Shown here: positions 1-64,000 of the stretch, piece by piece | Numbering within the stretch: the first letter of the stretch is position 1 | How the letters are laid out: each line of letters opens with the position of its first letter | Assembly (NCBI RefSeq): GCF_006345805.1 | Contig: NC_043011.1 | Coordinates: forward strand, 18,922,464-18,986,463 | From: Octopus sinensis | Lineage: Eukaryota | Length of the DNA: 64,000 nt | Direction: 5' to 3' | Translations under genes and position numbers: made by a program | Notes under the pieces: generated by a model | What the model saw: only the letters and a program-made list of their open reading frames with translations | Database searches by the model: none | What the model was told of the DNA's origin: nothing

Positions 1-816
1 TTATTTAACTCCAGATCATAAGATACCTGCTCATTGCCTCCCCCCAGACGTATTTTCTTGCTTTTGACAATAGAATTTTCCACTGAACTTAAAAGATACA
101 TATCAGAAGAGTTATTGATGAGAGTTCTGAAACCGTATAAATACTTCATTACGTGAATTTTTACTTAATATCAAGACTTCGTTACTGCATTTGAAGTGTA
201 TTTAAATTTCGTACATGATTTAAACACAGTCATTCAGATGTTAAGGCATGTACACAAAGGCACACACATATACACATCAAATAAGCAATTTGCTAATATT
301 TGTTGGTAATTTCCTACTGTAGACTTATCATTCGTGATAAGCTGAGTTTGAACATCGCTCTTATCAGTTAATGGCAAAGATTATTTTTCACAGAACAATT
401 ATTTTGATTTTACTTAGATATACTTCAATGTTGATCAGTTCTTCAATGATTTATAGCCGTTTATTATGTATATTTTTATAGACATCAGTCAACAAATAGA
501 CCATTCCTTTTTTGTCTAGCACATAAATTGCTTGTTATATTTATCTATAAAAACATACCATATATAAATATTATCAACAGCACATATTCATACGCATACA
601 ATTTCATACAAATACACATCCACACACACATAGAAGTCAAAAATATTCACACACACGCACACTCAAACTTATATTTAGATTGATAGATAGATAAGTAGAT
701 AAATAGGAATGTGGATACTTGAATATACGTATATATATACAATGATTAATAAACCTGCACAAGTGAATATACGTATGAAATTACGTCTTAATATATTTGT
801 ATACGTACACATACAT

Positions 817-819
<3 letters not shown>

Positions 820-900
<81 letters not shown>
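820..900. repeat. (CA)n followed by (TA)n microsatellite
   Basis: Directly visible dinucleotide runs; source of several spurious ORFs. Confidence 0.95.
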
Positions 901-902
<2 letters not shown>

Positions 903-939
903 ATAATTATTATTAGTATTATTTTTATTAATGTTATCA

Positions 940-981
940 TTATTATTATTATTATTATTATTAATAATAATAATAATAATA

Positions 982-1034
<53 letters not shown>

Positions 1035-1042
1035 TGATGATG

Positions 1043-1077
<35 letters not shown>
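940..1077. repeat. (ATT)n switching to (AAT)n/(GAT)n trinucleotide array
   Basis: Directly visible; abuts an R4/Dong RT fragment at 1080. Confidence 0.95.
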
Positions 1078-1079
1078 GA

Positions 1080-2460
1080 TGTGCTTGAAAAACATCGAAA
1101 AAGTCCATACGGTAGACAATTTGTTTTGAGAATATTTGAATCTACAACTATGTATTGAAACGGATATTGCTATACTTTTAAAGGGTTGAATTATTTAAAG
1201 TCTATAAAGCTACTCACCGGTTGTGGATACTTTTATAGTCTTGATGATTTCGTTATATTAGCAATGTTGATATATTTTCCAAAATTCCGATGGACATTTC
1301 TTCCTAAACTTTGTTTAAATCTCTATACCAAGTATGTAATCATAGAGGTTCCATAGTCATTATTAAGCGTCACAGTGAGGATGTGACAAGAAATTGGGCA
1401 GAGAAAAACAAAGAAGTTGCAAACTAGATATGGGTCACTCCACACAAAATTGAAATAATTTTGACACTCCACACAAAATTGAGTGTATGAACCAAGAAAA
1501 AGAGGGCGAAGAGGACATATTCGATGTAAACACAGCGTTAGAGCAGAAGAAAACAACATAACATGGCATGCAAAAAGTACCACAGAACCGCCGTTATTAG
1601 AAGGAAGAAGATCACACTTGTGTAGGATGAAAAGTTGCAAAAATAAAGCACTGTACAAGCAATGCAAAACGAATGAAGCTGAAAATAGGTGGGTAAAGGA
1701 AAGAATGCATGGACAATTTCATAGAGATGTTGAAGATAAGACAGACAGAGAAAAAAGAAGGCTGTGGAACTGTGGAAGATCAAAAAATGATATAAAACCG
1801 GAAAAGGAGGCTCTAATATGTGCTGCTCAAGAGCAATCACTATGACCAAATTACAGAAAATGCACAATAGACAACACATCAGAAAGTGATAAGTGCAGAA
1901 TTTGCGGACAAAGCATAGAAATCATATGGCATATTACCAGCCAATGTACGTCACTAGCCTAGAGGGAATATAAGTGACGCCACCACAATATAGCACGGGT
2001 TGTCCATTGAACACTTTGTAACAATTATGGACTTCACAGAGCAAAAAATTGGTACGACCACAAACCCGAAGGCATCAACGAAAATGATAGTGCAAAGATC
2101 TTGTGGGATTTTATGATTCAGTACAACCATGAAATAGAGAATACGAAACCAGACATAGTCTTAATTCAGAAAGAAAACAAACTATGCTGAATCATATTTA
2201 TAGCATGTCCAGGTGACAACAAGGTATACGATAAGGAAGAAAGAAAGGTCGAAAGATATAACAGGTTAGCTTGGGAGGTTAAGCAAACAATTGTAGTCGA
2301 TGAAAAGATGGTAGTAGTACCAATAATTATCGGAGCTCTGGGAACAGTGAGTAAAAATTTTGAGAAGTACATGTAACAAATAGGGGCTGCAATAAGGGTG
2401 GAGCGCTTGCAGGAAGCAGCACTGCTTGGAACTGCTCGAATACTCCTGATTGTGCTTGAC
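1080..2460 (+). mobile_element. Decayed R4/Dong-clade non-LTR retrotransposon, copy 1 (short RT piece, unrelated insert, then CCHC knuckle and REL endonuclease)
   Basis: 1080-1121 matches 18833-18874 (about 37/42 nt; CLKNIEK). 1398-2460 reads RKTKKL..LH, MHGQF, CRICG..HITSQC (1894-1947), RHHNIAR, LWDF, KPDIV (PD at 2149-2154), KVERY, VVPIIIGALG, LLGTARIL, with stops and frameshifts. 1130-1395 shows no homology. Confidence 0.88.
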
Positions 2461-2489
2461 AAACCAAAAAGAGAGAAACTTTATTTTGT

Positions 2490-2770
2490 GGAATATGAAT
2501 TCTTCCTTGACAATGTTGAACATCAGCATAGCACAAGCACTTGAGTATTATCGGAAGGTCTTAGTGCTTCACACAGCACCATGAAGCGTCACGTCAGTAG
2601 GTTGGGCCTTGTGAACAGATACCACTGAAAAGCTCCTCGCGGAATGACCATAAATAAGCGCTGTGAGAATATTTGACAACAGCTACTGACAAATCCCCGA
2701 GACGTCCATTTTGGGCGTCGAATTGTAACTGTTGGTGAAAGATTGACCCTAATAAGATCCTAATAACAGA
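2490..2770 (+). mobile_element. Mariner transposase fragment (HTH2 to first catalytic Asp region), heavily decayed
   Basis: One frame from about 2508 reads LSEGLSASHSTMKRHVSRLG...APRGMT...FGRRIVTVGER, paralleling mariner VSHSTVHRHL..LG / WVPHELT / FLKRIVTGDEK. No TIR seen. Confidence 0.55.
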
Positions 2771-3359
2771 ACTTGGTTGCTTCGTTCCGGCCATAGGAGA
2801 TTTGAAAATACGCTTATGTCACCAGCTAAATAACTTTCGAGGGGTATTGCACTTCCCGCTAGTCCAAGATGGACACATGCAATGATAGCTTATATGTATG
2901 CTCAAAATTTTCAGTAAGTGCATGATGATTTGAAACCTCAATACTCAGCATTTTCATGATAAAATATGGGTAATTAATTAATTGATTATTGTGACGATCT
3001 TTAATTCATCTAGGTTCATTGCTTTCTTCCTATGTACAAACACCGATATTTAACTATATGTGTAATTTCAGAACCCACCTGATAATATGATGTTTACATT
3101 GTACATATACGCGTGTGTTTGTGTCTGTGTCTGTGTGCGTGCCCGCGCACGCATGTGTCTGTGTGTGTGTGTGTGTGTGAATTTGAGTGTGTGTATGATT
3201 CGATATTAATAAAGACAATTTTTTTTCTTGGTACTCTTTCCGTTCAGTGTGCAAGCCACATTGACTTAGCGTTTCGTACATATTGTAATTACAGAAATAT
3301 ATTCGCCACACACGAGGAAATTGTTCATAATATGCAAGTAGATTGCTTACGGCAAACAT

Positions 3360-3686
3360 GGAAGCACTCCGTCGGTTACGACGATGAGGGTTCCGGTTGA
3401 TCCGAATCAACGGAATAGCCTGCTCGTGAAATTAAGGTGTAAGTGGCTGAGCACTCCACACACACGTGTACCCTCAACGTAGTTCTCGGGGATATTCAGC
3501 GTGACACAGAGAGTGACAAGACCGGCCCTTTGAAATACAGGTACAACAGAAACAGGAAGTAAGAGCGAGAGAAAGTTGTAGTGAAAGAGTACAGCAGGGA
3601 TCACCACCATCCCCTGCCAGAGCTTCATGGAGCTTTAGGTGTTTTCGCTCAATAAACACTCACAACGCCCGGTCTGGGAATCGAAA
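3360..3686 (-). mobile_element. 5'-truncated tRNA-derived SINE (shares head and body with 34384 and 25089 elements)
   Basis: Reverse complement aligns with 34436-34690. An 11-bp direct repeat ACGGCAAACAT at 3349-3359 and 3687-3697 is a likely target-site duplication. Confidence 0.85.
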
Positions 3687-4954
3687 ACGGCAAACATACA
3701 AAGGAAGGGAAAACAGAAAACATGATTATTAAGGATGTATGTTATTAGATCTAATTTCGTTTTACAAAATATAAATTTTTATTACTTCTACTCTGGATAA
3801 AATATCCATTGTTTTCGTTTCAATTTTACCTAAAATAATATCAGGTCATTTTTAGTTGAAAGTCTACCATATAAGACGTGAAGCATAAAGACGAACATAT
3901 AGAAGCGAAAGCCGAGGCCAATATTTTATCTATGCATTGGTTATGTAGGAAGTATTTGAGCGATATTTATGAGAATGAATTCCCATGCGTCTTGGATAAT
4001 TTATGATGTACATTTTTTCAGAAAAAAAAACACCATTTTATTATTAATCAATTCACTTCAAATAAATTTCGTCTAAGCAAATATAGGAAGTCAGTTTCGT
4101 CAGAATTTTAACGGACAAATTTAGGAATAAACGAAGAAATTCTTAACATAAAACACAAAAATACAAACATATCACTGGAGAAATAAAACGGTAAGAAAGA
4201 GTAAGATGTTTTTATCAATTATTTTTATAGTTTTCGGGCATATAATTGATTTATTCTCTTTTTGTGGTGTTATTATAGGAAATATTCTTTGCAAGAAACA
4301 CATACAGTTCTTCAGACATAATTTTAATTATCTTCGAATCACTCACTCTTGTTGAACGTATAACAATTTCTCTGCACAATAGTAGTTATATCTATTGGAA
4401 TATGAGAATTTATTGAAAGGAAGTCTACAATGTAAAAAGATATCGGAGACAATTTATTTTATTTTTCTGAAACATCATCCTTACTCATATATATGCTTTA
4501 TAGTTGCTCACTAATGTTCGATTGGAAGTTGCGGGGCCTTCAGCTGAACAACGCGCATGGGAAGGTAAATGTGCTTTTTGAAATAGTTTACGTAGTTAGC
4601 CTAGCTGTTGAGCTTTAAGTCTTGGTTCGACGCAAAAAGCGAAATCAATTGATACTAAGGTATCTATTGCAATTGAGAGGACTTCTTCGTAGAAATATAT
4701 TTGCTATAATTTTCCGTACGTGCTCATATATAGTGAGAGATGCATGAATTTGCTCTTCCAAGCAAACAGGTACACATTGTAGTCTGACATTCCATTATAT
4801 ATTTTGCATATTTTTATTACAATTGCTGCCACTGCATCTTTATTATTATAGATAATGGTAAATTATGTGACTTTATATATATATATATATATATTTTTGT
4901 AAAAAAGAATTTTGAAAACGCCACTATATTAGATAAATTTTAATTTTCTTATGA

Positions 4955-4998
4955 ATTTTACATGTTTCGGTTCTTGAAAAAACGAACCTTATCAAAAA
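4955..4998 (-). ncRNA. Minimal type I hammerhead ribozyme motif with U3-A8 core variant
   Basis: Minus strand: tttt UUGAUAA GGUUC-loop-GAACC GAAAC AUGU A aaa. Perfect 5-bp helix II, palindromic helix III (ACAUGU), GUA triplet, weak A-U helix I. Confidence 0.65.
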
Positions 4999-5151
4999 TA
5001 TTTTAAAAAGTGCAATGGGAAAGTTCATAATCGTTTCTTACTGGTCTCAATAGAATCCATGTTCTTGAAGAAACGAACCTTATCAAATATATTATAAAAA
5101 GTGCAATAGAAAAGTTCATTATCGTTTCTTACTGTTCTCAATAGAATCCAT
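4970..5151. repeat. Tandem duplication, 2 x 91 bp
   Basis: Units 4970-5060 and 5061-5151, roughly 90% identical by eye. Confidence 0.92.
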
Positions 5152-5464
5152 GTGGAGGTATTTTGTTGGTAGTTGGTATAATCGCTATATTACTGTTGAG
5201 TGTAGTGAAGAAGTCCATTATTGTTTCTTGCTGGTATCAAAAGGAACCGCTTTTTTGTTACCTTGTGTTCCAATGGTAGCAAGAGTAGTGATTGTTGGTC
5301 GTAGTAGTAGTAACCTGTGACTGTTACTGTTGGTCGTAATTTTGGCAACCTTGGTGGTGGTTGAGGTTGTAGCAGTTAAGCTGTGGCCGTGGCAGCAGCA
5401 GCAGCAGTAGTAGAGAACTGTTGATCGTAGCAGCAATGGTGGTGGGTTCACTGGCACTGTTCAC

Positions 5465-5489
5465 TGACGTCACATAATTCCAAACCAAT
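5465..5489. promoter_or_regulatory. TGACGTCA (CRE-like) and CCAAT motifs inside the PLE 3'/pLTR region
   Basis: TGACGTCA at 5465-5472 and CCAAT at 5485-5489. Short motifs; function not shown. Confidence 0.2.
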
Positions 5490-7078
5490 CAAAACCAAAC
5501 TTCAACGAATACAAGGAAAAGACCCATAACTGTATCCCGTAAGGAAACCAACCAAGCAGAACGACAAGCTTGACCACGGAAGAAAAACGTCATCAATTTT
5601 TTAACGAATCAAAATCAGATCTGCTCGCAGAAAAAAATATTTTTTTATAAATTCATCTTTCCCTAAAATATACCACTGCAAGCGGGAGTGACTGTTTAAA
5701 GATCTGAGAAATTGTAATTCCCACACCTCCACCCTCTTTTTACTACTTTAATTCTCACACTGTGGCCGTAGCAGCAGTAGCAGCAGTAGAGGGCTGTTGA
5801 TCGTAGCTGCAATAGTAGTGACCACGGTGGTTGTGCTAGTGGAAGCAGACGTAGTGGTCGTGGTGGTTGTGGTAGAATTTCATTTTTCCTTTTCGGAAGA
5901 CCAATGTTTTGTTTTAATATTCCTGGCCCAGGGTGTTCAAACTTGGTCTAAATTTTTTGATGAAATAAAGTTCTTTATTTTGGCATTGGGTGAAGGTTAC
6001 GCTGTCACTGAATTTGTAAAGTGGGTAAGTTGTAAATTTCGGATTTTCATTTGTAGCACATCTATCTATGTGTCCGCTGACCGGTATTTTCCGGTATTCA
6101 GGGTTTCTAATTTGGGATTTATGCACCGCCATCCTTTTACGTAAGCTATTTTTTGTATGGCCTATATACTGTCTATTGCAGCCTGCACATGTTAAGACGT
6201 AAATTAAGTTTTCTGATGCACATGTGAAGTTTGTTCTAATGGTGAACTGGTAACATATATTTTGTTTTCAGGATGAGATAAAATAGCAAGGGTGTGAAGA
6301 TTTTGGAACATTCATAAATAGGTCTTATACCTGTTTCCAACCTTGGTTATTTTTTATCGTATTCTGAAAAAAAATTGTATATATAAGCACGCCGATATAT
6401 GACCTCGTTGCACTCCTTAGTCGCATAATCACCGAACCCGCAGCTTAAATATGGTCTATCCATACCACTCACTCAGCATTACCTGACACCTTTGGGTCTT
6501 ACTGACACCATTACTTCTCATAACCTATATATATATATATATATATGTACGCTGGCACGCACACTGAAATGCCTTGCACTTATAACTATATGCACATGTA
6601 GGTTATATAATCTACATTGTTATATTTGTTTTACATTAGAGATTTCATTTTTGAATCTACCGACACTTTTCGGCACAGATCGAGAAAATCTTTTTGTTGG
6701 GTTATCGGAATTGAATGACAGGTTTAGAATACTGTCTTTGTTTTATCAACTGTAATTGTTCTGTGTGATTTTGTGTATTTGCTGCTGCGAATCTAGATAA
6801 ACTGATATATCTTTGCTTTTGTTTATTAGTGTATGCCCATTGTTGGTATTGGACGGATAAGAAATTTAAGTCTTCTTACTGCTTTTCGATATCCTGAAAT
6901 TGCACACAAAAGAGATCAGCACAAACACACATACTTGCACGTACACACACATAGACAAACATACGCACACATGCACACATAAACTATCTCTTTTGTATAT
7001 ACATAGAAATGTGTATACACATGTTTCTGAGTGTGTCTAATCAAGTACATTTCTACATATATACACACACATACACTC

Positions 7079-7132
<54 letters not shown>

Positions 7133-7140
7133 ATATAGAA

Positions 7141-7195
7141 GGAGCTTCTACAGGACTAGAACTGTTTCATTCAAGAGAAATCATCAGGAAGCTCC
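7141..7195 (-). ncRNA. Type I hammerhead ribozyme motif
   Basis: Minus: GGAGCUUC CUGAUGA uuuc-ucuu-gaau GAA ACAG-uucuaguc-CUGU A GAAGCUCC. 8-bp helix I, 4-bp helix III, GUA triplet; helix II only 3 bp closed by U.U. Confidence 0.72.
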
Positions 7196-7241
7196 TGATG
7201 ATTTCTCTTGAATGAAACAGTTCTAGTCCTGTAGAAGCTCC
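7187..7241 (+). ncRNA. Type I hammerhead motif (helix I with a bulge)
   Basis: CTGATGA 7195-7201, GAAA 7214-7217, GTA 7231-7233. The 5' strand of helix I lacks one T relative to the minus-strand copy. Confidence 0.6.
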
Positions 7242-7431
7242 TTCTATATAATAAATTAATTTTACTCTGCTATGTATTGAGTACCTTATTTACTGTGGTT
7301 AACCCCGAATCAACCCGGGACCTACATATATATATATATATATATGTAGGTCCCGGGTTGATCCGGGGTTAACCACAGTAAGTAAGGTACTCAATACATA
7401 GCAGAGTAAAATTAATTTATTATATAGAAGG

Positions 7432-7482
7432 AGCTTCTACAGGACTAGTACTGTTTCATTCAAGAGAAATCTTCAGGAAGCT
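7432..7482 (-). ncRNA. Type I hammerhead motif
   Basis: Mirror image of 7479-7529 within the perfect palindrome; CUGAAGA core at 7476-7470. Confidence 0.68.
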
Positions 7483-7529
7483 TCCTGAAGATTTCTCTTG
7501 AATGAAACAGTACTAGTCCTGTAGAAGCT
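7479..7529 (+). ncRNA. Type I hammerhead motif
   Basis: AGCTTC (7479-7484), CTGAAGA (7485-7491), GAAA (7504-7507), helix III ACAG/CTGT, predicted cleavage after A7523, GAAGCT (7524-7529). Confidence 0.68.
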
Positions 7530-7686
7530 CCTTCTATATAATAAATATATATATATATATATATATATATGCATGTATACATATATATATATATATGTAA
7601 ATATGTATGCATGTATGTATATGTATATGTATATATATATATATATTATATATATATATACTTATATATACATATATATGTATATA

Positions 7687-7726
<40 letters not shown>

Positions 7727-8126
7727 CGTGCATGTATATATATATATTATATATATACATACATGTATATATATATATATAAACTTATATATGTATATAT
7801 ATATATATATGCATATATGTATGTGTGTGTATATATATATGCAGGTGTATGAATGTGCAGCGTTGTTTCTCAGAGAGTATTATATTTCGTGCGCGTGAAG
7901 TAGTGAAGCAGTGTTACGACATCATTAATATCCTATAGTATTTATCATGGTAAGATAAACATCCAAATTTTGTTAACTATATGTTGCACAGATGTTGATA
8001 ACCAAAAATCGTTTCAACTGTTACACTGTTTCAAAGAAATAGTATAAAGAAATCAAAGCGGGAAAAATAATTTGCTGTAATTTATCTCTTTGTAATTCCA
8101 CATGTTTCAAAGAACTTTAGATAAAG

Positions 8127-8202
<76 letters not shown>

Positions 8203-8708
8203 TATATATACTGGAAAACATTTGCTGGACTTTGTCTCAGGAGTATGAATATTATGAATATTTTATCGAATATGGTGACATCGAAACAGAACTTTTGCTG
8301 TCGATACCGAGACTATGATCTCACTAAAACATGATAATAAGAATTAGTTTTTGTTATTTTGTGATATTGTCTTTGTTTTTATATTTATTCTTTTTTCATT
8401 TGCAGAGTGTTTTTTTATGTATATTCACATCATTCACGTCATCAGAAGAACGATATATAAATCTTACTTTCAGTTACTTTCAGTTGTGTATATAATATGT
8501 TTTCTAGTCTGATAAATTATTAGGTATATTCCGCCTCAAGATGAATCATGTTTCAGACAAAGATTAGAAATAAACCCCAATACGGTTGTAGCTATTGAAG
8601 GGATATATTGTAAAATATCACCAGAAAGTTCCACATAGACACACACACACACACACACACACACATAGGCAAACACACACCACGCGCGCGCACATATATA
8701 TATATATA

Positions 8709-9500
8709 TAGGGTCAGGCAAAATGATCTGACACATTTGTAAGTTAAATAAAAGGCAAATGAAGTAAAGAAACAAAAAGTATTTTTATTTTGAAAAGTAC
8801 ATATAATGCCATTTTGTTTCATTATGTTTTAAAAATTAAATCAGTCAAATGGGATCCATTATTGTCCACACACTGTCGAAGGCGTTCACGAAAGTTGTCA
8901 ATAACTCGGCGGATCATTTCATGTGGAATGGCAGTAATTTCTTGACGAATTGCATCTTTAAGTTGTTCAATAGATCGAGGGCGATTAATGTATACCTTTG
9001 ACTTGAGGTATCCCCAAAGAAAAAAATCGCACAGATTTAAATCAGGTGAACGGGCGGGCCAACCGATGTCACCACACAATGAGATCAAATGACCAGGGAA
9101 CATATTCCTCAAAATCCCCATCGCACGTCGAGAAGTGTGGGCTGTTGCCCCATCCTGTTGAAACCAAACATTGTCCATATCGTGGAGCATATTCAATTTT
9201 GGTCTGAGAAAAGTCTCTAGCATCTCACAATATCGATCAGAGTTCACAGTCACTGTAACGTTGTCTTCTTCGAAGAAGTACGGACCCCATATACCGAATT
9301 CTGCCACAGCACACCATACAGTCACCCGAGAACAATGCAAAGGGCGTTCATGCAACTCACGAGGTTGTTCTCGGCCCAGTATCTGAATTTTTGCTTATTC
9401 ACTGTGCCACACAGGTGAAAATGTGCCTCGTCACTGAAAAACACAGCTGCTGCATGGGGGACATGCTTCAATTAGAATTTTCAGGCAACGCATATCAAAC
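8709..9500 (-). mobile_element. 5'-truncated Tc1/mariner transposon, DD41D (rosa/Visitor-type) transposase
   Basis: FSDEAHF at 9438-9418, then a frameshift into ORF 9355-8822 with FQQDGATAH...WPARSPDLNLCDFFLWG; 41 residues between the second and third Asp. Probable terminal repeat begins at the (TA)n junction near 8709. Confidence 0.92.
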
Positions 9501-10299
9501 ATATATGTTATCTGAGCAAGTAGTTGTGTTTAAGTAGATGCTAGGATGAACACAGCATCTACTTAAGATACATGCCAAACGAAAATTAAAGGAAACACAG
9601 ACCAGCTCCTTTTGTATCTTTTGGTTGCAAGTAAATGGAAAAATACTAGAGAAAAATTATGGGAACACTCTCTCAAATGAGCATTGATGATATTGAAAGG
9701 GACAGAAACAAAACGCCGTGTGCCTTGTCTCATGTTTTTGAATCTGAAGATAGAGTATTTAAAAAGGTGTTTCAAAGCTCAGTGAGAATATGTATTTATG
9801 AAGGTGATGTGAAATGTATATACATACGCACACACGAAACCATTTCATACACGTAGCGTATTTCAATTCTTTTTTCTTTCATCTTAATTCCATATTACTT
9901 CTTTGACAGTGAGATAGATGATACTCGAATGTAACATATAAATTAGAATTTATATATTTTGTTCCATATTTCACAGAACGAATGAAAGAGTTTCAAATTC
10001 GAGAAGGTCGATCTCTCTGCAAATAAATTTTAAATATCATGTCAACTTCAAAATGGATTGGTTCAAAAGAACATCCGAAACATTTTAATATACAAGAATT
10101 AATTCTTCGAAATATTAAAAGATGATACAATCGTATCTTCTTTATTACCTTTGCTGCATACATCACATATTTATTAATGCTAACGAATAAATTCGCATTA
10201 GCATAAATAAAAGTAACTATTATACATAGAAACATATACGTAACACATACACCCACACACACACACGAACACGCGCACACGCACGCACACAAACACATA

Positions 10300-10430
10300 T
10301 ACATGTACATATATATGCATATATATACATATATATACGTATATATATATATATATGTAATTATATGCATATATATATGTATATATATATGCACATCTAT
10401 ATGCATATATATATATATACATATATATAC

Positions 10431-10466
<36 letters not shown>

Positions 10467-10670
10467 TTATATGTATATATATGTATATATATATATACAT
10501 AGATATATATAATTATACAGATAGAGAGAGAGAGAATGATAGATAGATAAATAGATAGATAAACAGACAGACAGATAGGTAGATAGATAGATAGATAGAT
10601 AGATACATAGATAGATAGATACATACATACATACATACATACATACATACATACATACATACATACATTG
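10300..10670. repeat. Compound (TA)n/(TAGA)n/(TACA)n microsatellite
   Basis: Directly visible. Confidence 0.95.
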
Positions 10671-13477
10671 ATATAGAGTGTAAGTGAATACACCACTTTA
10701 AATTTCATTCGTGTTTTTTAATTAATATTAAAATATTTCCCTACGTTTTTACATGAATCCTATTTGATGATTGCTGCCCAGAAACAATTTGTACTGTAAC
10801 ATTAGAGACAACTAAAGTTGTACCTGCATATATGTATGCGCATGTGTGTCCCTGTGTGTGCGCCCGCATGTGTGTGCCTCTATGTGTGCGCGTACGTGTG
10901 TGTATATACGTCTCGGTGGATAGAGAGATAGAGATGCATGCAAAGAGAACGATATAGATATTTTTCTGCCTATGTAGGTACCGCTTTATATGCAAACGTA
11001 ATGAAGCGCTGAATATATGAATTAAATTCGCAATCATGATTGAAATTTTTCATGCTTGTGTTACGAGTTTGGAAATTTATTTTCTGGCAATTTTTCTAAT
11101 GACACAAACGTCACAGGTTGATAATTCCATAATGCGCTAGTAAAACTTTAGTGTGATAAACTGTCCTTCTTTTATACGCATGAAGAAACAGCGTCATACT
11201 CATCATATCTGTCTTGCCAAGAGGTATTGACGGGTTTGTTATTCTCAAATGCCATCGCAAAAAAATTAATGTGTTACCTTGCACTTATATCCTGCTAAAC
11301 ATTATTCTGAAAATATCGAAAAGGCAGCAAATACGAAAAAGAGAATAAAAACGATTGCTAGAAGAATTCAACAGTGATGTTGTTTTTCTCCTCTGGAAGA
11401 GGTGTATGTATATGTATAAACTAATATGTTTAGACTTAAGAAATAAGACAAACTTTGGAAGGTATAATTCGAATAGGGATAAATGAAAGGCTGAATTTTT
11501 TCTATACCACCATATATACGATTATTGATATTTCCTTTTACTAGATTCATCGACGTCAGTTGTGCATATGCAGCGCTACAGACTGATGAACTTGAAATAA
11601 GCAAATATCCACATATGTACTGAATAACTATGTTAATTGTGAATATTAACAAAGGTGGTTATAGGAAATTTATCAAGAGTAATGCAGCCATTAAAATGTT
11701 CCAGTAGACAATGCATCTCCTAACGTATTTGCAACTACTATTAAGGGTTCAATTTGTTTTTATTGTAAAAAGAAAAATCAACGTTCAATTTGTATAATAA
11801 GGAGGGTTTAATATTTGCATTATTTGGTTTTTTAAACAGGTGCATGAAACTATTGACAAATATGCTGAGTGCTTCCATAAAATGCGCAAATGAAAGCGGA
11901 TAATACAGTATTCTGAAACGTGACAACTTTTCTTCCCAGATAGCTTATCGCTGAGAGCGCACTTACGTAAGATTAACATACATATATATATATATATATA
12001 TAAGGATATATATACACATATATATATGTATGTATATATGTATATATGCATATATGTGTATATATATATATATGTATGTATGTATATATATGTATATATA
12101 TATATATATACATGCATATACACACACACACATATATATATGCATACACACACACACACAAACACTGACTCAAAGTTACACACGCGCACATATATGTGTA
12201 TGTATGCTTCTTCATTATTGCTTGTATCAAGAAAAATTTCCACCATGTAGCGAGCATAAATACCATTTGATATACACAGGATTTAACGTAAACTATTATA
12301 ATTTTCATGTCTGTTGACGTACAATGATAAGACGACTACCGAAGAACATAGCCGAAGTGAAAGAACAAAGCCAATCAGCAAAGAATAAACGCATACATAG
12401 TGTAAACAATGTCCATCGATTCGTCTATTTCCAAATAAAATATCTCGTATTTCTATACCTAATCTGACCGTCGATGTCGACAAAAATTACCTTAATGCTG
12501 ATTAAGGTAGCACAAATAGAAACCATGCGTTGAGGAAACGAAAACCTCAAACTAAAATGACACTGATATAGTAAATATTAGGAAATATAAATAAGACAAA
12601 TCATAAATTTAGATTGCGATGTGCTCTACAATGTCACAGAGTTAGAGATTACTATCGCCCGTTTAGCACACCTAAAAAAGCATAAATTAAAATATATAGA
12701 CACAGAAATGATGAAAGTGTAGACAGACCAAAGTGGAAGTTATGATATCGGAATAGAAACTGTGCGCGTTGAGAGTCACTGATAGTGCTAAAAGCAAGAG
12801 TGGAAAAGGAATAAGAGTCATTATTATTAAGGAACATGACACACCAATTCATAAACATGCATATATCAAGTAAAAACTGAAGCTAATATCATATAAACTG
12901 TGCAATTAAGTTCAACATTTTCAGACTGTACATTTAACGTTATTGGAATATATTGAACAGAATTTTCTACGCTACGCAAATTACCTTAATTTTCAATATT
13001 ACTACATTTCAATTAACGACTATACAGCAAGTTTGGCATATCACCAAGTGATATTTTTTCTTGTAAGAAATAATATGCATATATATGATGCAAGTTTTTA
13101 ATTAACAAATTCTTATATAACCATTGCTTAATATTTTGTTGCATCAGATAATTTACTGTATAAACAAACCAAAACAATTAAATAGTCTTCCGCATTTTAA
13201 TTATTGACCGGGAGATTTTGCTGCAGTCAGACCTATATGTAGTAAAGATGAGTACGTTATTACAGCCTGTTTTGTATTCAAAAATTATTATAAAAGTTAG
13301 GAACGATGGGGGCAATGTGTAACTTTTCTTGCATTTTTTGATTTTGAGAAAAATAGTTTGTTTTACAACTGCTCACTTCCTTATAAAAATGATGTTCTCA
13401 AAATGCATTACAACAGTACAACATATTGAGAACACGATTTAAGAAAATTATCTCCCTTTTCTTTTAAAATTTCAAAG

Positions 13478-14290
13478 TCAAATAATTACATCCGATTGGG
13501 TGATATATACATCCGCTGTAATTGAATAACCAGGTCTTATGAAGCTGTAGTTGGTGACACCAGCGATGGTAAATATTCTTTTTCCGATTGTGTTTTCGCA
13601 CTTTGTCTCTTGCCAACCGCCATGCAGAATGCTGGTTATTGTTGAAAACAATCCATTTTTCATCACACGTAGCTAACGATACAAAAATGGTTCATTTTTA
13701 TGCGATGGCAGCAAAGCACAGCAAGTTTTAAGACAACGTGTCATTTGATGCTCGCTCAGTTCGTGTGGTACCCATTTTCTTTCCCTTTTTTTTCCTTGCC
13801 GATTTATTTCAGATGGTCCAATACTGTTAGAATCGAAACATTAAACCTTGCTGCTAACTCACACTTAGATTGAGATTTAACCGCTTACACTACAGTTTCC
13901 AGCTCATCATTTTCTACCTTGGTCTCAGGACCTCAGGACTACAACGGGGCTAATTTTATCGAATAAAGTCACAAAACCGGAACTTCTCAAACCGTCGACG
14001 TACAGTGTGCTCATTCGCGACATCGTCATGAAACAACTTATTCATATTTCGCACCATCTGGGATGCATTGGTTCCACGATGGAACTCATATTCGTACACA
14101 ACACAATCTTTTTTTATCTACGCATGAGTTCAAAACATTGATTTACAACAGAGAACTCACAATATAATACACCATGAATTGCATTTCGAAAAGCGATGAT
14201 GTAACTCAATAAATTGTCAGGATAAAATATTACTTTACGACTGTCAAACTTGCTGCATAAGAAAATTGTACATTTCACTCTTAATGACCT
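13478..14290 (-). mobile_element. 3'-truncated mariner relic (Hsmar1/cecropia-like N-terminal half)
   Basis: Minus strand reads YEYEFHRGTNASQMVRNMNKLF..ANEHTVRRRFEKFR, WVPHEL (13774-13757) and TCDEKWI (13670-13650), with frameshifts and stops. Confidence 0.85.
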
Positions 14291-14297
14291 GCACAGA

Positions 14298-14306
14298 CAT
14301 ACATAC

Positions 14307-14337
<31 letters not shown>

Positions 14338-14470
14338 CATACATGCATACATACATACATACAAGCATACATACATACATATATACATTCATGCAAACAT
14401 ACATACATGCATGTATGCATGCATGCATACATACATACATACCTACATACATATAAATATGTATGTATGC
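14298..14470. repeat. (TACA)n tetranucleotide array
   Basis: Directly visible. Confidence 0.95.
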
Positions 14471-14474
14471 ATGT

Positions 14475-14648
14475 CTTCCTCCGGCTTCCCTTCCTTGGAC
14501 CTTTTCTTTTTCTAAGTTTCTTACGAAGAGCTCCGCTCGAAACGTTAAATCCTCCTTCTTTCTTTCCTTTCCTGAACGTCCAATAACACTATACTTGTTC
14601 CACGTCCTCGCGTTTTTGTGCTTTCTCAGTGTTCATGTTTGGATTAAC
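14475..14648 (+). mobile_element. Short repeat (probable PLE pLTR tail) with a mutated minimal hammerhead; homolog at 49008-49185
   Basis: gttt CTTACGA a GAGC-tcc-GCTC GAAAC GTT aaat at 14516-14550 (core G5 changed to U). Aligns with the reverse complement of 49008-49185; microsatellite flanks. Confidence 0.7.
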
Positions 14649-14682
14649 TACACACACACACACATACACACATATATATATT

Positions 14683-14748
<66 letters not shown>

Positions 14749-15219
14749 GATACAAGAACGAGAGAAGTGATATTTCAGAAAATATCCTTAAACTCAACAA
14801 CAACAATTGCATGGCCTTAATTGGTTGATTTAAACAAATGTTTATCATCGTTATATATCTTTCTTTGTAATATTGCGTTCATCGTTAAGAACATTTTGTA
14901 ACCGAAATATCAAACATGGTCCCCTATTGCTTCACCAGCGATATTGTTTGGGTTCTTACACAGTAATATGTATATTTACGGTTTATATTCAAATTGCAAC
15001 AATTTACAGATCATACACCTTAACCGGTATGATTTTCGTATCGTCAGCCATCTAATCTCTTCGAGAATCGAGCGGGAAGCGAATGTATTTCACCTTACTT
15101 CGGTTTCTATCGACTTGATTAAAATACCTACAGCATAAAATGTAAATATTTTGTCCAGAAATATTTCAGGTCTCCTGCTGTCTGCCACAGCGTGGAGATT
15201 CTTGGAGTAAAGGCTAAAC

Positions 15220-15385
15220 TGGTTCTAAGTTTGGTATGTGGCCAGAAAATTTGGGGGAGGGGGTAAATCAATTAACATCAAACCCGTAAGTCGACCTTGA
15301 CGGAATATGAGCTCAGAGCATGAGGACGAAATGTCGCTACGTATTTTGTCCCGCCTGCTAAGGATTCTCCCAGCTTACTGCCTTC
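15220..15385 (-). mobile_element. Internally deleted SINE of the 21882 family
   Basis: Reverse complement aligns with the head of 21882-22113 (aaggcagtaagctgggagaatccttagc...aaggtcgact). Confidence 0.7.
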
Positions 15386-15967
15386 GAGTAAAGACCAAAT
15401 TAAAACGCTACTATAACTAACTTCTTCACCACGTACATCACATCTACCGAGGATCGTCAACAACTACACAGATGATCCAATTTATAAGATGCCCTCTTTC
15501 TACTATATACATTTTTGGAAACTAAATTCTATGTTTTTATATTTAGCCTTTTGGGTTCTCTCTCTATAACAATAATATTTTGTTGCGAACAGTGTTCTGC
15601 GCTAATTGAGTGAAATACCGGAAGTGTTGCAGTTGAGCGATAATATTCTTAATTAACTGAGCCGAAATACAAGACAAAGCACGAAGAAACCTTTTATGCG
15701 GAATCTTATTATTCCATATGAAATGACATGGCGGATAAATGGAGCAGATTTAAGAACAAAGTGTGAATAATCAGCAACCTTCGTCTCATCTTATAACAAA
15801 ACTGACGTTTATACTATGAACTTAATACCAAAGGTACACTTGAATTTACCTAGTACCAGTTAACAGAGCACTTGTTCCCTGACAGAGGAAAAATAAGTAG
15901 TGCTAAATAATGTGGTATTTTCTTACAAATAATCTTTTCTAGTGTAGTAACAAGAACTGAACTATGC

Positions 15968-16140
15968 GGGGATTGTAATGACCCCAGTGCTCAACTGTTA
16001 TTTATGTCGTCACAGTCTGAATGATAAAAGGCGAAGTCAACCTCGTAGGCATTTGAAGTCGGAAGGTAAAGGCATTCGAAATGTGGCTTAGCAATATTTC
16101 CAGCGTGCTGATGTTTCAGCGCGTTTATCATCTTGTTATC
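15968..16140 (-). mobile_element. Divergent SINE of the 21882 family
   Basis: Reverse complement contains gaggttgacttcgccttttatcatt...cactggggtcattacaatc, matching 21970-22050. Confidence 0.6.
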
Positions 16141-16144
16141 TTAG

Positions 16145-16198
16145 AAACAATGAAAGCTATATTGAGTCAGCTTTTCTTGATATATGGTGTATTTATGT
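16145..16198 (+). CDS. Candidate small exon encoding a signal-peptide-like start (MKAILSQLFLIYGVFM)
   Basis: Pyrimidine-rich tract plus AG at 16143-16144, ACAATG start at 16150, GTAAGT donor at 16199-16204 (phase 1). No partner exons identified. Confidence 0.3.
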
Positions 16199-17941
16199 GT
16201 AAGTTTCCCCAATCGAAATGAAAGTGTATCATCACTTGAGATATGGTCTTCAGAATCTATGCACACCAAGCACTGGGAATCCAAAACACTTGGGCTTTTG
16301 TTATGCAAAAACTCCTGCCTCCTGTATTCTATAAAGTTTATTGAAGAAACCACCCTTCAGTAAAGTTCACAAAATCATAAATTATTAATTATACGCAAAC
16401 ATATGCTACAACAGAAATTCAAGCAAATATAAATAGCTTGCTGGGTAATTTGGATATTAACAATAAACAACATATGATTCCAGCAATGGAATGCATCAAA
16501 TTAAACCATAAACATATTTTACTGGATAATCATGCATCATTAACTCTTTTCCATTTCCTCTGCGCATCACACACAATGCCTCACTGATTTATAAGGCCTC
16601 CGGCAGCTTACCAAACTGGTGTCAAGCCTATGGTATTGATCACTGTATTATACTTTATTATGGTAGCGAAAAAAATATCCTTACGTTGCTCACAATTACA
16701 CGGAATATCTTGACAAAATTATGAAAATCACATATGTTTATATCATTTTATAAATAATTCGTACTTTATATTTCCTTATAAATCTAGTTTGGATGTAAGA
16801 GAAAATACGTAGATGCAGATAAAGAAAGAAAGCATTATCGAGATCGGAAGGAAATAGAATAAATGAAATATTGCCTATGTGCGGGAGAGATAATGTGTTG
16901 TAATTTTAATCGATATGGAGGAATACGAAATGTTAAAACAAATATTGATAAGGAAATATATGCCTATATCTCTCATGCTCCTTATCACGTTCTCTCTCTC
17001 TCTCTCTCTTTATATATATAAATATATAGATAGATAGAAAGATAGATAGATAACAGAGAGGGATTATCAATCTGGGCAAAATATTACATAAGCTTTCTGT
17101 TGGTACACCAGGCTAGCAATATTGTTTACATTAGTAACGAACTCCAAGTTTTCTTATGGCGGAGTCCAAGGTGATGATTCATCACAATTCTGTATTGTAA
17201 CTCGTGATTGAACTTCGCTCAGAATTATTTTACACAGAATGATATATAACATAAGTTATGAATAATGGTCATTACATATATTTTTCTTAACCGAATTTTT
17301 TTAAAAAATTGCAATTTAAAATTAAAATTACTGTAGAATATGGTAAATGATATGGAAGTAACAAACATCTCTATGGTTGGGAAAGACTCGTACGTAGTAT
17401 AAGTACGCAAGAAATGAAAGGGCGTGTTATAGATAATAGGATGGTCACCATAGAGAGAAGGAAAATTGGAGGTGGTTCTATCTCAACAAAATATTTCGTT
17501 ACTATATGAATTTGTAGAATATTTGAAAACAGCTATGTCTGGAAAAATGAACATGTATTACGAAAATGAAAATAAAAACATACATTGGTTGTGAAACAAA
17601 CAAAAAAGCACATTCACGCACACACGGACAAATATGTTCATATACACAAACAAAAGAATTTGTCTAATCATCAATATGTAGCTATATGTGTAAGTCAATA
17701 CAATAATAAATAATTAATGTAAACATATCGACAAAGTAAAAGGTTATAGGTGGCATAGTTAATCGATAAACGTACAGGATTGAAAAAATATCTAATATTA
17801 CTTGCAAACGTAAACAAAGGCATCTAATAAAGTAAATGTATGGACGTGTTCGTCTCTTGCTAATTCCCCCTTGTTTATCTATGTACATATGTAAGTATGC
17901 ATATGTGTAAGTAATATCTATCTATCTATATAGATATATAC

Positions 17942-17984
<43 letters not shown>

Positions 17985-18002
17985 CACATAATGATAGACA
18001 TG

Positions 18003-18034
<32 letters not shown>

Positions 18035-18180
18035 AGTCTGTCTGTGTGTCTGTGTGTGTGTTTATACATGTATGTATGTAAAAATGAGAATGAGAAAACA
18101 ATATGATATGCCATGAATTTCATTATCTTACTGGTTTTTCTTACATAAAACGTAATATTCTCATATATAAATGCTTCCAA

Positions 18181-18377
<197 letters not shown>

Positions 18378-20510
18378 GATAGCAAAATGGTAAGATACAA
18401 CCAAAGAATGAAGGGATAGCAGCAAAATGTGTTATTCGGAGTAGATCAGAAGAAGCAAATAGAAATACAAAAATATAAATGGAGAGGGTACAGATGAAAA
18501 GTTGATACAAGATTACATTGAAAGTCAAAGGTTTGGGAGTGGCATCTGCAGCAATGGCACGGAGCACAAGAAAACTACTCAACGGTTGCAAGAACTGAAC
18601 TAAAGTGTGGTCTGTCCAAAACAGGCAGAATTAGTCATTTCAGTTAAGAAACTGAAGGAAATCAGATTAAAAAGGGGCAACCTGAAGGCCGCGGGACAAG
18701 ATGGATTTCAAGGCTACTGGATCAAAAGAAATTTGGTGAATGTCATGTACGAACTGCTGCACAACTGAACAGCTAGTTAAATACCGACCAACCAAATAAA
18801 TCCAGAGTGGTCGACAATGGGTAGGACAGAGCTGTGCTTGAAAAACATTGAAAAAGGCAATACGGTAGAAAAATTCTTGCTTGCCATCTATGTAGAAATT
18901 AATGACTGGAATACACGCAGAGTGAATTTACGGATATCTGGCGAATAATGGAGTCCTGCCACATGAGCAGAAGGGTTGTAAGTGTAAATGCAGAGATACC
19001 AGCGATTAGCTCCGGGTAGACGAAGCTATAATTCGAGACTGCAAGAGGAGAAAAACTAAGCCATGTTTTGTATCGATTATCGTAAGGTCTACGATATATT
19101 CCCACATGCATGGATTGTGGAATGTATGAACCTATTTGGTATTGCATCGAATGTTGAGCGATTGCTTGGAAATAGTATGGCGAATTGGAGGACGGAACTG
19201 ACAGCATATGGAAGACGTTTAGGGACAATAGAAATCAGAAATCAGGAGAGATATCATAAAAGGGGACAGACCGTCCCCACTGATCATTGTATTTGCATAA
19301 TACCATACCACTTATTCAAAAGAAGGTAATGGCTGGGTATGTATTCAAGAGCCACCAACAGAAAATCAATTACTTGTTATTCATGGATGACGCCACACTT
19401 TATAGTAAAGATGAATCTCAAGTCAGTTTCCTCGTTGATACTGAGTAAGCATTCAGTGCTGAAAACAGAATGGAATTCAGACTGAAAAGTGTGGTGTGTT
19501 AGTCTCGAAGAGAAGGAAAATCAAATGTATGGACGGGCTAGCAATATCCTCGGGAAATGTGATGAAGCAGATAGAAGGGACGGCCTATAAGTAATTGGGT
19601 TATTGGAAATGGATAAATTAATGAAGAAAGTAATGAAAGAAAAATTTAAGATGAAGTACTTGCGCAGACTGAGACGGATTAAACGGATAGAATAAGAGAG
19701 GAGGTATCAATATTTGGGATGTTTCACAGCTTAAATATGGAGCTGGGGTAATCGCATGCACAGTGGACGAACTAAAGAGGTTAGTAACAAGAAAGTTACT
19801 GACTTATATGGGATACGCCACCCAAAAAGCGACACAGACAGACTGTAAGTACCAAAAAAAGTAGGGATATCTTGATGCGAGCACAGTATTAGAGTAGAGA
19901 AAACAACATAGCATGATATGTAAAAAATGCCACAGAACTGCTATTATTGGAAGTAAGAGTGTCAGGTTTGTATTGGCTGGAAGACTACAAAGATAAAGCG
20001 TTGTACAAGCACCTGAGAATGAATGAAGCTGATAACAGATGGATAAAGAAAATAATGCATGGACAATTTCATAGGGATATCGAAGATGAAACGGATAGAA
20101 AAAGATGGCTATGGATGACTAAAAGTGATTTAAAACCGGAAACGTATGCTGTAATCTCTGCGGTCCAACAGGAAGCATTAACAACCAATTACACCAAATA
20201 CAGAATAGGCAACACACCAGAAAATGATAGGTGCAGAATTTGTGGACAAAACGGTGAAACAGTATGGCATATTACCAATGAATGTATGCCACTAAACCAG
20301 AAAGAATATAAGAGACGTCAGGACAAAATAGCAAGGATTGTCCATGGGACACTGCAATAAGTATGAACTTGACAGAGCAAAAATATGGTGCGAATATAAA
20401 TTCGGAGTCTTCATCGAAAATAATAATACCATGAGACAGAGAATAAGGAACCAGATATAGTGTTAATTGAGAAAGAATGCAAACTATGATGGATCATAGA
20501 CATAGCATGT
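18378..20510 (+). mobile_element. Decayed R4/Dong-clade non-LTR retrotransposon, copy 2 (RT, CCHC knuckle, start of REL endonuclease)
   Basis: GNLKAAGQDGFQGYWIK; CIDYRKVYDIFPHAWI (ORF 19063); KINYLLFMDD (FMDD at 19380-19391); CRICGQNGETVWHITNEC (ORF 19947); IIDIAC at the truncated end. Multiple stops and frameshifts. Confidence 0.92.
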
Positions 20511-21189
20511 ATTTTCTTTTCACTGTTTATATTTTTATTATGTTTCCATATATTTTCTTCTTTGTGAATGTGTACAAACCGTGTTCTTAGTTTCAAGAAT
20601 TCGCATTTGGTTATGACAAAGCCTGTAATGATTGAATTTCGGTTTCTTTGTATTAACTTCAATTACAAAAATAAAGTCACCTTCCTTAATCTAAAATACT
20701 AACAAAAACATCCTAGCGTATATCATGGCCATTATTCTTTATTGCAGATTCCACTGATATATTTTACAAGAAGCATGTATGCGCAATGAGATGTTATTAT
20801 CATTTCTAACATATTCACATATTTGTATAACGTGAATACAGAAGGCGAAATGGAAGAGCATTTGCAGTGTTTTAGTTCCTTATTTATTTACAATAGAATT
20901 AAGACAATATAATAAAAAGAAATCTTTCAAATCTTTATTGTCATGTTTCTTGAATATAAGAAGCAGTCTTTGTAAAAAATTATCAGGTAACAATTTCATG
21001 AAATGATACTGTGTCCTACATCCACTTCAAGAAATAGAGAACCGCATTCAAAGTGACGTTCCAACGAATTATCAATAATCATAGGATATATTTCTTTTAA
21101 TATAATTTACTATGCAAAGAAAACGATGGTCGTTACTGCAGTAGTGTGGCCGCCGATATTGTACATTATATATATATGTTTTATATATA

Positions 21190-21271
<82 letters not shown>

Positions 21272-21280
21272 TATATGAAC

Positions 21281-21320
21281 TTGGTCGCACAGAAATGACT
21301 GAAACAAGTAAAAGAATAAA
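21281..21320 (+). mobile_element. 3'-end fragment of the CORE-type SINE
   Basis: ggtcgcacagaaatgactgaaacaagtaaaagaataaa matches 49557-49595. Confidence 0.5.
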
Positions 21321-21881
21321 ATAATATATATATATATGTGTGTGTGTGTGCGTGTGTGTGTGTGTGTATAATTTAGCCCGATAAACGATCCAATGTGGAC
21401 CAGAATCAAAAGTCACAAGTAACCAATTAGTAACTAAAAAGGCAAAATATTAAGGTACAAGCTCCGTATCTACTAGCATTAAAGTAACCGGTGGGCATTG
21501 TGACATGTAGTGGAGCTACTAGAAGAAACATGATGAGAAACTCCTTTCACTAAAGTGCTTATTTAAACTGCAAATGGGAGAGAATTGCTCCTGCTAGTAT
21601 GCTCACAAGTATCTGTAAACAAAATCACCCACTGCAATGTAAAAGTTGAACTTCTAACGGAATTTAATTTCTGCAATCTCCAGAACTGTGGGTTTTATTT
21701 TGTGATTTATTTATTTGATTACTTTTAAGTTTTTCCTGCAGCAACGGTAAGCTTCAGGGGAAAATAGCCTCGCTATGATTCCTTTCAGTCATTTATTGAC
21801 TTGGTTGTTTTTCTTTGTGTTTGTTTCAATTCTACATCATCCCATGACAATCGGTGTGTGTGACCGGTATTTCTATGCTTA

Positions 21882-22113
21882 AGGTGGTGAGCTGGCAGAA
21901 ACGTTAGCATGCCGGGCAAAATACGTAGCCGTGTTTCGTCTGACGTTACGTTGTGAGCTCAAATTCTGCCAAGGTCGACTTTGCCTTTCATCCTTTCGGG
22001 GTTGAAAAATTAAGTACCAGTTACGCACTGGGGTCGGTGTAATCGGCTTAATACCTATGTCTGTCCTTGTTTGTCCCCTCTATGTCTAGCCCCTTGTGGG
22101 TAATAAAGAAATA
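21882..22113 (+). mobile_element. Full-length SINE with 16-bp target-site duplication, nested in an older SINE remnant
   Basis: GGTATTTCTATGCTTA at 21866-21881 and 22114-22129. Degenerate A box (agctggcagaa) and B box (gctcaaattct). Related pieces at 15220, 15968, 22205-22275, 27511 and 40566. Confidence 0.85.
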
Positions 22114-22374
22114 GGTATTTCTATGCTTACATCCGCGTAACTTAGAGTTTCGTTAAAAGAAAAAGGACAGAATGCGCCCCAGACTTTAAACTATATACTG
22201 AATAGTTTAAAGTCTTGTTTAAAGTTTAAAGTTTTGTCCCCATCTATTTTAGCCCCTTGTGGGTAGTAAAGAAATATATATACTGAATTCGATTTCCGAC
22301 ATAACTCTTCAACGCAATGTCCGTCAATGACCGCTGTGCAAAGATTGAAAAAAGTAAAATATAATATATATATA

Positions 22375-23594
22375 TTGAGTCATCCCATAAATAATGCGTT
22401 TCGTTTTAAATTACATGAAGTAAAAGACTGAGGGTGACGGGATAAATTACCTGCATGAAATTGATATAAAAGCAGGCAGTCATCTTACCTTGTTCCTATT
22501 CTTAAACCAATTTTTGAAAAGTGCAATTCAATTTTAACTGTTATTTTTTGAAATCTATAATAGGAGTGACATAGGTACATATTCAGCAGATTTGGCCTTA
22601 TGGATTCCAATATAGCAGCAATGCAACGGAATGTCCGAGGAATATTAATGCAGTAAATAGTGATCGGACAATAAGCGTAACTCAGTGTCAATAGCAGTTG
22701 AAGAAATTACGATCCCAAAGCCCAGAAGACGAGCCTCGTCCTGCAATATTTGTGGAACTCGACCAGGATATCCTGCAAATCCTGGTGGAACAAAAGCCCA
22801 TCGTATCTGTTGAGAAACTAGCAGGAAAGATTTGATTTGGTCAATCAGCCATTCATCGACACCTGCGCGAACCATAGGAGAAGTCTGCAAATTGGGTCAA
22901 TGGGTTCCTGACATAATTTCCGAGCGCTTAATTCACGCAGAATCAATGTGTGCCCTTCCTTCTTTGCCGTCACGTTTCCTGAATAAACCAGTTTTAGTGA
23001 CTGGTGATGAGAAATGGGTTTTCTGTAAAAATGTAAAGCGCCGAGACAATTATGGAAAGGAGAAACACCGGCACCCCAGGCTAAAGAAGATCTTCCCGCA
23101 TGTAAGGTGGTGTTATCTGTTTGGTGGGATATGAACAGTTTTGTTCACTAAGAACATTTAAAGCAAACCCAAACGATGACAAAGGAGATCTACTACGTGG
23201 AGCTTGGTTTCAGGATAAAAGGTGTTCTTCCATCAGGAAAATGCTCGGCACACACAGCGAAGAAGGAATTCTAAATGTTGGGGCAGGTTCCATGAGAAAC
23301 GATGCCCCATCCAACATATTCGCCGGTCATTTCCCCATCTGATTATCATTTATTGCGCAGTCTTCAAAACTATTCGAACGGAAAAAATATGAATTCTGTA
23401 GATGTCAAAACAATACATTTTTCGTAACAGACAAGTGAATTTCGGAAGAGGATCTTGGAATTTTACCAGATAGGTGACGGAGCATTGCAGTAAATGAAGG
23501 TGAATATAGTTTAGATGAAAAAGGAACTTTGTTTATCTTAATTTTGAAAAATAAAATAAATATAAAACAGTCTAATATATATGGGATGACCCAA
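22375..23594 (+). mobile_element. Full-length decayed mariner transposon with TIRs and TA flanks
   Basis: Left TA-TTGAGTCATCCCATAAATAAT; right ATATATGGGATGACCCAA-TA (23595-23596). GQWVP, VTGDEKW (22997-23017), HPTYSPVISPSDYHL (from 23308). Frameshifted. Confidence 0.92.
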
Positions 23595-23654
23595 TATATA
23601 CGTACATAGACACACATACACACAAATCTAATCAAATGTATATATATGGGTATA

Positions 23655-23760
23655 TGTACGTATGTATGTATGTATGTATGTATGTATGTATGCATGTATG
23701 TATGTATGTATGCATGCATGTATGTATGTATGTATGTATGTATGTATGTATGTATGTATG
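23655..23760. repeat. (TATG)n array
   Basis: Directly visible. Confidence 0.95.
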
Positions 23761-24279
23761 GACAACTTCTGATCATCAAAGAATATATTTTCAACTTTTG
23801 TGTATCACACAGTTCCCTCCACAATAATAGAACTTAATATAAAAATAATTTCAGTTTAAATTAATTTCAGTTATCTTCTAAGTATTTTGTTTCATATGTA
23901 GAAAGAAGAAATGAGCATGCATCATATTGTGAATTGTCTGTAAAATCGCTTGATTCGTATTGAAATCAAGAAAGCAAGAATATATTTAAAAATGCATATC
24001 ATGACTTAAGAATTTCTACGCATAAAATATAAAGTAAGTGAGAAAAAAAAGGACTATTTTTTTCAAAATTTATTCCTGTGTTCTTCAGTGAGAAATGCTG
24101 CTGATGTCGAACACAAGAGAAGGATAATATTAAATTTAATGAAGAAGAACATTAGCAGCGTGAACTATTATGAGAACAGGTAACAATATAAATAATATGC
24201 TGTAACTTATTCGTTTAAGTACATCAATGGAATCGTGCATTGGATCGTGTATTCTAGTTGGTCTAATAAATAGAACTCC

Positions 24280-24488
24280 CTTTTACTCTTTTACTTGTTT
24301 CAGTCATTTGACTGCGGGAATGCCGGAGCACCGCCTTTTTAGTCGAGCAAATCGAACCCAGGACTTATACTTTGTAAGCCTAATACTTATTCTATCGGTG
24401 TCTTTTGCCGAACCGCTAAGTTACTGGGACGTATACACACCAGCATCGGTTGTCAAGCGATGTTGGGGGGACAAACCGAGACACACAA

Positions 24489-24553
<65 letters not shown>

Positions 24554-24716
24554 CGACAGGTTTCTTTCAGTTTCCGTCTACCAAATCATCTCACAAGGCT
24601 TTGGTCGGCCCGATGCTATAATGGAAAACACTTTCCCAAGGTGCCACGCAGTGGGACTGAACACGGAACCTTGTGGTTGGTAAGCAAGCTACTTACCACA
24701 CAATCACTCATGCGCC
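24280..24716 (-). mobile_element. Full-length tRNA-derived CORE-type SINE with internal (TA)/(TG) microsatellite
   Basis: Minus head ggcgcatgagtgattgtgtggtaag...gttcagtccc followed by caccttgggaaagtg (CORE-like); tail ...aaacaagtaaaagagtaaaag. Colinear with 49196-49610. The OR1/OR2-type family name is from memory. Confidence 0.88.
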
Positions 24717-25088
24717 TTATATTCATATTTATTTGTTTAATAGAAGGTGTCGGAGTGTGAACGTGTAGTGCTATTTCTGTAAAATGTCCTAGGACTGATT
24801 CGTAAATTTATAATAATCACGATATTTTCATATACTTATGAGAGATTGTTATTGTTTCAATCTACATTTTTCTCGTTATCATCTTGCTATCTTACATTTG
24901 GGAGACTGCGTGAATGTGTGCGTGTGCGCGTATATGTTATTGTACAGTGTACAGAAGATGAACTGCAATTAAATCTAGTAAATAACACTTAAGATAATTA
25001 ATTAAATATATATATATATATATATACATATCAATAAAATTAAATCCACACACAAAAGTAACGAAGTTATACAATGTGAGGAAATATG

Positions 25089-25400
25089 TTACTGTTTCTT
25101 TGTTCCTTCTCGAGCCATGCCTTGCTCATAAGGGCCAGTTTCCCGGTTTCTACAGCGTATAGGTTCCTCTCTTGGACGGGACGCTGGTCTGTCGCAGGTG
25201 AGCTGCTAGATGCAGGAGGAAAGAGTGAGAGAATGTTGTGGCGAAAGAGTCAGCAGATGTTCGCCAATAACTTCTGCCGGAGCCGCTTGGAGTTTTAGGT
25301 GTTCCGCTTATAAACACTCACATCGCCCGGTCTGAAATTCGAACCCGCGATGCCGCGACTGTGAGTCCGCTGCTCTAACCACTAGTCCATGTGCCTCCAC
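25089..25400 (-). mobile_element. Full-length tRNA-derived SINE with 12-bp target-site duplication
   Basis: TGAGGAAATATG at 25077-25088 and 25401-25412. Minus head ggaggcacatggactagtggttagagcagcggactc...ggttcgaatttc. Confidence 0.9.
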
Positions 25401-26399
25401 TGAGGAAATATGCAGCGAAATACAATCAATTTGAATCCTTGCTTTTCCACATTTCCTCCTTTATAGGTTTAACTATTCTGTGCCATAAAATGAATAGAAT
25501 GGTTCGTGCTATTGCATTATAGTCAGAATGTCAGTTTACACTGAGATGTCTGAATGAATTGAATGCCGTTGTGTCAACACTTTAAATGGATGACTTGACT
25601 CCAGTTCCGTTGGGGTTATTGTAATACATTCTCGGTTTAATGAATACTACAATACCAATGTGAGTTAAAACGTCTCTCATATTTTGTATATTTTCATGAA
25701 TAGCAATATCTAGATTAATCGGAAATAACGCAACCTGTGTCATGGCTGGAACATAGCTTCAAAAGACCAAAGATCCTTAAATGAGCCGTAAAGCACTGGC
25801 AAGTGGATTTGGAGCAATGGCCGATTGAAGAATTGAACCGTTTATATTTTAGTATTTTCATTCCCAACTTCATCGTTGACAACGATCTTGTTACAGGCTA
25901 AGTGAATCGATATATTTCTGACATAGGAATATTCTAATATCTGCACAGCTTTGGAACTGCTAGCCATACTTTCCTTTCAATATGAAGTACTGTATAACCA
26001 TAATTTCATTCCTCGCACAATGCTGTACTACATGACCTCCCTTTCTGATCATGGATTTACTCAAAGAAGACCCAATGTAACTGGATTTAATTGGACCCCC
26101 AATCATCCTGGAAAAATAAAACGTAATAAATATCATTGATGAGGAAGTTTCTCCAACTGTCTAATCTATATAACACCAATGACGCAATACGCAACTTACA
26201 GAACCTTGCTCGATACGATGTTCCAAAAGCTGGAATATCACAGAAAAACTGTCAGAAACTATTCTTTACTATGTTGTTACCATTCGTTATGTAGCTAAAT
26301 TTAGATCGAATTAAATTAAACTAAATGTCCAAGTAATGCCTTGGCTAATTGTTTGCCTTTATTACTATTTTAACCTAAACTTACTGACTCAAAGGAACC

Positions 26400-26800
26400 G
26401 GCATTTAGCCCTTTGGAAGAGGACAATCGCAAAAATACTTCGACTACTCTTCAAACTGGAATTGTCGGGATGGAACTATTTAAGCACTCAGAACGCATAG
26501 TTATTGGTTCCCGTCATCCTGACGAAAAACTCTTCCTACCCTCACCCACTCTCTCTCTCTCCCACCCTCTATGTCTGTCTCTCTCTCTCTGTCTCACTCT
26601 CTCTCTCGCTCAACAGTCTCAAGTCTAACTGCCCGAAGCTGTAAGGACATCTGGTAACTTCACTGACGAAAGAAGGCCATGAATGACACGTCTTTTTTCC
26701 TGTACCTCTATTTGCTCTTTTTCCTTTCCGCCTTTGTATCGTCTATCTGTACGCTAGTTTTATTGTCACCTATGAGGTTTTTCTTTCAAATTATATATAC
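26400..26800 (+). mobile_element. Probable decayed PLE 3' end
   Basis: 26640-26790 aligns with the reverse complement of 60520-60635. Upstream ERIVIGSRHPDE weakly resembles the last GIY-YIG helix. Confidence 0.4.
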
Positions 26801-26853
26801 ATATTTGTGTGTGTATTTGTGCGGGTATGTGTAAACAGATGTATATGTATATA

Positions 26854-26890
<37 letters not shown>

Positions 26891-26915
26891 TTATTTATGC
26901 AAGTATACATATATG

Positions 26916-26976
<61 letters not shown>

Positions 26977-27292
26977 GATATATAGATGCATATGTGTGTG
27001 TGTGTGTGTGTGTGTGTGTTTATGCATTATATGTGTATACACATGTACACAAGATCGTTAAATCATTGGTTGGATTACCGAGCCGGATTCCGAGTTGTGT
27101 TCTTGATCAATCACTTCATTTTCCTCGACTACACACGGGTAACCTTGTGACGAAATACCCTTCTGATCACGAAAATATTCGCTTGACAGCCGAGCCAACG
27201 GGGCGATGTCATTCGGAAGCTAAAACATGGAAATTGCCTTGTGACCAGCGATGTATACCAAAACCCGATAGTATGTTAGATACCGTAATAAG

Positions 27293-27357
<65 letters not shown>

Positions 27358-27362
27358 ATAAC

Positions 27363-27396
<34 letters not shown>

Positions 27397-27510
27397 GAAT
27401 CTGTATGGGTGGGGGTGTTTGTGCGTACCTATATATATATATTGGTTTCAAATTTTTTCCCGTGATTTCGGTCAGGAATTTCCTAGGAGGAGCTATAAAG
27501 ATTACACGTA

Positions 27511-27562
27511 CAACTGTTACTTATTTTATCGACCACGGAAGAATAAAAGGCAAAGTCGACTT
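27511..27562 (-). mobile_element. Fragment of the 21882 SINE family
   Basis: Reverse complement gtcgactttgccttttattcttccgtggtcgataaaataag matches the central part of 21882-22113. Confidence 0.55.
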
Positions 27563-27804
27563 TTGCAGCAATTTATCTTAGAATATATATTGAAATAGGC
27601 GAGTGTGACGCCGCTGTAGTCATGCGTGAGAGATATATTTGTTTGCTTGCTTCAGTGTATATTTACACAACGTGAATAGCGCAACTTATTTGCAGATAGT
27701 AACTGAAGAATGGCTCCTTTCTGTGTCTGTGCTTCATACGAGACACAGAATAGTTAATACATTTCATAGTTTACCTTTATGGGAGCTTCTCATGCTGTTC
27801 CATG

Positions 27805-27892
<88 letters not shown>

Positions 27893-28140
27893 GTGTGTGT
27901 GTGTGCGTGTGTATGTGTGTGGCTATGTAAGTATGTATGTATGTATATATAATATATACGTAGTAGAATATGTTAGAAAAAGAAAATATAAAATACACCT
28001 GGAAATGTAAGGGGAAAATAAGAAAAATCAACCAAAATGCACATTGTTAAAAAAGAAAGAAAAGGCTTTTTATGAAAGCTAATGACAGATATATATATTT
28101 AGATGGACTGAGGTAGTAATAAAATATGTATATATGTATG

Positions 28141-28217
<77 letters not shown>

Positions 28218-28957
28218 TATATATATATGTATATATATAGAGAGAGAGAGAAATATATATATATATATATACATATATACATGTATGCATGCATATACAT
28301 ACACGTGTGTGTGAGCGCACGCCTATGGCTTGAGTGGTGTGCTTTTTATCAAACTATGTCTTAACGGATAGGTACACAATATAATACAAATACTTTTGTT
28401 GTCACCCATCTTGAACAGTTAAATCGTGTAACAGCATTAATATTTACATGCACAATATTGATGTATTGACAAAATTTCAAATTATTCATTTGGAATTTTG
28501 TGAATGGTTCTAGTTATCACTATAAATAGATTCATTATGATCGAAATGTTTCTTGACCGTTAACCATCCACCTCAATAATGGACGCATAAATTCAATGTA
28601 TGCATTTAAATTGGGATCTACGCAATACATTGGGAAAATAACAACAGGTATTACAAAGCAGAGAGCCCAAAACGAGAGACAGTTTCGTGCGTATCGATGG
28701 GACTCATTGATCTTTTACAAGGAGCAGGCAAACTTCACAATGACATATAAAAGAGAAAAGCCTCTCATTTCACATGTGTGTCCCCAAGTACGGAGAGGAC
28801 ACCTATAGATATTTATTTTGCTTCTGCTATAAATAACAGTATAATCCATCCCAAACCAAAACCAACTCTATTACATTTTAGTAGTAAATCAACTATAATA
28901 TATTTTAATGCAAAACCAAATCTAATACCTTTCGAAGCCCCTGTGTATAATCTATAT

Positions 28958-29183
28958 TCTTTCATTCTTTCATTTTATCAGTCATTTAATTGCGGCCATC
29001 CTGGAGCATCACCCTTAGTCGAACAAATCAATACCTGGACTTACTCTTCGTAATCTTAGTACGTAGTCTATCGGTCTCTTTTGCCAAACAGCTACATTAC
29101 GAGAACAGAAACACACCAGCATCGCTTGTCAAGCGATTGTTGAGGCGGAAAATACAGACACACAAACATCTACACACACACAC

Positions 29184-29253
<70 letters not shown>

Positions 29254-29296
29254 GACGGAATTCTTTCAGTTTTCGCCTGCCAAATCTAGTCTCAAG
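28958..29296 (-). mobile_element. 5'-truncated CORE-type SINE
   Basis: Colinear with 24280-24600, including the internal microsatellite. Confidence 0.8.
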
Positions 29297-29719
29297 ACGA
29301 AGAAACTGAGAAAATCCGTAAAAAAATTTTTAAATACTTGAAATCATTTAACAGAGATATTCATCTGAAATAACCTAGCCATTTCTCACATGGGAAAATG
29401 CGAGCAAGAGTAATAATATTCTTAAGATTATAAGTTTGGAAAATTACAGGACAAATTATTATATCTGGTGAAGTACAGAACAAGAAATTTTTTACTTAAA
29501 GTATTGAATTTATAGATAAAATTTCAAATTAAATATTTAGATTTAGAAAATATTTGCTTTTATTGAAAATAAAAATTTTATTGCAAGTTGTTTTTCGTTT
29601 AGATATTACTTGTTACTTCTATAAATATCTCAAAATATTTTTCCCCTTTCAAAATTCGTTTTCTTTTTTTGTCATTATTAATTAATAATTGCAAATTTGA
29701 AAATAGGTTACAAAAGATA

Positions 29720-31003
29720 TCAGGTCATCCCATAAGTTCTGTCGGATTTTACCTTTTTTTAAGTTGAATGAAATTTAATGGTATTTTAGAATGTCTAATC
29801 GAATTACATTTTATTTTGATGCATTTGTGTACATTTAAACTAAATAAATATTATTTTATAGAATAATAGAATTATTATTTTTTTTTTATTAAATCCCGTT
29901 CTAACATGGAAGTATCCAAAGAGCATTTGGGGCTCATAAAGCTTGAATACAAAAAAGGAAGCTCTGCAGCCGAAGCGACTCGATACACGCACTCAGTTTA
30001 TGGGACAGAATGCTTGAATGAAATAACTTGCAGACAATGGTTTGCGAAATTCAGAAGCAGAGATTTCAGCCTTGAAGATGAAGGTCGAACAGCACATCCA
30101 GTTGAGTTTGATGATAAGCTTCCTGAGGCATTACTTGAAGAAAGTCCTGCATTAGCAGTTGAAGAGTTGGCAATAAAGCTTAGTTCAAACCATACGACTG
30201 TTCATCGTCATCTTCAACAATTTGGAAAATTTCCTAAACTTGAAAAATGTGTGCCTCATGAATTGTCCGAAAGCAACCACAAATCCCGAGTTGACATCTG
30301 CTTTTCTCTACATTCTCGCGAACTCATTGCACCCTTTTTCGATAGACTTGTGACTGGTGACGAAAAATGTATCTTCTATCGAAATGGTAAACGTCGTAAA
30401 CAGTGGCTTAGTAAAAGGGAAAGAGCTCAACCACAACCGAGAAGGGAACTTCATGAGAAAAAGTTTCTTCTCTCTATCTGGTGGGATTGCAAAGGAGTAA
30501 TTCACTTTGAATTGTTAACACCTAATGCAACGATCAATGTTCAAGTCTACTGTCAGCAATTAGAACATTGGAACCAAGCCTTGAAGAAAAATGACTCGCT
30601 TTAGTGAATCGAAAAAGAGTGATATTTTATCAGAACATGGCGTGACCCCACACTGCAAAGATCACATCACAGAAGTTCGAAGAGGTTGGTTGGGAAAAAC
30701 CTCCTCATCTTCCTTATTCTCACGACCATGCTCCTTGAGACTACCACTTGTTTCGTAGTTTACAGAATCCTTTGGTGGACAAAACCTTCGCAAGCATGGA
30801 GGAGGTCGAAACTGACATTTCCGAGTTGTTCGCTTTGAAACCAAAGCGATTTTACATTAATGGGATGAAAACGTTTGTAAATAGATGGAAGAAGTCACAG
30901 ATAATCAGAGAAAGTACATTGAGGATTACGTTTCGATTAAATATAACATTTGATCACTTGTTTCTTTATTCAAAATTCGGACAGAACATATGGGATGGCC
31001 TTA
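29720..31003 (+). mobile_element. Full-length mariner transposon with TIRs, transposase disrupted
   Basis: TIRs TCAGGTCATCCCATAAGTTCTGTCGGA (29720) and TCGGACAGAACATATGGGATGGCCTTA (ends 31003). ORF 29906-30604 has two HTH regions, CVPHEL and VTGDEK; the frameshifted remainder has A*PHTA, PYSHDHAP*DYHLFRSL. Confidence 0.95.
29906..30604 (+). pseudogene. Mariner transposase pseudogene, N-terminal 232 aa open
   Basis: See motifs above; C-terminal catalytic part is out of frame and has stops. Confidence 0.88.
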
Positions 31004-32420
31004 AAATAGTAGTACATAATAAGTTATTACAATAAATTGAATAATACAAAAATTAATTATATATTACAGAAAATCTACCTATAACAACAAATTCACAGTA
31101 AAATTTGCTGGAGTTATTGCCTAACTTATTGCCAAGTCTTCACATTTTTAGTCTTGACCCAATCCCTATTTTTTACATAATGAATTTGCCTACCATATAT
31201 TCTATTCAACTTTGCATAACGCTTTAGCTACATTGGTACTTCTGGCTCTCATTTTTTAATTATTCTTGAGTATCAATATTTTAACAAAATGATGGTACCT
31301 GTTTTAATTATAATGTTACTTTGTAAATTAAAATCAAATAAATTTTAATGTTCAAACTTCATCATTATCTGCAGCTTTTTACGTTAAAATATTCCGAGTT
31401 CTCTACATTACTAGATATAATAAGCTTTGCTGAACTTTTCCACGTGTAATAAGTTGTCGTGTACTTTTATAGGCTTATGATATTAAGAATATTATTTTTC
31501 TTGCACGCATTATTCCATGTAATAAATGTGTTTCAATGCTATGCTATTATGCTAATTAATAATGTGTCAAATGTGTCAATTAGCGGTGTCGTTGATAATT
31601 CTTTCCTTACCTCAATGATGTTGGTGACATATATTAAAACTCCTCTTATAGAACTATATTCATAAAACTATATTATCACCCTCAAATTCGAGAAACAAAT
31701 ACTCATATGCTTTTTTCTTTCAAAGTTTCATTGAATGAGGTTGATACCATGATATTTTTCGAATTCAGTGCAATCATTTAAGCTTAATTAAAATATAGTT
31801 TGCTTTCAAAATAAAAAGGTAATTATACTTAAATCCAATTTTGTGCCTTAGTTATGTTTTTTCGTGATCTTTTACCACACATCATTTTTATACAATTTTT
31901 TACTGCACGGGACCAAAACCATGAACTTCTTCATGCTGTCATCTATCATTAAAGCTAAAATAAATATATTTAACCTTTAAAATAACAAATGTTCTTTAGA
32001 TCTAAACTTGATTGGTTGCATTAATTGCTCTCCTATAACTTTGATGTAAACTTTTTTCTGGACCAAATTTCAATTTTTTTCATGCCTAAATATAGCTAGT
32101 GACCAATTCTCTTCCAAAAAAAAAGGTTTTTAATTTTCTTAAGAAATATATTAGCGATAAGCTCTGAAATATGCTGCATGTGAGTACATTGCGGCATTAA
32201 GAATATTATTTAACTACTACGATACTACTACAGACATCACTAAAGCAGGCGATATGAAATAGCAACAAGAAAACAATAGAAAATTTGTTGCATATAACCA
32301 AATATACTGACTGCAAATATCCAAGTGGTACTGCTTCTACTGACTGACACACCATCAGCTTATGCCAAGATAAACCGTTTTGCTATATACGGCCCTGCCC
32401 AATTAATCTATATATTTCAG

Positions 32421-32690
32421 CTTCTTCTTCTTCTTCTTCTTCTTCTTCTTCTTCTTCTTCTTCTTCTTCTTCTTCTCTTCTTCTTCTTCTTCTTCTTCTT
32501 TTCTTCTTCTTCTTCTCTTCCTCCTCCTCCGTGTTCTTGTCTTCTTTTTTCTATTTCTTCTTCTTACCTTTTACTTCTTCTTTTCCTTCTTCTCCGTTTT
32601 CTTTTGATTTTCTTCTTTTTCTATTTCTTCTTTTCATCACTTCTGTCTTCTCTTCGTTTTCCTCCCCCTCCTCTTTCTCCTTATTCTTAG
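32421..32690. repeat. (CTT)n and degenerate polypyrimidine tract
   Basis: Directly visible. Confidence 0.95.
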
Positions 32691-33149
32691 GTGTATCTAT
32701 CCTCTTCATTTCCCCACCCCAGTAATATCTACCCCACGTACTCAACCCCATATCCACGAATTCAAGTATTCCTTTTTTAAATCCTCCCGACATATGCCTA
32801 AACACAAGCTGTGAAGGACGAATAATGAGAAAACACAGCTCCGATGCACGTCTCTCTAATGTTTTGCAACCGCAAGCATTACCTGAGTTTTCATTTAGAA
32901 TTTTTACATAAACTTACGTTGCAAATAGGGATGGTACGGAAACAATTGTAAGGAATATGTTAAGGCATTTTCTGGGTCTTCTTCTTTTCATTGGATTATT
33001 TACTGTTTGCCAAATCCATTTTAAGTTATTATCGTCGTAAAACTTCGATTTTCTACACCTGATAAATTCCGGCATTGGCCGAGGACCTGAGAGTATTCAG
33101 CTTGAGGGTTTCCCTGGATGTACTATACCTTTACGTGTCACCTGGTCAT

Positions 33150-33266
33150 CGGCTATATATACTCCATATTCCCGTGGACATGTGGCGTAATGGTTAAGAG
33201 CGCAGGCTACTAACCACAAGATTCTGAGTCCTATTTCAGGCAGTGACCTGTATAATAATAATAATG

Positions 33267-33328
<62 letters not shown>

Positions 33329-33500
33329 GATAACATCGAAAAATACCTTAGAAATGAGAACCCAGGTTTAAAATTTCCCCCAAGACACCTGATGAAGTCT
33401 GGTGGGTATATCAGCCGAAACGTAGTATTAACAACAAACAAGATGAGGACAAATACCCGTCAAATTTAAATAACATAAATAATGTAAATGATGTACATAG
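33150..33500 (+). mobile_element. Composite element: TATA-like box, tRNA-like head, (AAT)n, hammerhead-bearing tail
   Basis: TATATATA 33154-33161; A box TGGCGTAATGG 33183-33193; ggctactaacc (tRNA-Asn-like arm); decayed B box near 33226-33237; (AAT)n 33251-33327; HHR 33385-33429. Confidence 0.72.
33385..33429 (+). ncRNA. Minimal type I hammerhead motif
   Basis: gacac CTGATGA a GTCTG-loop-CAGCC GAAAC GTA gtatt. Core intact, palindromic helix III (ACGU), one mismatch each in helix I and helix II. Confidence 0.65.
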
Positions 33501-33653
33501 TTCCTCATCTTTTAAATATAGGAGTGTAAGCTATATATATATATATACATATATATATGGGGGAGAGACAAAGACTAAAGTCTATTTGCCAAAGTAAATT
33601 GGCAGTTTTGGATAGGACGACGTTACTACCTTTTTCAGGAAATTCTACATAAT

Positions 33654-33700
<47 letters not shown>

Positions 33701-33782
33701 ATATATGCATGTATGTATGTATATATATAAATATATATATATATAATGTATATGTATGTATGTATGTATGTACGTGTGTGTG

Positions 33783-33813
<31 letters not shown>

Positions 33814-34383
33814 GATTAAGTATTTGAGTAAATAAAATGTCTGTATATGCAAATATTTTGAAGCAAGTGAAAGGAATTAAAGAGCGGATACTTTTTTTAT
33901 ATGTGGCCCATGTATATGCTGCAATGCATCGAAAATTGTTCCGCTTAATATACGCAATATACCATGGGCAACCAATATTTTTTCCTTTTTTTTATTAAGT
34001 CTATATAGCCTTTGATAGTATGAAATGGTAAAATATTCTTTGCAACCTATCTGTGTTCTATTATTTTCATGATTTGATTTTATTGCCTTTATTTATTTAG
34101 TTATTGGTTTCTTAACACAATATTTAATATAATCTTTCACATATTTCAATAATACCCAATACAACTATACATACATACACATATAAATATATATAAACAT
34201 ACACACATATATATGTGTGTGTGTGCCTGCGTTTTGTCTGTGTGTATGTGTGTGAATGCATATGTAGAGAGAAACACACTGATAGGCAGATTACAGAAGT
34301 GAGGTAAGCGGGTAGATATTTATTCCATCCGTTTACTACTTCACGATATTGATAGTTATATAACAGGTACTACATCAAGAGTA

Positions 34384-34890
34384 GAGGTGCAATGGCCCAG
34401 TGGTAAGGCAGCGGACTCGCGGTTGTAGGATCGCTGTTTCGATTCCCAGACCGGGCATTGTAAGTGTTTATTGAGCGAAAACTCATAAAGCTCCACGAGG
34501 CTCCGGCAGGCGATTGTGGTGAACCCTACTGTACACTTTCACCAGAACCTTCTATCACTCTTTCTTACTGTTTCTGTTGTACCTGTATTTCAAAGGGGCC
34601 AGCCTTGTCACACGATGTGTCACGCTGAATCTCCCCGAGAACTACGTTAAGGGTACACGGATATGTGGAGTGCTCAGCCACTTGCACGTTAATAAATGAG
34701 CTGCGACGTCACTGGTGCCAAGCTGTATCGGCATTTGCCTTTCCCTTTGATAACATCGGTGGCGTGGAGAAGGGAGGCTGGTATGCGTAGGCGACTCCTG
34801 GTCTTCCATAAACAACCTTGCCCAGACTTGTGCCTCGGAGGGTAACTTTCTAGGAGCAATCCCATTGTCATTCATGACCGAAGGGGGTCA
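34384..34890 (+). mobile_element. Full-length tRNA-derived SINE
   Basis: A box TGGCCCAGTGG 34393-34403, B box GTTTCGATTCC 34436-34446; body shared with 3360-3686 and partly with 25089-25400. Confidence 0.88.
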
Positions 34891-36257
34891 CACTACGTTA
34901 ACATTAACATTGTACAGACTTACACAGACTCACACACACACACACATATCCAAGAGTGATGGAAAATATTGGGGGTCTCCTGGATTTTCAAAGCACCATG
35001 ACTTTTTAACTCAAACCCAACCAAAGACAATCTTATTGCTAGGCATGTACATTTACACATTAAACATAATGCCTGATCGTGTTTATTTGTTTCACTATAT
35101 CGGCTCACCAAATTTCCTCTTATAGCCACTCTTTACCTCCCGGAATATTCCTCGATAAATACTTCGGTGTGTAAGTTCAAATCGTTTGGGCACTGCTACA
35201 TGTTTGAACATTACTACTTGTTTTCTGTATTGAGTATCTCTGGATTTCACCCGTCAACTCTCTATATGAATATACGTTTGTGTGAGTTGCTTCTCTTTTT
35301 TCTTCCACTCCTGTTCTTAGTTTTGTTTCACTCCTAATTTTGTAGTTCAACGAAAGGGGACACATGGAATAAGATTCAGGCTTAAAATACTGCCATCGAT
35401 GTGTTCCACTAAACACTTGGACGCTGTGTGCAAGCATCACTACAGTCCAATGGGTGAGACAGTAGACTGCCAGTTTAGCTATTCTATATTCTGACAAAAT
35501 GTATTGAGAAAAGACTGATGGAAAGAATATAGCATTTTTAGGGACATATATAAGAGGATGTCACAGCACAGCTGGAGAGCGTGAAACTTACATTCTTTTG
35601 TTAAACGCTGATATAAGGAAAACAAAATCGACATTCGTGAAGGGGAAAACAGTCCGATATGAAAGTAAGCTTAACAATTGAACGTTTTTCCAATGTACTG
35701 CATTTCGTCAAAAATATAATAATCATGAAATTTCTAATAGAATAAAATTACCACTCTGATTCAAATAGACACTTGATTATAACTGTTAATTACATTACAG
35801 ATAAAGGAAATTGTTGTTTTCCCTCAGGCTAAAATACACAGAAACACGATGACTGACAAATCTTTTCAAAGTAGGTAGATATTTCAAGTTTAAAGAAATG
35901 TCGTGCATGTACATCCTTAGTAGGAAGAAACTCATTTATTTTCGGATGCATTATTAGATTTTTCACTGTTTTATTACCGAAATATTTACAGCCATACTAG
36001 CTATTTTCTGCTAATTCAAATATTCTGTGTTCCTGACAGCTACTTTTTTATTGTAAATATATATCTTACTTTGGAACAAAATCTAATTAGAAACATTAAC
36101 GAGGAGTAATAAATTTATTTCCATCCCAAATGTAGTCTAAGTTATCAATAGAGTTATTTTTAAAAACTATATACATACACGCACAAATACACGCACATAC
36201 ATCATATATGTGTATATGCATGCAGGTATACGTATATATGCACAGATGTATATATAC

Positions 36258-36304
<47 letters not shown>

Positions 36305-39300
36305 CATAGATACATATATGTGCGTATGAGTGTAGACTGGTTAGTTACATTTGTATGCGTATATATATATTAAATTCGAAGAATATTTTATAATGCTTCA
36401 ACCATCTCAATATCAATTGTATATAGAAGAAAAGAAGACAAAAATATTGGCAATCATTATGTTATGTTGAAAATAAAGTGAATTTATATGTTAATATAAT
36501 TGTACAAAATATAGTTAGCCTTCAAATTAAAATTTAAAATGAATTTTGTTCATCAAAACAATTACAAAATTTGCCAACAAATATTCCAATAGAATTTTAT
36601 AAACATAACAGACAAAGTAATTAAGCAAATGAATAATTCATAATTGGCAAAAACGATATTTCAGGCTGGCATAGAGAATTTGATTGTGAATATGAATATT
36701 TAATGAATTATAATCTATTATTGTATATATTTTGAAGCTGATTGAATCCGCTACTGCGATATTAGGTTTAGGTTAACACTTTTGACCACATACATTTATC
36801 TATCAAACAGTTTCATTGGAAAGATGAGGTAGTAGAAACCATACAACACAAGACAACACGCATATGCAGCATGTATATACATGTGTGTGCTTGTATGTGT
36901 GTGTGTATGTGTGTATGTGTGTATGTTGTATGTGCGTGTGTGTGAGAGAGACAAGACGAAAGAAATTGGTATGTCTGTATGTGTTAGTGTTCGTTGGTGG
37001 ATTTCCGTTGTCCGCCGGTGAGGATTGAATTCTTGTAAGTGACTGAGTATTCCTGAATCAGTTGTATGAAAACAAACAAATCACGGGCAAGCGAATATCT
37101 TTTTCTCAATAAATGGTTCTATAAATAGTCGAACTAGCCTTCCACCAACTTTATTTTATAAACAGAAGATATGAATTTATCGAGATTCGCTATACCGATG
37201 ATAGCGAAATCATGTGATAATGGAATGTTTCGAAATACTATGAATATACATCCCACTTTCATTTCATGCCATGCTTCTTACTAAAATCTCCTGAAAACGT
37301 TTCAAGAACAATTGTTCAAAACGAAAATATTGATATACTTTAAAACACATTAAAATATTCCTGCTTTGATGCGTCTTTTATCCAATAAGGTAAGAAATGT
37401 AGTACGATATCTTAATGCATCCCTATAACTTTAGAGTACACGAGGCGACACAATAATCACTGGACCGCATTGATGATCCCACAGAGAATAAAAGTTACGT
37501 TTTTAGGCAGTTATATATGGCATCTAAAATAAAAGAGTACATCATACAAGATTAAAATTAAGCTCCTAGAAGAGTCTAGATCATACCACTAGGCAAAAGT
37601 TACTCGGCAAGGAGGGGAAGCATCGTAAAAAAATCACTTGACCCAAAAGGCTCCTATACGTGATGGGTAAGCTCTACGTGCTAACATGAGAGGAAATTCA
37701 TGAGGGAGTCATGGAAATCCCCGTTTATTGAACTGTGATGGAAAGTCTTACGTAAGCATAAACATACATAAGCATATGTAGACTTAACTGGAACGGGTCA
37801 AAGGGAAATAATTACTTTTGGACTAGAAGGGATTTTCACTTCATGCAATTTGTTTTCAGGAGTTTATCTCACAACCCTGATTGACTAAGATTGTATTCTT
37901 ATCTCCATTAATGATATAAATTTAATAGAGACGTTCTATATACTAATATCTATAATAAACACTTTAAGCCTTGCTTTTTATTTGAACATTAAGGTATTCC
38001 ACACTTCACTTAACATCGTGGGTATCTCCCTCATTTTGATTTATATCGAAATATTTGTCCTTGCCAAGCAGACATCCTTTAACATTGCTAGCGCTCTCAT
38101 TCCTATCATCCCAAGCAAAAATTCAAAAAAAATCCCTGACGTTCATTTGAATTTATCAGTTTTAAAATGTTCATTATGAATTTTTATCGGCTGTATGAGA
38201 AATATCCAATGTTTTACGACACAATATGTTAAGCAGTTTGCTTATTACTTTCTCATCCGCAGGAATGACGAACTTATGGGGGTTTTATGTACGCCGATAA
38301 TTTCTCATTTACTAAATGATTGTATAGAGACAAGCTTATCAGTACATGAACATGTACGCAAACACAACTGCACTCACACAGACGCACACACAAATTCGAA
38401 ATTGAAATTCAGTTTCTTATCTAATGTGAGGCATGCGTGGCATGAACATCTCGTGAATAATTAGGTTTAAATTATACGTATCCATGGGGCTATACGTATC
38501 CATAGTGTACATTATGTACACTATCCCTGGGAAATATTATTTCTAGGGACTCTTTTCTACACCAGATTCGTTGTTGCATCGTTTTTAATTTGCAGGATAC
38601 AGAGCAAGAAATCTTGATATGTTAAGTACGTTTATTAACACTTACAAGGTTTTCCCGCCGATGAACGAACACGTCTAATAGCTGAATAGTCCCGAAGTCT
38701 CGAAAATAATCATGGACGACTACGTAAACTGTAAATATAATGTAGAGTTTTTGTTAGTTTTAATCATTTTGCAATTGTCAGAGTTTACGTAGCACGATCG
38801 TAGTCCGCATGGGAACCTGTTGTGTTATTGTGAAACTCCAACCAACTTCAGCTTGCCGTTGACAACAATAAAGAAGAACTATCACGTCGAGTACCTGGAA
38901 ACTAGGAATGACACATGCGATTCATATACCCGCGAAAAAACAAAGGGTGCATAACAAACTGAATAGGATGAACTCAAACAATTCGAAGTTACTCGATGAC
39001 GCAATAATGTGGCTGAAAAATGTCAGGCACAATATGATGCATATCTGTGAGTAAAATAAGATAAGAATATGACAATATACGTTAAAGCAAGTAAGCAATG
39101 TATATTTTGAAGAAGCGAAACGAAATGCACTTTTATGAACGGATTAACAAAGAAGAACCTTCAATATATAGTGCTGACATATCTTATGTACGCTCGGACA
39201 TGGAAAAACTGCCACATGAGTGAACGAGTAATTTGAAACGAGTTACTCCAATGACTTTTGAGCCTGATCACTTGGAATTAATATACAACATTTTATGTAT

Positions 39301-40565
39301 AATTGCAGTAACTTTTCCTGCCTTGGAAATGTTCAGAATTGTTATTAAATGGAATTAAATTAAATTCCATTGCAAATTAATATTTAAATGTTAATTATTC
39401 TGGTTCGATATCTAAAAAAAAAATGCTCTTTGATTCCTTAGGTTTTGTTTGTAATGTTTGTAATAACTAATGTGGTTGCTATTCTATCTAAAATGTAATA
39501 TTTAATTACAAATTCTTTTGATGTAATATTTTAAAAAATCCTTTAATTCATTATGTTCTGTTGTGATCGAAATACTACAGGGGTTAATTGTAAATTTATA
39601 TTTAAGTGTAATTATTATTCAACCTTTGTAACATAACTTTCTGGCATAACAATACGTATTCTTAAAATTTGGCTTTCATGTTCAATATACATGGAATAGC
39701 AGATAGCATTTTGTGGTTGGCAATGTTAGCAAATGAGTACTATATGTGAGTTTATATATTTCTCCCATCCACATTATTGAAAATTCAAGAGAAACGCGTA
39801 AGCATATATTAAAAGTATTTGATGGAAGCCAATATAAACCAAACAAAACATTCACATCAAACTATTACGTTTGTTTTCACCTCTCTTAAGAAGTACAACA
39901 TTTTTGAGATGACAAAATACAAGATGATAACAAGTGGAATAAATAATAACATGTGGCTACTATAGAAAATCGATTCAAAGATAAGAATAAAATTGAAATG
40001 TGTCTGAAGCAAACTTTAAACGTATATATGATGATAAATTAATAACGAATTCAATTTCTGAAGTGCAAAGGAAAGATGTAGAAAAACAAATTTAAAAGCA
40101 GCAAGAAATATCGTATGGTAAAATGATAATGTTCTTTGATTTCCTCAAGAAAATCATAATTGTTATAATTAGAAATATTTAAGACTACGAAATTTGGCTC
40201 AATCAAAGCGAGTGTAAGTTAAGCTAGCCAACTTAAGTGATATTTAAAAAAAAGGAGATTTAACAATTAAGACAAAACTTGTTGGAGGAGGTGATCGTAG
40301 AAGTTTAATTTTTGCTTAAGAAAATTAGAGATAGAATGGTAAAATTTACTATAATTTTAAATATTATCTGTATGTATGATTAAACGTGTGTGCATTCATG
40401 ATTACAGTTACGCGACCGGTAACTTGCATTTGAGCTAAAGTGATATAGCAATAGATATGTGTGAAATTAAGTGCAGGATTATATTGACTAACGATATATA
40501 AGTTAATCCTATGGCTGATGTAAATAGCCTCGAGATCTAATGAATAATTATTTCTACACCAGTCA

Positions 40566-40655
40566 CGAAACTTTGAAGAGTTTGGGGGAAGGGTTATAGA
40601 CGATTACATCGACCCCAGTGAGGAACTGGTAATTTATTTCATCAACCCAGAAAGG
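40566..40655 (-). mobile_element. Fragment of the 21882 SINE family
   Basis: Reverse complement ctttctgggttgatgaaataaattaccagttcctcactggggtcgatgtaatcg matches 21990-22050. Confidence 0.6.
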
Positions 40656-40689
40656 TCACTGTCTTTGTCGGAATATATGTCCTTTCATT

Positions 40690-42153
40690 AATCCAGTCTT
40701 CTTTCTGGAAGTAAACGGGGGTCAATATAGAGATGACGTCGTATTTTTGGCTGGGCAGATGTAGCAAAGAACTATTAGAGAGATATAGTCTTAGAGAGAT
40801 ATAGTCTTTAGACTATTTAAAAAACATTATCATGGGTAAAGATTATCGTGGTGTGAAGTTTTCTGATCCTAAATTGTGCCTTGATTATGGATTATTTGAC
40901 CATTTCATAAGCCAAATGATCATAAGGGCATTAATGTAGTATCCAAACATTGACCCTCGATAATATGGGGAGTAGTTAAGAATAAATCTCCAATAATTTC
41001 TAGATTATCTGCTAATAATAAAGTTTCCAAATCACATGCAACTTATAATAGTGCTCTAGCTAGGGCTGGATACCGTGAAAAAATTAAATGTATACAAGAA
41101 GCATGCATACACAACACTGATCATTGCTCCAATAATAATACATATTGTACACCAACAGAACGTCACGGTTTGAGAACTTATTCAGATAGAGAATATAGGC
41201 CAGGAAGAAGTGGTCATGTCATTGAACTACGGAAGTCATGGACACACGTTACATAATAATGCAACTGTCTGTTCCAATCCTGTACAACACACCGAACAAA
41301 TATGCATAAAAACAGATACAGGAATCAGGATATCCTCTGGTTCAACCTGATTTTCGATTCGCATGTTTCAACCAAGGTCGCTGGAAAATATTTTGCTGCT
41401 TTGGATAAATGTTGTCTTAAATCTAATCGGTATCAGGTAAATTTTAATCGGCACAACGTGGAGATGTCCTACGCCAACTCTGCTAACCAAGAGCAGCTTG
41501 TGAATCGCATAAACAATAGTAAAATATGGAAATGGTTCAATAACCCAACTACTGGATCTAGCGAACATATTCATCTAAATCCTAACACAGGAGATGTAAA
41601 CCGCAATGACAAACACCAATTACAACCACATTGTAGCAGTAGAAATACTTATGACACAGCCATCACAGCAACAACGTCGGTGAATGGAGTGGGGACTGCC
41701 TTATATGCAAATAAATGCAAGAAATGCTCATGCAGAGAAAGTTCAAAATTTTCTTCGATGAATCTCAGAATGGGTATAAATTCTGTGCATAAATGTACCG
41801 TGCACACAAGGAGAGATTCGTATGTTTCCTTTGGGCAGACAGCTGATTCATTTAAGAACCGTTATCGTAACCATATCACTAGCTTTAGGACAATCAATAA
41901 GAGACGTTCAACATCTTTGACTGATTTTGTATGGCGACTGAAGGAGCAGAAGATGAAGTACAGCATAACATGGTCCAAAGTAAAGAGCGCAAAACCATAC
42001 AATATAATTTCTATGAAATGCTGTCTCTGCTCCGAGGAATCCCTCTCTGTTCTGTGGACTAAGGAGATCATTAATAGAATTTCTGAAAGACTCTCGAGAT
42101 GCCGACACGCATATAATTGTACTTTCGCACAATGCAGTTGGAATGAATTCTGA
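40690..42153 (+). mobile_element. 5'-truncated Penelope-like element with C-terminal GIY-YIG, resembling the Hydra clade
   Basis: YRDD at 40726-40737; decayed RT6/7 and thumb (HKPND, YNSALARAGY). ORF 41302-42153 has ILWFN, FNRHNVEMSY, CSC, GQTADSFKNRYRNH, CCLC and terminal CRH. Clade label is from recalled motif patterns. Confidence 0.8.
41302..42153 (+). CDS. 283-aa ORF: PLE thumb/linker plus degenerate GIY-YIG endonuclease
   Basis: Longest ORF in the window (frame open from 41260). The YIG motif is altered to SFG, so activity is doubtful. Confidence 0.55.
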   Translation: MHKNRYRNQDILWFNLIFDSHVSTKVAGKYFAALDKCCLKSNRYQVNFNRHNVEMSYANSANQEQLVNRINNSKIWKWFNNPTTGSSEHIHLNPNTGDVNRNDKHQLQPHCSSRNTYDTAITATTSVNGVGTALYANKCKKCSCRESSKFSSMNLRMGINSVHKCTVHTRRDSYVSFGQTADSFKNRYRNHITSFRTINKRRSTSLTDFVWRLKEQKMKYSITWSKVKSAKPYNIISMKCCLCSEESLSVLWTKEIINRISERLSRCRHAYNCTFAQCSWNEF

Positions 42154-43699
42154 GTAACCGTTGGACGTATTTTAAATTACTTAATGTATGGGCCATTTAA
42201 ATTTACTTTTAACCTCCCCATTCTTACAAACACCGAGTAGATAGTTGACACACGTTGTGATTATGAGTGCACTATCCCTCGCGTGTGCATATGCTCACAT
42301 TTTCGCCAATGCTTGTATGAGTGAGTGTACTCGCGCCATGGAGCTTGCCCGAGGCCGTTTATATGTCCATATTTGTTAACGGTTATTTTAAAGACTTTTT
42401 CTCACTGTATTGCGCGTTCGTTTCTCTTTTTTTTCCCTATCTGTGTTTTTCTTTAAATTTTTGATCTTCTATATAAATGAAGATATTTCCTGTTTGATTG
42501 TTTTTCTTTCTACAAAATATTGCGGAACTGTTATTTTAACGACTATTTAACACCCGACGAGATACATCTGCACCACCGGATGCTCCTGAACCAGTTGTTG
42601 AGTGTCCCACCCATGAGTGACCCACGCTAGATGCGTTGAAAAGAATGTCCTGATTAATAAATTCTTGTATATCTCGTATAATGTAAACCATTCGTTTCAT
42701 CAACCAATATAGATATATATGCGCGCGCGTGTGTGTGTGTGTGTGCGGACAGACCATGCGCATGCGCTTCAATATGTCTGTACTTTGATAATTGTGTGTT
42801 AATATATCTGTAGTCATGCTCTTGTTTATTCTGTAACACATTTACCTTTCTACATATTGCACCGTATTTCTGGTCCTCATGTTACAGGCTAAATCGTAAA
42901 CGTCTGTTCCCTTAAAGATTGTAGTCCAATGATTTAAAGGGATAATTCAATATACTTTTATATATTATAGAATCAGTTTAGAAACCGTCATTATATTCAG
43001 CGCTATATCGTATTATCAAGTCTTTTCACATACCCGATTTTTTTAGATGTGTAACCAACGCGGCATTTCAATCGTTATAATGTAGCCTAATATTTGGTAT
43101 GTTATGTCTGTGGTTTATTGAACATGGTAAATTAGTAATATAATCTCAATGAACAGTAGAGAATCTTAGATATTAAACGTGAGTCTCTCTGTATATATTT
43201 ACGAATCTGAGGTTGCACACAGCGACATAGCACACTTATATTTAGTATGTGGAAATGAAATTGCTATTAATAAATATTCAGACAACTTTATAAGCATTTA
43301 TGGAAACATTCAATTTCATTTATTATTAAGTAATACCAAATATATCCGATATTGTATAATCATGCGTATCCTTGCAATCGTATTTTCAATAAGCACATAA
43401 TTAGATCGATAGAAATATAGATAAGTGAAAAATATATTAGTCCAAGTTCCAAATTATTGATAGGGTCGTGCAAATATTTTACATGCCGATTTATAAAGAC
43501 ATGTTATCGAGAATATGCTGATCTAATCAAACGTCTATATTTCATTCTCTCTACTCCAACAAACTGGGAACACGTAAGAAATATTTCTGTACGAATGAAA
43601 CAACGATAATAGTTGACATCAAACAATTTACAACAATCTATTTGAAGTTTTTACATATCGATAATATAAATGTAATTACTTAGTTTTAATTAAAAGAAA

Positions 43700-46697
43700 C
43701 TTTACAGATTTGATGAAGTTAGAAACTAGACTAAGATCATTCTGGGAAGTACAAACAATCGAAGTTTTCCCTCAGGCTGGACTCAACTTTTCCACAAACG
43801 GAAGACATATGCATGTATAAAAAATATCACCTTAAAATACAATTACAGAAAGAATCACACACAATCCTGAGCAACAAATGTACAAAATTGATACGAAAGA
43901 CCACAAGTTAAGAGAAAAAATGTCCTCGGATATATCAATAGATATAAAAGGAAAACTTTGAAAAATCATTTTTTAGATTCAACCGACATAGTTCTCGACA
44001 CCAGATGGTATAAAGCGGGGATAATTAACCTAGCGAAAAAAAAGCTGCCTTATTAGAAGAAATTAATATTTTGTCTAAGGGCCTAAAATTTACACCAACA
44101 CCGCAGCACCCTAATTCCAATGAAACACAGAACGATATTTCTCAGTTCTGCAGAAAACTACGCCTAGCAGAAAAATGGTGTACGACAATGAATTCAGGGA
44201 CGATTCAATTGTAAGAAACAAGAGCAATTACAAGCCTACAAAAGATAAGAATAAAGCTTTAGATAAATTTTATAAAGAACTTCCATACCCTAAGATCAAG
44301 CCCAATACAGGTCGAAGGAAATGGGAAACAATAACGACATTATACTTAAAGAAACAGATAAGGGAGGTGTACTAGTTATTCTGGATGTTGAACACTACAA
44401 AAGAGATATACTATATATATATTACAAGATATGACCCATTACGAAACGATAAATAATTACCAAAAATCAAAGACAATGATTAGCCATAACGCTCTAATTC
44501 ACAGACATCAAAAGGGTTTGACAAAGCTGTGACCACCTAACCCATTTTGATTGCAGGACAAGCTACTTCTATTGTCTACCAAAAATGCCTAAGAATCAAA
44601 TTATTAAGAAAGCATGTAAAGAACCAACTTCGAGTTACATAAACATAACTATCCCACCGACCTTAAATTTAGGCGAATCGCAGCAGGTGTGAACTGTGAA
44701 ACACGCACAACGGAGCAACTTTTTAGATATATTACTGAAACCTATTCTGAAATACATACCAAGTCATGTTAAAACAGCTCCCAAAATCAATAAACAAAGA
44801 TTCCACTATTGTATCCTTTGATGCGGTAAACATATATACCACAATCCCACACCAATATAGACTAGAGGCAATACATTTCTATCTTTAAAAAATTCTGGCA
44901 GGAAATTCCGGACTGAAAGGAATATAATCACTGAAGGCTTAAAATTTATCGTAGGAAACCATTTTTTGATTTCGAAGACAATATTTACAAACAAATATCT
45001 GGAGACAAAAGTTGTTCCGACTTACGCCAATCTAGTCATGACATACATGAAGGTTCAGATGTATGAACGATCTACATTAACAGATGGCTTGAACTTCTAC
45101 AAATATCTACTACGGAACTGGAAGTGTTACTTAGATGGCTGCCTAATTCTATGAACGTACACATTTGAACAACTTATGGATGTGAGAAATTTAATCAACA
45201 GCATAAGCAATGATATTAAGTTTCCCATGGAAAAAAAGTAAAGCTCAACTACTATTTGTGCCTATACTAATCATTAAAAGAGATAAAATCATTAAAACAG
45301 ACATTCACTAAAAACAGATTCTAAACTATACTCCTCATCTCATCCCCAACACACGAAGAATAATATCCCAATTAATCTAACAAAAAGAATCTGCTCAGTT
45401 GTCTCAAACCCTGAAACTCGCAATTAAAGACTCCAGGAACTAAAACAAGTACTACTTAAAAGACAATATCCATTAATGTTAATAGACAACGGAATAGAAA
45501 GTGTCAAAGCAATAAATATCGAAGAACTGCAGCAAACGAAAAGTGTTTTTCAGACATCCAATAATCAAGCGTTTATTACAACACGTAGCCCAAAAAGGAG
45601 AGAGGCTTACAATATTATCTACCAGAACGACACGCTACTAAAACAAGACGCAGGAATGAAATAGGAATTCGAAATACACTAAATAGTCAAATGTAAAATA
45701 CATTCAAAGTCACAAGAGTTAAATTACCTTCCATAATTCCTACACCATCAGACAAAGAATGCAGCCCCACAATTACAGAGCCTGCATAAATCTTATTGAA
45801 GACACAATAAACAAATTCAAATCAGGACTAACGTTTACCGCAAAATACCACATTACATCTTCTTCAAAGTATTTAATATATGCTATCAAATGTCAAGGAC
45901 GTAATGAAGATTACATGGGTCACACAAATCTTACACTAAGAAATAGACTGACCATTTACTGACAACAAATAGGGAAGCTAGTACTAGATAGATTCCACTG
46001 AGTGGTCACATAGACACGTGAAAAATAAGTCTCGTAAATTCCAGGCATTCCATTTGTACTTCTGTTCAGCGAAAACTACAAATGAAGCACGGATAAAGAA
46101 AGAACATACTTTCATGCAAAAGTACAAACCAAGACTTAGTAAATTTTAACAGAGCACATACACAAATTATTCACGAACAAAATTCATTCCGCCACTTACC
46201 ATCGGCAAGTTACACAGCTAACAACCTAAGTTGGAGCCAGTGCACTGCATACAAACGATTCCTATCCACTCTCCCACCAGACAGATTAAAATTAGAGTGC
46301 CTTCATTATATTTAAACATGTTCATTCAACATTGTCGGCCTTCTTTCTAGGCGCAAATTACACTGTTACATGTCACTAACGCACTGACGTACCGAGACAG
46401 ATACAAAACATTATAATCTTAATGATGTGTTTATTCTCAACAAGCACTAGCCAGAAAACATTCAGAAATTTGATTGTTTGAACCTGTTCAGTCAACTCTG
46501 TCAGGCTTAACTTACGACGCCAAATATTACCACTTGATACTAACGTACGGACGTAACGCGGACCCTACGAAATTTTCTGAGATCAGTCATGTGACTATAC
46601 TCTGCCAATCAAATCCTATCAAATCATATAGTAATTTGAACCATGAACTCCCTATATAAATAGGGCAAAAATCATACACTAGTCGGAAGCAAGACAC
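43700..46697 (+). mobile_element. Near full-length decayed Penelope-like element (Neptune-like): RT plus GIY-YIG, ending at (TA)n
   Basis: KGLKFTPTP (44077-44103), DKGG (44357-44368), YCLPK, VSFD (Asp at 44820), PTYANLVM, YLDG instead of YLDD (45128-45139), HPQHTKNNIP, YLIYAIKCQGRNEDYMG, PLSGHIDT. Many stops and frameshifts; 5' boundary uncertain. Confidence 0.9.
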
Positions 46698-46925
<228 letters not shown>

Positions 46926-47142
46926 AGGATTCGTACAATCATGTGGGTATCACAAAAATCACTTCTACCGTTCTCCAATATCAGACCGACATAGTAACAA
47001 TTCTGCAAATCAGATGTAATAATAAATATGCTAATTAAGTGCGTTAATGACGTTCAATAATATAGTCAACACTCATGTTTTTTGACATTTTATGGCATAT
47101 ATTATATATATGTATATATATTATATATATATATATATATTT

Positions 47143-47178
<36 letters not shown>

Positions 47179-47638
47179 GGATTCCTTCATAGAGTAACTG
47201 CCTCCTTTTCTGGAAACTGTCAGATCGCAATGAGGTTAAAAAATCGATTAAGGTTATTCAGCAATTTATCAGTCTGCGGAAAAATGGTTAAAATTCACCC
47301 TGTCTATAATTATACCATATATTTTATAAATATATATATATATACGTGTGTGTGTGTATGTGTGTGTGTGCGTGTGAAAATGTGTTGTGGAAAATGCACT
47401 TAAGTATTTCATTTTGTAAACATTGAAACATTTTGATTTGTTAAAATTGAAACTTATAACGTTATTTTTTCTAATTTTACACTTTTACCATTGATAAACA
47501 AAAAATATTGTTGAAACTAGTTTGGTATATATGTAAATAAATGCATTTTAAACATTTACGAGCTTTTGAAATTTAAGTGCATTTTCAACAACTCATTTTC
47601 CTATATTTTTTCCTGTGTGGAAACACGACTCCCTCTTT

Positions 47639-47640
<2 letters not shown>

Positions 47641-47710
<70 letters not shown>

Positions 47711-47766
47711 ATATATATATATATATTATATATATTATATATATATTATATAATATATATGTATAT

Positions 47767-47824
<58 letters not shown>

Positions 47825-47876
47825 ATATATATATGTATATGTATATATACATATGTATATGTATATATATACATAT
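47641..47876. repeat. (TA)n/(TATG) array
   Basis: Directly visible. Confidence 0.95.
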
Positions 47877-48056
47877 AATTGCGGCGTGGAAGATGTTTGT
47901 AAGCCATTTAAGAAACACAAAACCCATCCGATTCACTTCAACATTTAAGTTTAATTTGTCAAAATGTTTTCGTCGCTGAAATCCGCGACCTGTTTACTGA
48001 CAAAAGTCCGTGCTGCATCTCTTAAATGGCTTACAAACAACTTCCACGCTGCAATT
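47877..48056. repeat. 37-bp inverted repeat with 106-bp spacer
   Basis: 47877-47913 vs 48020-48056, 2 mismatches. Confidence 0.92.
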
Positions 48057-48120
48057 GTTTTCGTTCCAGCACACGATCTCAGATCAAATCACTTGCTATG
48101 CGAGTACATCTCCGTAATAT

Positions 48121-48155
<35 letters not shown>

Positions 48156-48400
48156 GGCATACATACATATATACACACATACACACATATATATATATTA
48201 TATACAATATATATATATATACATATATACACAATATATCTAATATAGGATAAAAGTTTTCGAAAGAAATTTTATCAATGGCCAGCATATTAAAAATGCC
48301 TTTAAAGGTTAAATTTATAAACAACTTATAAACAAGGGTAAAAGGAAAAAATTCTAATGCCAAATATGCCGAAAATAGACAGATTCTCAATAACTATATA

Positions 48401-48866
48401 ATTTAACACTCTAAACAAGCGCCTCGAAGCAAGCTGACAGAAATTTCTAAAAAATTCCGTTATTATCGTATCGATCACAATTTCAGAGTTAATTCAACAG
48501 AGTGAGTGAGTCCGGAAGTAAACACTATTAAATTTACATCTAATATAGGATAAAATTTTTCGTAAAAAAAATTATCCTATATTAGATGTAAATTTAATAG
48601 TGTTCACTTCCAGACTCTCTCACTATGTGAGAGTTTTCAGTTCGAATCGCACGTGTCGCGAGGTGTGCTGGATATTTTCTGTTTCGGATATATTTGAGGT
48701 ACTTATGTCTGATCATGACTTGGTGCTTGCTTTTTCCATGGCTATGGGTAAGTATTTCATTTATGTCTTACGTGTTTACTCTGAAATTCGGACCGAGGGG
48801 ATGATAACGGAATTTTTTAGAAGTTTCTGTCGGCTTGCTTCGAGGCGCGTGTTTATAGTGTTAAAT
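48401..48866. repeat. Nested inverted repeats (outer 89 bp, inner 52 bp) with an asymmetric insert
   Basis: Outer arms 48401-48489 and 48778-48866; inner arms 48502-48553 and 48572-48623 (3 mismatches). Confidence 0.9.
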
Positions 48867-48938
48867 GATAGTAACTCCCCTTATTTGCGAATAACGAAAT
48901 TACTTTCTTGCTAAACTAATATATATATATATATATAT

Positions 48939-48997
<59 letters not shown>

Positions 48998-49007
48998 ATA
49001 TATGTAT

Positions 49008-49185
49008 GTTTAATCCAAACATGAAAACACAAAGACAAAAAAAAACGACAACGTGGGGTCGTGGAACAAGTATAGTGATATTGGGAAGGAAAGAAAGGAG
49101 TATTTAACGCTTCGAGCGGGGTTCTTCGTCAGAAACGTACGAAAAGGAAAGATCCAAGGAAGGGAAGATGGAGGTAAAAATCGCC
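49008..49185 (-). mobile_element. Second copy of the 14475 repeat with a mutated minimal hammerhead
   Basis: Minus 49136-49103: gttt CTGACGA a gaaccccgctc GAAGC GTT aaat (GAAA changed to GAAG; helix II mismatch). Confidence 0.7.
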
Positions 49186-49195
49186 TATATATATA

Positions 49196-49610
49196 GGCGC
49201 AGGAGTGGCTGCGTGGTACGTAGCTTGATTACCAACCGCATGGTTGCGGGTTCCTTCCCATTGCATCAAGTGCCTTCTACTCTAGCCTCGGGCCGACAAA
49301 AGCATTGTGAGTGGATTTGATAGACGGAAACTTAAAGAAGCCCATCGCATATATGTATATGTGTGTATGTGTGTGTGTGCGTTTGTGTGTGTGTGAGTTT
49401 GTGTGTCTGTGTTTGTCCCCCAACATCAATTGACAACCGATGCTGGTGTGTTTACATCCCCGTACATCTCCGTACAGAGAGCTATAGGATAAGGACTAGG
49501 CTTCTAGAGAATAAGTCCCAGGGTAGATTTGCTCAACTAAAGGCGGTGCTCCAGCATGACCGCAGTCAAATGAGTGAAACAAGTAAAAGAGAAGAAAAGA
49601 GAAAAGAGAA
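49196..49610 (+). mobile_element. Near full-length CORE-type SINE with internal microsatellite
   Basis: Colinear with the reverse complement of 24280-24716, with a short deletion in the CORE region. Confidence 0.85.
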
Positions 49611-49690
49611 CATATATATGTATATATGTACTTATATGTGTGTGTATTTATATATATATATATATCCTTTTAGATATCAACACGATATAC

Positions 49691-49728
<38 letters not shown>

Positions 49729-52700
49729 ATATATATTAACACGGTTGTATAATAATATTTGACAAAATATATAAAATTAAATTGTAACTCTCTGGTTTTG
49801 ATTTTCTTTTCTTTTGTGAAATTCAGTAACTATCTTCGGAGACCAATTTATTTACAAATTGTATTAAATTATATTTGCAAGAAGCATTTTCCTTACAGCT
49901 AACAATAATTATTTATGGTTTTCTTCAAATTGTTACTGCGGTTTTTATCTCTGAAATGTTTTTATTTTTTTCTTTTCTTAATGTGTGCGTTTAATTAGTT
50001 AGGAAGGTATATTTACTTGATGTTTATTACTAGAACTTTTTTGAGTCAAATGTCACAATGTTTCAATTACTTGAATATTAATTGCAGTTCTCTTTAAATG
50101 AGGCAATTATATGAATAATAATGAAATTTGTTATATAATTTTATGTTACTGAAGCAGAAGAAAAATATTTTACATAAAATGTCCACCACTGAAATAGCTG
50201 TTTGAAATACGGTGGAAATTAACAGATTAAATTATTAATAGTGAGTTAGACATGTAATAAAGCTTCTGTTATTTTCAGCTAGTTGTTACCGCAATTGAAA
50301 TAGCTTTGATTTGATTCAAGTGTTCTGGGCTAATGCATGTATTGTGTATAGTGTGGTGTGTTGTGCTTTGACGGGATGAGCGTGTATTTATTTAATTCTA
50401 ACGGTCAATCTCTACATTTATATTTCCATACCTGATAGTGTTCCACTGATTTATAATTGTGCTTAATTTTTGTTGCAAAATATTATTTTATGTGCTGTCT
50501 TAATTAGTGTCATTCGGTTAAGCTTTCGTTGAGTTTTGTCTTATGTTCGAAGACACTTTTCATTATGAGACATGTTCACGAAGATGTCACTAAATTGAAA
50601 TGAATTTAATTGTTACTTTATTTGGGAATGATTTGTTAGTCTAAAAATTCCTGTGACTTCTTCGTCACATAATCCATCAATATGTTAATAGTGTTGGGTT
50701 AAATAATTAATATTTTTCATTGTACTGATTTTAAGGGAATATTCTTTAAAAATTGAATGCCGTACAGACACGCCTGCTCTAAATTACATCGGTCTTTGCC
50801 GTCGGACGGAAAGATCATTTCATAAATTTGAAAACAAGAAAGCGTCATCATTTAAAGAAGACCAAACATCATAGGTTTGATAGTTCGAAAATGAAGCGAA
50901 GCTTAAGATGTCATGCAAAACAAGAATTGGCTTTAATTTCTTTTAGTCAATAAATATGCTTAAACACCGGTAACACAAATCCAAATATGTACTGTTTGTG
51001 TTCTCCAGATATAATTCTTAATGAAATCATAGATATAAAACTTTGTAGTAATACTATAAGACGAGATTCATCGAGTAGCATTTCAAGGAATTTCCTTCAT
51101 CGAAACCAACCGATTTCGTACCGAATCTATTCAAGTACTGAATAAACTTTAATCCAAATGATCACACATTTGAATAAGGTAAGTGCTTATTATAATATAA
51201 ACATGGAGTTCTTATTTGAAAATGTAATTTCCAAAATAATCATTCAAGTTCCAAAACCATTATCAGTACGTATTAATTCAGTTTGAATTTACATAAGCTA
51301 ACATCAACATGCGATTCTTAGGTCTCAGCATTTTCCAAAATGCACTGGTTTCAAAATGTACTATGTAGTTTGCAAGCTAATGTTCATCTTCGTTACTGAA
51401 ATTAATTGCAATCTAGTATTTAACATATATTTCTAATAAAATGTGATATCTCAAAAACAGAGCTTAATATGATTTCATAAGGATAGTTGACATTAGTTTT
51501 GTCTCAAGTTTCAGAAAACTAAAACACTAACTTTAATAGAAACAGAAAGGGGCCGAAAATACTTACTCCAGTGCCAGGATTCGGAAAAAGCTCCCAGAAA
51601 TACTATTTCAAACTATTTTATGAAACGTTGAATACCTTTCCTTTGGGATGTGAAAATGGAAGAAAAGGGTAGTATAGAGGTAATTTATCAACTTATACAT
51701 GTTATATAACTGACTACCCTCTAAAGAAATTGCTTGATCACGGAAAGAGAAAAAATCGGTTAGTTGCTTATAGGTTTTGTTTATAATTACGAATTTTCCT
51801 ACAGATTCTATATTCATTAAATATAAGAATTGTTTCCGCAATAAACGCCCGTGTAATATAGAGCACATATTGAAATTACAAAACAATATCTATGCATACG
51901 ATTCTTCCATATTAATTCATACTGCAAAATAATATATTAAAGCATCTGTCATCTACTTAACATATATTACATTTAAGCAAATCCATGGTAAACATGTTCA
52001 ATTGTAATAAGAACTTCACCCTGTAATGCTTCTATGAAATAGTAATTGGAAATGTTGCAGCTGTAACATATATTTTCCGTTTAATGGCATTTCATGGGCT
52101 GTCCTCTCGACAACAATCTACGAATAGGTAGTCCAATAGCATTCGACCAAATATTCTACGATGAAAAATTAATAGATAAAATGTTAGGCACTGCATGGTT
52201 AGAACTGGATATTTTGTATTATGTTTTAAACAAGGCACTTAATCAAAGATACCAACATTGTAGTGGAATCCCTGCTTAGGAACTTCATAATACTTTTTCA
52301 CCATTTTCATTATTGCTTCTCAATCTATAGAAAAAAAGCATACTTACACACAAGCACATATGCGCGCTCGTACATACGACCATACATGCACACACACATA
52401 CGCATGTGTGTATGTGTGTAGGCTGTGTGTGTGTGTTTTATGTACGTATGCATAGAAAGTGAAAAATCAATCCTGGGCTGGAGAAAATTTGAAAACATAA
52501 ATTTATGACTGATAATATATTTGATGCTATAATTCTCCTATGTGCTTTTAACATCACCTTGCCGAAAAATGTGACGCCTAGAAAACATAGATGTTTGAAT
52601 TAAAAATTCGTATGCACATTTAGAGACAACAATGAAATTCGAAAGATATCGACCCGTATGTCTTTCGTTAAGGTTTAATATTTCAGGCAAACATAAAAAA

Positions 52701-54536
52701 TTAAAATTGTACACATAGAAAATGAATGATAGGAAGATTTTGTATTCTTTCTAATGGAAAGTGTGAATAGTACATATCAGGTGATGTACATCTTTTTTCC
52801 TTTTAAAATAGAATGTATATGATGTATGTTTTAATGTATTTGAAAAAGTTTTATACTTTTCTGTAAATTGTGAGTTCAGACAAAAGATTCCTTTCTTGCT
52901 TTAGATAACAAAACATAAAAGATATTTCTCGAGAAGCACGCTCCATATACTATGAAATTTACAAGATGCAGAAGAATGATAGCATTCTTATTTATCTTTA
53001 CTTAAAAAAGAAGAATATGTTTCTTATATTTCCTAAAAGAGATATATTCTTTTGCAGAATATAAAAGATCCAGAAAGTCTAGTGTTACATGTATATATGA
53101 CGTTATTAAAATTAAATTTCTTAGAGCTTCAGTAAAAAAAAAACGACTAGAGAAGGTTTTATAATTTACGTAAAGTGATCTGTTTAAGATTCATAGCACA
53201 ACGACTGAGAAACAATGTTTTTGCTCGACATATTAAGCTAGAAAACATCTGTTGTCCAAGAATTAACCTTAAGAACATGAAACAAATTATTGTCAAGGAG
53301 AGTGACCATGATTGAATCTGGCATAATAACAATGTTTGAACTTTCTAGAGATGCTTTAGTACATTATATTCACAAAACTTAAGTAATACGCAGATGAGGT
53401 TGAATAATAGATGTTCATCTTCATCTGTTCGTGTTTTATAGGCTAGAAATTTTCAATTCCTCCTATGTACTCATTCGAGCTGTAGAAATTGGATTGCGTT
53501 CTTCATTGCAAAAATTAATTCCTGACTTTAAAAAAATGCATAGCTTCCTCAAAAGACATCCTTTCGTAAAGCTGAGTGACGTCCCCAATGAAAATCTTTC
53601 ATGGAGTCTATCGTCTGGCCATGGGCACTGTACAGATCATTATGACAGAAAACACACATACGGGAGTTGTTCATTAAAGATTTCCTCTGACCTCCCGCTC
53701 AAGGACTGGGACAAACGAAATTTGGTATAATTACTAGTCCTTCTCTAACTAAGCTTCACCAATGGTGACACACTTCCCCCAAAGCTTTATGGAGCTGTGA
53801 AGACTACGTTTGTAGAAGTCGGTAGGTTGTGTCTGGACCTAATAATATAGACACGGCTGTTACCTGCGCAATCTTATTAATTAGTCTAAAGTTGTCAGCC
53901 CATATATCACCGACAATATATTTATATCTTTATAACAAATTTTGTAAACCTACGCAGAATAAGTCAAGTACACAATAGCAATTTGATTGACCTTTTAAAA
54001 TGCTCACCAATAACAATCACGGCGCATCCTAGCAGATGTCATATAATTTCCTAGAACAGAAATAACAGTAACCTCTTTACAAATGATGTTTCAAATTATT
54101 TTGTCATAATATATCAACCACACCTTTATTTAGATCCACGCCGCTTCTGACATTACGAAATTTAGCACTCATACAACCCAATTTGATAAACCTAGAAGTA
54201 AGACAATGAGGGTGAACATTTGGGGCACTGTAGCTTTCCCTTTAACAACACATTGCATTGCAAAATATATGGTATATATATATATATGTATGCGTTTATA
54301 TATTCATTGTACGAGATTCTTAATGTAAATGCATGTGTTAAAACAGATATTGCGTGTATTTTGGGATGGTTATGTTGCTGTTGCCAGTTTAGCCAATAAA
54401 CACACATGAAATATATATTTGGTGTTTACTTGCTTCAGCTTTATTTCATATTTTTTAAATAAAGCAAATATATATTGCGTGTGTTTCTATAGGCTAAGCT
54501 GGCAACATGACCATCCCCAAATACAACAATATATAG

Positions 54537-54580
<44 letters not shown>

Positions 54581-55042
54581 CTGTATGTATAAGGCAGAAA
54601 AAACAGCAAGCAGGGAAGTGGAGTGAGAAACAGCATGCAAGGTGAAGAGCAAACTTGATTTGATACTTTTCACTGTTAGCATTTTTTAACAGGTAACATT
54701 TGTTTCAGATGCTCCATTGGAATTTCACCAATTCGGATTATCTTTATAATGTATTGACATAAGTTTTCGTAGGTATTATTATTAATTTTGATAATATTGT
54801 ATGTATATAAATATATATGTCTGTTTGTGTATTTATTTTTTTAAATCTTTAAGCGCTCCCTCGCTAACTGTTGTCATATTTCGATAGTTTTGGTTGTGAA
54901 TTTGCGATTTCTGCCTGCTATAACAAAACAGGTTTGATGCGTTGAGAGTCTTTATGTTTAGTACTAGTTTTAAAGCTATATAATGCTATTTACAAACCTG
55001 GTACCGCTTATATTATTTTGTTTTTATTATCAATTATTTATA

Positions 55043-55280
55043 TTCCCCTGCACTTCTTGCAATTTCGTCTACTTCATCTGCTGCTCTCTCTGCCCTTCTC
55101 TATATATCGGTTCGCGGAACACCTCCGAGACATCCGACTCTGCAATAACACCGCGGTCTCGAACCATTTCCGATCTAACGGTCACTCTTTGCAACATTTG
55201 TCTGTGACTGGATTGTCTTCGCCGTGAACAGGGATTGATCTTCTCTCTTCGCTCCTTTGCGACAGATGGGCTCAAATCTC
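55043..55280 (+). mobile_element. PLE GIY-YIG endonuclease fragment
   Basis: FPCTSCNFVYFICCSLCPSLYIG, then shifted frames RFAEHLRDIRLCNNTAVSNHFRSNGHSLQHLSVTGL and REQGLIFSL...DGLK. Confidence 0.85.
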
Positions 55281-55479
55281 CACTGCTCTTCATCTAACTC
55301 TCCTCCCCCTTCTCTTCTTCTCACACCTACTTCCTCCCACCAATCTCTTCTCTCTTGCTCCCATTCCTACTCCTCTTTCACAACTACTCTCGTTCTGTCT
55401 TTTCTTCACTCCTCCCCACCATCTCCCTTCCCCCTCTCCCTTTATCGTCACCCTCCCTTGTAACCACATCCGTACACAG

Positions 55480-57290
55480 TGCAACCCCATCTTTCCTATC
55501 CATCGCATCACACTCCACCCCATCCCTTACAACCACTCACACATACCCCACATCTACCCCCACCCTGAGGCTAATCCACATCCCACTCTCGCCTGCTCCA
55601 CGTCCAGCACCAGCAAACCACACCACACTACACCCACTACACCACACAACACCACATCACATCACACCACCATGCACACCCTAGCACTGACAACTTCCCA
55701 GCCCCATACCATCATCCACACACCTACACATGCACACACTCACAGGTCAAGGTCACCATCCCTCTTCAACACGCACATACATTCTCTCTTATACATACGC
55801 ACTCGCACCTTTGTTTTGGGATCACCACTATTTTATTATCCTCCAAATTCCAAGTTTTCCCACTGTACGTTTGCCCAGATAGCCGCACTGACCAAACACG
55901 AATAAATACAGAAAGCATTTTTAATCGAAAGTACAGAGCACAGTTACACGTCCTGTAATATAATAAAAAATATTTGGACTATTGACTGCTGTCGGAACAA
56001 CTAGGCAATACCCACTATACGCATTCACTCACAAACATAATATCCCTGTCTTCCAGGAACAAACAGCCATAACAAACACACACAGACATACACATATATA
56101 GACACGTATACACACAATCATACATGGACACACACAGACACATACGCAGATACACACACACACAAATACAATATAACCCATGCATTCAGACACGCATACA
56201 CACACGCACACACACAAACACAATATCCACAATAACACAAACACACGCATTACAGATTATCAGTGACAAAAAATAAGCTGACAGACACACATATATATGC
56301 ACATGCAAGGCACATAAACGTACAGTCTTTTACATGCACGTACACACACTGCAGTGACAAACACAAATCACATACACATACACACACACTCACCGCTCAG
56401 ATTAATACAAATAACACACATGCATACATACACAAGCACACACATACAGACGTACGCGTGCACACAGGGCCTTGAGAAACACAACACACATAAATCTGAA
56501 AAATATAACACACACATACACACACATGCACACGTAGACAGAAATACACACATGCACACACCACCCCGATAAATGCAAAGCACACACACATGCACACGCA
56601 CACATATATACACACGCGTGCCCACTTGCACAAGCGCACACCACGCTAGCAAATGCTACCTACACATATACACACGCACACATACGCACCCATACATGCA
56701 CACCCACGGACACACACACAGCGCCCTTACAGATATAACTCACACAAACAGAAGCATACACACTTACACACATATACACGACCCGGATAATTATAGCATA
56801 CACACATACAGACACACGCACGTACACAGACTCACACTCACATGCCTACCTGCACGCACATGCAACACATACATACAGTCGCACAGAGAAGCGTACACAC
56901 ACAGACGTACACATACGCCTTAGAAAACGCAACACACGTATACACATGCACACACATATACGCATCACGCATACGCACAGATACCCCATCCCGACAAACG
57001 TAACACACATACACAAACTGCTGCATACACATGTACACACAGAGTACCCTAATAAATATATACATATGCACACACACATCGCTTTGACAAACGCATAGAC
57101 ACGCGTGCAGACACGAACACATACGTAGACACACACATACGTAGACACGAAACACACACACAGACACACAGATAGAACACGCCCATAGAAGCACATCGTT
57201 ACACACATGCATACACACAAACGTATACTCGCTATTTGCACTTCTCAGGAAAATCCCACACAAATACACTTACACACAAGTGCACACTAT
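55480..57290. repeat. Long degenerate CA-rich low-complexity tract
   Basis: Directly visible; densest at 56040-57290. Confidence 0.9.
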
Positions 57291-58879
57291 TATTTACTCA
57301 TTAATCATATATATATAAACCCCAAGACACAAGACAAAACAACTGGACCAGCTCAACAACCAAGCCTTTCTCGGCTCCTCAACAAATATTCAACAGCAGA
57401 ACTATCGTGAACTTCTTTTTGATCATGTGACTGTCATCAACCACCCATACTGTTTTTTAAAGAGAAAACAGTTCTAAGCCACCTTTTTTTAAATAAAAAC
57501 AGAACCATCTTTTGATCAAATAACTGCCGTCAACTCACCAAATTGTTTTTTTTTTAAATAAGGCAATTTTGAGCCACCATTTCTTCATGAAAATGTAGTA
57601 GGAACTGTTTAATTCCATCCAGATGCGAGACACTAGAGCAAGATCCGAAAACTATAAATTGACTTATTTTTTTGCACACATTTTTAAAAATTTAAGATGC
57701 TGCAAACAGCCATGGTTTCTGATCACATTGAAACTAAAAGTTTGACACCCACTGATTGACAATCTAAACGAGTTTTATCTTCTTGTCGAAGACTCTATTA
57801 AATGATTTGGATATATTTGTCTAAACTAATTTTTACCTCCTTATCATTATTAACTGATCTAAATGTTTTCATGATACACAAAGCGTCATACTTTTTTTGT
57901 CATTGTCAAACACTCAATCAACTGATTAGAATACATTTATGTACACTAATTTTTGAATATTTATGCATATATATTCCCATGTCTATGTACACAATGTTTC
58001 TACATATGCAACTACACGTGAACACATACATAGAAATACATGCATGCATACGTATGTGTGTATATGTGTATGTATGTACGCATTATGTGATAGAGAATGT
58101 GATGTCTAGAAACGTCCTTCGGGATATGTTAGTATAAAAATTGAGAGATAATGGCATAATGTAGCTTATGCAATTAATGAATTACATCAACTGATAATGG
58201 GGAAAAAGTTATAGGCTACAATATAGTGAAAGTTAACAGTAAAAAATAATTACTTGTACAAATCCATTATTGCAACTATAAACAAACTACTGATTTGAGA
58301 CTGCTTAACATCACTTCAAAATGGCCAATGTGTCAAAATGATTTGTGTTTCAGTATGTTTATATCTGGTATTTCCTGTTTACGAACGCATGTGATGTATG
58401 TAGAACGTTATATCTATTTTGTAAACGCTCAGTCCGAATATATATATATGAATAAATAATATACATATGCATGCACGCACAGTTATACAGTTAAACACAC
58501 GCACATACACGTACACCCCCCCCCCACATATATATATATATATACATTAAAACATGCACATATACATGCAAACAAACATTTGCATACATGGAATCAGGCC
58601 GAGATGATTAATGCCATACATTCATAATTGTTAGTATATGCATGTTATTATATATATATATATATATATGTGTGTGTATGCATATATATATATATATGTA
58701 TATATACATACATATACAGCGGTGGTACCCCATCATGGCTGCGGCCTTCGGGCTAAAACATTTTTCAGGATTTTAAGATTTATATATGCATATATATATT
58801 ATTAAGCAGGACGTCAAATATTAAAGCAAGGCAAATATCTCGAGTCATATACAGTATCATTACAGGAAGAAATTCAAAA

Positions 58880-58933
58880 TCTTACAGCTGTTTCTTGGAT
58901 TACCTTGGGCATGGGATATTCCGTCGTCAGAGA
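58880..58933 (-). ncRNA. Minimal type I hammerhead motif at the end of a probable PLE tail (about 58800-58933)
   Basis: Minus: tct CTGACGA c GGAATA-loop-TAATCC aa GAAAC AGCT GT A aga. Palindromic helix III ACAGCUGU, GUA triplet, imperfect helix II. Confidence 0.6.
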
Positions 58934-58968
58934 GAGAGAGAGAGAGAGAGAGTGAGAGAGAGAAAGAG

Positions 58969-59107
58969 AAAGGTTTAGTTCAAGTAGAACATTTTGAGGG
59001 GTTCAAAAGTTAGATTTCTAATAAATATTCTTCATATCAAAGGTTTAATTCAAGTAGAACATTTTGAGGGTTCAAAAGTTAGATTTCTAATAAATATTCT
59101 TCATATC
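58969..59107. repeat. Tandem duplication, 70 + 69 bp
   Basis: 58969-59038 and 59039-59107 differ by one substitution and one 1-nt indel. Confidence 0.92.
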
Positions 59108-60430
59108 AAAGTAGTTGCTTGCTAAAGCAAGTATTTGAAATATGATATGAAAATATGACAAAAGTGAGGTATGAGTATTTATAGTATATAATCCTATATA
59201 AAGTCAACTAATATTTAAAAATTGGAGTAAAGATGTTAAAGGTTTTTACAAAGTTAGGCCATCCGATCGTTTCGAATGATAATACCAACTTGTAAGAAAC
59301 ATGGGAAAATTAAATTAACTATAATAATAATAAAATAATTAAATTAAATTAAAATAATTTAATTAATTAAATATTACCATTTTCCTCAATGAAAAAAATT
59401 AAGGAAACATCAAAAAAGGCATTAAGAAACGAATATTACAATGAAACTATAGAGAGCCCAATATCGGTAGGATATTCGTATAAAAAGTTTGAGAAAGAGG
59501 AAAACAGAGATATAAGAACATGCATGTGTAGGGTCGAGTTTATCTGTGCAAGTACTTGTTCTTACACAGTCGATAAATTGAATATGCATAGAACATGTTG
59601 TATGAGGCAGAATGTGATATTCAAGAAACAGTTGTAACTAACATGAATGAATAAAGGTTTGTGATACTCTTTCTCCTCTAATTTCTATTATATTTCTCCT
59701 CTAATTTCTATTATATAAAGGGATTAATGTACCCCAACTTCTAATTTTAAATGTACCAAAACTTTAAATTTTTAAATAACTGCGGATTTACAGTTTGAAT
59801 CAGTTCCGCATTCTTGCTGAAAAGTAAGAGATTACTATATCGTAGCATTTTGATTATTAGGTAATTCGCCAAGTCTACTAACTAGTGTTGCAAAACATTT
59901 TAAATTCTTCCGTGATCACAAATCTCCAAAATTATTCCTTCTTAAAATATTTACTGACTCTAGTTTCTACCAATATCTATCATTTAGTGGAGTCAGTTCA
60001 TTATTAAACATAAGCAACTGGTTCATTTTTCCAAGTAAAAATTTTACAAGTTCACTCATTATTTTCCTACGGAACATCCAGTGACACGACGCTGGTATTT
60101 TCCTCGTGTGTATTCCCTCGATTCGATCTATATTACAGCATAATTTGACTTTTTTCCTATAAGAAAATAATTAATATTATGCATTACAGTACACTTCTAT
60201 AATCTCAGCAAAATATAACGCACATTATGTATTCAGAGATATATGTTATGCTAAATATGTTAAGGAACTTAATCCAACAGTACTTAAAGGGAGTCTCGTT
60301 CAAGGCTGGTTCATGTTGAGCAGAATGTATAAATTACATTTCTTTAGCTTTCGTTTCTTCTTGAATTAATTAGAAGAAAAATTTCAAGATTATTCATTTC
60401 AATGATAATGATTGTTTCAACTAATGCACA

Positions 60431-60504
<74 letters not shown>

Positions 60505-60506
<2 letters not shown>

Positions 60507-61030
60507 TATACATATAAAATACAGGCAGTTAGGTGATACAAAACAGGACAACAAAACATCCAGATAGACGGTACAAAGGAAACAAAGACGGGTCATTCGG
60601 AGTTTACTTTCCTCAGTGAAGTTACAGATCATCTTTGCGATTTCGACTGGCTATACTCGAGATTGCTCCAATCTTGTAAGCTCCAAGGGAATATTAAGTT
60701 AAGAGCATTAGATCACTTGGAAGAAAGCACCGAATGTATACGAAACCAAGGACGGAAAAAACGGAGAATGTTACACAAATACTAATAACAGGGCATAACA
60801 ACATGTGTCTTTCGATATACAGGTGATTTAAATGAAGCTGGCGTGTGTGGAAATAAAGTTTTACAGCAGGGATACAAGTTTTCAAAGGTACAGGCAGGTT
60901 GCACGGACGACGGCCGAACCAAGAAAGAAAGATCAAGCTTGGTAGAACACAGCTCATGTGGGGAGAGAAGAGAGAGATGTAGAGGCAGAGGGACAGAAGA
61001 ATTAAGAAGGGGCGATAATAAATGAAACGG
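60505..61030 (-). mobile_element. Probable PLE pLTR/tail with decayed hammerhead
   Basis: Minus 60683-60635: CTTACAA GATTGG-17 nt-CCAGTC GAAA (6-bp helix II, two core substitutions). Downstream part is homologous to 26640-26790; ends at a microsatellite. Confidence 0.45.
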
Positions 61031-61251
61031 ACACCGTGAAGTATATAGCGGCGTACGTATACTTTCGTCTCTTATATGTAAGTATATATTTATCTAAATC
61101 TTGTACGATTCTATTCTTTCTTTCAATCAGCTCTTTCACGCTTATTCGTTCATTCCACTCTCCATTCTTTTGTTTCCCCTCTCCCACATTTCCCTGCCTT
61201 CTCTTCTTGCTCACTTTCCCTACTTTTTTCACTTCACTATATACATATATA

Positions 61252-61298
<47 letters not shown>

Positions 61299-61720
61299 TA
61301 TGTTTATGTTTATATTTACAGACACATAAATACATATATAAATACATGCACGTATATAGGTATGTATGTATGTATATATGTATCTATGTATATGTTAGAT
61401 GTATATATGAGTTCGTATATATCGATATCTTCATATCTTCCTTACCTTTAGTTAGTCTCGAAATAACACCGCATTGGCAAAGTTTATTCATCATTGTTCT
61501 CTGTTAAAATGTGTCATCTTTTTAAATCGAGTGTGAAAAAGTATTTCGTTTCAATAGTTAACAAAACGTATCTTTTGCTGAAGCATTATATTTTCTGAAC
61601 ATAAGCATAAAATGTCTGCCAAAAGATCAACATATGAATTTAACGCAATTTAACTCAGAGGAAACACTTTTACTAAACGAAAAACACATTTCCTGTATAC
61701 AACTTCACACAATTTTACTA

Positions 61721-61803
61721 CTACTACTAGTAGTAGTAGTAGCAGTAATAGTGGTGGTGGTGGTTGCAGTAGTAGTAGTAGCAGTAACAGTAGTGGTAGT
61801 AGC

Positions 61804-61840
<37 letters not shown>

Positions 61841-61860
61841 ATATAATAATAATAATAATA
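61721..61860. repeat. (TAG)n/(TGG)n/(TAA)n trinucleotide array
   Basis: Directly visible. Confidence 0.93.
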
Positions 61861-63024
61861 TCTTTTGAACCAAGTTGCCTACGACTACTGAGTTTGTGTT
61901 ATAAAACCACATTTCACCTATATAATAGTTATGTATGCATTTAAATTAACAAATAATAACCACGACAATCAATGAAAACAAACTAACATATTAAATAATA
62001 AATAACTGGATACCCTGTAGCTTACTACGATATATGATCAGGTACTCTCTCTTTCTTCTGATATTATGAAATATACCTTTCCTATTTTCTATTATCGAAT
62101 CTCTATAATATAAATGAAGGATAGTATACTAATAACAATATTCGTGTTTCCGTACACACTACTTATAATTTTAATAAGAACAATTCTATTTCAGGTACAT
62201 ACTTCTTCCTCTCACAAGCATATTTGTATACCATCTATACTTTATCTCTATTTTTATTTAACCTCCTAGTTTATTATGTTCCTTTACCAGGGAAATAACA
62301 TTCGGGCAAGTTACTATCATTCCATAATTATTAGACCTAACCATCGAAGTTCAATTCAAACTCACTCCTCCATAACCAGCATCACCGAGATTACCCTAAA
62401 TTCCGAATGATATCTCACCTCACCTGTATTCAAATCTTAATTTTTAACAGGGGTATAGTGCCCTCGCATCTGTATTTAATTGCCTCTATACCCTTTGTCC
62501 CTCAGACACTATCTCACCCTCGACATGCCCTCATACACTATCTCACTCACAACAACATACATAGCACATGCTGTCTTATCCAATAGACTTCACTTCTAGA
62601 TATTCATCCCTTGAATCACAGGGTAATAATAGTAAAACACGTAACTAAATATATATAATTACCTACAGTTTATTTTCAGCCGTTGATAACGAGCCACTTA
62701 TTTGTCTCCAACCTATATCCAGACCGGCAACTAGCAAGGGTGTTTATAAATCGCACCTCATCCCCACTCACTAACTAAATTCCTAATAAACTTCCACATA
62801 TTTAATAGGTCTGCTTTCTTCCATTCAAAGCTGGCTTCGGCTGGCCAATTTCCATGTTGCCACTGAACGAATGGATTGTCTTTCAATTGCTTTGAAATTT
62901 TATGGAACATCAGATCAATACGATTTTTGCACTACGATGAAACGAACTCACTCATCAAATAAAAAAAATGTCTAAGAAACAGATTTAATGAACTGACACT
63001 TATCTATCATCTGTTATTTTTCCT

Positions 63025-63165
<141 letters not shown>

Positions 63166-63689
63166 TATACACAAATTACTATAATAATAATTTTGTATTT
63201 TTCTCTGTCACAACATTCAATTGAAAAAGGAAAGAGGAATAAGGAAGAAAGGGTTAATGGTTCAATGGTAATGGGATGATGGAAATTCTACGGTGAAAAA
63301 ATTAACGTTTAAAGTGTGTGCGAGTATATGGGTGTGTATGTAAAAAGGAGTTATGTGAATATTTGTGTGTGTGTGTGTGTGTGAGTGTGTGTGTGTGTGT
63401 ATGTGTTTGTGTGTGCATTGGAAGTGAGATGGTGAACAGTCAACGCTGGAGACGAAAATCAAATATAGTTTGATCTCTGTTTGTGTATATGTGCGTATGT
63501 GTGTGTGTGTACAAGGGAAGTTTGCGAATGCTTGCACATATGAACCCGCATTCTTTCAGTAATATACAGTATAATTAGCTGTCATTTTTTACGGAACGGG
63601 AGCAGCTAGTATGATAATATATCATAATAATAGATGTACTCCGATTAGAGCGGTATTGCCTAAAGAATTGACTGAAAATGGTGAGCTAA

Positions 63690-63760
63690 GTCATGCTAGA
63701 ATCGAACCCACAACGCTAACACGGCTCGTTGGGCATCCGATTGAGTCATCCGTTCAGCGA
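63690..63760 (-). mobile_element. Possible decayed tRNA-derived SINE head
   Basis: Minus strand has ggatgactcaatcgg (A-box-like) and ggttcgattct (B-box-like) at tRNA-like spacing; no second copy in the window. Confidence 0.3.
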
Positions 63761-64000
63761 TAAATTTCAGTCAAAATTTATCTATTTTGTAGTACAAATG
63801 ATATTGTAAACAAGCCCGGAGGCTTGAGAAGTTACGGAGAAAGAGTGACTCCGAAAGATTTTTATTGCAAAAAATTTCTATATAATAATCTATTTATCTA
63901 GGATGGGTAAAACACCCGAGATACAGTCAAATATCTAATAGATACTTCACAGTTAAGTGTCTATACATAACATTTAGTAGTACGTATAATATTGTAAACA

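What the first reader, a model, noticed from the sequence alone, without database searches (positions are those of the whole stretch)
7128..7546. Ambisense four-hammerhead palindrome whose cleavage sites define a 290-nt perfectly rod-shaped circle (retrozyme/viroid-like architecture)
Seen: the layout is A-A'-B-B'-A-A'. The two A-A' blocks (7128-7254, 7418-7546) are direct repeats and each is itself a palindrome containing a type I hammerhead core, so each strand has two. Predicted plus-strand cuts after 7233 and 7523 release 7234-7523 (290 nt), which is exactly two hairpins (7234-7437 and 7438-7523); ligated, it would be a fully paired dumbbell circle. The minus strand gives an equivalent 289-nt unit. 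Established: retrozymes are hammerhead-bearing direct repeats that yield circular RNAs; Avsunviroidae and the carnation small viroid-like RNA carry hammerheads in both polarities, the latter with a DNA form. Inference: this may be a genomic copy of a self-processing ambisense circRNA. The simpler alternative is two PLE tails inserted tail to tail in one (TA)n, each with a fold-back 5' inversion. Caveats: each ribozyme is preceded by its own antisense arm, which should block folding in a read-through transcript, and helix II is weak (3 bp plus U.U).
Basis: partly seen in the sequence, partly recalled or inferred. Interest (0 to 1): 0.9.

Follow-up and report, generated by a model that had tools for sequence, protein, structure and literature searches.

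The report
Inverted hammerhead retroelement fragments in (TA)n
The nested palindrome with four hammerhead-ribozyme motifs is really there, but it is best read as two young, oppositely oriented, head-to-head insertions of a small Penelope-type/retrozyme-like retroelement into one TA microsatellite, not as a gene for a viroid-like circular RNA.

Summary
Positions 7128-7546 are A-A'-B-B'-A-A', a 419-bp near-palindrome with four type I hammerhead cores, two per strand. The predicted cuts define 290-nt (+) and 289-nt (-) units that fold as about 97% paired rods.

The motif is unlikely to be chance. It has a full catalytic core, a GUA cleavage site, a 4-bp helix III with a palindromic loop and a 6-9 bp helix I in three of four copies. 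Rfam does not recognise it, and helix II is only U.U plus 3 bp.

The rod shape adds no evidence, because it follows automatically from the DNA palindromes. The telling detail is that the two A-A' blocks differ at two positions, and each difference is mirrored in both arms of its own block. So each inverted pair was copied from one template, and the two pairs came from two diverged templates.

A (TA)n target, an inverted partner at the 5' end, an extension at one end only, and an A+C-rich 3' end 92 nt past the cut site match published Penelope-like element insertion anatomy. Inside the locus each ribozyme is locked by its own antisense arm, at a cost of about +77 kcal/mol to fold.

The circular-RNA reading is not supported. 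No further genomic copies could be retrieved.

The parts
7083..7127 (.). Left (TA)n tract, part of the target microsatellite.
   Evidence: Sequence read. (TA)n is a documented preferred target of PLE clades (PMC8557442).
7128..7192 (-). Outer left arm (A1). It is a short inverted copy carrying hammerhead M1 on the - strand: core 7187->7181, 9-bp helix I (7196->7188 with 7148->7140), cut between 7149 and 7148. It lacks segment B.
   Evidence: Its minimum-energy fold on its own reproduces helices I and III.
7193..7256 (+). Inner arm (A'1), the 5' part of element E1. It carries hammerhead P1 on the + strand: core 7195-7201, cut after 7233. Helix I is damaged by the junction.
   Evidence: 2 contiguous helix I pairs. 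The centre AGGA-AGC-TCCT was read.
7257..7325 (+). Segment B1, the 3' extension ('tail') of E1. It ends in an A+C-rich stretch with a small stem-loop, 92 nt after the cut site.
   Evidence: predicted stem-loop. The geometry matches Anolis Poseidon, where reverse transcription starts 85-92 nt after the hammerhead cut (PMC11167929).
7326..7345 (.). Central (AT)10 between the two 3' ends. It is either residual target microsatellite or the element's own tail.
   Evidence: It is the centre of the large palindrome I1.
7346..7416 (-). Segment B2, the 3' extension of E2, read on the - strand. It differs from B1 at 2 positions.
7417..7482 (-). Inner arm (A2), the 5' part of E2. It carries hammerhead M2 on the - strand: core 7476->7470, A at core position 7, 6-bp helix I, cut between 7438 and 7437.
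7483..7546 (+). Outer right arm (A'2). It is a short inverted copy carrying hammerhead P2 on the + strand: core 7485-7491, cut after 7523. It lacks B. The centre of this block is the perfect palindrome GGAAGCTTCC.
7547..7840 (.). Right (TA)n tract, grading into degenerate TA/TG microsatellite.
   Evidence: families D1, D2.

Best explanation
The unit of descent is a small non-coding retroelement, E, of about 137 nt plus a TA tail. It begins with the 5' strand of helix I of a type I hammerhead, runs through the ribozyme and its cut site, and continues 92 nt to an A+C-rich 3' end.

E has the anatomy of the terminal (pLTR) part of a Penelope-like element, or of a non-autonomous retrozyme-like derivative that uses PLE enzymes.

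The locus holds two insertion units, Z1 (7128-7325) and Z2 (7346-7546), lying 3' end to 3' end in one (TA)n microsatellite. Each Z is a head-to-head pair. One arm is a full E; the other is a short inverted partner that stops in the element's own TA-rich stretch.

Inferred mechanism. A PLE-type enzyme cuts both strands of AT-rich DNA and extends both. The two cDNAs are copied from the same template RNA. They meet near its 5' end and join through 4-nt microhomology, at AGCT in block 2 and TCCT/AGGA in block 1. This makes a perfect palindrome centred at the start of the ribozyme. The second unit came from a template about 3% diverged, landing next to the first, as expected for an enzyme that homes to AT-rich DNA and to its own ends.

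Shown: the layout, the mirrored differences, the intact ribozyme core, the (TA)n context and the folding energetics. Inferred: PLE dependence, the two-sided priming model and the order of events.

At this locus the ribozymes are probably inert, because each is paired to its own antisense arm. If the locus is transcribed, the likely product is long perfect hairpin RNA.
For: (1) Mirrored differences. Blocks 1 and 2 differ at core position 7 (T/A) and in loop 3 (T/A). In each block both arms carry the same variant, so the arms of about 60 nt are perfectly complementary within a block while the blocks are 97% alike. By my arithmetic on the arm length, independent mutation would produce this with probability of about 6e-5. 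B1 and B2 differ at 2 further sites. Two independent events from diverged templates therefore need no mutation after insertion.

(2) Published PLE anatomy.
- 5' truncation, an inverted 5'-truncated copy abutting the 5' end, an extension at only one end, (TA)n targets and a hammerhead near the 3' end (PMC8557442).
- The Anolis enzyme cleaves and extends both strands, prefers AT-rich DNA, and starts reverse transcription in an AC-rich stem-loop 85-92 nt after the ribozyme cut (PMC11167929). Here that distance is 92 nt, with an A+C-rich stem-loop.
- Opposite-strand hammerhead pairs 100-700 bp apart were already seen among truncated PLEs in Schistosoma (PMC4209133).

(3) The ribozyme is credible.
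- All core positions are present in 4 of 4 copies and the cleavage triplet is GUA.
- Loop 3 is palindromic, a family trait that my descriptor did not require (PMC4209133).
- Both substitutions between the source copies fall at functionally free positions.
- A U.U at the base of helix II occurs in the self-cleaving axolotl HHR_Amex2 (PMC7229834).
- The identical helix II occurs in an environmental type III family whose other helices covary.

(4) In E RNA without the antisense arm, the hammerhead fold lies within 1.8-4.7 kcal/mol of the minimum.

(5) GIY-YIG endonuclease remnants, the PLE hallmark, lie in the window at 5917-6267(-) and 45723-45959(+).
Against: - No other copy of E could be found, in the window or in any searchable collection. 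Family status rests on the two diverged copies here.
- No reverse transcriptase or endonuclease ORF is contiguous with the locus. E has no ORF through the ribozyme, unlike Anolis Poseidon.
- The ribozyme differs from the metazoan PLE 'min-HHR' consensus, which has a long helix II, a bulge after A9 and G10.1-C11.1. It looks more like the canonical retrozyme type.
- The extension B is about 69 nt, not the published 30-40 bp.
- Rfam gives no hammerhead hit.
- Two mirror-image events 20 bp apart, with the same short-arm end point, is a coincidence. It needs microhomology and homing to explain it.
- A single tail-outward two-sided event would give B'-A-A'-B, not A-A'-B. So the short arm requires a second, TA-rich priming site.
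Confidence: 0.62

Rival explanations
1. One insertion unit Z (A-A'-B) was duplicated in inverted orientation at the DNA level. A break in the (TA)n tract was followed by fold-back priming on the self-complementary TA repeat. Later mutations in the short palindromes were then copied from arm to arm by quasi-palindrome template switching.
For: The large palindrome is centred exactly in an (AT)10 run, which can fold back on itself. Fold-back priming and quasi-palindrome correction are established mutational mechanisms (my knowledge). It needs only one insertion.
Against: It needs 2 substitutions in B/B', 2 substitutions each followed by an arm-to-arm conversion, and a centre indel. The two-event model needs none of these. 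B-B' was not homogenised, although it is the longer palindrome.
Confidence: 0.12
2. Assembly or sequencing artefact: fold-back chimeric reads or misassembly in a TA microsatellite created some or all of the palindromes.
For: PLE tandem and inverted structures and (TA)n tracts are known to trouble assemblies (PMC8557442). Perfect zero-spacer palindromes are a classic artefact signature.
Against: A fold-back artefact gives one palindrome with identical arms. Here there are three nested centres, and the two halves differ at 4 substitutions plus an indel in a structured way. The 60-nt arms are far shorter than read-level chimeras.
Confidence: 0.07
3. One reading: the locus is a DNA copy of, or a gene for, an ambisense self-cleaving RNA. 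Hammerheads in both polarities release a unit of about 290 nt that is ligated into a rod-shaped circle, in the manner of a viroid or retrozyme.
For: Two hammerheads per strand sit at a spacing of 289-290 nt, within the 170-400 nt range of animal retrozyme RNAs (PMC7229834). On the - strand both ribozymes have complete helices. The unit folds as a rod.
Against: - The rod and the ambisense symmetry follow trivially from the DNA palindromes. Both polarities are the same sequence.
- 97% pairing with helices of 60-100 bp is dicer/ADAR substrate, not viroid-like (my knowledge).
- The hammerhead fold costs +77 kcal/mol against the hairpin, which forms first during transcription.
- Reverse transcription of one circle would give identical repeats, not blocks with mirrored differences.
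- There are no head-to-tail tandem units.
Confidence: 0.04
4. A foldback-type DNA transposon or MITE, with long terminal inverted repeats, inserted at a TA. The hammerhead resemblance would be incidental, or inherited from a captured fragment.
For: The whole 419 bp is a palindrome flanked by TA repeats. Mariner-family transposase remnants are in the window.
Against: The ends share nothing with any other sequence in the window, including the mariner copies. Arm-versus-arm divergence in a MITE would not be mirrored inside the sub-palindromes. The hammerhead motif is far better than chance.
Confidence: 0.05
5. Not a ribozyme at all: an AT-rich palindromic repeat whose arms happen to match a relaxed hammerhead descriptor.
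For: No Rfam hammerhead hit. Helix II is marginal. The relaxed descriptor gives about 0.12 chance hits per Mb, which is hundreds per gigabase genome.
Against: No chance hit in 67 Mb was as good as the - strand copy. Loop 3 is palindromic, and the substitutions fall only at free positions. The 3' end lies at the PLE-typical distance and the context is (TA)n. The same helix II occurs in covarying natural hammerheads and in an active axolotl one.
Confidence: 0.08

Closest known systems
Truncated Penelope-like element insertions with an inverted 5'-truncated partner (pseudo-LTR ends carrying a hammerhead)
   Same: (TA)n/AT-rich target. Extreme 5' truncation. An inverted copy abuts the 5' end. An extension is present at one end only. 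The hammerhead lies near the 3' end, with the 3' terminus about 90 nt after the cut in an A+C-rich stem-loop. Opposite-strand hammerhead pairs a few hundred bp apart (PMC8557442, PMC11167929, PMC4209133).
   Different: No RT/GIY-YIG ORF is attached. The extension is 69 nt rather than 30-40 bp. The ribozyme is not the PLE 'min-HHR' type. Two such units sit mirror-wise 20 bp apart, giving a three-centre palindrome.
Metazoan non-LTR retrozymes (type I hammerhead repeats of 170-400 nt expressed as circular RNAs)
   Same: Canonical-style type I hammerhead: 4-position helix II with a 4-nt loop, and 6-9 bp helix I. A U.U at the base of helix II, as in axolotl HHR_Amex2. Non-coding, AT-rich, and proposed to depend on PLE enzymes (PMC7229834; bioRxiv 10.64898/2026.07.22.740005).
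   Different: Retrozymes are head-to-tail tandem arrays with the ribozyme in one polarity. Here the 290-nt period arises from inverted pairs, and every ribozyme is preceded by its antisense. Helix III is longer (4 bp, 8-nt loop). Expression is unknown.
Avsunviroidae and the carnation small viroid-like RNA (hammerheads in both polarities; the latter has a DNA form)
   Same: Hammerheads are readable on both strands, and the unit length of about 290 nt is viroid-sized (my knowledge of these families).
   Different: In those RNAs the two polarities are different sequences, each with its own ribozyme. Their rod or branched folds are imperfect and shaped by RNA-level replication. Here both strands read the same because the DNA is a palindrome, pairing is 97%, and nothing indicates RNA replication.
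Palindromic AT-rich repeats and fold-back inverted duplications at (TA)n
   Same: A near-perfect palindrome whose centre is an AT dinucleotide run.
   Different: The arms here are retroelement sequence with a ribozyme, and there are two further palindrome centres that do not lie in AT runs.

Membership tests
Hammerhead ribozyme, type I | Conserved core C3-U4-G5-A6-N7-G8-A9, G12-A13-A14, A15.1-U16.1 and H17, with helix I open and helices II and III closed by loops | tested here: met
   All four copies carry the full core. The triplet is GUA. The only core difference is U/A at the free position 7.
Hammerhead ribozyme, type I | Three helices flank the core; helices I and III are formed | tested here: met
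   Helix III is 4 bp in all copies. Helix I is 9 bp (M1), 6 bp (M2, P2), and only 2 contiguous pairs (2+3 with a bulge) in P1.
Hammerhead ribozyme, type I | Canonical helix II of at least 4 Watson-Crick pairs closed by G10.1-C11.1 | tested here: not met
   Helix II is U10.1.U11.1 plus UUC/GAA with loop UCUU. There are precedents with U.U: axolotl HHR_Amex2, which is active, and an environmental family with the identical helix II.
Hammerhead ribozyme, type I | Match to the curated covariance model (Rfam Hammerhead_1 or its clan) at the gathering score | tested here: not met
   No hammerhead family matches at the gathering score, nor at E<=10 on 701 nt or 77 nt.
Hammerhead ribozyme, type I | Site-specific self-cleavage | not testable with these tools
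   This needs in vitro transcription of E RNA. Folding only shows the active fold lies within 1.8-4.7 kcal/mol of the minimum when the antisense arm is absent.
Metazoan PLE min-HHR (Cervera and de la Pena 2014) | Long helix II (6-8 bp), an unpaired base between A9 and 10.1, G10.1-C11.1, and a minimal or absent helix III | tested here: not met
   Helix II spans 4 positions with no bulge and has U.U. Helix III is 4 bp with an 8-nt loop (criteria).
Metazoan PLE min-HHR (Cervera and de la Pena 2014) | Palindromic loop 3 or positions 15.2-16.2, allowing dimer formation | tested here: met
   Loop 3 contains CUAG in block 1 and ACUAGU in block 2.
Penelope-like element insertion | ORF with a telomerase-like RT and a GIY-YIG endonuclease | tested here: not met
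   E is non-coding, with stops within 5 codons of either ATG in the ribozyme. The nearest GIY-YIG remnant (5917-6267, - strand, PF01541 at 33.6 bits) is 0.86 kb away and not contiguous.
Penelope-like element insertion | AT-rich/(TA)n target, 5' truncation, and an adjacent inverted 5'-truncated copy | tested here: met
   Both units lie in (TA)n. Each has an inverted partner at its 5' end (criteria).
Penelope-like element insertion | 3' end at an internal reverse-transcription start in an AC-rich stem-loop about 85-92 nt after the ribozyme cut; a tail at one end only | tested here: inconclusive
   The distance is 92 nt, and the 3' end is A+C-rich with a predicted stem-loop. However, the yardstick is one lizard element, and the extension here is 69 nt rather than 30-40 bp.
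Non-LTR retrozyme | Head-to-tail tandem repeats of a 170-400 bp unit, each with one type I hammerhead | tested here: not met
   There is no direct tandem of E. The 289/290 period covers 1.44 units and is built from inverted pairs.
Non-LTR retrozyme | Expression as linear and circular RNA | not testable with these tools
   No transcriptome access.
Viroid-like ambisense hammerhead RNA | Distinct plus and minus ribozymes in an imperfectly paired rod or branched RNA that replicates by rolling circle | tested here: not met
   The two polarities are the same sequence. Pairing is 97%. The repeat blocks are not identical copies of one circle. RNA replication is not testable.
Foldback transposon / MITE | Multiple copies of the whole unit with terminal inverted repeats and target-site duplications | tested here: inconclusive
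   There is no second copy in 64 kb. Duplications cannot be read in (TA)n.

The most novel reading that the evidence does not exclude
The locus is transcribed from the - strand, where both hammerheads have complete helices. Aided by protein or by co-transcriptional kinetics, it releases a 289-nt RNA that a tRNA ligase circularises. That would be a DNA-encoded, fully ambisense, almost perfectly double-stranded circular RNA in a cephalopod-like animal genome. It would link PLE/retrozyme ends to viroid-like rods, or feed a small-RNA pathway.
Probability: 0.03. Interest if true: 0.85.

Novelty: new member of a known kind. Interest (0 to 1): 0.25.

Why it matters
As a circular-RNA gene it would have been remarkable, but the evidence points to ordinary retroelement debris.

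Its modest value is mechanistic. The mirrored differences show that both arms of each inverted pair were copied from one template. The junctions sit at 4-nt microhomologies at the element's 5' end. This is a clean genomic footprint of the two-strand cleavage and extension recently shown in vitro for one Penelope-like element.

It also adds a probable hammerhead variant (U.U plus a 3-bp helix II) from an octopus-like genome that curated models miss.

Finally, it is a cautionary example. Nested DNA palindromes automatically imitate 'ambisense ribozymes on a perfect rod'.

Tried and rejected
- **Rfam.** I searched at the gathering score on the whole window, and at E<=10 on 701 nt and 77 nt. No hammerhead matched. 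The only hits were sub-threshold matches to generic miRNA hairpin models, caused by the perfect hairpins. I do not take these as miRNA membership.
- **More copies in the window.** Pattern search, blastn with word size 7 and nhmmer found none.
- **More copies elsewhere.**
  - An exact 25-mer in the metagenome contigs gave 0 hits.
  - A looser pattern in metagenome and viral contigs found only unrelated phage type III hammerhead-like motifs.
  - A protein-space trick, using concatenated six-frame peptides of the element against 5.8 billion predicted proteins, gave nothing.
  - Contigs encoding homologues of window ORFs hold no copy.
- **tRNA-derived SINE idea for segment B.** ARAGORN finds no tRNA-like gene.
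- **MITE of the resident mariners.** There is no shared termini.
- **ORF through the ribozyme, as in Anolis Poseidon.** Stops occur within a few codons.
- **Supplementary PLE consensus sequences of Craig et al.** Not held.
- **Organism.** Only indirect evidence: a GIY-YIG remnant is 71% identical to an Octopus bimaculoides protein.
Full report
**1. What is there**

- 7128-7256 and 7417-7546 are 97% identical direct repeats, 289-290 nt apart.
- Each is itself a palindrome.
- Between them, 7257-7416 is a third palindrome, centred on an (AT)10 run at 7326-7345.
- The whole 419 nt aligns to its own reverse complement with 8 substitutions and two one-base gaps.
- These are the only non-microsatellite palindromes with arms of 30 nt or more in the 64-kb window.
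- The locus sits inside a long TA/CA microsatellite region: (TA)n at 7083-7127 and from 7547 onward.

**2. The hammerheads**

The 26-mer CTGAWGATTTCTCTTGAATGAAACAG occurs four times, twice per strand, against zero expected.

Written as RNA, the best copy (- strand, core at 7187) reads: AGGAGCUUC / CUGAUGA / UUUC-UCUU-GAAU / GAAA / CAGU-UCUAGUC-... CUGU / A, cut, then GAAGCUCCU.
- The hammerhead core is complete.
- Helix III has 4 bp.
- The cleavage triplet is GUA.
- Helix I has 9 bp.

Its minimum-energy fold on its own reproduces helices I and III.

The two copies of block 2 have a 6-bp helix I and A at the free core position 7. The + strand copy of block 1 has only 2 contiguous helix I pairs, because the centre of that palindrome is asymmetric.

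These give units of 290 and 289 nt.

**3. Is the ribozyme call more than chance?**

A descriptor that tolerates the U.U at 10.1-11.1 finds only these sites in the window. It finds none in 200 random windows. In 67 Mb of random sequence of the same dinucleotide make-up it gives 8 hits, none as good as the - strand copy.
- That is rare per window but would amount to hundreds per gigabase genome, so the descriptor alone does not settle it.
- No Rfam hammerhead model matches at any threshold tried.

Four independent points favour authenticity.
- Loop 3 is palindromic (CUAG/ACUAGU). This is a trait of metazoan type I hammerheads that act as dimers (PMC4209133).
- The only two substitutions separating the two source copies within the ribozyme fall at position 7 and in loop 3, both free positions.
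- A U.U at the base of helix II is documented in the axolotl HHR_Amex2, which self-cleaves (PMC7229834).
- A loose pattern search turned up six different environmental contigs that share exactly this helix II in a type III hammerhead. Their helices I and III covary: 84 of 84 cells are paired, 8 of 14 pairs have double changes, and 0 of 500 shuffles reach this. Rfam scores one of them at only 26 bits, so Rfam is insensitive to this helix II.

**4. Why the rod is not evidence**

The 419-nt transcript of either strand folds into three perfect hairpins: -351 kcal/mol, 96% paired. The 290- and 289-nt circles are 97% paired.

Any segment one period long, cut from A-A'-B-B'-A-A', must be two abutting hairpins. 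The 'perfect rod' and the 'ambisense' symmetry therefore restate the DNA palindromes.

Forcing the hammerhead fold inside an A-A' block costs about +77 kcal/mol relative to the hairpin, and the antisense arm is transcribed first. In E RNA that lacks the antisense arm, the hammerhead fold lies within 1.8-4.7 kcal/mol of the minimum.

So the ribozyme makes sense in the source element, not in this locus.

**5. The key observation**

Aligning the four arms shows that the two arms of block 1 share T at core position 7 and T in loop 3. The two arms of block 2 share A and A.
- Within each block the arms of about 60 nt are perfectly complementary.
- Between blocks they differ.
- The B segments differ at two more sites.

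Independent mutation after an inverted or direct duplication would almost never produce mirrored changes. My estimate is about 6e-5.

Reverse transcription of a single RNA circle would give identical blocks.

The simplest account is that each inverted pair was generated in one event from one template, and that the two pairs came from two templates about 3% apart. On that account no mutation has occurred since, so both insertions are young.

**6. Mechanism proposed**

Published PLE anatomy fits.
- Insertions are 5'-truncated. They often have an inverted 5'-truncated copy abutting the 5' end, carry an extension at one end only, prefer (TA)n, and bear a hammerhead near the 3' end (PMC8557442).
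- The purified Anolis Poseidon protein cleaves and extends both DNA strands, prefers AT-rich DNA and is predicted to be a dimer (PMC11167929).
- It starts reverse transcription internally, in an AC-rich stem-loop 111-118 nt into the ORF. The ribozyme cut is 26 nt in, so the start lies 85-92 nt after the cut.
- Here the unique sequence ends 92 nt after the cut, in an A+C-rich stretch with a predicted small stem-loop.

I therefore read each unit Z (A-A'-B) as two cDNAs primed on the two strands of a break. One starts from the regular 3' site and includes B. The other starts from the element's TA-rich stretch just after the ribozyme, by annealing to the (TA)n target.

The cDNAs are joined near the template's 5' end by 4-nt microhomology. 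In block 2 this is AGCT, giving the perfect GGAAGCTTCC centre. In block 1 it is TCCT/AGGA, giving the asymmetric centre that spoils helix I of one copy.

Z1 and Z2 lie 3' end to 3' end, 20 bp apart. Homing of PLE enzymes to AT-rich DNA and to their own ends makes such neighbours plausible.

Opposite-strand hammerhead pairs 100-700 bp apart were already noted among truncated PLEs in Schistosoma.

**7. What does not fit**

- The ribozyme is not the metazoan PLE 'min-HHR' type, which has a long helix II, a bulge and G10.1-C11.1. It resembles the canonical type I of non-LTR retrozymes, which a 2026 preprint derives from PLE pseudo-LTRs.
- E is non-coding, and no RT/EN ORF is attached.
- GIY-YIG remnants do occur in the window at 5917-6267(-) and 45723-45959(+), but they are not contiguous with the locus.
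- The extension is 69 nt, not 30-40 bp.
- Most importantly, I could not obtain a single additional copy of E. PLE dependence and family size therefore remain inferred.

**8. Rivals**

- One insertion, followed by fold-back duplication at (TA)n and arm-to-arm correction, is possible but needs about seven extra events.
- An assembly artefact cannot be excluded without reads, but it does not predict three centres with structured differences.
- A foldback transposon or MITE is not supported by any shared termini.
- A chance motif is unlikely, for the reasons given in section 3.
- The circular-RNA gene reading is not excluded outright but has nothing specific in its favour.

**9. Context and organism**

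The window has about 33% G+C. It is rich in TA and CA microsatellites and carries mariner, LINE and GIY-YIG remnants. One remnant is 71% identical to an Octopus bimaculoides protein, so the source is probably an octopod or a relative.

**10. Verdict**

- The headline interpretation is not supported.
- Novelty: a new member of a known kind.
- Interest is low to moderate. It lies mainly in the locus being a tidy footprint of two-strand PLE-type integration, and in a hammerhead variant that curated models miss.

Noticed in passing
L007, L008, L009, L013, L016, L018 (metagenome contigs) and L024-L028 (IMG/VR viral contigs); for example L009 3497-3551 on the - strand: A 51-nt type III hammerhead-like motif recurs in marine and phage contigs. 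Its helix II is invariant (U.U plus UUC/GAA, loop NAAA), while helices I and III covary: 8 of 14 pairs have double changes and 100% of cells are paired. Rfam Hammerhead_3 scores it at only 26 bits, below the gathering score, so this variant seems under-recognised.
   Followed up: partly
window 5917-6267 (- strand): A GIY-YIG endonuclease domain remnant (Pfam PF01541, 33.6 bits) with the C..C...YIG.T...R...H pattern typical of Penelope-like elements. It lies 0.86 kb from the locus and is 71% identical to an Octopus bimaculoides uncharacterised protein, which suggests the window comes from an octopod or a relative.
   Followed up: partly
window 44029-46312 (+ strand): A string of stop-interrupted ORF pieces that looks like one decayed PLE-type ORF: LSKGLKFTPTP near the start, ...PTYANLVM in the middle, and a second GIY-YIG remnant at 45723-45959 that is 40% identical to the one at 5917-6267. 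No hammerhead core lies nearby.
   Followed up: partly
window 41302-42153 (+ strand): An intact 283-aa ORF with no Pfam match, but with a YVSFGQT...R..NH stretch reminiscent of GIY-YIG. Its only homologues (52-56% identity) are in Logan assemblies of SRR11869390/91/94. It may be an unclassified transposon protein.
   Followed up: partly
window 8825-9394 (-), 29870-30601 (+), 19917-20357 (+): Two mariner/Tc1-type transposase remnants (HTH_48 plus Transposase_1; a weak DDE_3 hit) and a LINE-type reverse-transcriptase tail (zf-RVT). These are ordinary transposon debris.
   Followed up: no
window 7128-7546 versus Rfam miRNA models: The perfect hairpins draw dozens of sub-threshold hits to unrelated plant and animal miRNA precursor families, up to 86 bits (all below each family's gathering score) and E about 1e-16. 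This shows that long perfect palindromes produce impressive-looking but meaningless covariance-model E-values.
   Followed up: yes
window 17926-18591 (-) and 33100-33459 (-): Long poly-Leu and poly-Val runs in the translations reflect (CTN)n/(GTN)n-type simple repeats. Together with abundant TA, CA and TACA repeats, they dominate the window.
   Followed up: no
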